This document shows, one piece after another, positions 1 to 64,000 of a stretch of 64,000 nucleotides of DNA (the first letter of the stretch is position 1; each line of letters starts with the position of its first letter). A program made the position numbers and the translations under genes. The stretch is taken from NCBI GenBank assembly GCA_021785125.1, contig JAJYGF010000013.1, positions 41,413 through 105,412 on the forward strand. The letters run 5' to 3'. This stretch comes from a bacterium. Its GTDB lineage: Bacteria > Patescibacteriota > Minisyncoccia > Moranbacterales > UBA2206. The notes beneath the pieces are model-generated. The model was not told the origin of the DNA. It saw only the letters and a list, made by a program, of their open reading frames with translations, and did no database searches.

Positions 1-24
1 TAATCGGCCTGGCATTACGCGGTC

Positions 25-582
25 TTGAATATGAAAATTAAACTTAATCTCATCCCTCAATACAAAAAAGAAGAATTGATCCGAGCCGCGCGTCTCCGGA
101 CTATTTTGAGATGGCAAACTGAAATCGGATTTATTCTGGCTATCTTTCTGGCGCTGCTCGTGAGTTTGAATTACATACTGCAATTCGATTTGACGGCGGC
201 TACCATGCCGATCAATTCCCAAAGCAAAGAAAAACAGGACAAGCTGGTTCAGTTTGCCGCAGAGTTCAAAGCGGTGAATGTCGAAGCGTCTCTGGATGAA
301 AATATCCAAAAAGATCAGCTGTATTGGTCGAGGCTATATATAAAGCTAAGCTCGCTCGCTCCGGACGGAATCAGTATGGCGAAAATGGCCAATAAGGACT
401 ATAAGGTCTTTCTGGCCGGCACCGCGGATACTCGCGATACGTTGATGAATTTTAAAGATAATCTGTCAAAAGATGATTGCTTTTCCGATATCAATCTGCC
501 GCTTTCAGATCTGGTTTTGCAGAACAATGTCGATTTCCAGATGGATTTTAATGTCAAAGAAAGTTGCGTGAAAAACAAATGA
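25..582 (+). CDS. pilN: Type IV pilus assembly protein PilN-like
   Basis: N-terminal motif KIKLNLIP followed by a single TM helix, ~185 aa; typical PilN architecture; followed by PilO-like gene with overlapping stop/start. Confidence 0.5.
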   Translation: MNMKIKLNLIPQYKKEELIRAARLRTILRWQTEIGFILAIFLALLVSLNYILQFDLTAATMPINSQSKEKQDKLVQFAAEFKAVNVEASLDENIQKDQLYWSRLYIKLSSLAPDGISMAKMANKDYKVFLAGTADTRDTLMNFKDNLSKDDCFSDINLPLSDLVLQNNVDFQMDFNVKESCVKNK

Positions 583-1229
583 AAGAATTCATAAGAAAAT
601 ACAAGTTGAATTTGTCGGTCTGCGCCTACCTGGTCGCGGTAGCTCTTGCTTTCTATTTCTTGTTCTTTCCGCTGGTGGACGGCATTCGAAGCAAGGCGGA
701 TGAAATCGAACGTAAGGAGATCGACGCCCAGATATATCAGGCGAAGCTCGACGGTATTCCGTCCATGGAGAAGAAATACGTTCTGGCCAAAGACGGGGAA
801 AGCAAGTTGGATGTGATCGTCCATGCCGACGGAGAAGTCGACATGATAAAAGAATTGGAAACGATGGCCGGGCAGACCGGCAATAAAATCCAATTTCAAG
901 TTCAGGACACCGCCGACGGCGCCGGAAAAAGCAAGCCGGCGGCCGGCAGCATAAAATCGAAGCTGTCGGACCAGAACTATCTTTCCATGCAGATCGCGCT
1001 GGAAGGAAGTTATGACGACCTGATATATTTTTTGCATAAGCTGGAGAATTACAAAGATTATATAAATGTCGTGAGCTTCAGCTCTGAAAAGATCCAGGCC
1101 GATAACGGCAGCGCCGCGCCGGCCGCCAACCAGCCGAATCCGTTTGCCGGTTCGCAGGCTAAAAGTTCCGCGCCAAGCCATGAAATATTGAATACGATAT
1201 TAGACGTCGTTGTTTATTTAAAAAAATGA
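564..1229 (+). CDS. Type IV pilus assembly protein PilO-like
   Basis: N-terminal TM, coiled-coil region then periplasmic domain; ~220 aa; position after PilN-like gene. Confidence 0.4.
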   Translation: MREKQMKEFIRKYKLNLSVCAYLVAVALAFYFLFFPLVDGIRSKADEIERKEIDAQIYQAKLDGIPSMEKKYVLAKDGESKLDVIVHADGEVDMIKELETMAGQTGNKIQFQVQDTADGAGKSKPAAGSIKSKLSDQNYLSMQIALEGSYDDLIYFLHKLENYKDYINVVSFSSEKIQADNGSAAPAANQPNPFAGSQAKSSAPSHEILNTILDVVVYLKK

Positions 1230-1552
1230 AGTTAGAATTTACAAACTTGCAAAACAAAATAAATTCCAAAGATCTCGTGGCCAAGTCGGCAAATTTTTTG
1301 AATCGGCGCGAAAAGGCCATTCTTATCGCGCTGTTTTTGGCCGCGTTGGCATATTGCGTTTATCTATGGTACGCCTATGCATACGATTTCAGCTGGGAAT
1401 CGGCCAAACGGCAGCAGTACATCGCCAGCCAGAACGATCAGACAAATCTTAACGAGGGTAAGCTTAACGGGGTTTTGGGAAATATTGATGCCCGTCAGAA
1501 AGAATTCGGCCAAGATATCAACGGGCCGGCGGATTTTTTCAGGTTGAAATAA
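1226..1552 (+). CDS. Small membrane protein, last gene of pilus assembly operon (PilP position)
   Basis: 4-nt overlap (ATGA) with upstream gene, N-terminal TM segment, followed by hairpin terminator. Confidence 0.35.
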   Translation: MKLEFTNLQNKINSKDLVAKSANFLNRREKAILIALFLAALAYCVYLWYAYAYDFSWESAKRQQYIASQNDQTNLNEGKLNGVLGNIDARQKEFGQDINGPADFFRLK

Positions 1553-1587
1553 AAACAACCCCGGCGCGGAGTTGTTTTTATTTTTTT
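1552..1587. terminator. Rho-independent terminator (AAAACAAC-loop-GTTGTTTT plus T-run), probably bidirectional
   Basis: Perfect 8-bp inverted repeat flanking GC-rich loop followed by T-run; sits between convergent pilus operon and tRNA array. Confidence 0.5.
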
Positions 1588-1588
1588 G

Positions 1589-1661
1589 TGCGCTGGGCAG
1601 GAATCGAACCTGCGACCAATAGCTTAGAAGGCTACTGCTCTATCCACTGAGCTACCAGCGC
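1589..1661 (-). tRNA. tRNA-Arg (anticodon UCU)
   Basis: Reverse complement folds as cloverleaf: acceptor GCGCTGG/CCAGCGC, D-arm GCTCAGTGGATAGAGC, anticodon loop CTTCTAA, T-arm GCAGGTTCGATTCCTGC; CCA not encoded. Confidence 0.85.
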
Positions 1662-1693
1662 TCAATTTTCGCATGCCAAGAAATCTGCAAGGG

Positions 1694-1765
1694 GGCGACT
1701 ACTGGGAATCGGACCCAGGTCCCAAGTGCCACAAACTCGTGTTCTGCCATTGAACTATAGTCGCC
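1694..1765 (-). tRNA. tRNA-His (anticodon GUG) with encoded G-1
   Basis: Acceptor GCGACTA/TAGTCGC, extra 5' G(-1) opposite discriminator C73 (bacterial His identity), anticodon loop TTGTGGC, T-loop TCCGATT; CCA not encoded. Confidence 0.8.
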
Positions 1766-1800
1766 ACTCTGAAGACTTCTTTTTTTGTTCGATCTTAGTG

Positions 1801-1873
1801 TGCATCCAGCTGGACTCGAACCAGCGACCGTTTGCTTAAGAGGCAACTGCTCTACCGACTGAGCTATGGATGC
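1801..1873 (-). tRNA. tRNA-Lys (anticodon CUU)
   Basis: Acceptor GCATCCA/TGGATGC, D-arm GCTCAGTCGGTAGAGC, anticodon loop CTCTTAA, T-arm GCTGGTTCGAGTCCAGC. Confidence 0.8.
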
Positions 1874-1886
1874 GTGATTTATTCGG

Positions 1887-1959
1887 TGCGCTCGGCAGGA
1901 ATCGAACCCACAACACCTTGGTCCGAAGCCAAGTGCTCTATCCGTTGAGCTACGAGCGC
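1887..1959 (-). tRNA. tRNA-Arg (anticodon UCG)
   Basis: Acceptor GCGCTCG/CGAGCGC, D-arm GCTCAACGGATAGAGC, anticodon stem CTTGG/CCAAG with loop CTTCGGA, T-loop TTCGATT. Confidence 0.75.
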
Positions 1960-2036
1960 CTGTCGGATCAAAGAAACCCGAGGACAATATGGCCATATTA
2001 ACAAAAAAAGCGCGGCTAGTCAATCAATGGAGGTTT

Positions 2037-3284
2037 TTAGCGGGATTTTTTCGATGAAGTTTGGTCGGGATGCGGATATTTGCTGGGAGAATCATAATTG
2101 CTGTTGAAGACATCCGCTCGGATAAGTTTGCCGTCGGTTCCGAACACCTGTTGCGTGAAGGTGGCCTTCATGGATCCGTCGGGATTTCTTTCCAGAATTT
2201 TGGGGCCGATCACGTTGACTTTCCTTCCGTCGTCGGTCCCGTAGAATTGAAAAATGAGTTGTGTGCCGGATATCTTCGTTTGGATGAGGATGTATCCCGG
2301 CGTGTCATTGATGAATCGCAGATCGGGCTGGGGGATATATACGGTAGCGTCCATGCCTTGCGGATCGTAGTAGCTGACCGGGTAAGCATGGTTTACTCGC
2401 TCGGTGATTTTCAGTCCGCTGTAGATGGCTGCTCGGAAAGCGGTGGTAGAAACCTGGCAGATCCCGCCTCCGAATTCCGGTTCGGTCTTGTTTTGTTTGA
2501 TTACCAGTTCCGGCAGATAGCCGTGTTCGGCATCCACCGGTCCTAATATTTTCACGAAAGAAAATTCTTCGCCGGGCTTGATGAGCACTCCGTTGAAACG
2601 TTCGGTAGCCACTTGAATATTGAAGACTCTGTTTCTCGGAGAGCCGCGAAAATCGGAATGTCCCTCTCCGATGAGCGAAGTGATGCCCAGGTTGTCGATG
2701 GAATCGGTCGAAATATCCGGATTTTTTTCGACATAAGGCAGAGAGACGGACGGATCCGGCTGTCTTTTGGACAGATAGTCAATCAGAACGGTGACGCTTT
2801 TTGTTTTGTCCAGCTTGATGCCTTTCTGGCTAAGCGAGAAAACAGAAGCCCGTCCGTCCGTTATTGTCAATTTCGCGTCCACCGGATCACGGTCCGCTTG
2901 CCTGGCGATGTCATCGACATATCGACTGACCGCATCTTTATCGACATACAGATGCGTGGCCAATTGAATGTGATTGTCATTTTTGTCACTGAAAGTCAAG
3001 GCGCATACGACAGATTTCTTGTATTTGCAAAAGTCGTCATTTTCTATTTCGGAACGGTAGCTTGGATTGTAATCGAGATCGCTTTTGGACGAGATCCATC
3101 CGGCAATCTCGGAGGCCGGAAGCACGGTTGAAAAGCCCCCGACATTTATGGTTAGGTCGCGCACGAATCCGGTCGGATCGTCGCCGGCAAAAGATCCCAA
3201 TGGAACGGTTTCGGCGCCAGCCGGTTTCATGCTCGGCAAGGCGATGACAAAAAGGAATAAAAAAAGTTTTATCATGTTTCGCAT
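2037..3284 (-). CDS. VanW-family protein (secreted/lipoprotein-like)
   Basis: Conserved VanW motif GGGICQVSTTAFRAAIYSGL; likely start at internal MIKLFLFLFVIALPS signal peptide (the longer ORF to 3338 adds a non-signal extension). Confidence 0.7.
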   Translation of the reverse strand: MRNMIKLFLFLFVIALPSMKPAGAETVPLGSFAGDDPTGFVRDLTINVGGFSTVLPASEIAGWISSKSDLDYNPSYRSEIENDDFCKYKKSVVCALTFSDKNDNHIQLATHLYVDKDAVSRYVDDIARQADRDPVDAKLTITDGRASVFSLSQKGIKLDKTKSVTVLIDYLSKRQPDPSVSLPYVEKNPDISTDSIDNLGITSLIGEGHSDFRGSPRNRVFNIQVATERFNGVLIKPGEEFSFVKILGPVDAEHGYLPELVIKQNKTEPEFGGGICQVSTTAFRAAIYSGLKITERVNHAYPVSYYDPQGMDATVYIPQPDLRFINDTPGYILIQTKISGTQLIFQFYGTDDGRKVNVIGPKILERNPDGSMKATFTQQVFGTDGKLIRADVFNSNYDSPSKYPHPDQTSSKKSR

Positions 3285-3375
3285 GCGTAAAGAATACCGT
3301 AAATCAGCGACGAAATCAATCTCAAAAATAAAAAACACCCCGCGACATGCCGGCAGGATGTTTCAAGCTTTTTAT

Positions 3376-3906
3376 TTAGAAGCCGCGAACCTGTATTTTC
3401 TTGGTTTTGGTGTTGTCGGCTTTCGGCAAGCGGATGGTCAAAATGCCGTTTTTCATCGAAGCTTCAGCCTTGTCCGCCAATACGTCCACTGGCAAAATGA
3501 CCGAGCGGGAAAAAGTGCCCCAATAACATTCCTGGTAATAATAATTTTCTTCTCCGACCATTTCATCATTTTTTCTTTCGCCACGGATGCTGACCATGTC
3601 GTTGTTGATGCTGACATCCAGATCTTCCGGCTTCACTCCGGCTATGGTCGACTTGATGACGATGTCGTTATCTGTCTGATAAACGTCAATCGTAAGCTGG
3701 CCTTCGCTGTCATCTCCGGACGAGAAACTTTCTTCCGACTGGACATTCAGGCTTTTTTTGGATTGGGGGGAGATTATCGTTTCGGCCTCCTCTTCTTCGT
3801 ATATGTTGGCCAGCGGCCTGATCGGCGTTTCATATTCTTCGTTATTGTCTTCGATGCGCGTAGAGCCCGTTAATTTTTCAAAAAATGACCTTTTTACTTT
3901 GACCAT
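3376..3906 (-). CDS. Hsp20/alpha-crystallin family small heat-shock protein
   Basis: ACD core with ...VSINNDMVSIRGER...GILTIRLPK signature, acidic N-terminal region. Confidence 0.85.
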   Translation of the reverse strand: MVKVKRSFFEKLTGSTRIEDNNEEYETPIRPLANIYEEEEAETIISPQSKKSLNVQSEESFSSGDDSEGQLTIDVYQTDNDIVIKSTIAGVKPEDLDVSINNDMVSIRGERKNDEMVGEENYYYQECYWGTFSRSVILPVDVLADKAEASMKNGILTIRLPKADNTKTKKIQVRGF

Positions 3907-3991
3907 TTATTTTTTTTAAAAAGTTATTTGTTATCTGACATTATTATAATTTAGTCTGGCGCATTTGGCAAATATGTTCGGCAGCCGCAAT

Positions 3992-4558
3992 CTAGGCGCT
4001 GTTCGGCTTCAATCTGCGGCCCAAAAACACCAAGAAAAGATAAGTTATCCCCAGGAACGCATAGGTGAAAACGTACGGCTGTTCATAGATCACCATGAGA
4101 TTGTAGGAGAGGTGCCAAATGAAAGCGAAAGAAATGGTTGTTGCCGTGCGCGCGAAAGACCCGTTCCAGCCATGAATTATGGATATGCCGATGAACAAGG
4201 CAGTGGCGATATGCAGGAGTAAGGCGCCGATGATGCCCGGATCAGGATAAGCCGTACGATTGAGCGCGGCATTTGAAAAGGCGAAAAACAATTCGACGGA
4301 AGCAAAACCCAAGCCGGCGAACAAAGCGCCCGAGATTTTTTTTTGGATTTCGCCGGCATAAAATTTTTCGAGCATTATAAATTTCGCGCTTTCTTCCAGG
4401 AGTACGACCACGAGAAGGAAAAGGGTTATCCGATTGAAATAATTGACCTCAATGTCTTGTCCGGACAGAATGAAATAGAGATTGGATACCAGCATTTCAA
4501 AGATCAGCGCTCCGGAAGCGGCGATTATCCCGAATAAAAATGGTTTCAACTTATTCAT
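3992..4558 (-). CDS. Polytopic membrane protein, possibly PrsW/CPBP-like intramembrane protease
   Basis: Multiple TM helices; EESAKF and conserved His residues reminiscent of PrsW EExxK...H motifs; start overlaps tsaD stop by 4 nt. Confidence 0.35.
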   Translation of the reverse strand: MNKLKPFLFGIIAASGALIFEMLVSNLYFILSGQDIEVNYFNRITLFLLVVVLLEESAKFIMLEKFYAGEIQKKISGALFAGLGFASVELFFAFSNAALNRTAYPDPGIIGALLLHIATALFIGISIIHGWNGSFARTATTISFAFIWHLSYNLMVIYEQPYVFTYAFLGITYLFLVFLGRRLKPNSA

Positions 4559-5625
4559 CGGTCTGACATTTTCAAATTAGCGTCGGTCTTGGTGTTTTTC
4601 CAACCGTCCGACAATCCGCGGAGGCCGGTTTTTTGGCAGCGGAAGTACGCGGCCGCTGCGATCATGGCGGCATTGTCCAATTGGAAAGCCGGTTCCGGGC
4701 AAGAAAATAGCGTGTTCGGAAAATTGTGCTTTACGGCTTCTTGCAGCTGTTTCTGCAGTTCGAGATTGGCGCTGACGCCGCCGGCAACAAGAATGCTCCT
4801 TGGTCCGTATTTTTTGGCCGCCGCGATTGTTTTGGCGGTCAGCACATCGATGACAGCTTGCTGAAACTCGCGACTCATGGACGAAATAAAATCAGGATTT
4901 TTCTTGAAGTCTTCATTTTTTTTCGTAGCGTAGAGCGCCGCCGTCTTCAGGCCGGAAAAGGAAAAATTAAAATCTCCGGAATTTATCATTGGGCGAGGAA
5001 GGCTTATGTCGTAATCTCTGGCGAATTTTGACGGCTGTTTTTGTGCTTCCGATGCTATAGCCGGGCCGCCCGGATAGCCCAAATCCAAAATTCTGGCCAC
5101 TTTGTCGAAAGCTTCGCCGACCGCGTCATCTTGCGTTTCGCCGATAATTCTGTAGTCCAGATGGTCTTCCATAAGAATCAGCTGCGTGTGGCCGCCGGAA
5201 ACGACCAGTGTCAAAACGGGAAAAGGGATGTCCGTGTCACGCTTCCCGATAAAGTTGGCGTAGATGTGTCCTTCAATGTGATGAATGCCGATGAGGGGTT
5301 TTTTCCAGGCATAGGCCAACGTTTTGGCGGCGGCGGTGCCGACCAGCAGTGCCGGAATAAGGCCGGGTCCGGAAGTGACGGCAATAAGATCGATCTCGTT
5401 CTTTCCGATTCCGGCCGTATCCAAGGCGGATTCGATCACCGGCAGAATATTTTTCAGATGTTCCCGGGCCGCCAGATTGGGAACCACACCGCCCCAGCGG
5501 GCATGCAACTTGATTTGCGAAGAAACCATGTTGGACAGCGGCTTGGCGAAGCCGTCAGTCCGGCTTATTCGGATGACGGAAGCGGATGTTTCATCGCATG
5601 ATGTTTCGATGCCGAGAATAATCAT
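4555..5625 (-). CDS. tsaD: tRNA N6-adenosine threonylcarbamoyltransferase TsaD (Kae1/Gcp family)
   Basis: N-terminal MIILGIETSCDETSASV, HxxxH metal-binding (HHIEGH), ASKHA fold motifs throughout. Confidence 0.9.
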   Translation of the reverse strand: MIILGIETSCDETSASVIRISRTDGFAKPLSNMVSSQIKLHARWGGVVPNLAAREHLKNILPVIESALDTAGIGKNEIDLIAVTSGPGLIPALLVGTAAAKTLAYAWKKPLIGIHHIEGHIYANFIGKRDTDIPFPVLTLVVSGGHTQLILMEDHLDYRIIGETQDDAVGEAFDKVARILDLGYPGGPAIASEAQKQPSKFARDYDISLPRPMINSGDFNFSFSGLKTAALYATKKNEDFKKNPDFISSMSREFQQAVIDVLTAKTIAAAKKYGPRSILVAGGVSANLELQKQLQEAVKHNFPNTLFSCPEPAFQLDNAAMIAAAAYFRCQKTGLRGLSDGWKNTKTDANLKMSDR

Positions 5626-5755
5626 AAAATTTTAAGTCCGATTAGCGTATGTTTAAGGCGGTCTGTTGGTATTATAGGTTATTCGAGATTCTCATACAAA
5701 TATAGTCCGACCGGCCGACGTAGTGAAATATTTTTTTAATATTTAAGTAATAATT

Positions 5756-6397
5756 ATGTCTAGCGTCAAATTGTCGGATGTGAAGAGAAAAGCTGGTTTG
5801 ATCGTCAGGCCGGAGAGCGATGCAAATGACAATGAAGTGGTGAAATCCGTGCGAGACGGCGAGCGCGAACTGTACGCTGTAATCATTGAAAGATACCAAG
5901 GGAAATTGTTCGCCTATCTTTATCGTTTGGTCGGCGGGCGAGAAGAGGCTGAAGATCTTCTGCAGGACGTTTTCATCAAGGCGTTTAAAAATCTCAACAG
6001 CTATGATTCGAATCGTAAGTTTTCTTCCTGGATATATCGCATCGCTCACAATGAAGCGGTCAACTATATCAAGCGGAAATCTCTGAAAAAATTCATTTCA
6101 TGGGAAGATGTGACTTCGACCAAGGACAAATTGGCTGGCAATAGTACGGAAGAGAGCGTGGATAATATCTGGATGAAAAAAGAGGCGATCCGCGAAGTGA
6201 ACGAAGCAATCGACAAGCTGCCCATCAAGTACAAACAAGTCCTTCTCTTGAGATATTATTCGGAAAAATCTTATGAAGAGATCGGCGAGATTCTGCGCAA
6301 ACCGGTGAATACCGTGGGCACATTGATCAATCGCGCCAAGAAAAAGATGGCCGAAGAGATGGAGCGATTGGAAAATAACAAACTGAAAAAAAGTTAG
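5756..6397 (+). CDS. ECF-type RNA polymerase sigma-70 factor
   Basis: Sigma-70 region 2 (DLLQDVFIKAF...FSSWIYRIAHNEAVNYIKRK) and region 4 HTH (YEEIGEILRKPVNTVGTLINRAKKKM). Confidence 0.85.
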   Translation: MSSVKLSDVKRKAGLIVRPESDANDNEVVKSVRDGERELYAVIIERYQGKLFAYLYRLVGGREEAEDLLQDVFIKAFKNLNSYDSNRKFSSWIYRIAHNEAVNYIKRKSLKKFISWEDVTSTKDKLAGNSTEESVDNIWMKKEAIREVNEAIDKLPIKYKQVLLLRYYSEKSYEEIGEILRKPVNTVGTLINRAKKKMAEEMERLENNKLKKS

Positions 6398-6619
6398 ATG
6401 CGTAACAATGAAATAGAAAAGCGTTATGAAGGGGATGTCTGCGATGCGGTCATGCGCCGGATACGCGAAGAAAATATCAAGATACGTCCGCGTGGATTTT
6501 TTTTGGCAGAAGATCTGATCGCACGCGGCATGATGGTGTTCGGTATGTTTGCCGCAATTTTGCTCGTTTTGGATATTTTTGCGCGTATGTTCGGATATGT
6601 CCATGCCACGGGCTTTTGA
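6398..6619 (+). CDS. Small membrane protein, putative anti-sigma factor
   Basis: Start codon immediately follows sigma factor stop (translational coupling); C-terminal TM helix. Confidence 0.3.
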   Translation: MRNNEIEKRYEGDVCDAVMRRIREENIKIRPRGFFLAEDLIARGMMVFGMFAAILLVLDIFARMFGYVHATGF

Positions 6620-6933
6620 TGATAAAATTTCCGGAAGGCCTGTTCCTGTCATTTAAGAAATAAAAAGCCCGTCCGATTCAATATCGAGCGGGCCTTACTG
6701 TCCTTGCGAACTGTTCTTTTCTAATTCTTTTTCTTCGACCACCTCCTTCTTTTTTTACCCCGGCTATTTTTATTTTCAGCCAGGCGTTTCATGGTTCCAT
6801 AAATCACCTCATTGGTCATTTCGAAGGATATCCTTCCTTTGTTGAAAGCGTGACCCAACGCGATGGCGCAACCTCTGCAAGCCCGTAGTCCTTTCTTTTT
6901 GGTGCTGGCGTAGAGGTTTTTGTTTTCTTATTC

Positions 6934-7482
6934 TCAGATGGGGCAGGTACCGCCTTCTATGAGTACCTTGGCAACGCGCCGGTGGTTTGAACTTTTCATC
7001 GATATGGTGCGATACCTTTCTTTCATCGCTTTTTGCTTTTCTTCTTTTGCCACAATCCGCAAGGGTGTTTCCGGCGGATCTTCCATACAAACATGGGAAT
7101 AAGCGGACCGAATCAAATCGGAAGGTCTGGCTGGTTGGTAAGTGCTTCGCCCTTCTTGTTCGCTTGTGCGGACAATGAGAAAATCTTCTCGTGACATGCA
7201 CATACGATTTACGATTTTAACAAGGTTTGTTTTCGGCAGGCCGATGCAATCGGTCCAGTGGGGAAATCTGCGCCTGAAATATGAGTAAAGCTCATCGATG
7301 CTTTTCGGATAGTTGCTTATGAAGCGTTGGAGCGCTTTCATTCTTATATAACCGATATGCACGAAGTTCCATGCACCACCCAGTTCGCCGAGAACAGCCT
7401 CCTGTTCGTTGTTAAAGATCTTGATGGCGGAAAAATTTTCGTATCCCGTGTAATACTTTATCTTGCCGATCTCTGCCACCAT
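6934..7482 (-). CDS. Hypothetical protein, possibly 5' portion of a frame-disrupted gene
   Basis: AGGAGG RBS precedes internal ATG (MVAEIGK...); downstream, two further frames (6809..7201 and a 32-codon ORF ~6713..6811) continue without intergenic space, suggesting frameshift decay. Confidence 0.3.
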   Translation of the reverse strand: MVAEIGKIKYYTGYENFSAIKIFNNEQEAVLGELGGAWNFVHIGYIRMKALQRFISNYPKSIDELYSYFRRRFPHWTDCIGLPKTNLVKIVNRMCMSREDFLIVRTSEQEGRSTYQPARPSDLIRSAYSHVCMEDPPETPLRIVAKEEKQKAMKERYRTISMKSSNHRRVAKVLIEGGTCPI

Positions 7483-7635
7483 GACTGCCTCCTTTGGCAA
7501 AATGGGGTTCAAGAATTAATGTTTTCTTAATCTTAAGCTAACAGCAAAAGATCTGTCAAATAGATCATCAATCTTATTTTAATGGAAATATCCAACTAAC
7601 AAGTGTTTCTAAGGTATAAAAACAAAGCTTGTCGT

Positions 7636-7666
7636 AGCCTTATTTTAATTTGTACCGCGTAGGGGA
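7636..7666. repeat. Degenerate copy of tRNA-Glu 3' end plus flanking island-end sequence (copy C)
   Basis: agccttattttaatttgtaccgcgtagggga resembles copy at 9747..9782 and the tRNA-Glu 3' end at 11353..11373; marks GC-content transition. Confidence 0.5.
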
Positions 7667-7734
7667 CAAGTTCAGAACTCTCGATTGGGTTAAGATTAGT
7701 AAAGAATTGCGGATATGGATGGATTTGAAAAGTA

Positions 7735-8769
7735 TTACTGCTTAATATTAATGCCAGTATCAGCAATAGTATTCAAAATATCGTTTGAATTGATAACAAA
7801 TCCAATGAACCTTTCGAATCCTACTCCAAATCCACCACGCACTAAATCGCCCTCTTCTTTAAACAAATTAAAGTACTCTTCAAATGGCATTATTGGGTCC
7901 TGATTCTTATCAGCGATAAATTTTCCTATTTTTGAATTCAAAAGATATTTTTTGATTTTATCGCCATCTTCTTCGCGTACTGCGCCACCAACCGTTTCGC
8001 CTAGAGGAGGGAGAAGCAAATCGAAACTAAATGTTTTTTGACCATCCTTTGTGCGTTTCATATTAAAAAATTTCAGCTTTGTTGGGTGATATGTTATAAA
8101 TGTTGGCACATTATTAAATGACTGCAGAATAAATCTTTCTTCCCTAATTCCCATGTCGTCACCGAATTTATAATGATTCAGATACTTTTTATTAAGTATG
8201 TCTATGGCTTGGTCATATGTAATAATGTTGAAAGGAATATGCGTGATTTTCTGCAAATAATCAACATCTCCTCCAAGTAAACTAAGTTCCCTTCGATTTT
8301 TTAATAATAATTCATCCGTAACTGTTTTAATTATTTGTTCTGCCTGCTTTATGATATTATTCAAAACTCTTTCAGGTTTTTGATTGCCATAAGGTCGTTC
8401 CGGTTCAATAAGGGTAAACTCAGAAAGTCTTCGATTTTTTGATTCTGGATCGTCGTAATTTTCTTCTCTAAAGCTATTATTGACAGTATAAAATCCTTTT
8501 CTTAGGCGCAGGACCAGCGCCTCAAGTTGTAGTTGGGCGCTTTGTGACAAATGGGCCTCACGGCCATAATAGTTCAACTTGAACGAGGCGTGAGGATTTT
8601 CGCAAGAGCCTGCAATATTTACTAGTGATGCCGTTGCAACCTCGTTGTATCCCAGCTTGCACAGTTCCTCGCGAAACGCAAGAAGTGCATTCGTTCTTAT
8701 GGAAGTCAGGGCGGCAAATCTGTCTTTGCTGAAAGTTCCCAGCCTTGTGGTAAAATTATCCTTTTGCAT
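7735..8769 (-). CDS. AsnRS/AspRS-like class II catalytic-core paralog lacking anticodon-binding domain (AsnA-like aspartate-ammonia ligase type)
   Basis: Class II motif 2-like FREENYDD...EFTLIEPE and motif 3 GGFGVGFERFIGFV; parallels aspS in this window (FITYHPTKLKFFNMKR vs FLTHYPSAIRPFYSMP) but starts directly in the catalytic domain. Confidence 0.65.
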   Translation of the reverse strand: MQKDNFTTRLGTFSKDRFAALTSIRTNALLAFREELCKLGYNEVATASLVNIAGSCENPHASFKLNYYGREAHLSQSAQLQLEALVLRLRKGFYTVNNSFREENYDDPESKNRRLSEFTLIEPERPYGNQKPERVLNNIIKQAEQIIKTVTDELLLKNRRELSLLGGDVDYLQKITHIPFNIITYDQAIDILNKKYLNHYKFGDDMGIREERFILQSFNNVPTFITYHPTKLKFFNMKRTKDGQKTFSFDLLLPPLGETVGGAVREEDGDKIKKYLLNSKIGKFIADKNQDPIMPFEEYFNLFKEEGDLVRGGFGVGFERFIGFVINSNDILNTIADTGINIKQ

Positions 8770-8937
8770 AATGTTTAAATGAAATTATTTCTTAATAGGG
8801 TAATTATCGAGTCTTAATGTCAAATTAGTCAACACTAATTTTAATTATTTATATTAAATAAGCCAAAATATGCTAATATATAATAAATTGGCGTCAAAAA
8901 TATTGACATTTATTATTTAAAATGCTAACGTTTATCC

Positions 8938-9687
8938 ATGGATATCAAAGCGACTTTACAAAAAATAGGCTTGAGTAAAAAAGAGGCAGATATATATTTG
9001 ACCTGTCTTGAATATGGCCCCACGACCATTACAAATATTGCCAGATTGTCCGGCTATAAACGGCCGACACTTTACAATTTAATGGAAGGATTACTGCAAA
9101 AAGGATTTGTAATTATAGTTAGAAGAAATAGTAAAACATACTATGATGTCGAGAAGCCAAAGCGCTTGCTTACTGTTTTACATGCCAGGGAAAAGGAGTT
9201 AGAGCAAGCGTTGCCAGAGCTGGAAATAATTAAAAATCGCAAACAGCCGCTACCGGAAGTAGAGATATACGATGCTGATGAGGCAATAAAAAATTTATAC
9301 GATGATATTTATAACCAATTAAACAGTCGTACTGAAACTTGTTTTCTTACTTCAATTTCTGATCTAAAAACGTATGCCCCGCATATCCTAGAGTCATATA
9401 TGTCGAAAATTAAAAATAAAAATTATATTATAAGGGAATTAATCTTTGATGATGAACAGGGTTGCAAATATGCCAAGGAAATGAAGGCATTAAATATTAA
9501 ACATGAAATAAGATTATTGCCGAACGATTTTCCAATATACAATGATATTGCTTTATATAATGGGAAGGTTTCAATTTTTTCTTTTAAAATACGCAGTTCA
9601 GCAACTATGATCGATAATTTGGAAATTGCCGCAACACTTAAAAGTCTGTTTGAATGGGCTTGGGTTAATGGAAAAAACATAAAATAA
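8938..9687 (+). CDS. TrmB-family transcriptional regulator
   Basis: N-terminal wHTH LSKKEADIYLTCLEYGPTTITNIARLSGYKRPTLYNLMEGLLQKGFV typical of TrmB; divergent to AsnA-like gene. Confidence 0.65.
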   Translation: MDIKATLQKIGLSKKEADIYLTCLEYGPTTITNIARLSGYKRPTLYNLMEGLLQKGFVIIVRRNSKTYYDVEKPKRLLTVLHAREKELEQALPELEIIKNRKQPLPEVEIYDADEAIKNLYDDIYNQLNSRTETCFLTSISDLKTYAPHILESYMSKIKNKNYIIRELIFDDEQGCKYAKEMKALNIKHEIRLLPNDFPIYNDIALYNGKVSIFSFKIRSSATMIDNLEIAATLKSLFEWAWVNGKNIK

Positions 9688-9746
9688 GCATTCAGCATAA
9701 GAAGTTCTGACATCCCTTTGGGGTATAAAAAAATAAGCCTCAAAAA

Positions 9747-9782
9747 AGCCTTGTTTTAATAGTACCGCCAAGGGGATTCGAA
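9747..9782. repeat. Partial direct repeat of tRNA-Glu 3' end (21/21 nt gtaccgccaaggggattcgaa) with shared upstream extension (copy B)
   Basis: Identical to 11353..11373; preceded by agccttgttttaat also present in copy C. Confidence 0.7.
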
Positions 9783-10101
9783 ACACTAGAAACTTCGTCT
9801 CATCAAGCCTCTATTAGAAGGAAAATTGGCCCATCTAAGCCTCAAGATAAGTTTTCAAGTATCTACAGGCGAAAACAAAAAAGAACTCATTTTACCATTT
9901 TTTTAGTCACAATAGCGTCACAGTTTTTTTGCGCTAAAGAATGACGGGTAGGTTTTTAATGTCTAGCCAAAAGTCACATTGTGCCTTATTCTTTCTATAG
10001 ACCAGGATGTACTTCTTCTATTACTTTTTTGTCAAAATATCTGCAAAAACTCTATTACCGGTTGCAGAAGCATATAAGTTTAGTTATTAACGAAAATAGA
10101 T

Positions 10102-10434
10102 TTACACGTTTGCTCTGGCCGCAAAATTAAAACTATAGAAATAATTCTGCCAGGACTGATCGCCTGAGTGATATTCGTTTGAGAATATAAAATAGTCGGC
10201 TAACATCTCTCTGAGTCTTAATAATTCTCTAAGATGTTTTTTGTTTTTCTTATCGGCGATAGTTAAATCCAAAAGTTCCAAGGCGCGATCAAAAGCCATG
10301 ACGCAATATACTTGATTTCTTTTGTTCTTCCACTTGATAGCTCGCTCGACCTCGCTACCAATATTGGCCATTTGATCAAATAGTTCCATTTCATTCCAGC
10401 GACCAGAAGCTAATTGTTGATGTTGGTGATTCAT
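10102..10434 (-). CDS. Hypothetical small protein (downstream member of pair, possible toxin/HEPN-like)
   Basis: 110 aa, basic, RELLRLREML...H region; operon geometry typical of TA modules. Confidence 0.25.
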   Translation of the reverse strand: MNHQHQQLASGRWNEMELFDQMANIGSEVERAIKWKNKRNQVYCVMAFDRALELLDLTIADKKNKKHLRELLRLREMLADYFIFSNEYHSGDQSWQNYFYSFNFAARANV

Positions 10435-10772
10435 TTTTCTATCAATTTATTTACAATTTTTATAATTTCCTCTTGTATTCTTTCATCATCCACTCCTCGG
10501 CTTCGATTACCCTGAGAAGGACGAAGATTGATCATAGAATCAAATTCAATAAAATCATCACCAGCCATTTCTGGATAGATGTTTATGCCCCACAGATTCT
10601 TCTGTTGTGATCCATTTTCTATAAGCAATGCTTCTTCATCCGCATGAAGTTCGCCATCCACTGCCATAATGTCCTTTTCCACGTCAACTACCGCCTTAAC
10701 TAAATTCCCGAACATCTTTTGTGACATTTCCTTGAGTTCTCCAATTGTTATTTTGTCTTTGATTATTTTCAT
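10431..10772 (-). CDS. Hypothetical small protein (upstream member of overlapping pair, possible antitoxin-like)
   Basis: 113 aa acidic protein; 4-nt ATGA overlap with downstream 110-aa ORF. Confidence 0.3.
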   Translation of the reverse strand: MKIIKDKITIGELKEMSQKMFGNLVKAVVDVEKDIMAVDGELHADEEALLIENGSQQKNLWGINIYPEMAGDDFIEFDSMINLRPSQGNRSRGVDDERIQEEIIKIVNKLIEK

Positions 10773-10919
10773 AAGTTCTTATTTATTAATACATTCTGAT
10801 TCTATTTCATTTTGGTAGTTTTGGAAAGTTTGGCTTAAATAAAAGAAAAAGCCGAGAGAGATTTCTCAGTCGGCTTTATAGGCTTTATTGCATTGGTTAG
10901 TTTCCCTACCGGCTTTTGA

Positions 10920-11243
10920 TCTGAAATTCAATCAGGGTGCCTTCTTCTCTTTACTGTCAGTAAGGAGAAGCCCTATAAAAAAGAGCAGCTGATACCAACA
11001 AAAAGAAAACCCAGTCTCTTCGATAGGAGCCTATTAAGGGATAAACTCCCCGAGGCATTTGTATTCACGAAGATGCGTACAGGCACGCACGACGGGAATG
11101 GTTTGTTATACATTCGGGCAAGATATTATTCACCTTCAATTGGCAGGTTCATAACAAAGGATCCGTTCAAGGGCGATGACAGAAGCACTCAGGGCTTGAA
11201 CAGATATATTTATGCGCTGAATAATCCGGTCCGGTTATTGTGA
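10920..11243 (+). pseudogene. RHS/YD-repeat core C-terminal fragment (no start codon, no toxin tip)
   Basis: Open frame without ATG encodes ...GLLYIRARYYSPSIGRFITKDPFKGD...NRYIYALNNPVRLL*, the hallmark RHS-core terminal motif (YxRARYYDPxxGRFxxxDP). Confidence 0.6.
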
Positions 11244-11353
11244 CAAAGAAGTGATGAAACGGGTCTTTTCCTGCGACGAATAATAATGAGTAAGAATTGA
11301 GATATTGGCTTTAGATAAGACAGAATGCGGTCTGAAGAGTCTTATCTCGTTTG

Positions 11354-11429
11354 TACCGCCAAGGGGATTCGAACCCCTGATTTCCAGGATGAAAACCTGG
11401 CGTCCTGGACCGGGCTAGACGATGGCGGC
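11354..11429 (-). tRNA. tRNA-Glu (anticodon UUC)
   Basis: GCCGCCATCGTCTAG... anticodon stem CCAGG/CCTGG loop TTTTCAT, T-arm CAGGGGTTCGAATCCCCT; strong resemblance to bacterial tRNA-Glu; CCA not encoded. Confidence 0.8.
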
Positions 11430-11563
11430 ATGGTCTGAAACATTCAGAATAACAGTAGGAATCATAGCATAAAACAAAAATAAATCAAGATTCGGCCGGT
11501 TTCATCCATCTGAAGTATATTCCAATCCTAAGAAGATACCGAAATCATAATTGGGGTTTTCGA

Positions 11564-12811
11564 TTAATTTGTTAAACCCCGGTTAATTTTTTTGAATAAT
11601 TCGTCTTTGGCTTGCATCATCTTTTTTCCAAAATCATTATCGCTTTCCGCATAAGCGATTTTATCCAAATCTTCAAAAGTTATTCCCGCTTTCAAATATT
11701 GAGAGGCCTGATCCAGCGACTTGAATTTTTCGTATGGAGTGAGAGTGATGTTGTATTTCTTTCGTATTTTTCCTTTTGCATCAATTCTTTCTTCAGCGAA
11801 CAAGCAGGGCCGGTGATAGTTGAGGTAAACGTTTACGTACGCGCGGTTGAACTCTTCGATCAATGACGCAAACTTTTGATCGATGAAATTTCTGCCGTAC
11901 AATTTTCTCACGATGCTGCCATTCTTTGATTCCACCAGAGCATTGTCATTGGTATGCCTGGCCCGGGATTTGCTTTGTTCGATTAAAAGTTCGGTCAGAA
12001 GCTCGGCCACAATCCTGTTGAGATATTCACTGCCGTTGTCGGAATGAAATTCGTAAACCTTGAAAGGAAACAATCCTAACAATTCTTTAAGCACCGGCTT
12101 CAAAAAATGATGGCTTATGCCCTCGACTGTGGCTATCATCTCATACTGCGTAACTTCGTCAACGAGATTGATATGGTAAACACCCTTCACTTTGTCTAAA
12201 TCACCCTGATGTACGCTGTCTACGCGCAAATAGCCGGGCTTGCCGTAAGGATTGGGCTTTCTCCTGATTCCGATATTTACATTTGTAGTCGGCGTATGCT
12301 TAAAAAACAGAGCCGGAGAACTTTTGTACTGTCGATTGTGATTGCGGAGATTGTACAGATGGGAGATTGAAATCCTGGCAATATTTGCGTATTCTTTTTT
12401 GCCAAAAATTTCTGATTCGCGGCGCAGGATTTCCTTGGTGGCTTTGCCGTTCAAGCATTGGTGGGTGATATCCGTATCAATCAGCCGCTCTATGTCAGTC
12501 GCGAAATATTTTACCGGAAATTTGTTTCGTTTTCTTCCCGGATTCCAGAAAAGAAGTCCTTTGCGCCAACGGTTAACCAATTTTTTGGTGTGTCCTCGGG
12601 AATAGCCGGTTAAAAATTTCAGATACCGGATGACAATTGCTTTTTCTTTTTTTCTAAGCTTAGCATACCCGGTCTTAATCAATACGGTTTTCAAAAACTC
12701 ATATTTTTCCGGATCGCTCCCGATCTCCATTTGGATGAAGTCGTTGGACTTCAAAAACTCCTCCATCTGGCCTATACTGCCAGTAGGCAAGTTATTCATA
12801 TTGATGTTCAT
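11564..12811 (-). mobile_element. DDE transposase, integrase-core (rve) type, IS481-like
   Basis: N-terminal HTH region, then catalytic core YHINLVDEVTQY...HSDNGSEY...NALVESKNGSIVRK (D,D,E triad context). Confidence 0.75.
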
Positions 12812-12924
12812 ACCTCCAATTATGAATATGACTTGCCTTCCTACAAAGTGAGCCTTTTCGGGCTCATTTTGTGTTGGAACGGAAACTCATTTGGGTATCA
12901 TCTTGCATTGAACAAGACTAAAAG

Positions 12925-12953
12925 TTGACATTTTGTGGTAAATAATTTATTAT
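12925..12953 (+). promoter_or_regulatory. Sigma-70-like promoter (TTGACA-17-TATTAT) upstream of MAT-like operon
   Basis: Consensus -35 and near-consensus -10 with 17-nt spacer, ~38 nt upstream of start codon. Confidence 0.45.
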
Positions 12954-12990
12954 CAACTGAAACAAAAAACAGGTAAATATTAATAATCTT

Positions 12991-14286
12991 ATGGACAAGA
13001 ATATATATTTGCATGAGAATTCTTCAATAATAGCCTTAGATCCAAATGAAGCTAGTTTTGAAGTCGTAGAAAGAAAATTCCGTGGTCATCCTGACTCAAT
13101 GGCCGATATGGTGGCACAGTCATTTACACAGAAATATATCAAGAGTGCGTGGGAAAAAATACCTGAACTTTCCAATATTTATTTTCCAAATTTTTCTTCA
13201 GACAAAGTAGTTTTATCTGGTGCAAGTACAAGGTGTGTAAATGGAAAATGCGAAATTATTAAGCCGGTAGATGCTTTGCTCATAGGCAAAATAACAGAGA
13301 AAATTGGAAATATAGAAATAGATATAGATGCAATTTTTAAAGATTCCGTTGAAACTGTATTAAGCAGATGTCTAGGACACAATGATTTCAAGCCATATGT
13401 AAATAGAAAGACATATTCAATATCATTCGCAGGAGCTGACCATGATAAGGGATTTTACAATCCAAGTTCAGTAGCTGATTTGTTGAAAATACTTAAAAAT
13501 GAGACACATGCAAATGATACGGTTTATGTTGTAGCGTATTCACCATTAAGTGTATCAGAAAAGCTTGTAATCTATCTGGATAATCTTACGGCATCAAAAG
13601 AATTCAAAAAGTTATTTCCAGAGATTGGTTCGGATATTAAAGCGATGGTTCGCAGAAGATCATCGGATTTCGAAATCACAATGTGTTTACCGGTTTTTCC
13701 AGAAAAAATTCAAGATAATCAGCTATATAATCGTATCATTAAAGAAGCTACAAAATATATCCATAAAGAAATTATCCTCTTTCTTGAAAAAAACACTCGA
13801 TATTTCAAAAAACCAACAATAAAACTGTGGACTAATACTAAGGATACAAAGGATAAAAAATATTATGCAATTTGGGGTACCGCTCTTTCAAAAGGTGACG
13901 TTGGGGCGGTTGGACGTGGAAATCGGCAACAAGGATTTATAAGTGGCGTGCGGCCAAGCACGAATGAGGCTATGTCGGGAAAAAATCCAAATCATTTTGC
14001 GGGAATTGTGTATCAGCTTGTTGCAGAAAATATCTCAAAATTGATTTTTGACGAACTTGGGCAAAAAAACGCCATATACATTACTGCGAACAATGGAGAT
14101 TTTTTAGAACATCCGAATTCTATAGATGTAATCCTAGAAAAAAATAGCTTATATCAAAAAGAAGCAATTTCTAAAATCGTAAAAAAATCATTAAAGTTGA
14201 TCCCTGAGTTCCGCATGAATTTCATAAATTCTGATCCATACGAGAGATTCATGAGTTCCAATATGCTTTCACGTAAGGTTAAATGA
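12991..14286 (+). CDS. Archaeal-type S-adenosylmethionine synthetase (MAT) homolog
   Basis: VERKFRGHPDSMADMVAQ, HANDTVYVVAYSPLSVSEKLV, GDVGAVGRGNR...GVRPSTNEAMSGKNPNHFAGIVYQ all parallel archaeal MAT (MJ1208-type) motifs. Confidence 0.8.
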   Translation: MDKNIYLHENSSIIALDPNEASFEVVERKFRGHPDSMADMVAQSFTQKYIKSAWEKIPELSNIYFPNFSSDKVVLSGASTRCVNGKCEIIKPVDALLIGKITEKIGNIEIDIDAIFKDSVETVLSRCLGHNDFKPYVNRKTYSISFAGADHDKGFYNPSSVADLLKILKNETHANDTVYVVAYSPLSVSEKLVIYLDNLTASKEFKKLFPEIGSDIKAMVRRRSSDFEITMCLPVFPEKIQDNQLYNRIIKEATKYIHKEIILFLEKNTRYFKKPTIKLWTNTKDTKDKKYYAIWGTALSKGDVGAVGRGNRQQGFISGVRPSTNEAMSGKNPNHFAGIVYQLVAENISKLIFDELGQKNAIYITANNGDFLEHPNSIDVILEKNSLYQKEAISKIVKKSLKLIPEFRMNFINSDPYERFMSSNMLSRKVK

Positions 14287-14430
14287 TTCGATGAGGTTAA
14301 TAGTTATAGCGAAAAGAATCGATTAGATTTTTTTCGCTGCAACTATACTATTTTGATAGTTGGAGTTGATCATTGACAATTTAAAAATAAGACAGTAAAC
14401 AACAAACAACAAAGAAAGGAGTTGAGAGGC

Positions 14431-15900
14431 ATGGCTTACAGAGATGCAGACAAGGTGATATCTAGAATTGGTATAACACCAGTAGGAAGTGCGAAGTATC
14501 GCGTCAATAGATTGCGGTTTCATCTTTTAGCCTATGCAATAACAAGAAAGTTCCAGTTGGCTGGAAAAGAAGCCGCATTTTTTATAAGATGCGATGACAC
14601 TGACAGTAGTAATGTAAATCTTGCATTTCTAGATTCGTATCTGGAAGTGCTGTTCTCATTGGGAGTTGTGCCGAATTTAACCCCCTATGACAAAGATAGT
14701 GGGGGCTTCTCCCTTTTCCAGTCCAAAAGAGGCGATCTTTATAAGATGTTTATAGACCGTCTTTTGGAATCCGGCTTGGCATTTAAGGATTCTACCGGGG
14801 CAATCTTTTTTCACACAGAAGAGTTTTCGAGGAGATTTCAGGGTTTATTAACAGATAATAAACTTGAAGTTGAGGATGCTTCAATCGGAAGCTTCGCTGT
14901 TGATATCCGAACTCCGCTGAAAGAAAAAAGCGGTAAAATTGGGCTGATTTCATTTCCCTTAGTGCGAGCAAATGGAACATATCTCTTCAGTCTGTGTTCG
15001 CCAGTGGACGATGGGGTGATGGGAATTACACATGTTGTAAGGGACCGGGATAAACTCGATTTACTTTCGAGACAGGAAATGGTTAGGATTTCACTGGGAT
15101 TTCCGTCCATAACATATGTCCATGTTCCGTTGCTTGTTAACCAAGACGGCAAGAGATTTGTTTGTGATGAGTACTGGGGAGATGCTACATTTCAGGATTT
15201 TGTAGCCAAAGGAATATTTCCCAAGGCGTTAGTGTCGTATCTTCTTTCTGGATTCTTTGGTCCGTCAGAGAAGTATTACTCATCAATTGAAGATTTTGCT
15301 TCCCAAATAAATCTTGGGCGACTTCATCAGTCCAATACAGTCTTTGATGAGTCGGTTCTTAAGCAACACAACAAAAAAGCATTGGAAGGTTCTTCGGTGC
15401 TGGAGTACGAAACAGCACTAAAAAACTTCCTTGCTGGCGATAACCCAGTGGCCCTTGATTGTCTTAAATCAGATTCAGATATGCTGGAAATGATGATAAG
15501 AATGAAGAGGGGGCTATCAGAAACAGGCGACATTATCCATAGCTTGTCTCAATTTCTGCACGACGATCCGGACATCAAGCACATAAGAATACTAAATACG
15601 ATTATCACCTTCTTTTTACAGAAAGAGAGTGGGATGCGGGATCATTCTTGTGCAAATTTCATGCTTGAAATGGCTACGGAGCATGCGAAAAACCTTGGTA
15701 CTTCCAGAAAGGAATATTATAAGGCGTTAAGATATATTCTTACTGGCAAATACCAAGGGTGTGATTTGCATGAGGTAGTGGGGTATCTGGAAAAGAAGGG
15801 AGTTGTGATGGCGAGGATAAAAGCTACAAGAAACGAGCTGATAAAACGCAATCTCCTAATGGAATCTAGGAGTCACACTTTAAGCAGGAGGTTAGAATGA
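14431..15900 (+). CDS. Glutamyl-tRNA synthetase paralog with degenerate HIGH and KMSKS motifs
   Basis: Collinear with GluRS: RIGITPVG|SAKYR (PSPTG|xxHIG position), FFIRCDDTDSSN (RIEDTDxxR), ITHVVRDRD (THVIRGEDH), LVSYLLSGFFG (LxNYLxxLGWS); KMSKS position reads GKRFV; AAAGGAG RBS 9 nt before ATG at 14431. Confidence 0.7.
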   Translation: MAYRDADKVISRIGITPVGSAKYRVNRLRFHLLAYAITRKFQLAGKEAAFFIRCDDTDSSNVNLAFLDSYLEVLFSLGVVPNLTPYDKDSGGFSLFQSKRGDLYKMFIDRLLESGLAFKDSTGAIFFHTEEFSRRFQGLLTDNKLEVEDASIGSFAVDIRTPLKEKSGKIGLISFPLVRANGTYLFSLCSPVDDGVMGITHVVRDRDKLDLLSRQEMVRISLGFPSITYVHVPLLVNQDGKRFVCDEYWGDATFQDFVAKGIFPKALVSYLLSGFFGPSEKYYSSIEDFASQINLGRLHQSNTVFDESVLKQHNKKALEGSSVLEYETALKNFLAGDNPVALDCLKSDSDMLEMMIRMKRGLSETGDIIHSLSQFLHDDPDIKHIRILNTIITFFLQKESGMRDHSCANFMLEMATEHAKNLGTSRKEYYKALRYILTGKYQGCDLHEVVGYLEKKGVVMARIKATRNELIKRNLLMESRSHTLSRRLE

Positions 15901-16787
15901 AAACCGTGTTAAAGGTTGGTAGGTATAACGTGATGCTTGTAGTTGCAGATAGTCTCAGATATGATCTGGCTCAAAAGGCTAAGACTCCATTTCTGAACAA
16001 GCTCTCGGCACTAAGATTGGCAGAGGCACCTGCGACATACACACTGCCATCACACATGTCTTTCTTTGTTGGCATTCTCCCTGTATTGATTGATGGTAAT
16101 CCCGAATTTTTGCCGGGAATTCGTCAGCTCTGGAGGTCTGTTAATGCCAGGGAAAGCGATAAATCGTCCGCCGTTATTTTTCAGGGAGAAACAATTATCG
16201 ACTACTACGTAAGGAATCAATATGAAGTGCTTGGTGCGGGGGGCGTGTCCTTTTTCAGTGGGGCCAAAGATAATATTTTGCCCAAGCTTTTTCCAAAGTT
16301 TCTTCACTTTGAAAAGCCGGCAAACTTACCAAGGGATGCCAACGTGCCTCGCAACATGAGACAATTTCCACTGGCAAACATCGGAAGACTTATGGATAAT
16401 CTGAATTTTTCAAATCCATTTTTCCTTTTTATTAATTGTCCTGAAACACATATGCCCTATGATTCTCCCGGCGTTGAAATTACGGAGAGTTATAAAATGG
16501 CGATAAAAAAACTTTACGCCATTGACAATGTCAAACATTGTCCGGTAAGGGATCAGGATAAGTTGACGGAAGAGGAGAGGCGGATACTAATGGATGCCCA
16601 GAGACAATCGCTCGAGTGGATAGATCGGATGACTGAGGATCTGCATAGCAGAATACACAACGGACTACCTACGCTCGTGGTTGTCATGGGAGATCATGGT
16701 GATGAATTCGGAGAAGGAGGAAGGTATGGCCATGCTCATTACCATTCTTCAGTAATGCATGTCCCACTTTGGTGTGGTATGCTATGA
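15897..16787 (+). CDS. Alkaline-phosphatase superfamily enzyme, type I phosphodiesterase/nucleotide pyrophosphatase-like
   Basis: VVADSLRYD metal-site Asp, Thr nucleophile context ATYTLPSHMSFF, distal MGDHGDEFGEGGRYGHAHYH metal ligands; 4-nt overlap with upstream gene, GGAGG RBS. Confidence 0.65.
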   Translation: MKTVLKVGRYNVMLVVADSLRYDLAQKAKTPFLNKLSALRLAEAPATYTLPSHMSFFVGILPVLIDGNPEFLPGIRQLWRSVNARESDKSSAVIFQGETIIDYYVRNQYEVLGAGGVSFFSGAKDNILPKLFPKFLHFEKPANLPRDANVPRNMRQFPLANIGRLMDNLNFSNPFFLFINCPETHMPYDSPGVEITESYKMAIKKLYAIDNVKHCPVRDQDKLTEEERRILMDAQRQSLEWIDRMTEDLHSRIHNGLPTLVVVMGDHGDEFGEGGRYGHAHYHSSVMHVPLWCGML

Positions 16788-16800
16788 TAAGGAGTAAGAA

Positions 16801-17416
16801 TATGTTCAACGGAAATATGTATAAAAAGGTCATACTCAACGGTGGTTACCCGGATAGGGCCCCAGATGGCGGACTTGCTTTCTGTAGGGAAGTAACAGGT
16901 GGACTGAGTCAGCCGGTGAAAATTTTGGAATGCCTTTTTGGGCGGGAAAAGAATACTTGGGATTCAGCTCTTAAAAAAGATGTTGAGCTGTTTCACAATG
17001 TATTGGCAGGTGTTCAGGTTGAATTTCAGATAGCCAAAGAAAGAACGCTTGTTGACCAGATTGGATGGGCAGATGTAGTTTACTTTCGTGGAGGTTACAC
17101 CCAAAGACTTTATGATGTTCTTAGTGTCATTCCTCAATGGCAGGATGCGTTAAAGAATAAAGTTGTTGTCGGGTCTTCTGCCGGTGCGTATATACTTTCA
17201 GAAGTATATGTTCATGCTGCAGAAAAGCCTGAGGCAAGAAAGGGATTTGGCCTGGTCCAAATTAAAACAGTTGCCCATTATCGTTCGACATTTTTCCATA
17301 ATGGAGATCACGATAAGGCACGACAATATTGGGACATGGTTGATGAACTTCTTGAAAATTTAGGCCCTCACTTGGAAATGATGAAGCTGGGAGAGGGCGA
17401 ATTCAGAGTTCTGTAA
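16801..17416 (+). CDS. S51-family peptidase (PepE alpha-aspartyl dipeptidase / cyanophycinase-like)
   Basis: Nucleophile elbow VVVGSSAGAY (GxSAG), upstream GGYTQRL; AAGGAG RBS 6 nt before ATG at 16801. Confidence 0.6.
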
Positions 17417-17437
17417 TCCCTTTATTATCAACAATTA

Positions 17438-17477
17438 GGCGGGGTACTTCCTTGGAAGATATCCCGCTTTTATTTTG
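17438..17477. terminator. Rho-independent terminator after S51 peptidase gene
   Basis: GGCGGGG...CCCGC stem with T-run. Confidence 0.5.
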
Positions 17478-17561
17478 TAAATTAAAAAATTGTAGGTTAA
17501 AGTTTTATGTAATTTATGTCTTCAGATTTAAATCTGGAATGTAAACATACTCATTTCTTTT

Positions 17562-17648
17562 CATAAAAATAGTTCTAACATCATTTACTACCCCGTGCTT
17601 TGAAAGTTTTGTCAAAATTGAGGCTTGCAGAAGCCTCTTTTTTGGTTC
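17562..17648 (+). repeat. ~85-nt intergenic repeat element, copy 1 (ends in hairpin GAGGCTTGCAGAAGCCTC + T-run)
   Basis: Shares cataaaa(a)tagttctaac...aaggctt..agcct..ttttt with copy at 19093..19168. Confidence 0.55.
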
Positions 17649-17705
17649 TAACTTTTATAATACTTACTTTAAAAATGCCCGATCTATTGAACCATTACGT
17701 TGCTA

Positions 17706-17735
17706 TTGACAACTTATAAAAATTTATGCTATGGT
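17706..17735 (+). promoter_or_regulatory. Sigma-70-like promoter (TTGACA-18-TATGGT)
   Basis: Consensus -35, ~50 nt upstream of 17788 start with AAGGAGG RBS. Confidence 0.4.
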
Positions 17736-17787
17736 AATGGACTGATTGTGTTGTATCTGAAACAAATCAAAAACCAAGGAGGGACAT

Positions 17788-18342
17788 ATGCAAGACAAAG
17801 AAGAAAGGGTTCTTTCAAAAAAGGAAAAGCGGTTACTGGCAAACGCAAACCTGACACCTAGGGTAGAAAGGTTTGTCCGAGGGATATGGTCCAAAGAAAA
17901 GGAACCTGCTGCCAGCGGAGTGATAGGCGGAATAATAACTTCTGTCATCGCTGTAGCGTTGATACCCACATTGATTTTCATCCTGGGTGCCAACATTTTC
18001 CACTGGGCCTCAGTTCCGAAGGGCTTCGAGAACATAGCCTTTTTCGTAATATGGATACTCTTCGTGGTCGTAGCGCTGATATTTTCTATCGCGCGGTATT
18101 TCATGGTAAATGATATGGAGCCTTCCTCTATTTTGAGCTACCAGTCGATAAAAACCCTGGTGGGCGGCAACATATTCTATGCATATTACTCGAGGCTAAC
18201 GGTCTTAGTTCTCATCTGTCTGATTGCGTATAGAGGAGAGCTAATTACAGCCGCCGCCTTGCTCATAGTGTGGATAATCGGACTTGCATCAAACTCAGCG
18301 CTAAAAGGCAGGATTAAAACGGCAATAGAAGCGCTGGAATAA
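17788..18342 (+). CDS. Hypothetical polytopic membrane protein
   Basis: Strong RBS AAGGAGG; four predicted TM helices; terminator hairpin 18365..18406 downstream. Confidence 0.5.
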   Translation: MQDKEERVLSKKEKRLLANANLTPRVERFVRGIWSKEKEPAASGVIGGIITSVIAVALIPTLIFILGANIFHWASVPKGFENIAFFVIWILFVVVALIFSIARYFMVNDMEPSSILSYQSIKTLVGGNIFYAYYSRLTVLVLICLIAYRGELITAAALLIVWIIGLASNSALKGRIKTAIEALE

Positions 18343-18478
18343 CAGTTTCTGCCCATAACTAAAAAACGGGAAGCTTGGTCAACATTGCCACTTCCCGTTT
18401 TATTTTTGAAAAATAAACTCCTTCGAAGATTCGGAGCGTGTGATTAATAAATTTTAAAGAATATTGTATTATTGTCAT

Positions 18479-19078
18479 ATGAGCAAAATACATACAACCG
18501 ATAAGCTTATAATTTTTGAGGATATTAAGAGTCCGCAAGAGCTGTTGGCTTTTATGAAGAAAAATATAGCATATGGTTTTATTGGGAAAAGCAATCGAAG
18601 GGTATATTCTTCGAAGGATGATATGTATGATAATTTTAGCAATGAATATTTTTTGCAAAGTCCTGAAGAATTGATAAAAAGTGGACACGGGGTTTGTTGG
18701 GATGACGCTGAGCTAGAAAGACATTGGTTTGGAAAAAATGGTTATAATTTTAAAGTATTTTTTATAATCTTTAATAAGGAATATGAAAACAATTTGCCAA
18801 CACATTCTTTTTTGGCTTACATGGAAAGGGATAAGTGGTTTTGGTTTGAATATTCATTTAGTGTCCATAGGGGTATCCATGAGTATGATAGTTTGGAAGA
18901 TTTGATTTCGGATGTAAAGAAAAAACATTTCGATTATGCCATTAAACATCGCGAAGCAACGATTGAAGATGAGAAAGATTTGATGATTTTCGAATTTGAA
19001 AAACCAAAATATGGCTCAAGCCCACAAGGATTTGTTGATCAGGCTATGGGTGGAAAAGTAATTACTTTAGAAAATTAG
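18479..19078 (+). CDS. Hypothetical protein with candidate Cys/His catalytic pair (transglutaminase/papain-like fold?)
   Basis: GHGVCWDDAE Cys context and downstream THSFLAY His; start ambiguous between 18464 and 18479. Confidence 0.3.
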   Translation: MSKIHTTDKLIIFEDIKSPQELLAFMKKNIAYGFIGKSNRRVYSSKDDMYDNFSNEYFLQSPEELIKSGHGVCWDDAELERHWFGKNGYNFKVFFIIFNKEYENNLPTHSFLAYMERDKWFWFEYSFSVHRGIHEYDSLEDLISDVKKKHFDYAIKHREATIEDEKDLMIFEFEKPKYGSSPQGFVDQAMGGKVITLEN

Positions 19079-19092
19079 GCAGTCCTTTTTAC

Positions 19093-19168
19093 TCATAAAA
19101 TAGTTCTAACGTCCCTGACCGTGGTGTGCATTTAAATTCAAGGCTTGTTTGAGCCTTGTTTTTGTTTA
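19093..19168 (+). repeat. ~85-nt intergenic repeat element, copy 2 (ends in hairpin AAGGCTTGTTTGAGCCTT + T-run)
   Basis: Homologous to 17562..17648. Confidence 0.55.
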
Positions 19169-19296
19169 GGGTGGTGGGAAGTTAGAATTAAAATATAAAA
19201 CACTTGCTTTTTTAGTTTTTTTACACTAACCTTTTTGATATGGTAAAGGACATTCCAAACTAAATAAGAGGAGATAAAACGTGGATACGACGGATA

Positions 19297-19626
19297 ATGG
19301 TTAAAATAGACTTGCGTGGGAAGACGGCAGAAGAAGTCGCTGCTTTAGTCAAGAAACACGACTTTGGAACCGGCGAAATCGGCAAGGGAACGCATCTGTG
19401 GTTGCCGCTGTCTCTAGAATACAAAGAAGTCGTTATAGTTTGGCTTAATGACAAGGCGGCAAGTTGCTACAAAAAAGACAAGGGTGATTTGCCAGCCAAA
19501 GTCACCTACACTTTATGGAACGGAAAAGAGTCTCAGCCAAGGCAAGGGGATGACCTTCATGGTTTCATCAAGGTAGATGGCGGCATAGACTGGGGTAAGG
19601 CACATACAATGAACCTTATGCGGTAA
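19297..19626 (+). CDS. Hypothetical protein
   Basis: 109-aa ORF, higher GC than neighbours. Confidence 0.3.
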   Translation: MVKIDLRGKTAEEVAALVKKHDFGTGEIGKGTHLWLPLSLEYKEVVIVWLNDKAASCYKKDKGDLPAKVTYTLWNGKESQPRQGDDLHGFIKVDGGIDWGKAHTMNLMR

Positions 19627-19671
19627 AGTTTATAACCATAAACATTCTATTCTTCCGAAAGGAGACAGGCT

Positions 19672-20373
19672 ATGACTATTAAGAAAGATAAAGGAGGAGT
19701 TGGGGAGGCAGAAACGAAACTGCGTGTAATTGGTGCGGACGAAATGCTCTCGCTGTCTCTGCCAGCAACACTGGTTTTGACAGATAAGACGGATGAGAAA
19801 ACTCCCGCAGGATTTCAGAAAGTCCTTGTGGGCGGCGTGCTGTTTGCTCCTGGGAATATACTCGGCGACGACGATGTGGTCAGGCTGGACTGCCAGATTA
19901 TAATTGTGCCGAAAAGGAGGAGAGGAGGATATAAATACAAAGGCGCAACCCTGGAGATTATCTTGACCGATTCGGAGGCGAGTTTTGCCAAAGATGAGAA
20001 CTGGTCAAGGGAGATGCCTTTTGAAAAGACCTGTGACAAAGGTTTCGATATCGAGAAGGCCGTAGAAGTGGCTGGCAAGATGATGGATAGGTGTATGCGG
20101 GAAAGCCGTGCGAGATATAAGAGGTTATGCGACCTACTTATCCCGCTTCTCACACCCAAGACCGTCAGCAAGATTATAAAAAAGAAAAAGGAGGACTATG
20201 TTTTTTACAAACAGACACCGCCTTCGGATGACAGGCTCTTACGGGACCATCTCGAACATCTGATAAACGAGTTCGACTGCAATATCCACTACCTGGAGGA
20301 TAGCGAGATGGCCGACTTCGCCAAGACGGTTAACAAAAACCATTCGCCTGTTTTCTATGACGGGCTGGATTAA
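19672..20373 (+). CDS. Hypothetical protein
   Basis: AAAGGAGA RBS 7 nt upstream; 233 aa; followed by two hairpin terminators. Confidence 0.45.
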   Translation: MTIKKDKGGVGEAETKLRVIGADEMLSLSLPATLVLTDKTDEKTPAGFQKVLVGGVLFAPGNILGDDDVVRLDCQIIIVPKRRRGGYKYKGATLEIILTDSEASFAKDENWSREMPFEKTCDKGFDIEKAVEVAGKMMDRCMRESRARYKRLCDLLIPLLTPKTVSKIIKKKKEDYVFYKQTPPSDDRLLRDHLEHLINEFDCNIHYLEDSEMADFAKTVNKNHSPVFYDGLD

Positions 20374-20526
20374 GCTTCGGAAGGCAAAACGAAGACAGTT
20401 AGGAGGGATTTGGTTGTAGAATTATTTGCAATTTAGATCCCTCTTTTTATTTTTCTCTAAATATATAGTGAGTAACCCCCGTGAGGCCTCTTTTTTGTTC
20501 CAATTTTTTTGTGATAAAATAGACAC

Positions 20527-21237
20527 ATGAAAACAAAAAAGAGAAAAAGAAAAAATAACAGAAAGGTCATGGCGGTTATTGTCGGAATATCGGTGCTGGC
20601 GGTGATCATCGGCTGGTCGATCTGGTTCAGCTATCGAAAGCCGCAGACTGTCTGGCAAGACCTGTTGTCGCGTGTCGGATATGACAGGCCGGCCGCGGAC
20701 GCATCAAGCCAGACCGTCTTTTTGGGAGACAGCATCACGGCGCATGAGGATTGGGGCGTGCTGTTCGGAGTTACATTCATTATGAATGATGGCATTTCAG
20801 GCGATACGACGGATGATGTTTTGGCCAGATTGGATCCGGCCACGAGTGCCAAGCCCAAAAAATTATTCCTGATGATCGGTATCAATGATTTTTTGCGGGG
20901 AAAAGACGTCGCTTATGTCTGGAACAATTATCAGAAAATAATAAGCGGGATACGGTCGGAATCGCCCGATACGACCGTTTATATGCAAAGCGTTCTGCCG
21001 GTGAATAACGATATTTCAAAATTAAGATATGGGACGGTGGATCCGCAAAAGATTCTGGAGCTGAACAACAAGATTAAGTCATTGGCGGATGGCAACAAGC
21101 TTATCTTTCTTGATTTGTATCCGTCTTTCTGCGGTTCCGACAATAAATTATACCCGCAATACTCCGCGGACGGATTGCATCCCAATTCCCACGGCTATGC
21201 TCTTTGGGAAAAATTGATAGCCCCATATGTGAAATAA
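20527..21237 (+). CDS. SGNH/GDSL-family hydrolase with N-terminal signal anchor
   Basis: Blocks FLGDSIT (Ser), GINDF (Gly/Asn), DGLHPN (Asp-x-x-His). Confidence 0.75.
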   Translation: MKTKKRKRKNNRKVMAVIVGISVLAVIIGWSIWFSYRKPQTVWQDLLSRVGYDRPAADASSQTVFLGDSITAHEDWGVLFGVTFIMNDGISGDTTDDVLARLDPATSAKPKKLFLMIGINDFLRGKDVAYVWNNYQKIISGIRSESPDTTVYMQSVLPVNNDISKLRYGTVDPQKILELNNKIKSLADGNKLIFLDLYPSFCGSDNKLYPQYSADGLHPNSHGYALWEKLIAPYVK

Positions 21238-21288
21238 AGAATCAGGAAATTTTTCCTCACATTAAAAAAGACCTGGCTGTCTTTCTTT

Positions 21289-22428
21289 TCAGTTTTTGCC
21301 AAAAGCCAAATTTATCCTGTTTCGCATCGGCACTTCGAACAGATAATAAGTTAGGGAAGAGACGGAGATGACAATGGCCAGGAAGACCGAGGCGTAGATC
21401 CAAGCGGCAGTCCAGCCGAGATCGCTCATCTTTACCAGGGGATATTTTTTCAGGAAATTGAGAAGAAAGAACATGATGGGCAGGTGCATGAGATAAAGCG
21501 AGTAAGAAATGTCGCCAAGATAGACCAATGGCTTTATATTAAGAATGCGCTTGCCGAAGCCTTCGGCATAGACGCTGACCAAAATAAGGACGGCCAAAGC
21601 GATGATCGGAACAAGGTCTGGCATGGAAAAACTGGTCATAAGCAGGACAATGCCGATCACTGACAGCAGCCAGACGATATCTTTTTTCAAATAGCGCCGG
21701 CCCCAGCCGATGCGGTACAGCTCATATAACAGCATGCCGAAAAAGAAACCGAAGAAAGCGCGCACGAAACCGAAATCATAAGTGACGTCCAGGGTGTATT
21801 TTCTGGGATCGAGCGAGCCGTTGGTGGCGAGTGATAACGGATAGAGATAATAGATTACGAACAAATAGCCAGATATCACCCCGAAAAAAAGAAAGATTTT
21901 TTTCCAGTCGGTAATTTTTCGGAAAGGGATGAGGAGGAACGGAAAGACGACATACATCCACCATTCGACGCTGATCGACCAGGAGGCGCTGACCCAGGAA
22001 AGATTTTTGAACAAGCCCATGGACTGGACAAGCAGAAGCTGGGCCCAAATGGCGTGGAAATTGAAAGTGTAGAGGTAATCGCTCGGGTAAAGGGTGAAGT
22101 TGGTGCGATACCAGAAATATAGGGCAACCATGGTGAGGAGCGAAAATATGTGGAGCGGATAGATGCGGGCGAACCGCGACTGCATGAACTTTTTGAAATT
22201 CCCTCGGACATTTTCTTTAAATGATTCGGAATAGACGTGCATCATGATGAAGCCGGAAAGCAGGAAGAAGAAATCCACCCACAAGTAGCCTCTTTGGATG
22301 AAGCGGTCGAAAGAGCCGTCCCAAGGCGCCAGCGCAAAGCAGAAAACATTGAAATGGAGAAGGATGACCAAAAGCGCGGCAATGCCGCGAAGAGAGGTGA
22401 GTGAAGAGAGATAGTTTGCTTTTTTCAT
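21289..22428 (-). CDS. Acyltransferase family 3 (OafA-like) membrane O-acyltransferase
   Basis: LRGIAALLVILLH N-terminal signature, ~10 TM helices. Confidence 0.75.
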   Translation of the reverse strand: MKKANYLSSLTSLRGIAALLVILLHFNVFCFALAPWDGSFDRFIQRGYLWVDFFFLLSGFIMMHVYSESFKENVRGNFKKFMQSRFARIYPLHIFSLLTMVALYFWYRTNFTLYPSDYLYTFNFHAIWAQLLLVQSMGLFKNLSWVSASWSISVEWWMYVVFPFLLIPFRKITDWKKIFLFFGVISGYLFVIYYLYPLSLATNGSLDPRKYTLDVTYDFGFVRAFFGFFFGMLLYELYRIGWGRRYLKKDIVWLLSVIGIVLLMTSFSMPDLVPIIALAVLILVSVYAEGFGKRILNIKPLVYLGDISYSLYLMHLPIMFFLLNFLKKYPLVKMSDLGWTAAWIYASVFLAIVISVSSLTYYLFEVPMRNRINLAFGKN

Positions 22429-22704
22429 ATCCAGTTTATGTTTAAAATCCTGTTTGCTATTATATAATCCTGGGTCCGAAGAGTAAAGCTTGCCGCAAAA
22501 AGCGCTTCTGTTTTTTTTAAAGGCTTCGGCTATGGTAAAATGAATATAAACCAGAATAAAATTTTCAAGATGAAAAAAATATTAGCCATCGAGATGCAAG
22601 CCTAATGGGGCAGGATTGCTTTTTTGCCAAAGTGTGCTATAGTGAAAAGCTGGTTGAAAAAAGAACGTTTTTTAAAAATCACCAAAACTGCTTAAGGAGG
22701 CAAC

Positions 22705-23052
22705 TTGATAAACCTCAGGCTTTTGGCGCGAATGATCAAGCAAGGTTCGGAAGCGGAGATACACAGCTTTATCCAATATACGCTGAAAAGATGCATTAGG
22801 ATCAAACTTCGCTATCATCTGAAATGCAACGCGAAGCTGGGAATCTCCGCCTTTACTGAGGAAGTGAAAGATCTTCTTGACGTGTTTGAGGAAATAGTCA
22901 GGTGGAGCGGGGAGGAGGATGAACTTATTAAGATACATGCCATATCTCTTATCGAAGAATATGGCATAAAAGTGCCAGGTGAGGCTTTTGAGGGAGCGGT
23001 GGAAAAAATTATCAAAGAGGTATGCAAAGCAAGGAGAAGAAAGGGCCGGTGA
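22705..23052 (+). CDS. Hypothetical protein (TTG start)
   Basis: AAGGAGG RBS 5 nt upstream of TTG; 115 aa. Confidence 0.4.
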   Translation: MINLRLLARMIKQGSEAEIHSFIQYTLKRCIRIKLRYHLKCNAKLGISAFTEEVKDLLDVFEEIVRWSGEEDELIKIHAISLIEEYGIKVPGEAFEGAVEKIIKEVCKARRRKGR

Positions 23053-23412
23053 AAAGTTTTCACGGCCCTTTAAATTTGCCTATTTTGCTTGTGTATATTT
23101 CTAACCGATGCAGTTCCAGATGAGCGACATCATGCTCCTGAACATTTCGACGATGGCCGGCTGTTCGATCAGCTATAACGGTTCGACAGGAGCCTCCGCT
23201 TTCAAGACGCTCGGCAAGGAATACGCCATGTTGTACGCGAGACGAAACCTTTCCTCGGAGCTGTCGATATCGTGTCGGCCCAGGTGTTCTATACCTGGAA
23301 ATAGCTAGAAGTCTTTTAAAAGGCCCTCGCAGGCAACAGTTTTGCGGGGCTTGATTTTTTCATAAAGCTATTTATAATGTAAAATTAAGGATAAATAAAT
23401 TGTATAAAATAT

Positions 23413-23826
23413 ATGCCTATGAATGCATGTAGTAGTACGGAAAATTTTGGTGAGCATGTAATGATTGATGGATATGGCGGAGATCCCGAAAGATTAAACG
23501 ATAAGGATTTGGTAATGCTTTCTCTTGTGGAATTGCCTCATCAGCTTGGAATGAAAAGATTGTCGGATCCATTAGTGCTTGAAGCTCAAAGTAATAACGC
23601 TAAAGACCCTGGAGGATGGAGCGGGATTGTCATTATTGCGGAAAGCCATATTAGTGTTCATACTTTTCCAAAGAGGAAGTTTGTTAGTATTGATGTTTAT
23701 ACATGTATGAATGGTTTGAATCGCGATTTTATTAAAAATTATTTTCGAGAGATATTTAAATTGGAGGATATTGAGGAAAATTTTGTGCGGAGGGGAACGC
23801 GATATCCTATGCACAATCTTTGTTAA
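23413..23826 (+). CDS. speH: S-adenosylmethionine decarboxylase proenzyme (small pyruvoyl type, SpeH-like)
   Basis: MIDGYGGDPERLND, cleavage/pyruvoyl site AESHISVHTFPK, VSIDVYTC. Confidence 0.8.
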   Translation: MPMNACSSTENFGEHVMIDGYGGDPERLNDKDLVMLSLVELPHQLGMKRLSDPLVLEAQSNNAKDPGGWSGIVIIAESHISVHTFPKRKFVSIDVYTCMNGLNRDFIKNYFREIFKLEDIEENFVRRGTRYPMHNLC

Positions 23827-23842
23827 TCTGTGCTAATTATAA

Positions 23843-23878
23843 AGGGGCGTCTACTGTAGACGCCCCTTCTTTTTCTCT
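23843..23878. terminator. Bidirectional terminator AGGGGCGTCTAC-TG-TAGACGCCCCT + T-run
   Basis: Perfect 11-bp inverted repeat between convergent genes; arms resemble the REP element arms. Confidence 0.6.
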
Positions 23879-24356
23879 ACCCGAATTTCAGGGCAAGAAA
23901 GATAACCACGGTGGCCAGGGCTTCAAGTGAAACTTCCATGACCGCCGAATAGAATATGAACCGGGGAAGCTTTCTTCCACCGATAATGAGGAGGTAAGCG
24001 GGACTCACGAAGGAGACGCCTCTATTCATGGCGAACCCTACCCAACCGATAATTCCGATCACATGCATGGTCTTTACATCGAAGTGCTCAACCACGCTGA
24101 AGAATTTTACGACCTCCAGCCTGGTCAGGTCCTGCATGACATTGACTCCCATGGCTGAAAGGATCATCACGACGCCCACTATCCAGAAAACTTCGACCGA
24201 CCCAATCAGGGTTAAGTAGACTTTAAGCGATACGCCCGACTCTTCCCTTATCTCCTTCCTTTTGGCGACGATGCCTAAGGTAATGAACACCACTATGACG
24301 CCGGTAGCCAAAGCCGCACCATCTAGTATGAGCTTCTGAAGCTCGCTTAACTGCAT
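23877..24356 (-). CDS. Hypothetical membrane protein
   Basis: 159 aa, 4-5 TM helices; abuts upstream gene (operon). Confidence 0.45.
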   Translation of the reverse strand: MQLSELQKLILDGAALATGVIVVFITLGIVAKRKEIREESGVSLKVYLTLIGSVEVFWIVGVVMILSAMGVNVMQDLTRLEVVKFFSVVEHFDVKTMHVIGIIGWVGFAMNRGVSFVSPAYLLIIGGRKLPRFIFYSAVMEVSLEALATVVIFLALKFG

Positions 24357-25139
24357 TCAAGCCTCCCTTCTCTGTGGGGATCCCAGAAACAGCAGTTTTC
24401 CTATGAATCGGATTAAGGGTTTAAGAAAAGGCAGAGCCTCGGTGGTCCTATAAAGCGGGTTGCTCCACTTTATCAAGACTCCGTAGTTCAAGCTGTCCGG
24501 GTCGTCCATGTACTCCGGGATTACTTCCACGATCTCGAAGCCGTCCTTCATGTAGAAGTAAAGCTCTGGGTCGAGTGGCTTCCCGTTGGCTCGCTTGCCG
24601 AAAACGTAGTCTTCCACCTTCATGTCCATGTTCTTCCGGTAGCCGGGAATACGCGCGCCCAGGTATACGGCTTTAAGGCCTTGGCCAATGACGCCGTCGA
24701 ATATGGCCGCCAGAACCAGTTTGTCCGAAAGTTTCTTGGGCGCTTCCCGTGTAACCGTCAGGTCCACTCCGAACCCGACGTCGCCTTCCGGCCGGTGGGT
24801 CGTGAGATATCCGTCACCCGTCTTTTCGAGCCACGACTTGTTTCTGTGAAGAAGGTCCTCTGTGGTGAAGATGTTTGTGAGCGTCGCCATCATCTTGCCG
24901 TTTGAAAAGGCACAGTAGATGATGTGCGGGCAGGTATTGAAATGCTTCTTCACGCGTTTCTCGGTCCAGAGATACTCCTCCTTGGTTAATGTTCCCCAGA
25001 CTTCCTGGTTGATCCTCACGAATTCCTTCGCGAGGTAGTCGATCTCGAACCCGCTTGCGAGCAGGTTGCTCACTTTCGCGACAACCAAGCCGCTTTTCGC
25101 CTTCCGGATATTCCAAAAGGCTTGTATTTTATTCCTCAT
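24357..25139 (-). CDS. Hypothetical protein, possibly GNAT-fold acyltransferase-like
   Basis: ~260 aa soluble protein; start likely internal MRNKIQ; no firm motif assignment. Confidence 0.35.
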   Translation of the reverse strand: MRNKIQAFWNIRKAKSGLVVAKVSNLLASGFEIDYLAKEFVRINQEVWGTLTKEEYLWTEKRVKKHFNTCPHIIYCAFSNGKMMATLTNIFTTEDLLHRNKSWLEKTGDGYLTTHRPEGDVGFGVDLTVTREAPKKLSDKLVLAAIFDGVIGQGLKAVYLGARIPGYRKNMDMKVEDYVFGKRANGKPLDPELYFYMKDGFEIVEVIPEYMDDPDSLNYGVLIKWSNPLYRTTEALPFLKPLIRFIGKLLFLGSPQRREA

Positions 25140-25256
25140 AATTTCACCTCCAGTTTGAAAGAACACGACTTTTAATCATACTATATATTTTATGATTTGT
25201 CAAACAAATTATTATATAATATACTTTCACAAAGAGATTAATCAAATCAATTATTT

Positions 25257-26930
25257 ATGGGAAATGACTTCATAACATTTTTATTAGTCGTTATTTTTAT
25301 CTTATCTTTAGGTTGGATTATTTTTTTAAAAAACAGAAAAAATAAAATTGCGCAAGCATTTTTATTTTTTTCAATTACTATGGCAATTTGGGTTTTTAGT
25401 AATTACATGGAGGATGCTGTATCGATTGGGTATATGAAAAATTTTTTGCTAAGAATGGATTTTGTCTCAGCTGCTTTTATGAGTTTCTCATTTTTATTAT
25501 TTTCTTATAATTTTTCAAAAGATTTTTTTAAATTTAAAATAAAGATCTACGGTATTGTTTTTTTAGTTTTGACACTTATTTTTGTCGCTCAGATTTTTTT
25601 TGGTAAACTTGTAATTTCTGGAACAGAGTTATTTTCCGGTGTTATTAATCCAATTTATGGACCTATATATTATTTCTACATCGCATTTAACTTGTTAAAT
25701 ATTTTTTTGGGTTTGTTATTGCTTGTAGTCAAATATAAGAAAGAATCTCGCGATACGAGACATCAAACTTTATTTATTTTCATAGGATTTTTTTTGATGA
25801 TTGTCACTGTATTTATAACCAATGTACTGTTGCCAAATTTTATTGAAACGCAGTCAGACTTTCTATTTATCTCTCGATTGGGTATCTATAGTGGATTAAT
25901 TCTGGCTGGTTTTATGAGTTATTCTGTAGCGAAAACTAGTTTTTTGAATATGAAAGTAATTTCCGCCCAATTGTTTTCGGTGGCAATGGTCTTGGTCTTT
26001 TTTCTTCAATTATTTTCTTTACAAACTAAATCAGATTTATTTTTTAAGGTTGTATTTTTATTTATAGTAATTTATTTTTCAAAAATGATTGTATCCTCAG
26101 TTAAATCTGAAGTTCAGCGAAAGGAAGAGCTTCAATTGATGTCCGACAAGCTGGCGCAGGCCAATGACCAATTGCGTAAACTGGACAATGCCAAGTCGGA
26201 ATTTATTTCCATCGCCTCGCACCAGCTACGCACGCCGCTGACAGCCATCAAGGGCTTCATCTCGCTCATGCTGGAAGGCTCATACGGCAAAATGGCGCCG
26301 GAGCAGGTGGATGTCTTGAACAAGGTATATTCCAGCAACGAGCGTTTGGTCAATCTGGTCGAGGACCTCTTGAACATCTCCCGCATCGAATCCGGTCGCA
26401 TGGAATTCCAATTCGACAAATGGCAGATCGAGAATATCTGCCAAGAAGTGATCGACACTTTCGTTCTGAAGGCGAAGGAACACAAATTGTACTTGGAATA
26501 CAAAAAACCGAACCAGCCGTTGCCGGAACTGATCATTGACGGCGTGAAAGTCAGGGAGGTCATTTCCAATCTGGTGGACAATGCCATCAAGTATACTTTG
26601 GAAGGCAAGGGCGGCGTCACTTTGAAGGTGGAACAGCGAGGAGAAAGCATCCGGGTGACAGTTTCCGACACGGGCATCGGCATCCCGGAGAGCGAATTGC
26701 CATATCTGTTCGCCAAGTTCTCGCGCGGCAAAGACACGTCGCGTCTCAACACGGGCGGCACCGGATTGGGACTCTATGTCGGCAAGACCATGATTGAGAA
26801 CAACGGCGGCAAGATCTGGGCCGAATCGGACGGCCAAGGCCTGGGCTCGCGCTTCATCATCGAACTGCCGATCGTCAAGCACAAGGAAGAAGCGGAAGAG
26901 CGCCTGCAGAAGTTTATCAATAAGATTTAA
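25257..26930 (+). CDS. Sensor histidine kinase with multi-TM N-terminal sensor domain
   Basis: ~8 TM helices then HisKA (SIASHQLRTPLTAIKGF) and HATPase_c (N, G1 DTGIGI, G2 GGTGLGL boxes). Confidence 0.85.
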   Translation: MGNDFITFLLVVIFILSLGWIIFLKNRKNKIAQAFLFFSITMAIWVFSNYMEDAVSIGYMKNFLLRMDFVSAAFMSFSFLLFSYNFSKDFFKFKIKIYGIVFLVLTLIFVAQIFFGKLVISGTELFSGVINPIYGPIYYFYIAFNLLNIFLGLLLLVVKYKKESRDTRHQTLFIFIGFFLMIVTVFITNVLLPNFIETQSDFLFISRLGIYSGLILAGFMSYSVAKTSFLNMKVISAQLFSVAMVLVFFLQLFSLQTKSDLFFKVVFLFIVIYFSKMIVSSVKSEVQRKEELQLMSDKLAQANDQLRKLDNAKSEFISIASHQLRTPLTAIKGFISLMLEGSYGKMAPEQVDVLNKVYSSNERLVNLVEDLLNISRIESGRMEFQFDKWQIENICQEVIDTFVLKAKEHKLYLEYKKPNQPLPELIIDGVKVREVISNLVDNAIKYTLEGKGGVTLKVEQRGESIRVTVSDTGIGIPESELPYLFAKFSRGKDTSRLNTGGTGLGLYVGKTMIENNGGKIWAESDGQGLGSRFIIELPIVKHKEEAEERLQKFINKI

Positions 26931-26934
26931 ATAC

Positions 26935-27615
26935 ATGATTCTGACGATGATCCATCTCATCCTGGCTTTAGCCATGCTTCTGGCGGCTATCGCCGTCTTT
27001 TTCAAATGGCGGTCGGACAAATTCGACCGGCAGTCGCCGGTGAAATATTTTTTCTGGTTCTTCGCCTTCTTCGCGGTCGCGCATTTTTCGCTGTCATTGC
27101 CACTCATCCTGACCGGTGACCCGGAGGCCATGCGCTGGGGATATGATCTTTCCATCTTCTTCGTGTTTGTGATGATCGCGATCTTTTCCCGGATCTGGGT
27201 CTATTTCTCCGGCTTTTCCATGAAAAAGACCCTGCATGCGCCGTTTGCGATCATGGCCGTGGGCTTGGTGGTCCTTCTGATCGAAGCCAGATATGCAGGC
27301 TTGCCGTCCATCGATGGAAACATGGTTGTTTGGAATGCGGCACCGGCAGCTTCTCTACTCATTGTGTCGCTCGCGTTTCTGAGCAGTTTTGCTTTGTCAT
27401 ATTCCTTAATCCGCAGTCTGATGAAGGGAATCGATCCGACATCTCGGCTGAAGCTTTTTCTCATCAATCTCAGCGTGATCAGCATCGGCATCTCCGGATT
27501 GTATTTCATCGCCAGCGGCTGGACGGCCATCATAACCGCGCTGGCTTTCAATTTCCTCGGCGCCATCTCCGCCGCCAGCGCGTTCATGATGAAGGAGGAA
27601 AAAGTGAAGGCATAG
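26935..27615 (+). CDS. Hypothetical polytopic membrane protein
   Basis: Starts 5 nt after the kinase stop; six TM helices. Confidence 0.45.
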   Translation: MILTMIHLILALAMLLAAIAVFFKWRSDKFDRQSPVKYFFWFFAFFAVAHFSLSLPLILTGDPEAMRWGYDLSIFFVFVMIAIFSRIWVYFSGFSMKKTLHAPFAIMAVGLVVLLIEARYAGLPSIDGNMVVWNAAPAASLLIVSLAFLSSFALSYSLIRSLMKGIDPTSRLKLFLINLSVISIGISGLYFIASGWTAIITALAFNFLGAISAASAFMMKEEKVKA

Positions 27616-27685
27616 CGATCGGATCGCAATTTTTTGAAAAGGTATTTTGCTTGGCAAGTGCCTTTTTTTGTATTAAAATACGCAT

Positions 27686-27973
27686 ATGCCCGGTAGTGAA
27701 ACTTCAAGCGCGATTATGTTCTATATTTATGTGTTAGAGAGCTTGAAAAGTAAAAATTTATATACAGGCTATACCAAAGATTTAAGAAATAGATTGAAAG
27801 AACATAATCGCGGATTAAATGAATCAACTAAGCCATATTTGCCATGGAAAGTTATTTACTACGAGGCTTGTTTAAATGAAAAAGACGCAAAAAGAAGAGA
27901 AAAATATTTAAAAACAACACACGGAAGGAGATTATTAAAAAGAAGACTCAAGGAATATTTTTATGAAAAATAA
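27686..27973 (+). CDS. GIY-YIG nuclease-domain protein (UPF0213-like)
   Basis: FYIYVLES...LYTGYTKDLRNRLKEHN GIY-YIG signature; apparently leaderless start. Confidence 0.7.
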   Translation: MPGSETSSAIMFYIYVLESLKSKNLYTGYTKDLRNRLKEHNRGLNESTKPYLPWKVIYYEACLNEKDAKRREKYLKTTHGRRLLKRRLKEYFYEK

Positions 27974-29234
27974 ACTTGAAGTTCTACTACCGGGTATGAA
28001 ACAATCAAAATTATTCACCAAAACTACCAAGGATGCGCCGAAAGACGAGGTGAGCGTGAATGCTCAGCTTCTGATCCGTGCCGGATTCATCGACAAAGAA
28101 ATGGCTGGCGTCTATACGCTTTTGCCATTGGGACTCAGAACGCTGAAAAAGATCGAGAATATCATCCGCGAAGAGATGAACGCGATCGGCGGCCAAGAGA
28201 TTTTGATGCCATCGCTTCATCCGAAAGAAAATTGGCTGAAAACCGGACGCTGGGATACCATGGATGATCTATACAAGGTGAAGGATGCGAGCGGACGCGA
28301 AATGGCACTCGGTCCGACGCATGAAGAAGTGGTCGTGCCGCTCATGCAAAGATTCATCAATTCCTACAAAGACCTGCCATTTGCCGCCTATCAGTTCCAG
28401 ACGAAATTCAGGATGGAACTGCGCGCGAAATCCGGCATCTTGCGCGGGCGAGAATTTGTCATGAAAGATTTATATTCTTTTCATCTGACGGAAAAAGATC
28501 TGGATGAATATTATGAAAAATCCAAGGAAGTGTATTTTAAAATTTTTACCCGTGTCGGATTGAAAGATGTGACGCACCTGACTTTCGCTTCCGGCGGATC
28601 TTTTTCCAAATATTCGCATGAGTTTCAAACAGTAACTCCGGCCGGCGAGGATACGATTTATGTCTGCAGTAAGTGCGGCTTGGCGATCAACAAAGAGATC
28701 AAGGACGAGGTGCATGAATGTCCGGAATGTCAGAACAAGGATTTTATCGAAGAGAAGTCGATTGAAGTGGGAAATATATTCAAATTAATGAACAAGTATT
28801 CCGCGCCTTTTGATCTCAGTGTGAAGGATGAATCCGGCGAAAAGAAAAATGTTCTGATGGGGTGCTATGGCATCGGATTGGGACGCCTGATGGGAACGGT
28901 GGTGGAGGTGCATCATGATGAGAAGGGAATGATCTGGCCGGAAGCGGTCGCGCCGTTCAAAGTGCATCTTTTGAGCTTGAATCAAAACGATAAATCGCAA
29001 GAAATATATGATGCGCTGGCAGAAGCGGGAATCGAAGTTCTGTTTGATGATCGCGAGGCGAATCCGGGTGTGAAGTTTGCGGATGCGGATCTCATCGGCC
29101 TGCCATATCAATTGATCGTGAGCGAAAAGAATCTGAAAGAAAATAAGGTCGAAGTTAAAAATAGAAAAACCGGTGAAGTGGAATATATATCTTTGAGCAG
29201 TTCTGAAGTAGTGAAATATTTTCAGAATAAATAA
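27963..29234 (+). CDS. proS: Prolyl-tRNA synthetase
   Basis: Class II motifs; ProRS-typical catalytic core, zinc-binding CSKCG...CPEC, C-terminal anticodon-binding domain. Confidence 0.85.
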   Translation: MKNKLEVLLPGMKQSKLFTKTTKDAPKDEVSVNAQLLIRAGFIDKEMAGVYTLLPLGLRTLKKIENIIREEMNAIGGQEILMPSLHPKENWLKTGRWDTMDDLYKVKDASGREMALGPTHEEVVVPLMQRFINSYKDLPFAAYQFQTKFRMELRAKSGILRGREFVMKDLYSFHLTEKDLDEYYEKSKEVYFKIFTRVGLKDVTHLTFASGGSFSKYSHEFQTVTPAGEDTIYVCSKCGLAINKEIKDEVHECPECQNKDFIEEKSIEVGNIFKLMNKYSAPFDLSVKDESGEKKNVLMGCYGIGLGRLMGTVVEVHHDEKGMIWPEAVAPFKVHLLSLNQNDKSQEIYDALAEAGIEVLFDDREANPGVKFADADLIGLPYQLIVSEKNLKENKVEVKNRKTGEVEYISLSSSEVVKYFQNK

Positions 29235-29286
29235 AAAGGATATTTGCCGCTCCGCCGAAAACGGGGCGGTTATTTTTATTAAGCCT

Positions 29287-30273
29287 ATGAAAAAAGCGAT
29301 AATCGAAGTTAGAAAATTGAATAAGACGTATGAATATTCCAATAAGAAGGAGGGTTTGAAAAATTCTTTCCGGGATCTTTTTAAACGGAAGAAGCTTTAT
29401 AAGCATGCCGTGAAAGATGTCAGTTTTGATATTCAAGAGGGTGAGTTGGTGGGTTTTTTGGGGCCTAATGGGGCGGGGAAAACCACGACTCTCAAGATGC
29501 TTTCCGGAATTCTGACTCCATCAAGCGGAGAGATGAAAATTATGGGATTTGATCCCTCTAAGCGTGAAGAAAAATATCAGATGCAATTCGCGTTTGTAAT
29601 GGGTCAGAAAAGCCAATTGTGGTGGGATTTGCCTGCTATGGAGAGCTTCATCTTGAATAAAGAAATTTATGAGATAAGTGACAAAGATTTTAAGGAACGA
29701 TTGGATGAATTTGTGGAGCTTCTGGATGTGAAGGATGTCATTTACAAGCAGGTGCGCCAGCTTTCTTTGGGCGAACGGATGAAATGCGAACTGATCGCCT
29801 CGCTTCTGCATGCTCCGAAAGTTTTGTTCTTGGATGAGCCGACGATCGGCATGGATGTGGTGGCGCAGAAAAACATCCGTGATTTCATAAAGAAATATAA
29901 CAAAGAGAAAAAAGTTACGATCATACTGACTTCTCACTATATGGAAGATATATTGCAGCTTTGTGAGCGCATCATTATCATCAATCTGGGCCAAGTAATC
30001 TATGACGGTCCGATGGATGCTTTGATAAGGAAATACGCGGCCAATAAATTGATCAGCGTTTCTTTTGAAAATGAGGTAAAATCCGAGGATGTGGAAAAAT
30101 TTGAATTTTTGAAGAAGTTTGAAGGAGCACAAGCATCTTTCGATGTACCCAGGGAAAAAGTCAAGGATGTGGCAAGAGAAATCTTATCTTCAAATCTACC
30201 GGTCAAGGACATCGATATCAGTGAAGAAGATGTTGACGCGATAATAAGAAATATTTATGTGGAAAAGAAATAA
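29287..30273 (+). CDS. ABC transporter ATP-binding protein
   Basis: Walker A GPNGAGKTT, signature LSLGERMK, Walker B LFLDEPT. Confidence 0.85.
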   Translation: MKKAIIEVRKLNKTYEYSNKKEGLKNSFRDLFKRKKLYKHAVKDVSFDIQEGELVGFLGPNGAGKTTTLKMLSGILTPSSGEMKIMGFDPSKREEKYQMQFAFVMGQKSQLWWDLPAMESFILNKEIYEISDKDFKERLDEFVELLDVKDVIYKQVRQLSLGERMKCELIASLLHAPKVLFLDEPTIGMDVVAQKNIRDFIKKYNKEKKVTIILTSHYMEDILQLCERIIIINLGQVIYDGPMDALIRKYAANKLISVSFENEVKSEDVEKFEFLKKFEGAQASFDVPREKVKDVAREILSSNLPVKDIDISEEDVDAIIRNIYVEKK

Positions 30274-31060
30274 AAAATATATCCATGTGGCTAAGAATAG
30301 TTTCCAGGAAGCGATAATTTATCGAGTTAGTACGCTGGCCTTTTTCTTTTCGGAAATTTTCTCTTTTATCTTTATTTTCTATCTTTGGACTTCAATTTAT
30401 AAACAAGGCGGTCAAATTGGAAATTATGAATTGAAAGATTTGATTCTGTATTATTTCGTATCAAATTTTTTATGGATAACCATCAAGGGGACTGACATAG
30501 CTTGGGATGTTGGGGATGAAATACGAATGGGCCAAATAACTAATGTATTGCTTAGGCCCATGAGATATGCAAGATATAAGTTTTCACAGATGTTGGGAGG
30601 ATTGGCTTATCGAACCAGCGTATTCATGGTGGTTTTTATGCTGATTGGAATTTTTTTAAGTTCTTATATCAATTTCAATATTGAATTGAAAAATATTTTA
30701 TTTTTTATAATTTTCTTTGCAATCGGTTACGTTATTAATTATTTTATTTTTTACACTTTAGGATTGACCACATTTTGGCTTGGCCTGGTGCGTGGATTTA
30801 ATTTCTCGCTTAGTGTGATTACTGGATTTATGGATGGAAGTGTCATCCCGGTTGATTTGTTGCCTAGAATTGTCCGAAACATAAATGATTTTTTGCCATT
30901 TAAATATATCATCTTTACTCCGGTATCTGTTTTTAATGGAAAAATACAGGTCACTTGGGAAACCTTGGTCATACCGATTGCTTGGATTATTGTTTTATAT
31001 TTATTGGCTAAATTTGTTTTGAATAAAGGAATAAAAGTTTATGAGGGATATGGTGCGTAA
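30257..31060 (+). CDS. ABC-2 type transporter permease
   Basis: 6 TM helices; overlaps ATPase gene end. Confidence 0.6.
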   Translation: MWKRNKKYIHVAKNSFQEAIIYRVSTLAFFFSEIFSFIFIFYLWTSIYKQGGQIGNYELKDLILYYFVSNFLWITIKGTDIAWDVGDEIRMGQITNVLLRPMRYARYKFSQMLGGLAYRTSVFMVVFMLIGIFLSSYINFNIELKNILFFIIFFAIGYVINYFIFYTLGLTTFWLGLVRGFNFSLSVITGFMDGSVIPVDLLPRIVRNINDFLPFKYIIFTPVSVFNGKIQVTWETLVIPIAWIIVLYLLAKFVLNKGIKVYEGYGA

Positions 31061-31856
31061 AATTAAGAAATATTTCAGAGTATTTTTGCATTTCCAGAAA
31101 ATCGGTTTTATGAATAGGATGCAGTACAGAATTAATTTTGTGGTTATAATAGCCACCGTCTTTATTCAGATTGCTATTAATCTGGCTTTCATACGAGTGG
31201 TTTTCGGATTTGTGAATAATATTTCAGGGTGGGGCTATTACCAGACTCTCATCGTACTTGCCTCATATCTGATTATCGATGGTGCCACATGGGCACTCAC
31301 CGCTTATGTTAACGGAATTGATAGTCATGTAAGAATGGGAACGCTCGATGGAATCATCTTGAAGCCGATAAATACTCAGTTTATAGTTTCATTTTGGAGA
31401 GGCGACACAGAAAATTTGGGGGAGTTGGCTACGGGTGTTGGCTTGGCCGTATATAGCTTGAGCCATTTGAAAATAAATACGAGAATTCTTCTTGAAAATA
31501 TATCCGCTTATGTGCTATTAATTATTTTGGCGCTGGTCATAATCTATAGCTTGAGTATCCTTGTTAGATCAGCTGTATTTTGGCTAATGAATAGTGGCGG
31601 ACTTTTCTCTATCGTTATGAAAATTACCGAATCTTCCAAATATCCTATAGATATCTTTTTTCATAAAATAGTTCGAGGATTTTTCACTTTCATCATTCCC
31701 TTAGCTTTCGTAGCTACCGTTCCAGCCGAAATTTTGACCAAGGGAATTGACTTGAAATTGATCGCCATGTCGGTTATAATGGCAACGCTTTTCTTTGTCG
31801 TGAGTCGCAAGTTTTTTAACTTCGCGCTCAGGCATTATTCAAGCGCTAGTAGTTGA
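31041..31856 (+). CDS. ABC-2 type transporter permease (second subunit)
   Basis: 6 TM helices; overlaps preceding permease. Confidence 0.6.
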   Translation: MRDMVRKIKKYFRVFLHFQKIGFMNRMQYRINFVVIIATVFIQIAINLAFIRVVFGFVNNISGWGYYQTLIVLASYLIIDGATWALTAYVNGIDSHVRMGTLDGIILKPINTQFIVSFWRGDTENLGELATGVGLAVYSLSHLKINTRILLENISAYVLLIILALVIIYSLSILVRSAVFWLMNSGGLFSIVMKITESSKYPIDIFFHKIVRGFFTFIIPLAFVATVPAEILTKGIDLKLIAMSVIMATLFFVVSRKFFNFALRHYSSASS

Positions 31857-31923
31857 CAGAAGGTTTTGACAAGCTGAGAGGGCGCTCCGGTATTCTTATT
31901 TTTTTAAAATAGATAAGTTATAA

Positions 31924-32595
31924 TTGATTTATATTTTCATGAAAAACGAAGACATTATTAAAAAAACTGCTGATTTTGTAAAAAAAGAACTAGATGGAGA
32001 ATCAACCGGACATGATTGGTTGCATACCTATAGGGTTTGGAAAATGTCGATGAAAATAGCAAAAAGCGAAAAAAATGTTGATAAATTCATTGTTCAATTA
32101 GCTGCCTTACTTCACGATGTTGCAGATTGGAAATTTAATCAGGAAAACAGTTTGATTGGCTCAAGATTAGCAGGTAAATGGCTTAGAAAAATGAAAGTTG
32201 ATACTAGAATTATTATCGATGTTTGTAATATTATAGACAACATGTCTTTTAAGGGCATGAAAGTAAGCTCACGAATGTTAACCAAGGAAGGAATGATAGT
32301 TCAGGATGCTGATAGGTTGGATGCTATAGGTGCAATTGGCATTGCAAGAACATTTGCATTTGGAGGACATGTAAAAAGGGAAATATATAATCCAAAGTTA
32401 GAAATTATTCAGCATAAATCATTTCAGGAATATAAAAAAACGCAAACAACCTCTATAAACCATTTTTATGAAAAACTTCTTTTGTTGAAAGATTTAATGA
32501 ATACTAGTTTGGCAAAAAAAATTGCGAGAAAAAGACACAAATTTTTAGAAAATTTTTTGGAAGAATTTTTTAGTGAATGGCATGATTCGAATTAA
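31924..32595 (+). CDS. HD-domain phosphohydrolase
   Basis: H...HD motif (HDWLHTYRV...LLHDVADWK), downstream D. Confidence 0.7.
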   Translation: MIYIFMKNEDIIKKTADFVKKELDGESTGHDWLHTYRVWKMSMKIAKSEKNVDKFIVQLAALLHDVADWKFNQENSLIGSRLAGKWLRKMKVDTRIIIDVCNIIDNMSFKGMKVSSRMLTKEGMIVQDADRLDAIGAIGIARTFAFGGHVKREIYNPKLEIIQHKSFQEYKKTQTTSINHFYEKLLLLKDLMNTSLAKKIARKRHKFLENFLEEFFSEWHDSN

Positions 32596-32706
32596 GCTCT
32601 TGAACTCACCTGCTAAACACTTGACTAGGTTTTATAGATGTGATTAAATAGGATGTGCTGTTGTCATTTTCGAGAATCTTGAAAACTTAACAAAGGAGGC
32701 TGGGCA

Positions 32707-33642
32707 ATGAGTATGAAGCGAGAATTGCGTTTTGTTGTAACGCAACGATGTATTTACGAATGCTCGTTTTGTCATGGTGAAGGGCTGCAAACAGTCAAGC
32801 GTGACGCATTAAGTATAGAAGATTTTCGCTTCATATTTAATGTTGCACGATCGCAGTTTGGTTTTGATTATACAACCCTGAGCGGCGGTGAGCCATTGGT
32901 GCGTAGCGACATAGTTGAAATTGCTGCCGGATTGTATTATGATTCTGGCAAGACAACTCTAACGACTAATGGTTTTTTTCTTGATGAAAAACTTTACATC
33001 GGCAACTATATAAAGCGCTTAAACGTTTCTATACACAGTTTCAATAGAGATGTTTATGAGTCTATAGTTGGAAGATCGAATGTTTTTCATAGGGTAATCT
33101 ATGGGCTGAAGAAGTTTCGCTCAAAATATCCGGAGGTGGAGATAAGACTAAACACCACTGTGGTAAGGGGGTTGAATTCCGGCGAGAAGGACATTGATGA
33201 CTTATTGAAGTTTGCTTCTAGATTAGGAGCTTCAATAAAATTCGTCGAGCTTTATCCTTCATCGTGTTCAGGATTCTTTCCTATAAAGGAAGTGGAGATT
33301 ATGCTTATGCAACGCGGATTTAAGCAATTCATTTCACCTACTCGTAAGCGTGACTACTCCGATGGAGTTATTGAGGTAGGATTAACTAAGATTTTTTGTG
33401 CTGCTGCGGCTGATAGCGAAATCCCATCTCGGTTTTGCAATGAGAATAACGATCTCTTTGTATCGCCTGATGGTATGCTTAAGCCTTGCAGACACAACTT
33501 GATGGAGGTAGATATATTGCCTGAAGTTCGTGAACGTGATGCAGAAAAATTATTTCTAAAGCTCAAAAAGGCTTTTGAGCTTTTGGGAAAAAACTGCGTT
33601 GCTACTGGTACGAATATGGTTCAGCGTGACTCAAGCATCTAA
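32707..33642 (+). CDS. Radical SAM enzyme, MoaA-like (GTP 3',8-cyclase family)
   Basis: CIYECSFC (CX3CX2C), GGEPL, NTTVVRG; C-terminal Cys triad FCAAA...FCNENNDLFVSPDGMLKPC like MoaA auxiliary cluster. Confidence 0.7.
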   Translation: MSMKRELRFVVTQRCIYECSFCHGEGLQTVKRDALSIEDFRFIFNVARSQFGFDYTTLSGGEPLVRSDIVEIAAGLYYDSGKTTLTTNGFFLDEKLYIGNYIKRLNVSIHSFNRDVYESIVGRSNVFHRVIYGLKKFRSKYPEVEIRLNTTVVRGLNSGEKDIDDLLKFASRLGASIKFVELYPSSCSGFFPIKEVEIMLMQRGFKQFISPTRKRDYSDGVIEVGLTKIFCAAAADSEIPSRFCNENNDLFVSPDGMLKPCRHNLMEVDILPEVRERDAEKLFLKLKKAFELLGKNCVATGTNMVQRDSSI

Positions 33643-33660
33643 TTTTGTAAGGAGAAGAAC

Positions 33661-34110
33661 ATGGAGAGACATTTCAATGTGACCGTTTACATCTTTAACC
33701 CTGAAAATGGGAAATTCCTTTTCTTGAGACATAAGAAGCTCAAGAAGTGGCTTTCTCCCGGGGGACATATAGATGCAAACGAAAATCCGGAGGTTGCCGC
33801 CCTGCGTGAAGTTATGGAAGAAACCGGTATCGAGACAAGGTTGATTGGTGAACGCTTGCCAAGCGAAGATGACTTAATCTGTCCATTTGGAATCCAGCTA
33901 AACGTGATTGCGCCTGGTGAACATGAGCACATGGATTTGATTTATTTGTCCATTCCTGTAGGAAGTACTGAGGAAAGGTTGAATAAAGAAGAATCCAATG
34001 ATATCGCTTGGTTTAGCTTGGATCAGATTTTGGCACCAGAATTTGATTCCTTTGAAAAAAACAAAAAATGGTGCGCATTTTTCCATGAGTTCATGGAAAA
34101 AAACCGCTAA
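33661..34110 (+). CDS. NUDIX hydrolase
   Basis: Nudix box GGHIDANENPEVAALREVMEETGIE. Confidence 0.8.
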   Translation: MERHFNVTVYIFNPENGKFLFLRHKKLKKWLSPGGHIDANENPEVAALREVMEETGIETRLIGERLPSEDDLICPFGIQLNVIAPGEHEHMDLIYLSIPVGSTEERLNKEESNDIAWFSLDQILAPEFDSFEKNKKWCAFFHEFMEKNR

Positions 34111-34118
34111 TATTATTT

Positions 34119-34148
34119 ACCCCCAGCTAACGCTGGGGGTTTCTTTTT
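34119..34148. terminator. Rho-independent terminator ACCCCCAGC-TAACG-CTGGGGGT + T-run
   Basis: Perfect 9-bp stem with T-run after NUDIX gene. Confidence 0.65.
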
Positions 34149-34228
34149 AAGGCATAGATTCCGGTGGGTAAGCTTTGTTTTTTATGATTAAGTTTGGCAA
34201 CAAGCTTTTTTTGTATTAAAATAGTTAG

Positions 34229-35086
34229 ATGAAAATCACCCTCAGTCAATTTGCCGGGTTTTGTGACGGCGTACGACGGGCCTTTGACATCGTCAATAAT
34301 CTGGATGAGGCGAAGACAAAAAAGCCTGTTTTTGTGCTGGGATCTTTGGTGCATAACCAGGACGTGGTGGACAGGATCGAGGAAAAGGGCATCCGGAAGA
34401 TCGACATGCAGAAATTTCTGGACGCCGAGCCGGGAGAGATCGGCACGCTTATCATAACCGCGCATGGCGTCGGGCCGCAGATTTATGAAACCGCCAAAGA
34501 AAAAAATATCGAACTGATCGACACGACCTGTCCGCGGGTCATCAAAGTTCAGCGCCTGGCCCAGCTGTATGTCAAAAAAGGCTATTCCATAGTTCTGGTC
34601 GGCGACAAGGACCACAAAGAAGTAAGAAGTATTTTTGAATGGGGTGGAGAAAAAGCGGCCATAGTGTCCGATGAGGATGATTTGGCCAGGCTGAATCTTG
34701 GACAGACTGAAAAGATCATTATCTTGTCGCAGACGACTCAGAGCAAGGATTTTTTGGAGTTGGTGCATAGCCGTCTCAGGGAAAGATATCCGTCCGTCGA
34801 AATCATGGACACGATCTGCCTGACGACGGATCAGCGCCAGGACGAGATCAAGAAATTGGCGGCCGAGAATGAGGCGGTGGTTGTGATCGGCGGCAAAGAA
34901 AGCGCCAATTCGAACCGGCTGTTTGAGATCGCCAAAAGCATCAATGAAAAGACAGTCTTCATCGAAAGAGTGGATCAGCTCGAAGATTCCTTCTTGCAGG
35001 GGGCGCAAAGCGTGGCAGTGACGGCCGGGGCGTCGACTCCCGATTGGATCATCGAAGGTGTCATGAAGCGCCTGGAAAGGTTGTAA
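34229..35086 (+). CDS. ispH: 4-hydroxy-3-methylbut-2-enyl diphosphate reductase IspH/LytB
   Basis: GFCDGVRRA N-terminal Cys motif, TTCPRV, ICLTT Cys ligands. Confidence 0.9.
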   Translation: MKITLSQFAGFCDGVRRAFDIVNNLDEAKTKKPVFVLGSLVHNQDVVDRIEEKGIRKIDMQKFLDAEPGEIGTLIITAHGVGPQIYETAKEKNIELIDTTCPRVIKVQRLAQLYVKKGYSIVLVGDKDHKEVRSIFEWGGEKAAIVSDEDDLARLNLGQTEKIIILSQTTQSKDFLELVHSRLRERYPSVEIMDTICLTTDQRQDEIKKLAAENEAVVVIGGKESANSNRLFEIAKSINEKTVFIERVDQLEDSFLQGAQSVAVTAGASTPDWIIEGVMKRLERL

Positions 35087-35143
35087 AATTGCGCCAAAGG
35101 CTGTATGATACATTCATAACAAGCCTTTTTATCAAATAAAAAA

Positions 35144-35950
35144 ATGACCAAGATCGCCATCGTCGAGGATGACCCGATGATATCCGAGATATATTACAAG
35201 AAGTTCACAGACTCGGGATTCGAAGTTCTGACCGCCGCTTCCGGCGACCAGCTTTTGAATCTGCTCAAAGATCAAAAAGTCGACGTGGTCATGACCGATC
35301 TGATCATGCCCAAGATGGACGGCTTCCAGCTGATCGAGAAATTGCGCGGCGGTGAATATAATCCGGACATCAAGATCATCGTCGCGAGCAATCTGAGCCA
35401 GAGGGAGGATCGTGAAAAGGCTATCAATCTGGGCGCCAACGGATTCGTCGCCAAGGCGGAATATAGTCCGAGCGAATTGGTCAAGGAAATTCAAAGGCTT
35501 TTGAATCAATTCCAGGAACAGCAGAAGAACGAGTATCGCGAGAATGCCAAAGCGTCGGGGGTGGACATGGCCGATTCCGGGCCGAAGAAAAAGATCCTGA
35601 TGATCGAAGACGAGGAGATCTTCATCGACATGTTTGGATCGAAGATGAAGCAGGATGGCTATGATGTGGATGCGGCGAGAAACGGTGCATGGGGCATCAA
35701 GGAAGCGCTGAACGGGGAATATGACCTGTTTGTCATCGATATGGTGATGCCGGCCATGACAGGCGACGAGATCGTGGCGAAATTGAAATTGGAAGACAAG
35801 ACCAAAAATATTCCGATCATCGTGCTGTCGGCTTCGGTTGACGACGGGGTGGCGAAGAAGGTCAAGGATTTGGGCGTGCAGGAATTTTTCGTGAAGACGC
35901 AGATCACGCCGAGCGAATTGTCCAAAAAGATCGCAGAAATTTTAGTATAA
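35144..35950 (+). CDS. Tandem-receiver (REC-REC) response regulator protein without output domain
   Basis: Two CheY-like domains each with DD...D phospho-acceptor (VVMTDLIMP and LFVIDMVMP) and K. Confidence 0.75.
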   Translation: MTKIAIVEDDPMISEIYYKKFTDSGFEVLTAASGDQLLNLLKDQKVDVVMTDLIMPKMDGFQLIEKLRGGEYNPDIKIIVASNLSQREDREKAINLGANGFVAKAEYSPSELVKEIQRLLNQFQEQQKNEYRENAKASGVDMADSGPKKKILMIEDEEIFIDMFGSKMKQDGYDVDAARNGAWGIKEALNGEYDLFVIDMVMPAMTGDEIVAKLKLEDKTKNIPIIVLSASVDDGVAKKVKDLGVQEFFVKTQITPSELSKKIAEILV

Positions 35951-35973
35951 GAAATTAAGTAAGAATCAATCAG

Positions 35974-37293
35974 ATGGAAAGAACATTGATCAGCGAGACT
36001 CCGCAATCGGTCGGACAAATAGTGAAGCTCAAAGGATGGGTGAATATCCGCCGCGACCATGGCAAGCTCATCTTCATCGATCTTCGCGACCGGTCGGGCA
36101 TGATCCAGATGGTCATCATTCCGGACAAGGAGGAGGCATATAAAGTTGCCAAAGACGTGCGCAACGAATTTGTGATTGAAGTGGAGGGATTGGTGAAGCA
36201 AAGGCCCGGAGGCGCGACCAAAGAGGGATCGGCGACCGGCGGAGTGGAGATTGAAGTCGAAAAGATGGCAGTCATATCACAGCCGGAGGATGTATTACCT
36301 TTGGACGTTTCTGAAAATGATATGAATGTTAATCTTGATACATTATTAAATCTTCGCCATCTGACTTTACGAAATAAAAAAATCAAATCTATTTTCAAAG
36401 TCTATGCGGAAGTTATAAATGCTTATGCAAAGATAATGAATCGTGAGGAATTTACGGAAATAAAAACTCCTAAAATCTTAAATTCAGCAACTGAAGGGGG
36501 CGCCAATTTTTTCAAGATAAAATATTTCGAGAAAGAGGCGTTTCTGGCGCAGAGCCCGCAATTCTACAAGCAGGCGGGAGCCGGTATATTCGAGCGTGTT
36601 TTTGAGATTGGTACGGTTTTCCGAGCAGAACCGCATTTTACTACGAGGCATGTCAATGAATATACAAGTTTGGATGCGGAGATGGCTTTCATCGACGGGT
36701 TTGAGGATGTGATGGATGAGCTAGAAAAAGTTATGAAATTTATGATGGAGTCAGTTAATGAACATTGCCGGGAAGAATTGGCGATGTTTGGCGCGGAAAT
36801 CCTGCCGGTCAAATCCATCCCGCGCATAAAATTGACCGAAGCGTTGAGCATTCTGGAAAAGGAATATGGCAAGAAGATGGAAGAGGTCGACATCGATGCG
36901 GAAGGCGAGCGCATGATATGTGAATGGGCCAGAAAGAATTATGATTCGGATTTCGTCTTTCTGACGCATTATCCATCCGCCATCCGGCCGTTCTATTCCA
37001 TGCCGAGCGCCGATCCGCAATATACGGAAACCTTCGACCTTCTTTTCATGGGCGTGGAAATTGCTAGCGGCGGGCAAAGAATACATGATTACAATCAATT
37101 GATTTCTAGTATAAAGAAACATAAGCTGAATCCGGATGATTTTGAGCATTATCTGGATATTTTCAAATACGGCATGCCGCCGCATGGAGGCTGGGGACTC
37201 GGTTCAGAAAGGATCGTCCAGAAGATTCTTGGATTGGGCAGTATCAAGGAAGCTATCCTTTTCCCAAGAGACGTGAAAAGATTGACCCCGTAG
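35974..37293 (+). CDS. aspS: Aspartyl-tRNA synthetase, archaeal/type-2 (possibly non-discriminating)
   Basis: N-terminal OB fold, class II motifs 1-3 (FRAEPHFTTRH..., GGQRIHD, GMPPHGGWGLGSERIV). Confidence 0.85.
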   Translation: MERTLISETPQSVGQIVKLKGWVNIRRDHGKLIFIDLRDRSGMIQMVIIPDKEEAYKVAKDVRNEFVIEVEGLVKQRPGGATKEGSATGGVEIEVEKMAVISQPEDVLPLDVSENDMNVNLDTLLNLRHLTLRNKKIKSIFKVYAEVINAYAKIMNREEFTEIKTPKILNSATEGGANFFKIKYFEKEAFLAQSPQFYKQAGAGIFERVFEIGTVFRAEPHFTTRHVNEYTSLDAEMAFIDGFEDVMDELEKVMKFMMESVNEHCREELAMFGAEILPVKSIPRIKLTEALSILEKEYGKKMEEVDIDAEGERMICEWARKNYDSDFVFLTHYPSAIRPFYSMPSADPQYTETFDLLFMGVEIASGGQRIHDYNQLISSIKKHKLNPDDFEHYLDIFKYGMPPHGGWGLGSERIVQKILGLGSIKEAILFPRDVKRLTP

Positions 37294-37326
37294 TTTTCTA
37301 TACTTCATAAAATAAAAACAAAATCG

Positions 37327-38550
37327 ATGAAGACCGACCATGTCGAAAGGCTGGATCGCAAGCGCATAGAAATTGCAAATATCGTTTCTCTTCTGATGGG
37401 TTTTTCCCAATCCATCTTGGCCTATGTCTTGTCATCCTATTTCAAGATCGCATCCGGCAGTGAGAATGTCGGCACTTTCTACATGGTTGCGTATGTCATA
37501 TCCCTCGTCATCCTTCTCAATCTGCACAAGATCGTGCGCCTGATCGGCAAAGCGAATGTGTATTATTTCGCCCTGATCGCAAAAATCATCTCGGTCACCC
37601 TGCTGATTTTTCTGGATCCGTCCCGGCTGGGCATCGCTCTTTTGATGATTTATCTTATCGCGGTCAATGTCGAATGGACGACGCTGGACGTGATTTTGGA
37701 ATCATATTCGACCGACAAAAAATCCGGCCGCATCAGGGGACTGCATCTGACCATTCTCAACGCGGGATTCTTGTTCGGGCCGCTGATCTCGGCCAAGATT
37801 CTGGATGTCATGAGCTATCAAGGAATCTTCTTCTTCGCGCTGGTTTCCAGCGCCTTGACCCTTGCCTTCGCTCTGCCGGCTTTTCGCAACATCAACCACC
37901 GGTTCGAACAGAAGCTGAAGGTGGCAGAAATGATCCGCAAAGTAATTTCCAGAAAAGATCTGCTCCGGATCTATTATGTCTCATTTTCCTTGGAATTTTT
38001 CTATGCCTTGATGGTTGTCTACACCCCACTCTATCTTCTGGACCTGGGCTATTCCTGGGACAAGATCGGCATCATCTTCACAATCATGCTCGTCCCGTTC
38101 GTCGTCTTGCAATATCCGATGGGCATTTTGGCTGACAAGAAATTCGGAGAGAAGGAATTTCTGATCTTTTCCGTTTTCCTGATGGGCATCTCGACTTTCA
38201 TGATATTTTTCATCGGCGCGGCCAGCGTGGCGGTCTGGGCGTCGATACTTTTCATCACGCGGGTCGGGGCGGCGCTCGTCGAGATCCTGCGCGATTCATA
38301 TTTTTTCAAGCGGATCGACGGCTATGACGTGGATATGATCAATTTTTTCCGGACAGCCGTGCCGATGGCATACATTTTGGGAACTATGGTCGCCACTTTG
38401 GCCGTGTTTTTCTTTTCGACCAGATTCATCTTTCTGATCATCGCGGCCGTGGTGCTGTCGGCACTCTATCCGGCTTTCAAGCTGGCGGACAACAAGTCGG
38501 AGAAAGAGATGGCGCATGAGCAATATGTCCTGGCGGAAGAGAGGCAATAG
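37327..38550 (+). CDS. MFS transporter
   Basis: 12 TM helices in two 6-TM halves, 407 aa. Confidence 0.65.
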   Translation: MKTDHVERLDRKRIEIANIVSLLMGFSQSILAYVLSSYFKIASGSENVGTFYMVAYVISLVILLNLHKIVRLIGKANVYYFALIAKIISVTLLIFLDPSRLGIALLMIYLIAVNVEWTTLDVILESYSTDKKSGRIRGLHLTILNAGFLFGPLISAKILDVMSYQGIFFFALVSSALTLAFALPAFRNINHRFEQKLKVAEMIRKVISRKDLLRIYYVSFSLEFFYALMVVYTPLYLLDLGYSWDKIGIIFTIMLVPFVVLQYPMGILADKKFGEKEFLIFSVFLMGISTFMIFFIGAASVAVWASILFITRVGAALVEILRDSYFFKRIDGYDVDMINFFRTAVPMAYILGTMVATLAVFFFSTRFIFLIIAAVVLSALYPAFKLADNKSEKEMAHEQYVLAEERQ

Positions 38551-38697
38551 GACTACTTGATTTAATTACGTAATTAAATATGTAATTCCGCGCTCGGGAG
38601 AAAAGCGGTTTTTTTTGTCTATGGTATAATAAAATCACAAAAATCTTGATCCGTCTTGGCGGGTCGCGTATTTTTCTTGAAACAAAAATAACATCAT

Positions 38698-41031
38698 ATG
38701 GAAAACAAGGGACTCACGAGCAAAGAGGCTGGGAAAAAATTGCGGGCGATCGGGCCTAACAAGATCGAAGAGAAAAAGCCGGGATTTTTCGCGAAATTTT
38801 TCAAATGGCTGATCTCGCCGATCTCGCTCATGCTGTTGGCGGCGGCCGGACTGTCCTTTTTTTCCGGCAAGATCTTCGATTTCTATTTCATCCTTTTCTT
38901 GATGGCGCTCAATTTCTTCGTCAGCTTCTGGCAGGAGAAGAAAGCCGACAATGCCATCCAGAAATTGCAGGAAACTCTCTTGGTCAAAGTCAAGGTCATG
39001 CGGGACGGCGCTTGGACGACTTTGGATTCGGCCTTTCTGGTGCCGGGCGATGTCATCCAGATCGGAGTGGGCAACATCATTCCGGCCGACATCCGGATCC
39101 TTTCTGCATCGAACCTTTTCATCAACGAGGCGGCGCTGACCGGCGAATCTCTGCCGCAGGAAAAATTGCCCAAAGACAATGTCTATTCCGGCGCGTTCGT
39201 CGTGACCGGCATGGCGGAAGCCGAGGTGCAGGCGACCGGCAAGAACACATATTTCAACAAGACGCTCCTCATGGTGGACAACGTCGCACAGAGGAGCTTG
39301 CTGGAACAGGACATTTTGCGCATCGCCAAATTCCTTTCTATCTTGAGCCTTGTTGCGGTGGTCATTTTGACTGCAGTGTTTATGCTGACCAAGGCAAGCT
39401 TTCTCGACACTCTGACGCTCGATCTGAGTCTGGTCATCGCCGGCATTCCGATCTCTCTGCCGACGGTCATCACTTTGATCATCAGCCTTGGCATTGTCGC
39501 GCTGACCAAGAAGGGCGCGGTCGTGAGAAGGCTGTCATCGCTCCAGGATCTGGCCAATGTGGATCTTCTGTTCACGGACAAGACTGGCACGCTGACCAAA
39601 AACGAGATCACGGTGCACGGAGTGAAGGCATATGATGCCAATGAGGAAAAAGTCATTTTGTATGCGCTCCTGGCGGAAGCCGAGGACAAGGATAATCCGA
39701 TCACCCGGGCCATTTCAAAAAAAGCGGATGAATTGAAACTGGAAGCCGGAACATATGAGACGCTGAATTTCATCCCGGCTGATTCGACGCGCAAAAGAAG
39801 CTCGGCTTCGGTGGAATCAAAAAGCGATGGCAAGATCTTCATCTCTTCCGGGGCGCCGCAGATCATTGAAAAGTTCTGTGCGCTGGATGAAGAACGGAAG
39901 AAAAGATTCGAAAAAGACATCGAAGAGGCGGCGCAAGCCGGCTATCGGTCTTTGGCGGTCGCCATCAACACGAAGGATAATGTCGAAAAAGATATGCAGT
40001 TGGTCGGATTGGTCATGCTCTCCGACACTTTGAGAAAAGAAGCTAAAAGCGTTATCAGATTTCTGGATGAGAACGGAGTCGATGTGCGGATGCTGACCGG
40101 TGATCACAAAGCGATCGGCGAAAGAGTCGGCAAAGAATTGGGTTTGGCGCCCGAGCAGATATTTTCCGAGATTTTGCCGGAGGACAAGTATAATTTTGTG
40201 AATGCGGCCAAAGGCAAGCATATCGTGGCGGTGACCGGCGACGGCGTGAACGATCTGCCGGCCGTCAAAAGCGCGGACGTGGGAATTGCAGTCTCGAATG
40301 CGGTGGATGCGCTCAAAAGCTCGGCCGACATCGTCCTGCTTCTGTCCAGCATCTCGGTCATTAAAGACGCCATCATCGAAGCCAGAAAGATTTTCGCCCG
40401 CGTCTATAGCTATTCCGTTTATCGTATCTCAGAAAGCTTCCGGCTGATCATCACGATCGCGGTTTTGGGACTCATCTATCACGACTATCCGCTGTTGCCG
40501 ATCCAATTGATCCTTTTGGCGCTTCTCAACGACATTCCGATCATTTCTTTGGCCTATGACCGCGTGAAAGTGGCGACCAAGCCGGCCAAGATCAATGTCA
40601 GGGAAAGATTCATCTTGAGCACCTTGTTTGGCCTGACCGGCGTGGCGAACAGCTTGATCCTGTTTTTCATTATGCTGCATTGGACGCATCTGAGTTGGGA
40701 CATGATTCAGACGATCTTTTTTCTCAAGCTGGCCATCTCTGGACATCTTCTGATCTATGTGGCGCACACCAAAGAACGCTGGTGGAAATTCCTGCCGAGC
40801 AGGCAGGTCATTCTGGCGACGTTGGGAACGCAGGCGGTCGCGACCGTCCTGGCTCTGACCGGAACATTTGTATCTAAAGTGCCCATTGAATGGGTCATAA
40901 TTGTATGGATTTGGTCTTTCTTTTGGATGCAGGTCAGCGAAGTGACGAAGGTCCTCGCCGACCGGATCTTCAAAAAAAGAGACGCGGATGAAGTCGCTTT
41001 GGCTTCAGTTCTGGCAAATCCGGGTAAATAA
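38698..41031 (+). CDS. Cation-transporting P-type ATPase (P2/P3-type)
   Basis: DKTGTLT phosphorylation site, TGES, MLTGDH, VTGDGVNDLPAVKSADVGIAV hinge. Confidence 0.85.
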   Translation: MENKGLTSKEAGKKLRAIGPNKIEEKKPGFFAKFFKWLISPISLMLLAAAGLSFFSGKIFDFYFILFLMALNFFVSFWQEKKADNAIQKLQETLLVKVKVMRDGAWTTLDSAFLVPGDVIQIGVGNIIPADIRILSASNLFINEAALTGESLPQEKLPKDNVYSGAFVVTGMAEAEVQATGKNTYFNKTLLMVDNVAQRSLLEQDILRIAKFLSILSLVAVVILTAVFMLTKASFLDTLTLDLSLVIAGIPISLPTVITLIISLGIVALTKKGAVVRRLSSLQDLANVDLLFTDKTGTLTKNEITVHGVKAYDANEEKVILYALLAEAEDKDNPITRAISKKADELKLEAGTYETLNFIPADSTRKRSSASVESKSDGKIFISSGAPQIIEKFCALDEERKKRFEKDIEEAAQAGYRSLAVAINTKDNVEKDMQLVGLVMLSDTLRKEAKSVIRFLDENGVDVRMLTGDHKAIGERVGKELGLAPEQIFSEILPEDKYNFVNAAKGKHIVAVTGDGVNDLPAVKSADVGIAVSNAVDALKSSADIVLLLSSISVIKDAIIEARKIFARVYSYSVYRISESFRLIITIAVLGLIYHDYPLLPIQLILLALLNDIPIISLAYDRVKVATKPAKINVRERFILSTLFGLTGVANSLILFFIMLHWTHLSWDMIQTIFFLKLAISGHLLIYVAHTKERWWKFLPSRQVILATLGTQAVATVLALTGTFVSKVPIEWVIIVWIWSFFWMQVSEVTKVLADRIFKKRDADEVALASVLANPGK

Positions 41032-41050
41032 AGAGTGGAAATGTCTTTGC

Positions 41051-41081
41051 GGCGCGCCTGGAACAGGCGCGCCTTTATGTT
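41051..41081. terminator. Rho-independent terminator GGCGCGCCTG-GAA-CAGGCGCGCC + T-run
   Basis: Perfect 10-bp GC stem after P-type ATPase. Confidence 0.65.
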
Positions 41082-41135
41082 GAAATATGCAAACAAATCT
41101 GCTAAAATACGTATTTACATGTGTAATATCCAATC

Positions 41136-41711
41136 ATGGCGGAAGCAAAAGAAAAGTCCGATTCTGAACTGATCGGTCTGGCCAAAGAAAATCCGGAGTC
41201 TTTCGGATTGCTGATGGAGCGGTATCAAGGCCCGTTGTTTCATTATGTCCGCCGCCTTACCCAGGGCACGCACGAGGAGATCGAGGATCTCCTGCAGGAA
41301 ATTTTCATCAAGATATATCAGCATCTCAATGAGTATGAATCATCGCTGAAATTCTCCAGTTGGGCGTACCGCGTGGCGCACAACCATGTGGTCGACCATT
41401 TCAGAAAGATCAGTGCCCGTCCGAAAGCGGATGCGCTGGAAGAAAAAGAGTGGGAAACTTTGATCCGCGCCAGCATCGATCCGGAAAAGGATTTTTCCAA
41501 CCGCGATTGCCTCGACCGCATCAAGGAGTGTCTGGAAGATCTGCCTCTGCAGTACAAAGAAATCCTGATCCTCAGATTTTTGGAAGAGAAAAGCTATGAT
41601 GAAATCATGGATATTTTGAAAAAACCCAAAGGCAGTGTGGCGACGCTCATCGCGCGCGGACGGGGAAAACTGTTGGACAAGATGCGGGAGAAAAATATAA
41701 ATTGTTTTTAA
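41136..41711 (+). CDS. ECF-type RNA polymerase sigma-70 factor (paralog of 5756..6397)
   Basis: Regions 2 and 4 conserved; same ERYQGxLF...EDLLQ...FSSWxYRxAHN pattern as first ECF sigma. Confidence 0.85.
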   Translation: MAEAKEKSDSELIGLAKENPESFGLLMERYQGPLFHYVRRLTQGTHEEIEDLLQEIFIKIYQHLNEYESSLKFSSWAYRVAHNHVVDHFRKISARPKADALEEKEWETLIRASIDPEKDFSNRDCLDRIKECLEDLPLQYKEILILRFLEEKSYDEIMDILKKPKGSVATLIARGRGKLLDKMREKNINCF

Positions 41712-41715
41712 ATAT

Positions 41716-42600
41716 ATGGATAGCAATAACCTGATCAAAAATACATTGGCGGAGATTGAGAAGAAGCACATCAAGCCGGAACCGAAAAGCAAGTATCTTC
41801 TGAAAAAATATTCTCGCTGGGGGATGTTTTCGGCAGTGGCATTGGCTGCGGCGTTGGTGGGCGCGGTCATGTATGATCTTTTGTCGCAATTGGACTGGAG
41901 CACGTATCAATTTTCGCACGCGAATTTTTTCAGCTATGCGCTGTCGCTTTTGCCATATCTGTGGGTAGTCATTTTTATCATTCTGGCGGGGCTGGCTTTC
42001 TGGGTGATCCGGAAAACGAACAGCGGATATCGTTTCGGACGCATGCAGATCATTTTGATCGTGGGCGGCGCTATTTTGGCAGCCGGCACGGTTTTGGCAG
42101 TTTCCAATTTTGGCGGCAATTTGAATTCCGCGATGGTACAGGATTTTCCGAACTACGCGCGGATGGTGCCGACCAAAGAGTCGCAGTGGTCGCAGCCGCA
42201 AAGCGGACTCTTGTCCGGCACGATTGAAAATGTTCAAGGAAACATCATCACACTTCAAGATTTCCAAGGCCAAGAATGGCAGGTGGATCTGGATCAGAAT
42301 ACTTTGGTCCGGCCGACGGCGGACATGCAGGCGGGGGAACTGATCAAAATTATCGGTACGGTTTCCGGCCAGAATATTTTCAAGGCGACTGAGATCCGGC
42401 CATGGGGCGGCATGGGCAGCATGATGCAAAATATGATGGGAAGCGGCGGCGGATGCGCGACTGGCGGCGATGTATGTCAATTGCCGGGCGGAAATATCAA
42501 TGGTGACGGACCGCAAGGCCCGGCGCAAGGCAATGGTTATGGTCCGGAGGGAAATGGTCCGCGCGGCATGATGCAGGGCGGCGGCATGATGGGACGCTAG
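41716..42600 (+). CDS. Membrane protein with Met/Gly-rich C-terminal tail, putative anti-sigma factor
   Basis: 5 nt after sigma stop; TM helices; C-terminus GMGSMMQNMMGSGGG...GMMQGGGMMGR. Confidence 0.4.
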   Translation: MDSNNLIKNTLAEIEKKHIKPEPKSKYLLKKYSRWGMFSAVALAAALVGAVMYDLLSQLDWSTYQFSHANFFSYALSLLPYLWVVIFIILAGLAFWVIRKTNSGYRFGRMQIILIVGGAILAAGTVLAVSNFGGNLNSAMVQDFPNYARMVPTKESQWSQPQSGLLSGTIENVQGNIITLQDFQGQEWQVDLDQNTLVRPTADMQAGELIKIIGTVSGQNIFKATEIRPWGGMGSMMQNMMGSGGGCATGGDVCQLPGGNINGDGPQGPAQGNGYGPEGNGPRGMMQGGGMMGR

Positions 42601-42681
42601 GCGAAATGAAAACTTTTCCGTTCCGTTACGTCCTATAGATTGCTAGCGTTTCAAATCAAATAAGAATTAATAATCATAACT

Positions 42682-43005
42682 ATGAAAAAAACAGGATATA
42701 TCGTTGCGGGAGTTGTCGGAGCTTTGGCGATCGGAGTTTTGGCAACAGCCGGCGCCTTCGCGTATCGCGGCAATCCGACGCAATTCGGCCCGAACCATCC
42801 GTACGGATACGGATATCAAAATCAGGCTCAGAACAATTCCGACAATCAAAATTTTTTTGATGAGATGAGATCATACATGTTCGGCAACCGTTACGGCAAC
42901 AACAATGCTGATCCGGATGGTGATCGCGCGCCGGTGAATCAAGGACAAGGCTACGGTCCCGGTTACGGCTACGGCGGCGGCTTCGGTTGTCCGATGTGGA
43001 ACTAA
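42682..43005 (+). CDS. Small secreted Gly/Tyr/Asn-rich low-complexity protein
   Basis: Signal peptide MKKTGYIVAGVVGALAIGVLATAGAFA then YGYGYQNQAQNN...GYGPGYGYGGGFGCPMWN; terminator hairpin 43025..43052. Confidence 0.45.
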   Translation: MKKTGYIVAGVVGALAIGVLATAGAFAYRGNPTQFGPNHPYGYGYQNQAQNNSDNQNFFDEMRSYMFGNRYGNNNADPDGDRAPVNQGQGYGPGYGYGGGFGCPMWN

Positions 43006-43104
43006 AATATTTCGAACAACAAAGCAGGATGCAAAATCCTGTTTTTGTTTTGCAAAAATTTTTTGTTTGTAATAAATTATATAAATAACAAATAAGCTAA
43101 AGTT

Positions 43105-43683
43105 ATGGAAAAATTGGAAATCGACAAAAACAGCACGGCTCTGGTGGTTATCGATCTGCAAAAAGGCATCGCCGGCATGCCGACCCAGCCGTATGCGGCC
43201 GAGGCGGTGATTGCGAACGCGGCTAAATTGGCGCAGGCATTCCGTCAAAATGACATGCCGGTCTTTTTGGTGCGGGTGAAACCTTCCGCCGATGCGCGCG
43301 ACGCGCTTAAGCCGGAAGCGGATGTGAAGATGCAGATGAATGCTTCCGCCATGCCGGCCGATTGGAGCGAGATCGTGCCGGAGATGGGGCCGGAGCCGAC
43401 GGATTTTCTGATCACCAAAAAACAATGGGGCGCTTTCTATGGCACCGAGCTGGATCTGCAGCTCAGAAGACGCAAGATCGGGGCGATCGTCCTATGCGGC
43501 ATCGCCACCAGCATTGGCGTGGAAAGCACGGCCCGGTTCGCGTATGAATACGGCTATGAGCAGATATTCGCCGAAGACGCGATGGCCAGCCGCTCAAAAG
43601 AAGAACATGACAGCACGATCAAAAATATTTTTCCGCGCATGGGCCGCGTCCGGAAGACGGAAGAAATTCTGGCGGAATTATAG
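43105..43683 (+). CDS. Isochorismatase-family cysteine hydrolase
   Basis: ALVVIDLQ Asp, Lys, and catalytic Cys in IVLCGIATSIGVEST. Confidence 0.75.
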   Translation: MEKLEIDKNSTALVVIDLQKGIAGMPTQPYAAEAVIANAAKLAQAFRQNDMPVFLVRVKPSADARDALKPEADVKMQMNASAMPADWSEIVPEMGPEPTDFLITKKQWGAFYGTELDLQLRRRKIGAIVLCGIATSIGVESTARFAYEYGYEQIFAEDAMASRSKEEHDSTIKNIFPRMGRVRKTEEILAEL

Positions 43684-43780
43684 AATTGAAAGATCCGTCG
43701 TTTGCGGGTGGTTTTTTATACACAGGGACAAAAGAGAGAAATAGTGATATGATAACACTATAATAAATAAAAACAAAAAA

Positions 43781-44329
43781 ATGATTGAAACAAAGCCGCA
43801 ATCAAGGCCCGGCTATGAATATCTGACCACCTACATGTTGGGGAAAGTCATCCAAGACCTGACCGTGGAATTTTGCAATCGCTGGATCGACAGGAAAAGC
43901 AGGACACATGATCAGATGGTCCAAGCGGCCAGGAGCAATCCGCAGAACATCGCCGAAGGGTACACGGTCGAATCACTCAAGAGCTACATCATGCTTGTCG
44001 GCGTCGCGCACGGTTCAAACGAAGAATTGGCCAAGGATTATCAAGATTTTCTACGGCAGAGAAATTTTCATATCTGGAGCAAGGACGATCCGCGAGTTAG
44101 GGTGTTTAGGGAATTTAGGGTGATTTGGGTTTCCCCAACATCCCTAAACACCCCAAAGTTGCCCAACAATCCCGAACAAGCCGCAAATTTTTTGCTCACT
44201 CTTTGCAATCTTGAAGGCTTCTTGATCAAGCGTCATGTCGATTCATTGAAGCTGAAACATGAGCGCGAAGGCGGTTTCTCGGAAAATCTTTACAGGAAAA
44301 GGATCGAATTCAGAAGAAGCGGCGATTAG
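43781..44329 (+). CDS. Four-helix-bundle protein (23S rRNA intervening-sequence protein family) with internal insertion
   Basis: QMVQAARSNPQNIAEGY...SYIMLVGVAHGSNEEL pattern; ~60 aa longer than typical due to G-tract/C-tract insert. Confidence 0.6.
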   Translation: MIETKPQSRPGYEYLTTYMLGKVIQDLTVEFCNRWIDRKSRTHDQMVQAARSNPQNIAEGYTVESLKSYIMLVGVAHGSNEELAKDYQDFLRQRNFHIWSKDDPRVRVFREFRVIWVSPTSLNTPKLPNNPEQAANFLLTLCNLEGFLIKRHVDSLKLKHEREGGFSENLYRKRIEFRRSGD

Positions 44330-44641
44330 TCATGTGCTATAATATAAACAATAACTATTAACAAACAAGTATGTCTATCGAAGCGATCATATTTTATCTC
44401 TTGCTCATCGATAGTATCTCGTGCAACCTGATCGTCCTGTTCGGCGAGAAATGGTACGTGAAGCATTTCCGCATCGTCTCGCGCCTGTTTCCGCCGGCCA
44501 AAGGCTGGGCCGCGTATTATCTGGTCCTGGTGCTGTGGATCGGAACGCTCATATATCGGGCCGGATTGTTCTAAGCAAAAAAGAGCTTTGGCTCTTTGCG
44601 GATAATATAAAAACAAAAAAAGAGAGGAGGTGTGATAACAC

Positions 44642-44893
44642 ATGGCAAAATTGAGCATCAAGGGATTGGCGTTGGGCTTCGGCCTCGCGTGGGGATTGTA
44701 TATGCTTTGCTTGGGCTGGGTCTCCGTGACCGGCTGGGGCGCCGGAATAGTGAGTAATTTTTCTTCTCTGTATATCGGATTTGCACCCGGATTTGTCGGT
44801 GGCATCGTCGGCGCCCTGTGGGGATTTTTGGACGGGGCGGTCGGCGGCATCCTGATTGCGTATTTCTATAACATGTTTGCGGCGAAAAAATAA
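44642..44893 (+). CDS. Small glycine-zipper (GxxxG-rich) membrane protein
   Basis: GAGGAGG RBS 11 nt upstream; 83 aa; two hydrophobic Gly-rich helices; terminator after. Confidence 0.4.
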   Translation: MAKLSIKGLALGFGLAWGLYMLCLGWVSVTGWGAGIVSNFSSLYIGFAPGFVGGIVGALWGFLDGAVGGILIAYFYNMFAAKK

Positions 44894-44981
44894 GCCGCGC
44901 CTCAGAACAACAAAAAGCTCGCAATTTTCTGCGGGCTTTTTGTTTCGAGCGCGTGAAGCGTGGTAGAATATAAATGTAATT

Positions 44982-46037
44982 GTGAAAAAAAGAGAGATGA
45001 TCTATCAGTTGATAATTTTTATTATTTCCGGCGCGTTTGTCTGGCTGGCCGGCACGACATTGACTAAGACGACTGATTCTTTGGATTGCCGCTTCAAGAT
45101 CGGAGAAGCTTTCGGCGGCCTGATCCTTCTGGGCATTACCGGCAATCTGACGGACATCGCGGTGGCCATCAGTGCCGCTTGGCGCGGACATATTCCGGTC
45201 GTCATCGGCAACTTGATCGGCGGCATTGCGATCCAGACGCTTTTGATCGTGATTTTTGATTTCGCAGTCAGGGGCAAGCGGCCGTTGTCATATCTGGCTG
45301 GATCGATGACCTTGTTTTTTGAAACGGTTTTCGCGATCGCGCTGGTCGTGATGGCGCTCGTCGGCACGTATATTCCCGCCAAAGATTCGATCTGGCACAT
45401 GAATCCGTTTTCAATCCTGATTCTGGCGGCGTGGTTCGTCGGACTGTATCTGGTCGACAAGGCGCACAAAATCAGGCGCTTCAACGAAGTGGAGAATGAT
45501 GCCGATCCTGGCCGGTCGCATGACGAATGCCGGACGACGGAGAACAGCGCTTTCTATTCCGGAAAGAAGACGTTCTATGTGATCAAAGTTTTTGTCCTGG
45601 CTTCCGCCGTCACTTTAGTCGCCGGCTATTTTTTGGAAGAATCGGGCGCAGCCTTGGCGGAATCGCTGGGTCTGAATGCGGGAATTTTCGCGGCTACGAT
45701 CTTGGCCTTGGTCACTTCCTTGCCCGAGCTCAGCACCGGCTTGGAAGCGGTCTTGATCGGCGACAATCATCTGGCCTTCAGTGATATCTGGGGCGGCAAC
45801 GCGTTCATGATGGTGCCGTTTTTTGCGGCCGATCTTCTGGTCGGCAAGCCGGTTTTGTCATACGCCCAAAACTCGGACCGTTTGGTCGCATTTTTGGGCG
45901 TCGCCATGATGGCGGCATACGCGGCCGCTTTTCTGGCGAGATGGCACAAGCGATATTTCCGTCTGGGTCTCGATTCCATCCTTGAGATCCTTATTTTCGC
46001 CGGCGGAATGGCGGTTTTGTTTGGAATCGTGAAATGA
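44982..46037 (+). CDS. CaCA-family Na+/Ca2+ (cation) antiporter
   Basis: Two alpha-repeats (GNLTDIAVAIS.. and LVTSLPELSTG), ~10 TM. Confidence 0.7.
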   Translation: MKKREMIYQLIIFIISGAFVWLAGTTLTKTTDSLDCRFKIGEAFGGLILLGITGNLTDIAVAISAAWRGHIPVVIGNLIGGIAIQTLLIVIFDFAVRGKRPLSYLAGSMTLFFETVFAIALVVMALVGTYIPAKDSIWHMNPFSILILAAWFVGLYLVDKAHKIRRFNEVENDADPGRSHDECRTTENSAFYSGKKTFYVIKVFVLASAVTLVAGYFLEESGAALAESLGLNAGIFAATILALVTSLPELSTGLEAVLIGDNHLAFSDIWGGNAFMMVPFFAADLLVGKPVLSYAQNSDRLVAFLGVAMMAAYAAAFLARWHKRYFRLGLDSILEILIFAGGMAVLFGIVK

Positions 46038-46125
46038 TATTTTGGGAGAAGGCGGATAATGTGCAGCTGATTGAAAAAACCGCCTGAAGATGCTATTATG
46101 ATGGAGAGATAAAATAGGCGAAAAC

Positions 46126-46842
46126 ATGACCTATCACGTCAAAACCGACAAATTTGAAGGACCTTTGGACCTGCTTTTGGAGCTGATTGAGAAAGAAAAA
46201 TTAAATATTACGGAATTGAGCTTGGCGCATGTAGCCGACCAGTATTTGGATCATATCCGCGACAACGAGAACATCCATTTAGAAAATCTGGCCGAATTTT
46301 TGTCAGTCGCTGCCAAATTGATCTTGATCAAGTCGCGCGCGCTTCTGCCGCTTCTGGAATTCACGGAGGAAGAGGAAGAAGAGATCAAAGATCTGGCCAA
46401 ACAGCTGGAAGAATACAAGAAATTCAAAGAAGCTTCGCTCGTTCTGGGCAAGATCGCTGAGTCGGGCATGATCAGCTATTCGCGTTCCGGCTATCTCGGC
46501 GTGCAGCCACTTTTTTATCCGCCGGAAAATTTCAACGTGTTCGATTTCAAAAAATATTTCCAAGCGGTATTGGCTGAAATTCCTATCATTGAAAAGTTGG
46601 AAGAAGAGGTTGTGCGGGAAGTTGTGACCCTGGAAGAGCGGATAAATGATTTGCAAAATACGCTTCGACGGAGGGTAGAAACATCCTTTAGTGAAATAAC
46701 GCATAATGCTTCGGACAAGATCGATGTAATCCTTTCTTTTTTAGCGATGTTGGAGATGGTAAAGCAAAGAATAATCGAGGCTGAACAACAGGAACTGTTT
46801 CATGATATAAAATTAAAAAATAAAAGCGTAATTTCAGCATAA
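46126..46842 (+). CDS. scpA: Segregation and condensation protein A
   Basis: FEGPLDLLLELIEKEKLNITELSLAHVADQYL kleisin N-terminus. Confidence 0.85.
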   Translation: MTYHVKTDKFEGPLDLLLELIEKEKLNITELSLAHVADQYLDHIRDNENIHLENLAEFLSVAAKLILIKSRALLPLLEFTEEEEEEIKDLAKQLEEYKKFKEASLVLGKIAESGMISYSRSGYLGVQPLFYPPENFNVFDFKKYFQAVLAEIPIIEKLEEEVVREVVTLEERINDLQNTLRRRVETSFSEITHNASDKIDVILSFLAMLEMVKQRIIEAEQQELFHDIKLKNKSVISA

Positions 46843-46844
46843 CT

Positions 46845-47411
46845 ATGGAACTCGGAAAATTAAAATCAATCATTGAAAGCGTATTGTTTATCAGCGGCGA
46901 ACCGGTCAGTCTGGCCAAGATCGCCAAGATTACGCAAGTGCCGATGCCGGAAATCGAAAATGCAGTCATGCTTATGCAGGGGGAATATGCCGAAAACAGC
47001 AGAGGGCTGGTCATAATCAAAAAAGAAAATGAGATTCAGATGGCGACCAATTCGGACAATGCGACGATCTTGGACCAGCTGGTCAAAAGCGAGATCCAGG
47101 AAAACCTGAGCAAAGCGGCTCTGGAAGTTTTGGCGATCATCGCGTATCGCGGTCCGATTTCGCGCGTCGAAGTGGAGGCTATCCGCGGGGTCAATTGCAG
47201 TTTCACCGTCCGCTCTCTCATGATGCGCGGTCTTTTGGAGAGGGTCGACAACCCGAAAGACAATCGCGGCTATCTGTACAAGGTATCTTTTGATTTTCTC
47301 AAAAAGCTCGGCTTGGACGGCATCGAGAAACTGCCGGATTATGAAGCTTTGTCCCAGGATGAGAGGATCGACAGCATAATCGACAAAGAAAACAAAGGAA
47401 GCGATGCTTAA
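46845..47411 (+). CDS. scpB: Segregation and condensation protein B
   Basis: IESVLFISGEPVSLAKIAKI, tandem wHTH domains. Confidence 0.8.
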   Translation: MELGKLKSIIESVLFISGEPVSLAKIAKITQVPMPEIENAVMLMQGEYAENSRGLVIIKKENEIQMATNSDNATILDQLVKSEIQENLSKAALEVLAIIAYRGPISRVEVEAIRGVNCSFTVRSLMMRGLLERVDNPKDNRGYLYKVSFDFLKKLGLDGIEKLPDYEALSQDERIDSIIDKENKGSDA

Positions 47412-48426
47412 TCTGATTTTTACATTATTTATAATTCCGTTCATACCTTTCTGGCTGTTCGGCCATCTGATCAGCAATGCAAGCGGAGGTGCGAACATTA
47501 CATGCCAAGGAAGCATCTGCGATTTATCCGCCAAGATGGCTGATTCCAGCGATTTCATAGTTAAAAATCTGTTTCCCGTGGATTCCGCTTTGGCTTCCGG
47601 CTATGTGCCTGTCAGAACTACCAACGCGGATGATATAAAATTATGGGCCGGTTCTTCTGCGGCTATCGATGCTGATTCAGGCACGATACTGCACTATGAC
47701 CAGGGGCGCAAGCATGTGCAGATCGCTTCGCTCACCAAAATGATGACGGCTATTTTGGCTGTTGAAAATATCCAAGATCTTGATAGCGCGGTCGTAACCA
47801 TAAATGCGGAAGACTTGGATGTGGATGGGACGAAAGTTGGCTGTCCGACCAGCGTATATTGCAACGGTAATCGGATGTTTGTGGGAGAAAAAGTCAAAGC
47901 TATCGATCTTTTGCGCGTGATGCTGATGAACAGCGCCAATGACGCCGCCACGGCTCTGGGTTCGTACATTGGTGGCAGTCCGAAAAAATTCGTGGACATG
48001 ATGAACGCTAAAGCCAAAGACATGGGTCTGACCGATACGCATTTTTGCACGCCGAGCGGACTGGAAATTGACGGTCATGAAGACGAATGTTATTCTTCTG
48101 CCTATGATATAGCCAGGATCGCGGCCTATTCGATGCGTTATGATACGATTTGGAATATAATGCGGACTCTTGACGGCCAATTTTACTCCGTTGACGGAAG
48201 AACCATGCATATCTTGCAGAATACGGATATGCTTCTGAATACTCTGCCCGGCTGTATCGGAGGCAAAACCGGGTTTACGCCGCTGGCCGGAAAATCACTT
48301 CTTTTGGGCGCGGCTGATCCGACCGGCAAACATAAGATAATCGCGGTTGTACTAAACGATGATCAGCGCTGGAGCGACATGAAAAGTTTGGTGGATTGGA
48401 TTTTCAACAATTATAAATGGCAGTAG
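47404..48426 (+). CDS. D-alanyl-D-alanine carboxypeptidase (S11, PBP5-like)
   Basis: SxxK (SLTKMMT), SxN (SANDAA), KTG (KTGFT) motifs, signal/TM at N-terminus. Confidence 0.8.
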   Translation: MLNLIFTLFIIPFIPFWLFGHLISNASGGANITCQGSICDLSAKMADSSDFIVKNLFPVDSALASGYVPVRTTNADDIKLWAGSSAAIDADSGTILHYDQGRKHVQIASLTKMMTAILAVENIQDLDSAVVTINAEDLDVDGTKVGCPTSVYCNGNRMFVGEKVKAIDLLRVMLMNSANDAATALGSYIGGSPKKFVDMMNAKAKDMGLTDTHFCTPSGLEIDGHEDECYSSAYDIARIAAYSMRYDTIWNIMRTLDGQFYSVDGRTMHILQNTDMLLNTLPGCIGGKTGFTPLAGKSLLLGAADPTGKHKIIAVVLNDDQRWSDMKSLVDWIFNNYKWQ

Positions 48427-48429
48427 CTT

Positions 48430-49536
48430 ATGGTGATATCACAGATACAAAATATTCCGGCGGTGGTTAACATACTCAAAATCTTGGTGACTGGAGTCGG
48501 CGCTTTTATCCTAGCTCTTTTGGGCGCGCCGGTCCTGACTAATTTTCTGTATAAGAAAAAGATCGGAATAAAGATTAAAAACAACTCTGTCGACGGTGAC
48601 AAGCTGATGTATGTCAACAATCTGCATCGGAACAAGAATGGGACTCCGACCATGGGCGGTTTGCTGGTGTGGGTGACGGTATTGGTCTTAATTTTGCTGT
48701 CGCATTATATTTTTCCGGATATCGCCAGGCTGCTGTATGTAAATTTCATAGCCCGTTTGGATTTTTTCAGCCGTTCGCAGACATGGCTTCCGCTGTTTGC
48801 GCTGGTGTCAGCCGGCATATTGGGATTATTCGACGATTGGATGAGTGTGCGCGGCATCGGAAGCAACAAAGGGGGCGGCATGCGCTTCGCCATGCGCTTC
48901 GGATGGCTGATCGCCATTTCCATCCTGGGGGGATGGTGGTTCTATTTTAAATTGAACAGGCATATTGTCCACATTCCGGCGGTCGGAAATTTCGATGTGG
49001 GAATGTGGTCTATTCCGCTGTTTGTCCTGGTCATTCTTTTTACGGCTGTTTCTTCCAATGAGACGGACGGGCTGGACGGTTTGAATGGCGGCATCCTCCT
49101 GATCGCGTTCAGTTCGTTCGCGGCCATCTCATTTTTCCACAATATGATCGATCTGGCTTCTTTTTGCGCGGCCATCGCCGGAGCGCTGATGGCTTTTTTG
49201 TGGTTCAATATTTATCCGGCTAGATTTTTCATGGGTGATACTGGCGCGGTGGCGCTGGGAACGACCTTGGGCGTGGTGGCGCTTCTGACCGATTCGGTTC
49301 TAGCCATGTTTTTCATCGTTTTCATCTATCTGATCGAGTCTGGTTCGGTAGTTATCCAATTGTTGTCAAAAAAACTGTTCAAGCGTAAAGTTTTTCTGGC
49401 GGCTCCGATCCATCACCATTTCGAGGCCAAAGGCTGGCCGGAAACGAAAGTGACGATGCGCGCTTGGATACTTTCTTTGGCGATGGCGCTTGTCGGAGTG
49501 ATTGTGGCCATAATGGGAATGGGCAAGATACATTGA
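48430..49536 (+). CDS. mraY: Phospho-N-acetylmuramoyl-pentapeptide transferase
   Basis: KNGTPTMGG, DDW, NETDGLDGL, 10 TM helices. Confidence 0.85.
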   Translation: MVISQIQNIPAVVNILKILVTGVGAFILALLGAPVLTNFLYKKKIGIKIKNNSVDGDKLMYVNNLHRNKNGTPTMGGLLVWVTVLVLILLSHYIFPDIARLLYVNFIARLDFFSRSQTWLPLFALVSAGILGLFDDWMSVRGIGSNKGGGMRFAMRFGWLIAISILGGWWFYFKLNRHIVHIPAVGNFDVGMWSIPLFVLVILFTAVSSNETDGLDGLNGGILLIAFSSFAAISFFHNMIDLASFCAAIAGALMAFLWFNIYPARFFMGDTGAVALGTTLGVVALLTDSVLAMFFIVFIYLIESGSVVIQLLSKKLFKRKVFLAAPIHHHFEAKGWPETKVTMRAWILSLAMALVGVIVAIMGMGKIH

Positions 49537-49611
49537 CCGCTCGATCTATTTCAAAACTAATAATTATTTTTTTTGCTACAGATTACAGTATATTGTAGCA
49601 GTTAAATAAGT

Positions 49612-50664
49612 ATGGAAATAAAAAAAATACAGGATTTGGATGTTGCGGGCAAAAAGGTTTTGCTGCGCGTGGATTTCAATGTGGCGATCGAAAATGGAAA
49701 GGTGCAGGAATCTTTCAAGATCGCGGCCGCTAAAGAGACATTGGATTATCTTTTGAACCGCAACTGCAAAGTAGCAATGATCTCACACTTGGGAAGGCCG
49801 GAAGGGAAAGCGGATCCAAAATTCTCTTTGGCGCAGATCGTGTCCGATGCGGAAAATATTTTGGCTTCGAAAATAACATTTGTTCCGGATTGCATCGGAG
49901 AAAAAGTGAAAGAAGCCCTTGAATCGGATGTAGAGACGCAAGGCATTGCGTCTGTACTGCTTCTGGAAAATGTGCGTTTCTATCAGGGTGATGAAGCAAA
50001 TGATTCTGAATTTTCCCGGAAGTTGGTGGAAAATTTCGATGTGTTTGTAAATGACGCATTCAGCGCGTCGCACCGCGATCATGCTTCAGTCTCCGGTGTG
50101 GCAAAGATTCTTCCGAGTGCGGCCGGCTTGCGTTTGCAGGAAGAGATTCATGAGATGACCATTATCAAGGACCATCCGGTGAGTCCGGCGGTGGCCATCA
50201 TCGGAGGAGCCAAGATCGAAACCAAGCTGCCCGTCATAAAATTTTTCGAGGAAAAATATGATCATATCCTGGTCGGTGGCAAAATTGCCAATGAAGCGAT
50301 CGATCAGAAGATTGGATTTTCAGAGAAAGTTATTTTGCCGGTTGATTTCGTTGATGACAGGTTGGATATCGGGCTGGAAACCGTTTCTAAATTCAAAGAG
50401 ATAATCGCGACGGCCAAGACGATCGCCTGGAACGGACCGACCGGAAAATTTGAAGATGAAAAATACGCCAAAAGTTCCAATGAGATTCTGGAAGCGGTCA
50501 TTGCCAGCGGTGCATATGTTCTGGTGGGCGGTGGCGAAACTTTGGAAATTTTGGAAAAGAACCATGCGATGGATGAGATTTCTTTCGTTTCGACCGGCGG
50601 GGGCGCGATGCTGGATTATCTGGCGGGCAACCCGATGCCGGGCATCGAGGTTTTGGAAAAATAG
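49612..50664 (+). CDS. pgk: Phosphoglycerate kinase (short form)
   Basis: LLRVDFNV, ISHLGRP, C-terminal GGGA...LEGK nucleotide-binding motifs. Confidence 0.8.
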   Translation: MEIKKIQDLDVAGKKVLLRVDFNVAIENGKVQESFKIAAAKETLDYLLNRNCKVAMISHLGRPEGKADPKFSLAQIVSDAENILASKITFVPDCIGEKVKEALESDVETQGIASVLLLENVRFYQGDEANDSEFSRKLVENFDVFVNDAFSASHRDHASVSGVAKILPSAAGLRLQEEIHEMTIIKDHPVSPAVAIIGGAKIETKLPVIKFFEEKYDHILVGGKIANEAIDQKIGFSEKVILPVDFVDDRLDIGLETVSKFKEIIATAKTIAWNGPTGKFEDEKYAKSSNEILEAVIASGAYVLVGGGETLEILEKNHAMDEISFVSTGGGAMLDYLAGNPMPGIEVLEK

Positions 50665-50677
50665 ATATTGAATTGTG

Positions 50678-50706
50678 GTAGAGACGCCCCGCCGGGGCGT
50701 CTCTAC
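50678..50706. repeat. REP palindrome GTAGAGACGCCCCG-C-CGGGGCGTCTCTAC (copy 1)
   Basis: Perfect 14-bp arms; identical copy at 51002..51030. Confidence 0.8.
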
Positions 50707-50716
50707 GTTTCAATGT

Positions 50717-51283
50717 ATGCAACCAAAATTCAAAAACAAATACAAAATAAAATCCGCCAGATTATCGGGATATGATTATTCCCACAATGGGATGTATTTT
50801 ATAACCATCTGCACCAAGGATAGGCAGGAATTTTTTGGACGCGTTGAAAATGGGGAAATGGTTTTATCGGATATGGGGAAAATCATTCAAGATGAATTAT
50901 TGCAAACGCCGAAAATCCGTCCGAATGTAAAATTGGACGAATGGGTGATAATGCCAAACCATATCCATGTGATTATTGAAATATGCAATGCAAGGGTTCC
51001 CGTAGAGACGCCCCGCCGGGGCGTCTCTACGAATGGAAACAAACGTGGTGGTTATAATCCTAAATGGAAACCAAATTCGATCGGTTCAATTATTAATCAA
51101 TTAAAATCCATTTGCACAAAACGCATTTTAAAATTAGAAAATGTTACATTCGCCTGGCAATCGCGGTTCTACGACCACATCATCCGCAATGAAATTTCTT
51201 TGGACAAGATCCGCGAATATATACGAACCAATCCCCAGATGTGGGAACGGGACAGAAATAATATTGAGAATCTCTGGATCTAA
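50717..51283 (+). mobile_element. REP-associated tyrosine transposase (RAYT, IS200/IS605 Y1-transposase fold)
   Basis: HuH motif HIHVII and catalytic-Tyr block WQSRFYDHIIRNE; start likely ATG 50717 (longer ORF from GTG 50675 translates REP copy 1). Confidence 0.75.
51002..51030. repeat. REP palindrome copy 2, in-frame inside RAYT coding sequence
   Basis: 29/29 identical to copy 1; encodes VETPRRGVST within ORF. Confidence 0.8.
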
Positions 51284-51287
51284 ATAA

Positions 51288-51312
51288 AGGCTCGAAAAAG
51301 CCTTATTTTTTA
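51288..51312. terminator. Rho-independent terminator AAGGCT-CGAAAA-AGCCTT + T-run
   Basis: After RAYT stop. Confidence 0.6.
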
Positions 51313-51436
51313 TGTCTTACTGTTAACCTTGACTTTTGGGTTGATTTGGAGTATAATGTAAAATTACTGTGAAGTTGTTTTAAAATTCAAAACCCGCTTT
51401 TCCGACGGCTAAAATATCGGATAGGAGGTGCGACAA

Positions 51437-51712
51437 ATGAAAAAGGTGCTTAGTGAAGACAAGTATAGGGGTTGGAATGTATGGCTGGAAGAAGGCTTTT
51501 GTGCTGTCTATGCGAGATTTCACTATACGCTTCAATATCCCAATCCAAATTGGGGAAAAGTAGTTTCCTACATCGAAAGTGTGGATATTGGCGAGGAGGA
51601 ATATCGTCGCCTCTATGATGGTGAGGATCCGGCAATTGTTCTGGCTTCTTGGGAAGAAACTAAAGAGAGAATAAAAAGGGAAATATATTCTTTCTTTACC
51701 TTGCAGAAGTAA
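51437..51712 (+). CDS. Hypothetical small protein
   Basis: AGGAGGT RBS 7 nt before ATG at 51437. Confidence 0.45.
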   Translation: MKKVLSEDKYRGWNVWLEEGFCAVYARFHYTLQYPNPNWGKVVSYIESVDIGEEEYRRLYDGEDPAIVLASWEETKERIKREIYSFFTLQK

Positions 51713-51729
51713 ATATTAAAAAAGATATC

Positions 51730-51935
51730 TATCCATCTTAAAACTGGGATAGGAAAGTTGGACATAATAACTGCAAATGTCCCGCTCTGAAGGCAGGTAA
51801 CTCAGAGTTGTAGAAGAAAACACCCGTGAGCCACAATAAATTTGTTGGCCATAGATCAGGTGTTCCTGCATCCCTTTTGGGATCCAAGGGTTTTGATTAT
51901 AGTATCGAAGCCCTTTTTTGTTTGGTTTTTGCATA
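51730..51935 (+). ncRNA. Candidate structured small RNA upstream of eno (unclassified)
   Basis: Series of local hairpins (GGACAT..ATGTCC; CTCTGA..TCAGAG; ACACC..GGTGT; CCCTT..AAGGG) ending with GGG..CCC stem + T-run. Confidence 0.25.
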
Positions 51936-51976
51936 TGATATAATAACTATAAGTAAAAATTAACACTTTTAAATTT

Positions 51977-53245
51977 ATGTCTGCGATCAAGAAAATATTT
52001 GCCAGAGAAATTTTAGATTCACGAGGCAATCCGACGGTGGAAGTTGAAGTTGAATTGGAATCAGGAACAAAAGCGTTGGCGGCGGTGCCATCTGGCGCTT
52101 CGACCGGAACATATGAAGCCTTGGAGCTGCGCGACGGAGACAAAAAAAGATATAACGGGCTTGGAGTTTTGCGGGCGGTGGAAAATGTGAATAAAAAGAT
52201 CCAGCCGGAAGTTGTCGGCATGGAAGTTTCGGATCAAGAATTGATTGATAAAAAAATGCTGGAACTGGACGGCACCGAAAACAAAACTAACTTGGGTGCC
52301 AATGCGATTCTCGGAGTCTCTTTGGCAGTATGTCGCGCTGCAGCGACCGAAACTGGATTGCCGCTATATAAATATATTGCACAGGCCTACAAACTACCAA
52401 CTAAAAACTACAAGCTTCCTATCCCTATGTTCAACGTGATCAACGGCGGCAAGCATAGTGATTCAGGCTTGGCTATCCAGGAATATAAAATTGTGCCAAA
52501 CGGCATCAAGACTTTCAAGGAACAATATCGCGCCGGCAGTGAAATTTTCCACAAACTGAAAGAGTTGATCGTGGCCGAAGGCGGCAGTGTCGGAGTGGGT
52601 GACGAGGGCGGCTTTGCACCGCACTTGGAAAGCAATTCCAAGCCATTGGAGCTGATGAACCGCGCTATCGAGGAAGCCGGATACAAAAAGGGCGAACAAG
52701 TGAGTTGCGGCGTGGATGCCGCGGCCTCCTCATTTTTCGATGAAAAAGAAAATCAATATATATTCAAGCCGGACAGCAACGGCATCTTGCGTGAAATGCT
52801 GGTCAACATATACAACGAATGGATTTCCAAGTATCATGTGATTTCGGTCGAGGATGGCCTGAATGAGAATGATTGGGAAGGTTGGCGCGCGATGAACGAA
52901 AAGATCGGCGGAAAAATCATGCTGATCGGGGACGATCTTCTGGTGACCAATGTCAAAAGACTGCAGAAAGCGATCGAAGAAAAGGCTTGTAACGCGGTCT
53001 TGATCAAGGTCAATCAGATCGGTTCGCTTTCTGAAACGATCGATTGTATCAAGCTGGCCAAGAAGAACAAGATGAAAATCGTCATCTCTCACCGCAGTGG
53101 CGAGACGACTGATGATTTCATCGCGGATCTGGCGGTGGGAACCGGCGCGGAATATATCAAGTCCGGTTCGCTTTCGAGAGGCGAAAGAATCTGCAAATAC
53201 AATAGGCTTTTGAGGATTGAAGAAGAATTAAAAAATAAAAAGTAA
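51977..53245 (+). CDS. eno: Enolase
   Basis: SRGNPTVEVEVELESG, catalytic loops, DDL, KVNQIGSLSET signature. Confidence 0.95.
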   Translation: MSAIKKIFAREILDSRGNPTVEVEVELESGTKALAAVPSGASTGTYEALELRDGDKKRYNGLGVLRAVENVNKKIQPEVVGMEVSDQELIDKKMLELDGTENKTNLGANAILGVSLAVCRAAATETGLPLYKYIAQAYKLPTKNYKLPIPMFNVINGGKHSDSGLAIQEYKIVPNGIKTFKEQYRAGSEIFHKLKELIVAEGGSVGVGDEGGFAPHLESNSKPLELMNRAIEEAGYKKGEQVSCGVDAAASSFFDEKENQYIFKPDSNGILREMLVNIYNEWISKYHVISVEDGLNENDWEGWRAMNEKIGGKIMLIGDDLLVTNVKRLQKAIEEKACNAVLIKVNQIGSLSETIDCIKLAKKNKMKIVISHRSGETTDDFIADLAVGTGAEYIKSGSLSRGERICKYNRLLRIEEELKNKK

Positions 53246-53270
53246 AGACGCTCCGGCGGAGCGTCTCTAC
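53242..53270. repeat. REP-like palindrome copy 3 (GTAAAGACGCTCCG-G-CGGAGCGTCTCTAC) with compensatory substitutions
   Basis: Same architecture as REP copies 1/2; C>T and G>A changes preserve the stem; eno-gpmI intergenic. Confidence 0.7.
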
Positions 53271-53275
53271 GGGAC

Positions 53276-54835
53276 ATGGAAAACAAAAAATCACCTACAG
53301 TATTAGTGATCCTGGATGGCTACGGCGTGGCTCCGGCCGGACCGGGCAATGCCATTGCGCTTGCCAAAAAACCGAACATCGATCGGCTGTTTGAAATTTA
53401 TCCGTCAACGACGCTCGGCGCGACGGGTGAAGATGTCGGATTGGAAGATCACAAGATGAGCGGCTCCGAAGCTGGACATATGAATATCGGCGCGGGCCGG
53501 ATTATCATCCAAGATTCCAAGATTATCAGTGACACGATCCGTGACGGAAGTTTTTTCACGAATCCGGCCATGGTTGGGGCGATAGTGCATGCCAAAAAAT
53601 TCGGCGGCAAGCTGCACGTCATGGGACTCATGGGCGATTCCGATAGTCCGCATAGCGATCCGGAGCATTTACGTGCTATCTTGAAACTGGCCAAACAAGG
53701 CGATGTTTCGGAAGTTTTTTGCCATCTTTTTACTGACGGCCGCGATTCGTATCCAAGAAGCGCGTCGGAACATCTGAAGCATTTTCGAAAGATAATGGAA
53801 GAAGAAGGGATCGGCAAGATCGCCACGATGAGCGGCCGGTTCTATGCCATGGATCGGGCCAAAAATTGGACGCGCCTGACCAAAGCGTATGACGCGATGG
53901 TTTTTGCTCGCGGCGAAAAAGCCGGAAGCGCGGAAGAGGCGATCGAGAATACCTACAAAAATAATTTGACAGATGAATATCTGTTGCCGACGGTAATCAT
54001 GGAAGACGGTTCTCCGGTGGCCAAGATAGGAAGAGATGATTCACTCATATTTTTCAATCTGCGTTCCGATCGGGCGCGACAGATGAGCAAACTTTTTGTC
54101 GCTATGGACAAGGAAAGTATCATTCGTGACAACATGCCGGTCCTTGATAAGATAGAAAATATGTATTTTGTGGCCATGACTGATTTCGGGCCGGGCCTGG
54201 ATGAGCATACGGCTTTTCCGGAAGTTATGGTGCTGGCTACTTTACCGATGTTGTTGGGAAAACGGATGAAACAGCTTTATATCGCGGAATCCGAAAAATT
54301 CGCCCATATCACGTATTTTTTCAACGGCGGCTATGCCGATCCGGTGGATGACGAGGAAAGAATCATGATTCCGTCGCCGGTCGTCGAATCTTATGCAAAA
54401 ATTCCGCAAATGTCAGCGGCAAAAATAACAGAAACAGTTTTGGAAAAGATCAAAAATGAAGAATTTGATTTTATTGCTATAAATTATGCGAATGCAGACA
54501 TGGTTGGACACACCGGAAATTTGCCAGCCACTGTCAGGGCAGTGGAAATCTTGGATGAACAGATCGGCATCCTGTCTCAAGAAGTCTTGGAACGCGGCGG
54601 CAATCTGATAATTACGGCCGATCATGGCAACGCGGACAACATGCTGGATGAAAATTCCGACCAGCCGAACACTTTCCACACCAAAAATCCGGTGCCGTTC
54701 CTGTTGGTCAGCGACAGATTCAAGGGAGCGAAATTGAGAGCGGACGGGGTGCTGGGCGATATCGCGCCGACCATTTTGGATGTTTTGGACATCGACAAGG
54801 CAAACATCATGATCGATTCGCTTCTAATAAAATAA
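53276..54835 (+). CDS. gpmI: 2,3-bisphosphoglycerate-independent phosphoglycerate mutase
   Basis: VLVILDGYG N-terminus, Ser phosphoenzyme region, C-terminal metal-binding DHGN. Confidence 0.9.
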   Translation: MENKKSPTVLVILDGYGVAPAGPGNAIALAKKPNIDRLFEIYPSTTLGATGEDVGLEDHKMSGSEAGHMNIGAGRIIIQDSKIISDTIRDGSFFTNPAMVGAIVHAKKFGGKLHVMGLMGDSDSPHSDPEHLRAILKLAKQGDVSEVFCHLFTDGRDSYPRSASEHLKHFRKIMEEEGIGKIATMSGRFYAMDRAKNWTRLTKAYDAMVFARGEKAGSAEEAIENTYKNNLTDEYLLPTVIMEDGSPVAKIGRDDSLIFFNLRSDRARQMSKLFVAMDKESIIRDNMPVLDKIENMYFVAMTDFGPGLDEHTAFPEVMVLATLPMLLGKRMKQLYIAESEKFAHITYFFNGGYADPVDDEERIMIPSPVVESYAKIPQMSAAKITETVLEKIKNEEFDFIAINYANADMVGHTGNLPATVRAVEILDEQIGILSQEVLERGGNLIITADHGNADNMLDENSDQPNTFHTKNPVPFLLVSDRFKGAKLRADGVLGDIAPTILDVLDIDKANIMIDSLLIK

Positions 54836-54870
54836 TGATTCCTAAAACTCGGTTTTAGGAAAAAAAATTT

Positions 54871-55854
54871 ATGGCAAAAATAATCTGCATCGGTTCATCC
54901 ACCAAGGATATCATTTTTCCGATCACTGACGGATGGGTGGTGGAAACACCTGAGGATATTGAAGCGCAGGAAAAAATAATTTTTGAGCTGGGCGCGAAAT
55001 ACCAAGTTTCCGAAGAGCGCCATGAAACGATCGGCGGCTGCGCGGCCAATGTGTCGTGCGGATTGGCCAAACTTGGTCTTGCGGCATATTGTTGCACGCG
55101 AGTCGGAAGTGACATCTCCGGCAATTGGATAAAAAAAGAACTGGAAAAATTCGGCGTAAAACCCGATCTGGTTCAGACCGGCGAGCACAGAAGTGATCTT
55201 TCTGCGATTATTGCCAATATTCCAAGCGAGGATCGGATAGTTTTTTCCGACCGCGATGCCAATGAAAAATTGAAAATCACGGAAGAAATTAAAAATCATC
55301 AAGCCGAATTCATTTTCATAAGTTCGTTGAACGGAAACGGTGATGAGAGTTGGGATAAAAAATTGGATAAGATCTTGTCATTGTTGTCGTCTGAAAAAAT
55401 TATTTTCAACCCCGGGCAGAAAAATATTAAGACTCATCCGGAAAAAATCATTGAAACGATCCGGAAATCCCATATGCTGATCATCAATAAGGATGAGGCG
55501 ATCGAAGTTGTCGACAAATTGGACGGATTTTCCGAAGAACAGCTGAATGATGAAAAATTCTTGGCGGAAAAATTAAATGAGCTTGGAGCTAAGATCGTGG
55601 CGCTGACGGACGGTTTACGCGGAGCGTGGGCCTTTGATGGAAAAGAATTTTTGCATGTGGAGGCCAGGAAAGAAAAAGTGGCGGACAGTCTGGGTGCGGG
55701 GGATGCTTTTTCCAGCGGATTTATCGCGGCGCATCTGAAAGGAAAAAACTTAGAAGAATGTTTGGAATGGGGAATTGCCAATGCCTCTAGCGTAGTGAAA
55801 TATTACGGAGCTGTAGAAGGCTTGCTGACAGAAGAAAAAATAAAACAAGCATGA
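54871..55854 (+). CDS. PfkB-family carbohydrate/nucleoside kinase
   Basis: GG motif GGCAANVSCGLAKLG and C-terminal DSLGAGDAFSSGFIAA. Confidence 0.8.
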   Translation: MAKIICIGSSTKDIIFPITDGWVVETPEDIEAQEKIIFELGAKYQVSEERHETIGGCAANVSCGLAKLGLAAYCCTRVGSDISGNWIKKELEKFGVKPDLVQTGEHRSDLSAIIANIPSEDRIVFSDRDANEKLKITEEIKNHQAEFIFISSLNGNGDESWDKKLDKILSLLSSEKIIFNPGQKNIKTHPEKIIETIRKSHMLIINKDEAIEVVDKLDGFSEEQLNDEKFLAEKLNELGAKIVALTDGLRGAWAFDGKEFLHVEARKEKVADSLGAGDAFSSGFIAAHLKGKNLEECLEWGIANASSVVKYYGAVEGLLTEEKIKQA

Positions 55855-57917
55855 AAAATTTAGAAAAATTGTTCAATCCGCAATCGATCGCCATCGTCGG
55901 AGCCTCGCAGGAACGCGGCAAGGTCGGTTATGTTATAAGCAAAAATTTGCTCGAGCTTGGTTATGACGGCAAGATTTTTTTGGTTAACCCGAAGCATGAC
56001 AAACTTTTTGATCATCGAAGCTACAAGAGCTTGACGGATATTACGGAAAAAGTCGATCTGGCTATCATTGCTATTCCGTCCAAGATTGTGGTGCCGACCA
56101 TCCGTGCGGCTTCCGATCGCATCAAAAATTTTGTGGTAATTTCGGCCGGTTTTGCCGAAACGGATGAAAAAGGAAAACAGCGGGAAAAAGAGTTGCAACA
56201 ATTGGCGGAAGAAAAAAAATTGAATATTCTGGGGCCGAATTGTCTCGGCTTCATCGTTCCGAAATTGAAGCTCAACGCGTCCTTTGCCGGCGGATTGCCG
56301 AAGGCGGGCAACATCTCATTCATCTCCCAATCCGGCGCGCTGGCGGTGGCCATCATGGACATCGCCCACAAGGAGAATATCAGATTTTCCAATATTGTTT
56401 CAGTCGGCAACAAGATGCAGATCGACGAATCGCGCCTGTTGGAATACTTGGCTCAAGATGCAGACACGAAAGTCATCGGGATGTATCTGGAAGGCATTTA
56501 TGACGGACAAAAATTTCTAGAAATCTCGCAAAAAGTTTCCAAGGAAAAACCGATTGTGATCCTGAAGGCGGGCAAGACGGAAAAGGCGCAGAAAGCCATT
56601 TCGTCGCATACCGGCGCCTTGGCCGGAAGCGATGACATCATGAGCGCGGCCTTTGCGAAAGCCGGCATATTGCGGGCGGAAAATCTGGAAGATTTTTTCG
56701 CGTTGTTGCAATTGATTTCCGCCAGTAAAGTTCCGGAAAACAACAAAGTTGCCGTGGTTACCAATGCCGGCGGACCCGGAGTTCTGACGACGGACGCTTT
56801 TCGCCAAAAGTCGATCGAGCCGGCCAATTTAAGCGACAAAACCAAATCGGCTTTGCGCAGTTTTTTGCCGCTTGAATCTTCCGTGGAAAATCCGATCGAT
56901 CTTCTGGGCGATGCGATGGAGGACAGATATGAAAAAGCTTTGGAAATTCTGGATGAAGAAAAAGAGGTCGGTTCCATCCTGTGCGTCCTGACGCCGCAGG
57001 ACCAAACACCGGTCGCGAAAATTGCGGACAAAATAATCAAATTCAAAAAACGATCCAGAAAATCCGTTCTTACGATTTTTATCGGAGGAGAACGGGTTGA
57101 AAAAGAAATTATGCGGCTAAAGGAAAATGATGTGCCTAATTTTTCTTTTCCGGACCAAGCGGTGGATGCGTTGAGCAAATATTATTCCTGGAAAGCGCGA
57201 GCCGTAGCGACCGAATCGCCACAAAAAGAAAAGGTAAACGCGGAGCGGCGTAAAAAAGTTTTGGAAATTATTAAAAAATCCAAAGAAGAAAAGCGAGGAG
57301 CCTTGCTGTTTTCAGAAGCGCAGGAAATTATGTCGCTTTATGGCATCAGAACCCCGGACATAAAGAATGTCAAAGTGGGCGAGTCTTTGCCGCAAGATTT
57401 GGAATTTCCGGTAGTTATGAAAGTGGATAGTGACAAAGTTTTGCACAAAACCGACCGCCAGGGAATTATTCTTGGCATAAGAAATCGCAGTGATTTGGAA
57501 AAAGCGTTTGAAACGATGCGGACAAATTTTCCGGGAGAAAATTTCCTGATCCAAAAGATGCTCCCGATCAAAACCGAGCTCATTCTGGGCATCAAGCGGG
57601 ATGCGACCTTCGGGCCGATCGTGGTCTATGGGCTGGGAGGAATATATACCGAGATCTTGAAAATGGTCGATTTTTTAGTTCCGCCGCTGTCGGAAGAAGA
57701 AATAAAAAATGCACTTCTGGAGAGCCGGATAAAATTTTTGTTTTCTGAAACGCGCGGACAGGAGTCATATGACGCGGATGAGATGGCCAGGATACTGCAT
57801 GATATGTCGCGCCTGGCGCAAGAAGCCGAGGATATCAAGGAATTGGATATCAACCCGCTTCTGGCCTATAATGACGGCAAGGAGGCGGTCGCGATCGATG
57901 TCAAAATCATAATTTAA
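55851..57917 (+). CDS. ADP-forming acetyl-CoA (acyl-CoA) synthetase, fused alpha/beta
   Basis: CoA-binding Rossmann (IAIVGASQERGKVGY), succinyl-CoA-synthetase-like ligase domain, C-terminal ATP-grasp. Confidence 0.8.
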   Translation: MKNLEKLFNPQSIAIVGASQERGKVGYVISKNLLELGYDGKIFLVNPKHDKLFDHRSYKSLTDITEKVDLAIIAIPSKIVVPTIRAASDRIKNFVVISAGFAETDEKGKQREKELQQLAEEKKLNILGPNCLGFIVPKLKLNASFAGGLPKAGNISFISQSGALAVAIMDIAHKENIRFSNIVSVGNKMQIDESRLLEYLAQDADTKVIGMYLEGIYDGQKFLEISQKVSKEKPIVILKAGKTEKAQKAISSHTGALAGSDDIMSAAFAKAGILRAENLEDFFALLQLISASKVPENNKVAVVTNAGGPGVLTTDAFRQKSIEPANLSDKTKSALRSFLPLESSVENPIDLLGDAMEDRYEKALEILDEEKEVGSILCVLTPQDQTPVAKIADKIIKFKKRSRKSVLTIFIGGERVEKEIMRLKENDVPNFSFPDQAVDALSKYYSWKARAVATESPQKEKVNAERRKKVLEIIKKSKEEKRGALLFSEAQEIMSLYGIRTPDIKNVKVGESLPQDLEFPVVMKVDSDKVLHKTDRQGIILGIRNRSDLEKAFETMRTNFPGENFLIQKMLPIKTELILGIKRDATFGPIVVYGLGGIYTEILKMVDFLVPPLSEEEIKNALLESRIKFLFSETRGQESYDADEMARILHDMSRLAQEAEDIKELDINPLLAYNDGKEAVAIDVKIII

Positions 57918-57921
57918 AAAT

Positions 57922-58488
57922 ATGGAAAAAATAAAAATTCTTCTGGTGGATGATGACGAGTCTATCCGCGGGATGTATGCGGAGATCTTCAAGCGGGAAA
58001 ATTTCGAGGTGTCCGAGGCGGCGGATGGCGTAGCGGGTCTGGATATGGCCGTGAAAAATGTTCCGGATGTCATCTTCACCGGAATCGTCATGCCGACGAT
58101 GGACGGCTTCGCTCTGATGGAAGCGCTCAAGAAAAATGTCATTACGGCGAAGATTCCAGTCGTGATCTCTTCACATCTCGGCCGCGAAGAAGACCAGCGG
58201 CGGGCCGACGAGCTTGGCGCCAAAGGTTTTTTTGTCCGCGGATTCTACACACCGAACGAGATCGTGGAGAAGATCCGCGCCATCTTCAACCTGGCGGAGT
58301 ATCGGCTGAAATTCTCGCCGAGTGAAGCTGACGCGCCGCAGTTGGCCAAAGATATGCATTTCCAGGAAAATTTCAAATGCGCGAGCTGCGGTGGCGAGCT
58401 GGTTTTGTCACTCAAGCTGACTGACGTCGAAGGGCATAATTTCAATGCCCGATTCATCTGTTCGAAATGCAACAAAGTCCAGGAGTAA
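57922..58488 (+). CDS. Single-domain response regulator with C-terminal CxxC...CxxC zinc ribbon
   Basis: REC domain (LLVDDDE...DVIFTGIVMP...K) followed by CASCGG...CSKCN. Confidence 0.7.
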   Translation: MEKIKILLVDDDESIRGMYAEIFKRENFEVSEAADGVAGLDMAVKNVPDVIFTGIVMPTMDGFALMEALKKNVITAKIPVVISSHLGREEDQRRADELGAKGFFVRGFYTPNEIVEKIRAIFNLAEYRLKFSPSEADAPQLAKDMHFQENFKCASCGGELVLSLKLTDVEGHNFNARFICSKCNKVQE

Positions 58489-58537
58489 TGTCTGTAAAAT
58501 TATATTTTGAAGCGGGGTTTCCAGGCCTCGCTTTAGA

Positions 58538-60265
58538 TTGAAAGAATATATGACACACAAGATTTGGAACGTAAAAGATAAAATTTCAGAGATAAGTTCC
58601 GGATTGAGGGATAAATTCCATCCGGTCGTCCTCCAGCTTCTTCACAATCGCGGCATTCTGACCGATCAAGCGATTGAAAAATTCTTCAACTTTAGCTATG
58701 ACGCCGACGTGCATAACCCGTTTTTATTCAAGGATATGCAAAAAGCCGTCGGTCGGATCATCCAGGCCAAAGAAAAAGGTGAGAAAATCGCCGTTTTCGG
58801 CGATTATGACGCGGATGGTGTGACAGCCACGGCTCTTCTTTTCGAAGCCTTGTCGGATCTGGGCTTCAAAGATGTCGTCGCGTATATTCCGGATCGGCAG
58901 AGCGAAGGATATGGCATGAACACGTCGGCTGTCGGATATTTGTCAAAAGAAGGCGTCCGATTGATTGTTACGGTCGATTGCGGCATCACTAATATGGCCG
59001 AAGTGAAAAAAGCCGAAAGCCTTGGAATCGATGTGATCGTAACCGATCATCATCATGTGCCGAAAGATCTGCCGCAAGCCGTCGCTCTAATCAATCCGCA
59101 CAGGGAAAATTGTGGCTATCCTTTTACCGATCTGGCCGGCGTAGGCGTGGCTTTCAAATTGGCGCAGGCATTATATATGAAGATGGAACCGGCCAAGATC
59201 GACCGATTGAAGTGGCTTTTGGACTTGGTGGTGATCGGCACGGTGGCGGATTGCGTGCCCTTGATCGGAGAAAATCGGGTGTTGGTGAAATACGGATTAG
59301 TCGTGCTATCAAAAACTCGCCGGGCGGGGCTTTTGGAAATGTTCAAAGTTGGGCGGATTTCGATCGATGAAAATAACGTTCCGGATACGCGGAAGATCGC
59401 TTTCCAGATCGCTCCGCGCATCAACGCAGCCGGACGGATGGATCATGCCAGCATATCATATAGACTGATGATTGAAAAAAATACGGTCATGGGCCGTGAT
59501 ATGGCGCTGGAAGTCGAAAAGAAGAATCAGGATCGCCAAAAAATCACCGGTGAGATCGCCAGAGAAGTGCGGACCTTGGCGGAAAATTCTTTCAAGGATA
59601 GGAAATTGATCTTTGCATCAAACGAGCATTGGCAGGTTGGAATTCTCGGCCTCATTGCCGGTCGGATCGCGGATGAATTCAATAAACCGACGGCTATCTT
59701 CCAGAAGCAGGGTGGGGAATTTGTCGGATCCTTCCGCAGTATCGATCAAGTCAATATCATTGAAGCGCTTGAAAAATGTTCGGATCTTCTGATTCGCTTC
59801 GGCGGACATTCGCAGGCGGCCGGCGTGACCGTCAAAGAAGAAAATATGGAAAAATTATATGAAAAATTGTCCGATCTGATCGAAAAAGAATTGGCTGGCA
59901 AGGATATCGCGCCGAGCATTGATGTCGATGCGGAGATATCCGCTGGAGATGTCGATTGGAACTTGCTCCAAGAAATAAAAATGATGGAACCGTTCGGCGA
60001 AGGCAATGAAGAGCCGGTCTTTCTGATGAAGAACCTCCTGGTTGAAGATGTGAAGACTGTCGGCAATGGCAGCAAACACATGAAGCTCGGCTTGCGTTCC
60101 GAGGGCGTTCCGAAGCTGTTTGAATCGATCGGATTCGGATTGGGCGAAAATGCCTTGGACTTGAAAGCCGGTGATTCAATCGATATCGTTTGCAATCTGC
60201 AGGAGGATGAATGGAATGGGAACAAAAAGATACAGTTCAATCTTGTGGATATAAAAAGAACTTGA
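58538..60265 (+). CDS. recJ: Single-stranded-DNA-specific exonuclease RecJ
   Basis: DHH motifs (GDYDADGVTA, DHH), DHHA1 domain, C-terminal OB. Confidence 0.85.
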   Translation: MKEYMTHKIWNVKDKISEISSGLRDKFHPVVLQLLHNRGILTDQAIEKFFNFSYDADVHNPFLFKDMQKAVGRIIQAKEKGEKIAVFGDYDADGVTATALLFEALSDLGFKDVVAYIPDRQSEGYGMNTSAVGYLSKEGVRLIVTVDCGITNMAEVKKAESLGIDVIVTDHHHVPKDLPQAVALINPHRENCGYPFTDLAGVGVAFKLAQALYMKMEPAKIDRLKWLLDLVVIGTVADCVPLIGENRVLVKYGLVVLSKTRRAGLLEMFKVGRISIDENNVPDTRKIAFQIAPRINAAGRMDHASISYRLMIEKNTVMGRDMALEVEKKNQDRQKITGEIAREVRTLAENSFKDRKLIFASNEHWQVGILGLIAGRIADEFNKPTAIFQKQGGEFVGSFRSIDQVNIIEALEKCSDLLIRFGGHSQAAGVTVKEENMEKLYEKLSDLIEKELAGKDIAPSIDVDAEISAGDVDWNLLQEIKMMEPFGEGNEEPVFLMKNLLVEDVKTVGNGSKHMKLGLRSEGVPKLFESIGFGLGENALDLKAGDSIDIVCNLQEDEWNGNKKIQFNLVDIKRT

Positions 60266-60284
60266 AATATGCTAGAATATAATC

Positions 60285-60716
60285 ATGGATGAAAAAATAA
60301 CCATGTTCACCGACGGCGGTTCAAGGAACAATCCGGGTCCGGCGGCGATCGGTGTCTATATTGAAACGCTCGGTAAAAAATATTCGGAATATATCGGTGA
60401 AAAAACCAATAATGAAGCCGAATATATGGCGCTTATCTTCGGCCTGCAGAAATTGAAACAGCTTCTGGGCAAAGAGAAGATGAAGCAAGCGGAGGTCGAT
60501 TGCTATTTGGACAGCGAACTGGTTGTGAAGCAGTTGAACCACGAATATAAATTAAAAGAAAAACATATCCAGGAGTTTTTCATCGATATCTGGAATCTGA
60601 TGTTGGATTTCAAGTCGGTTCGGTTCACCCATGTTTTGCGGGAAAAAAATAAGATTGCCGATGCTTTGGTGAATGAGGCGTTGGACGCGAGGAAAAAACA
60701 AAATAATTTGTTCTAA
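60285..60716 (+). CDS. rnhA: Ribonuclease HI
   Basis: DGGSRNNPGPAAIGV, NNEAEYMALIFGL, catalytic DEDD context. Confidence 0.85.
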   Translation: MDEKITMFTDGGSRNNPGPAAIGVYIETLGKKYSEYIGEKTNNEAEYMALIFGLQKLKQLLGKEKMKQAEVDCYLDSELVVKQLNHEYKLKEKHIQEFFIDIWNLMLDFKSVRFTHVLREKNKIADALVNEALDARKKQNNLF

Positions 60717-60790
60717 AATAAATATTTCAAGACATTGGATGTCCGACGCGCCGAAAGGTTAAAGACATCCGATGTCCAGCGTTAGCAAAT

Positions 60791-61798
60791 ATGACAAAAA
60801 AACGCATAATCTGGCTGATCATAATCATCGCCGTGATCATCAGCGGATATCTGATGCTTCGCAAGAAGCCAGTCAGTCCGTACACGACGGAAGCGGCAAC
60901 GCGGGGAAATTTAAAACAGACCGTCTCTTCGACCGGAACTTTGAAAGCGGAGCAGGAGATAGATCTGAACTATAAAGCGGTCGCGAAGATCGACAGCATC
61001 TTGGTGAATGTGGGCGATGCGGTCAAGAAAGGGCAATTATTGGCTGTCATCGATCAAGAGACTTTGCCCGAACAATTGGTCCAGGCTCGGGCCAATTTCG
61101 TCACCCAGAAACAGACTTTGATAAATATGAAAAGAAGGGATGATCTGTACAATGGCGCTCAGGTGGAAGCGCAAAGAGCGGTGGTTGATTCGGCCCAAGC
61201 CGGCATCGATTCGATCCTGACTCAGATCGCGAATACGAAAATAATTTCTCCGATCGACGGCATCGTCACTCAGAAAAACGGCGATGTCGGAGAGCTGACC
61301 TCATTGACGACGCCGATCCTGACCGTGGCCAGCCCCGGACAATTGCATATCGAGTCGAACATCTCGGAATCGGATATTGCCAAAGTGGCGGTCGGGCAAA
61401 CCGCCCAGGTGACTTTTGACGCGTTCGGGCAGAATCAGATCTTCAATGCGACAGTGACTGATATCGATCCGGCGGCAACTGTGATTTCGGACGTGGTCTA
61501 TTATCGCGTGAAACTTAATCTGGACAACAATGACCCGCGCTTGAAATCCGGAATGAGCGCCAATGTCGATATTTTGACGGCGGAAAAAGACAATGTTTTA
61601 ATGATTCCGCAAAGGGCGGTCAAGACGGACAATAATGGCCAGCAATACGTAGACGTTTTGATAGGAACGGACGTGAAAACGCAAACCACACAGAGAAAAA
61701 ATGTTGAAACGGGATTGTCCGGCGATGACGGGATGATTGAAATAAAATCCGGATTGAATGAAGGGGATAAGGTGGTAACATTCACGAAGGCTTCTTAG
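60791..61798 (+). CDS. HlyD/MacA-family periplasmic adaptor subunit
   Basis: N-terminal TM, coiled-coil, beta-barrel and MP domains. Confidence 0.75.
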   Translation: MTKKRIIWLIIIIAVIISGYLMLRKKPVSPYTTEAATRGNLKQTVSSTGTLKAEQEIDLNYKAVAKIDSILVNVGDAVKKGQLLAVIDQETLPEQLVQARANFVTQKQTLINMKRRDDLYNGAQVEAQRAVVDSAQAGIDSILTQIANTKIISPIDGIVTQKNGDVGELTSLTTPILTVASPGQLHIESNISESDIAKVAVGQTAQVTFDAFGQNQIFNATVTDIDPAATVISDVVYYRVKLNLDNNDPRLKSGMSANVDILTAEKDNVLMIPQRAVKTDNNGQQYVDVLIGTDVKTQTTQRKNVETGLSGDDGMIEIKSGLNEGDKVVTFTKAS

Positions 61799-61993
61799 AC
61801 ATTGGATGTCTAAGTGTTAGGCGGCCTGTCCGCTGCATCTCAAAAGCTGAGCTTTAAAGAATCCTTAAAGGAAACTCAAAAGCTCAGCTTTGGGATACTC
61901 GGCGGACAGGCCGCTTGAATTGAAAGTATTTTTGAAAATAAAAAGCCCGCTTACTTTCCACGAATGTTATCGTAGATTTTCAGCGGAGCTTCA

Positions 61994-62146
61994 CTAAAGG
62001 AGGCCACCCACGGATAATATAGTGCCAAAACAAAACATAAGTATTTTGTTAGGTGCTTGCATGTGGGTGCAAAAGGTAAGGACTAAAGTCAGCATGATGC
62101 AAATTGAAAACATCATGACGTCTAACTTTGTGTATCTCTCGCTCAT
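61994..62146 (-). CDS. Unannotated 50-aa Cys-rich hydrophobic peptide with strong RBS
   Basis: AGGAGG 6 nt upstream of ATG; MSERYTKLDVMMFSICIMLTLVLTFCTHMQAPNKILMFCFGTILSVGGLL; below the ORF-track length cutoff. Confidence 0.4.
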   Translation of the reverse strand: MSERYTKLDVMMFSICIMLTLVLTFCTHMQAPNKILMFCFGTILSVGGLL

Positions 62147-62214
62147 TGCGTGCCTCCTGTAAACGGTGAATGTGATTTTTAAGGTGTTTTAAATTATACT
62201 CTTTATTTTATTAA

Positions 62215-62940
62215 ATGTCAAGTTCAATAATCCAAGTTAAAAATCTTCAAAAGACGTACGATAGCGACGGCGTTTTGACTCCCGCGGTGAAAGGAGTTTC
62301 TTTTGGAATTGAAAAAGGCGAGTTTGTCTCGATCATGGGTCCGAGCGGATCCGGCAAATCGACGCTCATGCAGATGCTGGGTTTTTTGGATCGGCCGAGC
62401 GGCGGGGAATATATTTTTGATGGCACGAACACGGAGAATTTTTCTGATGATCAGTTGGCCACGATCCGTAATGAAAAGATCGGATTCGTTTTTCAGACTT
62501 TCAACCTTCTGCCGAAAACGACCGTCTTTGAAAATGTGGAATTGCCGTTGATGTATGATCCGCATATCTCAAAGATAAACGAAGAACAGGTTCTGGATGC
62601 TTTGAAAAGCGTGGGGATGGACCATCGCAAAGATTATTTTTCCAACCAGCTGTCCGGCGGGGAAAGACAGCGGGTGGCGATCGCCCGCGCCTTGGTCAAC
62701 AATCCGAGCGTGATTTTTGCGGACGAGCCGACCGGCAACTTGGATTCCAAATCCGGCACGCAGGTGATGAAAATTCTTCAAGCTTTGAATGACGCCGGCA
62801 ACACAATCGTGCTTGTCACGCACGAAACTTTCACAGCCGAGCATGGAAAGAGAATGATCCAAATGAAAGATGGAGAAATTGTTTCTGATCAGAAAATAAC
62901 CAACCGCCGCTTCGCGACAGATGGAGAGTTGTTGAAATAA
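62215..62940 (+). CDS. MacB/LolD-type ABC transporter ATP-binding protein
   Basis: Walker [19 protein letters not shown], Walker B IFADEPT. Confidence 0.85.
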
Positions 62941-64000
62941 ATGCAATTTACAGATCCTGTCAAAATCGCATACAGAAATCTGGCGGCGAATAAGTTTCGC
63001 TCGTTTTTGACTATTTTGGGAATCATCATCGGTGTCGGTTCTGTCATTTTAATCATGGCCATCGGCCAATCGGCGCAAGGCTTGATCCTGGACCAGATCA
63101 AAGGTGTCGGATCGAATCTGGTCGTGGTCATGCCGGGCGGTAGCGATGAAAAGGGACCGCCGGCGGAAGCGATGGGAATCAAGATTACCACTTTGAAATA
63201 CGACGACTTTCTGGCAGTGACTGACACTAACAACGTGCCGGAAGTGCAGGACGGCGCGGCGTATGTGCAGGCGAACGAGATCGTGGACTACAACGGCAAT
63301 GAGATGTCATATTCCATAAACGGCGTGACGCATGATTATGCCAATGTCGAGAATATCGACATCCAAAAAGGCCGTTCGTTTCTGCCGGAAGAAGATACGA
63401 ATATGGCGCGTGTGGCCGTCATCGGCGCGAATGTGCAACGCGATCTTTTCAATAGGGATGACGCAGTCGGCAAACAGATTAAAATCAACGATCAATTGTT
63501 TACGGTGGTCGGAGTTTTCAAGGTCAAAGGCGGCGCTGGCTTCGGCGGCGGAGCGACGGACGACATGATTCTTCTGCCGTTTCGGACGACGCAGAAGTTA
63601 ATTTTGGGCATTGATTACATCGACATAATGCGTCTGCGGATCACGGATGCGTCGCAGATCCAGGCGGCCAAGGATGACATCGCCAAAACTTTGCGTATCC
63701 GGCACAATATTTCCGATCCGACAAATGATGATTTTTCCGTGCGCGACATCGCCTCGGCCCTGTCGGCTGTCACGAGCGTCACGGACGTCTTGCGCTATTT
63801 TCTTTTGGCAGTGGCTTCCATTTCTCTTTTGGTCGGCGGAGTCGGCATCATGAATATCATGCTTATCTCCGTCAATCAACGCATCCATGAAGTGGGTCTC
63901 CGGAAAGCGGTAGGGGCCAAAAACTCCGATATCCTCGAGCAATTTTTGATCGAATCGGCCACGATCACTCTGGTCGGAGGATTGGTCGGCATAATTTGGG
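62941..64000 (+). CDS. MacB-type FtsX-family ABC permease (3' end beyond window)
   Basis: N-terminal TM FRSFLTILGIIIGVGSVI, large periplasmic domain, no stop before window end. Confidence 0.7.
   Translation, partial: MQFTDPVKIAYRNLAANKFRSFLTILGIIIGVGSVILIMAIGQSAQGLILDQIKGVGSNLVVVMPGGSDEKGPPAEAMGIKITTLKYDDFLAVTDTNNVPEVQDGAAYVQANEIVDYNGNEMSYSINGVTHDYANVENIDIQKGRSFLPEEDTNMARVAVIGANVQRDLFNRDDAVGKQIKINDQLFTVVGVFKVKGGAGFGGGATDDMILLPFRTTQKLILGIDYIDIMRLRITDASQIQAAKDDIAKTLRIRHNISDPTNDDFSVRDIASALSAVTSVTDVLRYFLLAVASISLLVGGVGIMNIMLISVNQRIHEVGLRKAVGAKNSDILEQFLIESATITLVGGLVGIIW

What the first reader, a model, noticed from the sequence alone, without database searches (positions are those of the whole stretch)
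50678..51283. RAYT between pgk and eno with identical REP copies, one embedded in-frame in the transposase gene
Two perfect 29-nt palindromes flank and interrupt a Y1 HuH transposase (HIHVII / RFYDH). The internal copy adds VETPRRGVST between the HuH and Tyr motifs without breaking the frame. This could be self-targeted insertion of its own REP or a domesticated RAYT. The element splits an otherwise contiguous glycolytic cluster.
Basis: seen in the sequence. Interest (0 to 1): 0.6.

Follow-up and report, generated by a model that had tools for sequence, protein, structure and literature searches.

The report
RAYT gene carrying its own REP
A small REP-associated tyrosine nuclease gene sitting between two glycolysis genes carries a copy of its own target DNA hairpin inside its reading frame, which is real but is a hallmark of this enzyme subfamily published in 2018, not a fresh self-insertion.

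Summary
The 29-nt palindrome GTAGAGACGCCCCGCCGGGGCGTCTCTAC occurs at 50678-50706, 10 nt before the ATG, and at 51002-51030, in frame as VETPRRGVST. The gene is a 188-aa HuH/Y1 gene (50717-51283) between pgk and eno. A diverged third copy lies at 53242-53270.

The "self-insertion" reading does not hold as stated. VETPRRGVST is in the consensus of 52 homologs at the same site. In 45 of 66 related loci from many phyla a perfect GT[AG]G...C[TC]AC palindrome sits between the HuH strand and helix alphaC. Stem changes are compensatory, and two reading frames are used.

Quentin et al. 2018 (PMC6006769) already describe this as the unique feature of TnpA-Y1 subclass 2.4 (Bertels RAYT group 4): "double foot" REPs inserted in frame within tnpAREP. 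The window gene fits that subclass, so it is a new, probably Patescibacterial, member of a known kind. RFYDH is the GTAG-reading W motif; the catalytic Tyr is Y168 (EYIRTNP). A relative with contiguous pgk-eno-gpmI supports the cluster-splitting claim.

One result goes beyond the literature. The REP and the adjacent alphaC codons behave as one swappable block, and REP stem type tracks alphaC residues.

The parts
50678..50706 (.). Upstream 'double-foot' REP: a 5' GTAG foot, a 14-bp stem including the feet, one central base and a 3' CTAC foot. It ends 10 nt before the RAYT start codon, in the 52-nt pgk-RAYT spacer.
   Evidence: The predicted hairpin is -28.4 kcal/mol, z = -5.2. The same REP-at-minus-10 layout is seen in L081.
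50717..51283 (+). RAYT / TnpA-REP gene, 188 aa. It fits TnpA-Y1 subclass 2.4, which corresponds to Bertels group 4.
   Evidence: Pfam Y1_Tnp. There are 805 homologs. 4ER8 is the only PDB sequence hit and the top fold hit at E = 2.6e-6. The motifs match Table 1 of PMC6006769.
50960..50968 (+). HuH motif H82-I83-H84, within MPNHIHVIIEI. This is the beta-strand 82-89 of the model.
51002..51030 (.). Internal REP, identical to the upstream copy. It is read in frame as VETPRRGVST (residues 96-105). The palindrome extends to 51001-51031.
   Evidence: The predicted hairpin is -31.3 kcal/mol. The peptide lies in a low-confidence loop, residues 90-121 of the AF2 model. The equivalent site is occupied in 45 of 66 related loci.
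51080..51130 (+). Codons of helix alphaC (residues 122-138, IGSIINQLKSICTKRIL). This corresponds to the helix that lies in the minor groove of the REP hairpin in E. coli TnpA-REP.
   Evidence: AF2 model. Messing 2012, PMC3479197. Its sequence co-varies with REP stem type.
51155..51187 (+). W motif WQSRFYDHIIR. It aligns to E. coli W94-R104, which reads the 5' GTAG.
51218..51235 (+). Catalytic tyrosine motif Y168-I-R-T-N-P. This is the Y-x3-NP signature of class 2 and aligns to E. coli Y115...N119-P120.
51287..51311 (+). Terminator-like hairpin plus T-run directly after the RAYT stop codon.
   Evidence: This is a consensus match only.
53242..53270 (.). Diverged REP with 3 mismatches in inverted orientation, filling the eno-gpmI spacer. 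Its degenerate foot GTAA supplies the TAA stop codon of eno. The gpmI ATG follows 5 nt later.

Best explanation
This is a 'REPtron'. It consists of a single-copy REP-associated tyrosine nuclease/transposase gene (RAYT, also called TnpA-REP) together with its cognate REP hairpins. The gene belongs to TnpA-Y1 subclass 2.4, which corresponds to Bertels RAYT group 4.

Shown here.
- The protein has the HuH strand, the GTAG-reading W motif, the Y-x3-NP tyrosine helix and the TnpA-REP fold.
- The REP is a 'double foot' type, GTAG-stem-CTAC, so either strand can form the same GTAG-footed hairpin.
- One copy lies 10 nt before the start codon.
- An identical copy lies inside the gene, in the codons of a disordered loop between the HuH strand and helix alphaC.
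- This internal copy is a family-wide feature kept as a DNA palindrome, not as a peptide.

Inferred by analogy with E. coli TnpA-REP (4ER8). The enzyme binds the hairpin in single-stranded DNA with alphaC in the minor groove and the W motif on GTAG. It cleaves and rejoins DNA through Y168. The internal REP is tolerated because the loop is peripheral.

Inferred from the mosaics and co-variation. The internal REP and the alphaC codons next to it are inherited and exchanged as one block. This keeps the hairpin and the helix that reads it matched.

The RAYT, plus an orphan 91-aa gene, was inserted into a pgk-eno-gpmI cluster that is contiguous in a relative.
For: Family.
- Pfam Y1_Tnp is above its cut-off.
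- The only PDB sequence hit and the top fold hit is 4er8_A.
- The motifs MPNHIH / WQ / YIRTNP, the 188-aa length and the double-foot REP match the subclass 2.4 row of Table 1 in PMC6006769.
- That paper states that REPs inserted in frame between HuH and Y are the unique feature of this subclass.

Conservation of the internal hairpin.
- VETPRRGVST is in the consensus of 52 homologs.
- 45 of 66 loci have a perfect stem of at least 10 bp in the HuH-W interval, against 1.6% of random windows of the same size. Density is 3.64 versus 0.11 per kb.
- Stems differ by compensatory changes: 102 double-change cells against 26.8 in shuffles.
- The frames GTA-GAG (25 loci) and xGT-AGA (8 loci) are both used, and the TAG-stop frame is never used.
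- The peptide lies in a loop of pLDDT below 50-60 directly before helix 122-138.

Concerted evolution with external copies. The internal copy is identical or nearly identical to copies just outside the gene in 16 loci and in L003.

Linked block.
- The window gene and P0012 are about 90% identical in DNA over nt 1-270 and 440-567, but 33-57% over nt 271-440, which holds the REP and alphaC.
- 14 of 58 pairs with at least 80% N+C identity are mosaics of this kind, with the same break points.
- REP peptide type predicts the alphaC motif: 8/8, 3/3 and 63/74.
- The partial correlation of REP arm with alphaC, given N+C, is 0.315, p about 5e-4.
- Mutual information reaches 1.07-1.23 bits between one alphaC residue and stem positions 11-12.
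- AlphaC is the hairpin-binding helix in 4ER8.

Insertion into the cluster. L003 has pgk-eno-gpmI contiguous.
Against: - No activity, binding or expression data exist for any subclass 2.4 member.
- NCBIfam REP_Tyr_transpos scores 67.3 bits, below its cut-off of 80.
- Only three REP copies occur in 64 kb, all within 2.6 kb of the gene. REP proliferation in this genome is therefore not shown.
- The REP-alphaC association could be plain physical linkage plus shared ancestry. The REP arm also correlates with the rest of the protein (partial r = 0.274), and the permutations did not control for phylogeny.
- The hairpins used for the covariation count were picked as perfect Watson-Crick stems. The percentage paired and the absence of G-U pairs are therefore partly built in.
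- About a third of loci have no perfect internal hairpin, so it is not indispensable.
Confidence: 0.85

Rival explanations
1. Neutral passenger. A REP entered a permissive loop once in the ancestor of the subfamily. It is kept perfect only by mutational processes, such as template-switch correction of quasi-palindromes or gene conversion and RAYT-mediated exchange with external REPs. It has no function of its own. Its co-variation with alphaC is only linkage.
For: The peptide is in a low-confidence peripheral loop. Quentin et al. make the same suggestion. About one third of loci lack a perfect hairpin or have degenerate or duplicated copies. Intragenic REPs occur in many unrelated genes (and 22 of 82 copies).
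Against: Many loci keep a perfect 14-16-bp internal palindrome although no copy lies within 5 kb on either side. The site is always the loop next to the hairpin-reading helix, never another loop. The association with alphaC residues is concentrated at stem positions 10-13.
Confidence: 0.3
2. Recent self-targeted insertion of a REP into this particular RAYT gene.
For: The internal and upstream copies are 29/29 identical, as expected after a recent copy event.
Against: The same residues occur at the same site in orthologs at 55-75% identity. The site is occupied in 45 of 66 loci across phyla. 29 nt is not a multiple of 3. Identity of internal and flanking copies is the rule in this family.
Confidence: 0.04
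3. The internal and upstream palindromes act mainly as RNA structures in the RAYT mRNA. They would be attenuators, RNase targets or a binding site for autoregulation that keeps a potentially harmful nuclease low.
For: Very stable predicted RNA hairpins of -28 and -31 kcal/mol sit directly before the start codon and in mid-gene. No promoter-like site was found in the pgk-RAYT spacer, so the gene is probably read through from pgk across the upstream hairpin. From my own knowledge, IS200 uses hairpins to limit tnpA expression.
Against: Inner stems are strictly Watson-Crick with no G-U pairs, although ascertainment is biased. The same sequence is dispersed at unrelated intergenic sites in both orientations. 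No U-tract follows either copy. This reading does not exclude the main explanation.
Confidence: 0.15
4. The ten residues VETPRRGVST are a functional peptide motif, and the palindrome is a by-product of coding for it.
For: G102 and V103 are nearly invariant in the closest homologs.
Against: Other orthologs encode unrelated peptides from the same kind of palindrome, such as RRDALQCVST, VETHCNASLR and VGAHSCAPL. Two reading frames are used. pLDDT is below 50. Identical DNA occurs outside genes.
Confidence: 0.02

Closest known systems
TnpA-Y1 subclass 2.4 tnpAREP with 'double foot' REPs inserted in the gene (Quentin, Siguier, Chandler and Fichant 2018, BMC Genomics 19:475, PMC6006769). This corresponds to RAYT group 4 of Bertels et al. 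2017 (PMC5581495).
   Same: HuH NH[IFV]H, the WQ motif and the Y-x3-NP motif. Length of about 190 aa. A long REP with 5' GT[AG]G and 3' C[TC]AC. A REP in frame between HuH and Y, at the beta3:alphaC variable region. Low gene and REP copy number. Patchy distribution across many phyla.
   Different: The host is probably a Patescibacteria (CPR) MAG, a group not named in that survey of complete genomes. The Y motif reads YIRTNP rather than the consensus YIxNNP. The paper treats the variable region as peripheral and without effect. The linkage of REP type with alphaC sequence and the block-wise mosaics are described here, not there.
E. coli TnpA-REP / RayT (YafM), structure 4ER8 bound to a REP hairpin (Messing et al. 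2012, PMC3479197). This is subclass 2.2 / group 2.
   Same: The fold (top Foldseek hit), the HuH motif, the WQxRFxxHxIR GTAG-reading motif and the Y-x3-NP catalytic helix. The REP carries a 5' GTAG.
   Different: About 19% identity. E. coli REPs are imperfect, bulged and single-footed, number in the hundreds, and none lies inside the gene. The E. coli loop between the HuH strand and alphaC is about 25 residues shorter.
IS200/IS605 TnpA (subclass 1.1), an autonomous insertion sequence.
   Same: The Y1 HuH fold and recognition of sub-terminal DNA hairpins in single-stranded DNA.
   Different: It has a Y-x3-Q motif, high copy number, hairpins at both element ends and often tnpB. Here NCBIfam transpos_IS200 scores 19 bits against a cut-off of 55, and the gene is single-copy in the window.
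Intragenic REPs and RPEs in housekeeping genes (Di Nocera et al. 2013, PMC3733652; Rickettsia palindromic elements).
   Same: Palindromic repeats that are translated in frame as short peptide inserts in tolerated loops.
   Different: Those are scattered insertions at different sites in unrelated genes. Here the host gene is the REP's own enzyme and the site is fixed across the family.

Membership tests
TnpA-Y1 subclass 2.4 / RAYT group 4 | HuH motif NH[IFV]H | tested here: met
   MPNHIH, with H82 and H84. P80, H82 and H84 are invariant in alignment A1, and N81 is conserved in at least 90% of sequences. Compared with Table 1 of PMC6006769.
TnpA-Y1 subclass 2.4 / RAYT group 4 | W motif WQ, followed by conserved D/E-H and R residues that read GTAG | tested here: met
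   W147-Q148...D153-H154...R157 aligns to E. coli W94-Q95...E100-H101...R104.
TnpA-Y1 subclass 2.4 / RAYT group 4 | Y motif YIxNNP (class 2 signature Y-x3-NP) | tested here: met
   Y168-I-R-T-N-P. The class signature Y-x3-NP is met. The subclass consensus has N where this protein has T.
TnpA-Y1 subclass 2.4 / RAYT group 4 | Long 'double foot' REP (5' GT[AG]G and 3' C[TC]AC) next to the gene | tested here: met
   The copy at 50678-50706 is GTAG...CTAC, 10 nt upstream of the ATG. There is no copy within 150 nt downstream. A diverged copy lies 2 kb downstream.
TnpA-Y1 subclass 2.4 / RAYT group 4 | [quoted passage not shown] | tested here: met
   The copy at 51002-51030 encodes residues 96-105, between strand 82-89 and helix 122-138.
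TnpA-Y1 subclass 2.4 / RAYT group 4 | Placement within the subclass in a phylogeny or MCL clustering of TnpA-Y1 proteins | not tested
   Reference sequences of the published subclasses were not available. Homologs include Nostoc, Fischerella, Bacteroidota and Chloroflexota proteins, as in the published range.
RAYT / TnpA-REP in general | TnpA-REP fold: a four-stranded sheet, alphaB/alphaC on one face and alphaD carrying the Tyr | tested here: met
   AF2 model with pLDDT 78.5. The top PDB hit is 4er8_A, E = 2.6e-6, TM 0.52-0.58.
RAYT / TnpA-REP in general | NCBIfam equivalog NF047646 REP_Tyr_transpos above its curated cut-off | tested here: not met
   67.3 bits against a cut-off of 80. I take the shortfall to reflect a model trained on other RAYT subclasses, which is my inference. 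The protein is therefore filed under subclass 2.4, not as that equivalog.
RAYT / TnpA-REP in general | Binds and cleaves its cognate GTAG-footed REP in single-stranded DNA | not testable with these tools
   Needs biochemistry. It is known only for the E. coli enzyme.
REP (repetitive extragenic palindrome) | 5' GT[AG]G tetranucleotide at the foot of a stable hairpin | tested here: met
REP (repetitive extragenic palindrome) | Many dispersed extragenic copies in the host genome | tested here: inconclusive
   There are only 3 copies in the 64-kb window, all near the RAYT. The whole genome was not available. The exact 29-mer occurs in at least 120 metagenome stretches, 70 of the 80 read have no RAYT nearby, and 60 of 82 copies are outside long ORFs.
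REPIN (inverted REP doublet) | Two REPs in inverted orientation separated by a short spacer, forming a larger hairpin | tested here: not met
   The two perfect copies are direct and 324 nt apart. No doublet exists in the window.
IS200/IS605 insertion sequence | TnpA with Y-x3-Q, NCBIfam transpos_IS200 above its cut-off, multiple identical copies | tested here: not met
   19.1 bits against a cut-off of 55. The motif is Y-x3-NP, not Y-x3-Q. There is one copy in the window.

The most novel reading that the evidence does not exclude
The internal REP is not just tolerated. Together with the codons of the N-terminal part of helix alphaC it would form a portable 'specificity cassette'. In this reading the hairpin and the helix that reads it sit side by side in one roughly 170-nt block. 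That block is exchanged by recombination between otherwise near-identical RAYT genes. A simple correspondence would then link two alphaC residues (positions K-3 and K-2 of the xx[FY]K motif) to stem base pairs 10-13. For example, N/G-Q goes with ..CC(C/T)G, R-G with GCA.. or GTA.., and R-S with GTTGCA. This would explain why the REP is always at this site, and it would give a readable recognition code for ssDNA hairpins.
Probability: 0.35. Interest if true: 0.6.

Novelty: new member of a known kind. Interest (0 to 1): 0.3.

Why it matters
In itself this locus adds only a probable Patescibacterial (CPR) example to a subfamily whose odd habit of carrying its own REP in frame was published in 2018. 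It matters a little more for two reasons.

First, the comparison made here shows the internal hairpin is a conserved DNA-level element at one fixed site. It is perfectly paired, changes compensatorily and is read in two frames. It is not a scatter of insertions.

Second, the hairpin travels with the codons of the hairpin-binding helix as one recombining block. If that linkage is functional, this subfamily offers natural matched pairs of ssDNA hairpin and reader helix. Such pairs would make the long-open question of how RAYTs choose their REPs testable by helix swaps.

Tried and rejected
- A first literature search with loose terms returned only irrelevant microbiome papers.
- Searches of PMC6006769 for 'internal' and 'intragenic' found nothing. 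The relevant passage uses 'inserted within'.
- A looser pattern for further REPs in the window found only the two perfect copies. No second RAYT is present in the window.
- The 23842-23868 palindrome was considered as a fourth REP. I rejected it as such because it lies between convergent ORFs, is followed by a T-run and has the arms in inside-out order.
- The idea that the segment between the upstream and internal REP is a mobile unit was rejected. Homology with P0012 covers the whole ORF from ATG to stop and ends outside it.
- The orphan ORF 51437-51712 gave no hit in Pfam or PHROGs. One call failed on a frame error.
- I ran no further search on that ORF.
Only short contigs of the source organism were retrievable.
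- The absence of G-U pairs is not used as strong evidence for DNA over RNA, because hairpins were selected as perfect Watson-Crick stems.

Full report
**1. Observation**

- The 29-nt sequence GTAGAGACGCCCCGCCGGGGCGTCTCTAC occurs exactly at 50678-50706 and 51002-51030. A third copy with three mismatches lies in inverted orientation at 53242-53270. No match is expected in shuffled sequence.
- Each copy has 14-bp arms around one central base. The internal copy extends to 15-bp arms at 51001-51031.
- The ORF 50717-51283 reads the internal copy in frame as VETPRRGVST, residues 96-105. The ATG was chosen because homologs start MQ/MP-x-KFKNKY.
- The flanking genes are phosphoglycerate kinase, enolase and cofactor-independent phosphoglycerate mutase.
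- Two independent assemblies from other samples reproduce the region, including both copies, with 0 and 1 mismatch.
One correction: only the 5' side of the gene has a REP. The 3' side has a terminator-like hairpin with a T-run.

**2. The gene**

- Pfam Y1_Tnp is above its cut-off. NCBIfam REP_Tyr_transpos is the best NCBIfam match but below its cut-off, at 67 against 80 bits. The IS200 model is far below its cut-off.
- A profile of 53 sequences hits a single PDB sequence, E. coli TnpA-REP (4ER8).
  - PEHMH aligns to MPNHIH.
  - WQPRFWEHAIR aligns to WQSRFYDHIIR.
  - DYIYINP aligns to EYIRTNP.
- The catalytic tyrosine is therefore Y168. RFYDH belongs to the motif that reads the GTAG foot in the E. 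coli structure.
- An AlphaFold model (pLDDT 78.5) has the following elements:
  - the HuH strand at residues 82-89;
  - a poorly defined loop at 90-121 that contains the REP-encoded peptide;
  - helix 122-138;
  - a strand at 152-155;
  - the tyrosine helix at 159-179.
- Its best structural match in the PDB is 4er8_A.

**3. Is the internal copy an insertion peculiar to this gene?**

- It is not. The protein has 805 database relatives.
  - In an alignment of the 52 best and most diverse, VETPRRGVST is part of the consensus at the same place.
  - Other members carry RRDALQCVST, RRDAINRVST or tandem multiples there.
- DNA of 80 related loci was read from one genome per species. The phyla are Patescibacteria, Chloroflexota, Cyanobacteria, Bacteroidota, Ignavibacteria and Proteobacteria, among others.
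- In 45 of the 66 loci with an intact HuH-to-W interval, a perfect stem of at least 10 bp, usually 13-16 bp, lies in that interval. Only 1.6% of random windows of the same size in the same loci have one.
- Almost all have the form GT[AG]G-stem-C[TC]AC. The inner stem differs between loci through paired changes: 102 double-change cells against 27 in shuffles.
- The palindrome is read as GTA-GAG... in 25 loci and as xGT-AGA... in 8. It is never read in the frame where the foot gives a TAG stop.
- Two points follow.
  - The conserved entity is the DNA palindrome, not the peptide.

**4. Relation to copies outside the gene**

- In 16 loci the internal hairpin is identical or nearly identical to hairpins just upstream of the start or just after the stop. 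Examples are L032, L048, L055, L056 and L069. L003 shows the same.
- This is also the layout in the window. In many other loci the internal copy is perfect although no copy lies within 5 kb.

**5. What is known**

- Quentin, Siguier, Chandler and Fichant 2018 (PMC6006769) define TnpA-Y1 subclass 2.4, which corresponds to Bertels group 4.
  - The motifs are HuH NH[IFV]H, WQ and YIxNNP.
  - The median length is 194 aa.
  - The REPs are long 'double foot' REPs.
[quoted passage not shown] They locate these in a variable region that their model places at the periphery.
- Bertels et al. 2017 report group 4 in Cyanobacteria, Chlorobia and Caldilineae, with low-copy flanking repeats.
- Di Nocera et al. 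2013 document in-frame REPs in many unrelated genes.
- No other paper in the library mentions the double foot or internal REPs.
- The window locus meets every tested feature of subclass 2.4, so the phenomenon is already known. The locus is a new member, probably from a Patescibacteria MAG.
  - The nearest homologs are named Patescibacteria or Moranbacteria.
  - The glycolytic neighbours are 66-79% identical to those of a Parcubacteria MAG.

**6. What the comparison adds**

- The window gene and P0012 come from another genome, where the gene lies between rnhB and rpmF. They are about 90% identical in DNA over nt 1-270 and 440-567. Identity falls to 33-57% over nt 271-440, the stretch that holds the REP and the alphaC codons.
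- P0012 has the REP GTAGAGACGCATTGCAATGCGTCTCTAC and a similar copy 10 nt before its ATG.
- Among 109 homologs, 14 of the 58 pairs with at least 80% identity in the N- and C-terminal parts are 45% identical or less in alphaC.
  - All seven such pairs examined lose similarity right after the HuH strand.
  - They regain it 6-10 residues before the W motif.
- REP peptide type predicts the alphaC motif: RDALQCVS with IIRGFK in 8/8, RDAINRVS with RWYKGR in 3/3, and VETPRRGV with IINQFK in 63/74.
- In 45 loci with DNA, REP arm distance correlates with alphaC distance after removing the N+C distance (partial r = 0.315, p about 5e-4). It also correlates with the rest of the protein (partial r = 0.274).
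- Mutual information between the residue two positions before the conserved Lys of alphaC and the stem is 1.07 and 1.23 bits at arm positions 11 and 12. It is negligible at positions 5-9.
- The REP and the helix that presumably reads it therefore form one recombining block. Whether this reflects function or only physical linkage and shared ancestry is not settled. The permutations did not correct for phylogeny.

**7. The REP elsewhere**

- Of the 80 stretches read, 70 carry no RAYT gene, and about 10 have the copy in or next to one.
- 60 of 82 copies are outside long ORFs. The contigs range from 32 to 73% G+C.
- The sequence is thus a dispersed REP shared by very different organisms. In the window there are only three copies, all within 2.6 kb. 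The genome-wide count could not be made.

**8. Context**

- In L003, pgk, eno and gpmI are contiguous. pgk ends at 772 and eno starts at 819, there is no REP in the spacer, and eno and gpmI overlap.
- In the window about 1.3 kb lies between pgk and eno. It holds the following:
  - the REP, the RAYT and a terminator;
  - a near-consensus promoter and an orphan 91-aa ORF;
  - a second terminator-like site.
- The claim that the element splits a glycolytic cluster is therefore supported.
- Close homologs sit in different places in different genomes. This fits mobility or horizontal transfer rather than long-term synteny.

**9. Verdict**

- The 'self-insertion' interpretation is replaced by 'family hallmark'.
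- The kind is already described.
- Interest is modest, and is raised somewhat by the block-wise co-variation of REP and alphaC.

Noticed in passing
window 53242-53270: The diverged REP fills the whole eno-gpmI spacer. Its degenerate foot GTAA provides the TAA stop codon of eno (53243-53245), and the gpmI ATG follows 5 nt after the hairpin. In the relative L003 the two genes overlap and there is no REP. An intact GTAG foot would also supply a stop codon (TAG).
   Followed up: partly
window 23842-23868: The perfect palindrome AAGGGGCGTCTAC-T-GTAGACGCCCCTT lies between convergent ORFs and is followed by a T-run, so it looks like a bidirectional terminator. Its arms resemble the REP arm (GTAG-ACGCCCC) but in inside-out order. 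Whether it derives from REP halves is unknown.
   Followed up: partly
window 51329-51915: An orphan 91-aa ORF (51437-51712, with GGAGG before the ATG) has a near-consensus promoter at 51329-51357 (11 of 12 matches) and a terminator-like site at 51886-51915. It has no Pfam or PHROGs match. It lies in the same extra 1.3 kb as the RAYT, relative to the contiguous pgk-eno of L003.
   Followed up: partly
L086-L165 (metagenome loci): The identical 29-nt REP occurs in contigs from 32% to 73% G+C. The same hairpin is therefore shared by very different organisms, which suggests horizontal spread of the RAYT/REP system or strong constraint by the enzyme.
   Followed up: partly
L044 5253-5453, L048 5253-5495, L018 4314-4571, L017 5253-5576, L023 555-776; protein P0062: Next to the internal REP many homologs carry tandem partial duplications. 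These are of the left arm (VETFRR-VETFRRNVST, VETLQY-VETLQCNVST) or of short flanking units (VGTGRDAAS four times; five to six VETPQRDLVS units in P0062). The site is therefore prone to slippage or repeated cleavage and rejoining at the GTAG foot.
   Followed up: no
L003 1-5646: In this Parcubacteria MAG the RAYT lies about 1.4 kb downstream of the same pgk-eno-gpmI cluster instead of inside it. It has an identical REP inside the gene (5287-5306) and 26 nt after the stop (5596-5615).
   Followed up: partly
L004, L005, L047, L064 versus L006, L016, L051, L058, L067 (internal hairpins): Where the internal REP is not double-footed, one foot is still present. Some loci keep only the 3' CTAC and others only the 5' GTAG, so the functional strand of the hairpin may differ between genes.
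   Followed up: no

Follow-up and report, generated by a model that had tools for sequence, protein, structure and literature searches.

The genes considered here lie on the plus strand towards the end of the window, by which we mean the whole 64-kb stretch of DNA that was analysed. On the window contig, genes assigned with Pfam to RecJ (58538-60265) and RNase H (60285-60716) are followed by an adaptor gene, a gap of 416 bp, and the genes for an ATPase and a permease. The adaptor (60791..61798, 335 aa) is a HlyD-family membrane-fusion protein of the MacA/YknX-like kind (HlyD_D23, 8.6e-21; HlyD_3, 2.8e-15), and its record also lists the BSH_YknX and Beta-barrel_YknX families. The ABC ATPase (62215..62940, 241 aa) resembles MacB/YknY-like nucleotide-binding subunits (ABC_tran, 3.3e-34), has further, weaker matches to P-loop NTPase families that fall below the cutoff, and is not preceded by a Shine-Dalgarno (SD) sequence. 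The MacB-type permease (62941..64000; MacB_PCD, 8.2e-43; FtsX, 1.1e-12) runs off the window; on the full contig it comprises 416 aa and is followed by a second permease of the same type. No Pfam match to a Peptidase_C39 domain was obtained in the ATPase or the permease. As judged from these domain assignments, the genes have the Gram-positive-style MacAB/YknXYZ architecture, namely a MacB-type (type VII) ABC pump with an adaptor. The window derives from a genome of the Parcubacteria group (CPR/Patescibacteria), and the nearest relatives of the flanking genes belong to Parcubacteria and Moraniibacteriota MAGs. The neighbourhood consists of RecJ, RNase H and pump genes, among which we found no toxin, bacteriocin or phage gene.

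A small open reading frame (sORF; 61994..62146) of 50 codons plus a TAG stop lies on the minus strand in the adaptor/ATPase gap; it begins with ATG and translates to MSERYTKLDVMMFSICIMLTLVLTFCTHMQAPNKILMFCFGTILSVGGLL. An earlier note on this DNA had pointed to an unannotated ORF of 50 aa at this position, on the strand opposite to an HlyD/ABC locus and between MacA-like and MacB-like genes, and this description was borne out: the sORF is uncalled as a gene on all six public contigs that carry the locus. These six contigs, one of them from GCA_027428215.1, have identical DNA, and the gap sequence is the same in all of them, with no polymorphism.

The encoded peptide is almost entirely hydrophobic (GRAVY 1.07) and has no soluble domain. 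Hydropathy analysis gives two hydrophobic stretches, at residues 7-29 and 34-50, and an AF2 model from the single sequence (pLDDT 75) has helices at residues 3-28 and 33-49 that match them, the predicted structure being a two-helix membrane hairpin. The hydrophobic core and the GG-containing tail that had been described before are both present. The C-terminus reads ...SVGGLL, and the sole GG occupies residues 47-48 of 50, with two residues after it. The cysteines number three (C16, C26 and C39), not the five counted earlier, and all of them lie inside the predicted hydrophobic helices, so that to call the peptide Cys-rich was an overstatement. Inspection of the sequence gave no plausible signal-peptidase or lipobox site; the sole ...QA site is followed by Pro, and Cys26 is preceded by Phe.

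The composition of the sORF was examined by codon position. T makes up 0.49 of the bases at position 2 but 0.27 at position 1 and 0.25 at position 3, and this confinement of the enrichment to position 2 is what a hydrophobic protein encoded in this frame would show. The share of G at codon position 1 is low, and codon usage is atypical, with a log-odds score (-0.115) below that of 98.8% of 50-codon pieces taken from real genes of the window. For this locus alone, the chance that the SD-anchored frame would stay open as far as the terminator is p ~0.06. The peptide is an orphan: no homologue was returned by a word-indexed search of 5.8 billion proteins or by phmmer against 1.84 billion representative proteins, no match was found in Pfam, NCBIfam, PHROGs or viral contigs, and tblastn gave none among all the related loci that were fetched. 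Membership in the AcrZ or Yip1/YknW families was likewise without a Pfam or NCBIfam match.

The signals that would direct expression of the sORF are strong. Its sigma-70-type promoter (62193..62221, minus strand) consists of TTGACA (62221-62216), a 17-nt spacer and TATAAT (62198-62193), and is the only match in the 64-kb window to all 12 positions of the sigma-70 consensus; promoter matches with at most one mismatch number six in the window, where 0.36 would be expected. The -35 box overlaps the start of the ABC ATPase gene, being the reverse complement of its first codons, ATG TCA A. Transcription would be expected to start near 62186, giving a leader of ~40 nt. The consensus ribosome-binding site that had been noted earlier is the SD sequence AGGAGG at 62153..62158 on the minus strand, 6 nt upstream of the ATG. 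On both strands of the window, AGGAGG followed at 4-9 nt by ATG occurs eight times where 2.6 occurrences would be expected; apart from the sORF site, at least five of the remaining seven directly precede listed ORFs of 91-311 aa. Most long ORFs in the window lack a strong SD, and the few strong ones present are for the most part found at true gene starts.

An intrinsic terminator (61935..61992, minus strand) begins at the stop codon. It is made up of a two-tier hairpin, with an outer stem CCGCU/AGCGG and an inner stem UCUACGA/UCGUGGA, followed by CUUUUUAUUUU; hairpin and U-tract together have a dG of -23.8 kcal/mol (z -5.7). Within the last codons of the sORF, those for GGLL, lies an anti-SD element, GCCUCCU (61998..62004, minus strand), that forms an inverted repeat with the SD. 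In both the MFE and the centroid folds of the predicted 250-259-nt mRNA (z -4.9), AGGAGGC is predicted to pair with GCCUCCU with a probability of ~1.0, creating a long-range 5'-3' helix that would enclose the whole ORF. The 3' end of the sORF also holds a weak promoter-like site on the plus strand (61990..62018; TTCACT-17-GATAAT), which matches the consensus at only 9 of 12 positions. No terminator lies between this site and the ATPase gene, and by sequence inspection the site is not conserved in a related locus, L002; if it were active, it would give an RNA complementary to the entire sORF and reading on into the ATPase gene.

Between the sORF terminator and the adaptor stop codon, directly after the latter, is a hairpin of ~95 nt (61820..61915, strand unspecified) with a perfect, GC-rich outer stem of 13 bp and an inner palindrome. 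It is unique in the window, and an analogous long inverted repeat is found at the same place in L002. This hairpin probably terminates or stabilises the adaptor transcript and insulates that transcript from the antisense unit. Searches of the gap and ten related loci against Rfam gave no matches save sub-threshold, miRNA-like hairpin matches to the ~95-nt hairpin. A repeat or MITE origin of the gap was considered and rejected, as the window has no other copy of it.

Related loci were collected with the adaptor protein from genomes and metagenomes, and in 22 of these both the adaptor and the ATPase genes were located. All 22 show RNaseH-adaptor-ATPase-permease synteny and derive from Parcubacteria, Moraniibacteriota and unclassified metagenome contigs. 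The junction between the adaptor and ATPase genes is compact, at 10-30 bp, in nine loci (L007, L008, L009, L010, L012, L015/16, L018, L025 and L034), and measures 350-1050 bp in the non-compact ones. Eight non-redundant loci carry an antisense cassette at the junction: the window, L002, L003 (=L033), L011, L014, L019, L020 (=L021) and L022 (=L031). The cassettes share one anatomy, which consists of a minus-strand promoter of the form TTGAC(A/T)-17-TATAAT (TATAAA in L011), an SD, an ORF of 50-88 aa, and a terminator; each cassette from a relative has a hairpin plus U-tract 0-32 nt from the ORF stop. The promoters adjoin or overlap the ATPase start. The same 12/12 promoter stands in the same place in L002 and L019, where it overlaps a weak sense promoter-like TATACT, and the shared pattern is matched in L014, L020 and L022. 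A ninth locus, L017, has a related ORF and a TTGACT-17-TATAAT promoter with no clear SD.

These nine ORFs, that of L017 included, were scored together. The SD-anchored frame is open to the terminator in nine of nine, for which the joint chance is ~1e-19, or ~1e-16.5 when the homologous pair among them is counted once. Five encode hydrophobic peptides with two segments (the window, L002, L011, L014 and L020), and the remaining four (L003, L019, L022 and L017) encode soluble products of 75-86 aa. When the ORFs were compared by Smith-Waterman alignment against shuffled sequences, the one significant similarity was between L022 and L017, and none involved the window peptide. A suspected kinship between the window and L002 peptides, both with a TH/AH loop and GG near the C-terminus, was not significant (p 0.29). 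Database searches with the 77-aa ORF of L022 and the 61-aa ORF of L002 each found only the query itself. The L022 and L017 ORFs are homologous, with 61% identity and a dN/dS of ~0.19, and at least some of the ORFs that occupy this slot are therefore proteins under purifying selection. Taken with the expression signals, the analogous cassettes in relatives lend good support to the view that the sORF is a genuine, translated and unannotated gene for a small hydrophobic peptide. As for conservation of the sORF next to MacAB-like loci, a point raised by the earlier note, there is none at the level of sequence, where no homologue was found; what is conserved is the slot and its expression signals.

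Compact and cassette-bearing loci are interleaved on a neighbour-joining tree of the ATPase, which implies repeated gain, loss or exchange of cassettes. The ATPase genes of the compact loci L008 and L012 already begin ATGTCAA, so that the -35 box of the window-type promoter is supplied by ancestral coding sequence. Other occupants of the junction, recognised by motif inspection only, are a GIY-YIG ORF in L017 and a DUF559-like ORF flanked by hairpins in L026, and MITE-like palindromes occur at the junction in L022 and L023. With such varied contents, the adaptor/ATPase junction is a general insertion hot spot.

A comparison of two close loci, L003 and L020, caught one replacement with its ends defined. 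Their sequences are ~90-94% identical through the adaptor gene and the ATPase and permease genes, and between these flanks a stretch of 272 nt in L003 and 228 nt in L020 shows no homology. This stretch starts at the first few codons of the ORF and ends at the GGGC ahead of the terminator U-tract, from which it follows that promoter, leader and SD were retained and that the ORF and the terminator stem were replaced. Promoter and leader show greater conservation than does the ORF. The conserved terminator tail was considered as a possible end of a mobile element, and this idea was set aside: the consensus 20-mer GGGCTTTTTTATTTTCAAAA, which is near but not identical to the tail of the window terminator, AGCGGGCTTTTTATTTTCAAAAATACTT, occurs in 26 unrelated viral contigs, so that it may be generic terminator sequence and part of the similarity at the cassette ends may be generic as well. 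The hairpin motif of the leader, GGCTCAAAGAAGCCAAGGAGG, is absent from viral contigs.

Lambdoid phage morons and replacement genomic islands are autonomous units of promoter, gene and terminator that are inserted between otherwise adjacent genes. The cassette is like them in bringing its own strong promoter and terminator between genes that are contiguous in relatives, in having contents that differ between close strains while the flanks are conserved, and in carrying small orphans, often membrane proteins. It differs from them in that it lies outside any prophage, with no PHROG match and no viral-contig relative, and in that only ~230-270 nt are exchanged, comprising the ORF and the terminator stem, whereas the promoter and leader seem to be resident. 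Its orientation is antisense in every case, and across deep divergence it keeps to one and the same junction of the pump operon. Integron gene cassettes are promoterless ORF modules that are exchanged downstream of a resident promoter, and the slot resembles them in just this respect. It differs in that the locus has one slot only, without visible integrase, attI or attC sites, and in that each module carries a terminator stem. The arrangement has likenesses to morons and replacement islets, and looser ones to integron cassettes, without matching any of them. The simplest explanation for the exchange of modules is homologous recombination through the flanks. The peptide itself, an orphan small membrane protein, is of an unremarkable kind; less ordinary is the combination, which recurs across deep CPR divergence, of a resident consensus promoter and leader with exchangeable modules of ~250 nt at a fixed junction of a pump operon.

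The position of the sORF invites explanations that tie its product to the pump. In the first of two that the earlier note had proposed, the peptide is a bacteriocin-like or toxin peptide exported as a substrate of the adjacent ABC system. A small peptide beside an HlyD/ABC locus would be in keeping with this, and there are precedents: STII, a small enterotoxin that contains Cys, is exported with the support of MacAB-TolC, and AS-48 and SDP are linked to MacB-like systems (PMC5985334). We nevertheless regard export of this kind as very improbable. With its GG at residues 47-48 of 50, the peptide cannot have the double-glycine leader of a class II bacteriocin, since nothing would be left after cleavage, and the transporter has no C39 peptidase domain; a signal-peptidase or lipobox site is wanting by inspection, as described above. 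The three cysteines lie within the predicted hydrophobic helices, with no soluble Cys-paired domain of the STII kind, and a nearly wholly hydrophobic peptide is unlike a soluble secreted toxin. MacB-type transporters, moreover, act on substrates that are already outside the cytoplasm and carry nothing across the cytoplasmic membrane (PMC5985334), and the slot occupants of relatives are mutually unrelated. The second proposal, a dedicated small membrane regulator of the pump, is in our judgement unlikely too, if less remote. Such a modulator of the MacAB/YknXYZ-like pump would bind the permease or the adaptor in the membrane, after the manner of AcrZ with AcrB or YknW with YknXYZ. The gene does lie between those for the adaptor and the ATPase of a Gram-positive-type MacAB/YknXYZ pump, its product is a small protein predicted to be embedded in the membrane and in that sense genetically tied to the pump, and five of the nine slot ORFs encode two-helix membrane peptides; a review of MacB explicitly allows for effects of uncharacterised small membrane proteins on MacB-type pumps (PMC5985334). 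The known examples are nonetheless different in kind. AcrZ, the partner of AcrB, has 49 aa and a single helix, and YknW of YknXYZ and AS-48E of AS-48FGH are larger and multi-span (PMC5985334); the window peptide has no sequence similarity to these or to other known families. Lying on the opposite strand, and equipped with a promoter and a terminator of its own, the sORF would not be co-transcribed with the pump genes, nor is it conserved with them. It is missing from nine related compact operons that are interleaved with the cassette-bearing ones on the tree, and elsewhere the slot is filled by proteins that have no relation to one another and of which some are soluble.

Two further explanations set the pump aside as a partner, and we consider both unlikely, the type I toxin by the smallest degree the less so. 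The cassette would in that case be a type I toxin-like module, with a membrane-damaging peptide, an mRNA kept inert by pairing of the SD with the 3' end of the ORF, and control by an overlapping antisense RNA. At 50 aa, strongly hydrophobic and helical, the peptide falls among the hydrophobic, transmembrane products of <60 aa that are typical of Hok, TisB, BsrG and SprG1 (PMC8309996). The highly structured mRNA, in which the predicted AGGAGGC/GCCUCCU pairing with a distal element encloses the ORF and would sequester the SD in cis, recalls the long-range sequestration of the ribosome-binding site that is described for mRNAs of the hok type and of further type I toxins (PMC8309996). The strong promoter looks constitutive, the weak sense site in the 3' end of the ORF would yield a fully complementary RNA, and an orphan of patchy distribution is typical of selfish modules. 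Yet no discrete gene for an antisense sRNA was identified, although such an RNA might also be encoded in trans; the sense site matches the consensus at only 9 of 12 positions, lacks a terminator ahead of the ATPase gene and has no conserved counterpart in L002. Where toxins of this type usually have one helix, the peptide has two; pairing of the SD is a feature predicted in most long mRNAs; and of the nine slot ORFs, four encode soluble proteins of 75-86 aa under signals of the same kind. In the other explanation, the cassette would have been selected for its effect on transcription, as an antisense insulator or attenuator dividing the operon, with an ORF that is incidental or recently arisen de novo and whose product has no function. 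The greater conservation of promoter and leader than of the ORF would agree with this, as would the overlap of the promoter with the ATPase start, together with the weak sense TATACT in L002 and L019. Atypical codon usage and the orphan status of the sORF point the same way, and T-rich sequence is reported to give rise readily to TM-like peptides (PMC7005711). Against this, a strong SD and start have been kept in eight non-redundant loci, the nine scored ORFs all reach the terminator, one slot ORF family has a dN/dS of ~0.19, the ORFs are replaced as discrete modules rather than drifting, and the T enrichment is specific to codon position 2. Transcriptional interference could plausibly be a side effect of the cassette, but conserved SDs and ORFs that take up the whole unit would be difficult to account for if it were the only function.

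The explanation that we favour, and hold to be probable on balance, is that the sORF is a genuine, autonomously expressed orphan gene for a small membrane protein in a hypervariable slot, and that its product is a strain-specific accessory protein rather than a substrate or a fixed subunit of the pump. In this explanation, the consensus sigma-70 promoter would fire antisense to the MacAB/YknXYZ-like pump operon and give an mRNA of ~250 nt, made up of the 40-nt leader, AGGAGG, the 50-codon ORF and the intrinsic terminator. The orphan two-helix peptide translated from it would most likely insert in the cytoplasmic membrane as a hairpin. The junction is either closed, as in the compact operons with 10-30 bp, or filled by the same architecture of promoter, SD and terminator around a different and unrelated small ORF in each lineage, and between close genomes the module of ORF plus terminator stem is exchanged as the promoter and leader stay in place. 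From the size and hydrophobicity of the peptide, its presumably strong expression and the hypervariability of the slot, we would guess, speculatively, at a protective, immunity-like or exclusion-like role. As a secondary effect, a very strong promoter placed over the ATPase start and any weak sense promoter there, with a transcript that opposes read-through from the adaptor gene, should uncouple or dampen expression of the ATPase and permease relative to the adaptor.

A broader form of this model is offered more tentatively, as a possibility that we rate well below the favoured explanation itself. The junction may be a dedicated high-expression slot in Parcubacteria and Moraniibacteriota, in which a resident promoter, leader and SD serve interchangeable modules of ~250 nt that are swapped between strains under diversifying or frequency-dependent selection. 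Such a slot would be a minimal, integrase-free cassette system for strain-specific small membrane or soluble proteins, whose roles in episymbiotic, genome-reduced bacteria could possibly lie in immunity, exclusion or host interaction, and it would also gate expression of the pump ATPase and permease. A literature search on small proteins associated with MacB in Patescibacteria returned nothing specific.

The case carries a caution, in that an sORF beside an ABC/HlyD locus should not by default be taken for a bacteriocin. Were the cassette a functionless, lineage-specific orphan, its interest would be that of local annotation only. Small proteins in the genomes of the Candidate Phyla Radiation are almost entirely unannotated, and in this instance every gene caller overlooked a gene that is complete and very strongly signalled. 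Should the slot model hold true, the junction would provide a concrete and testable case of ORF-module exchange under a resident promoter, and a way for genome-reduced bacteria to keep a tiny, highly variable accessory repertoire.

[quoted passage not shown] The ORFs downstream of this conserved hairpin are mutually unrelated. The hairpin had no match in Rfam and was not found in viral contigs. Strong SDs are found on the small ORFs of the antisense cassettes, whereas most long ORFs of the window have no SD, among them the ABC ATPase gene that starts at 62215; inspection of the junction sequences showed that the equivalent ATPase starts in related loci likewise have no SD.

A second small gene with near-consensus expression signals occupies 51329-51712 on the plus strand, comprising a promoter (TTGACT-17-TATAAT, 51329-51357), AGGAGG at 51423 and a 91-aa ORF that starts at 51438 and begins MKKVLSEDKYRGWNVWLEEGF. 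It is flanked by a Y1/RAYT-like ORF on one side and by enolase on the other. REP-like palindromes carrying GGCGTCTCTAC were located at 50675-51283, as well as at 49930 and 53260, and this sequence occurs seven times at no more than one mismatch, against 0.33 expected. Two inverted pairs, at 50678-50706 and 51002-51030, fall inside a putative REP-associated tyrosine transposase ORF or at its beginning. Elsewhere in the window, Rfam identified a cluster of four tRNA genes (1589-1959) and an isolated tRNA gene (11354-11429), all on the minus strand. Just upstream of recJ, a 188-aa ORF (57922-58488, plus strand) carries the Cys-pair motif CASCGG...CSKC at its C-terminus, and its N-terminus appears to resemble a response-regulator receiver domain.

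Immediately 3' of the stop codon of the HlyD-family adaptor gene, a near-perfect hairpin of approximately 95 nt (61820-61915) has the palindrome AAAGCTGAGCTTT in its interior and a 13-bp GC stem, GCGGCCTGTCCGC, on the outside. The 64-kb window contains a single copy of this hairpin, and its comparison with Rfam returned only sub-threshold miRNA-like matches. At the equivalent position, L002 has a comparable long inverted repeat, GTCATTGCGAG...CTCGCAATGAC. Motif inspection of the adaptor/ATPase junction in other relatives revealed a small ORF with GIY-YIG-like motifs (L017, 3048-3395, plus strand), a DUF559-like ORF with CTCTCCTCAGATGAGGAGAG hairpins on its flanks (L026, 4463-4819, plus strand), and MITE-like palindromes, GGATTCCCG...CGGGAATGACA, in the junction gaps of L022 and L023. 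With these further occupants, the junction is thus a general insertion hot spot.
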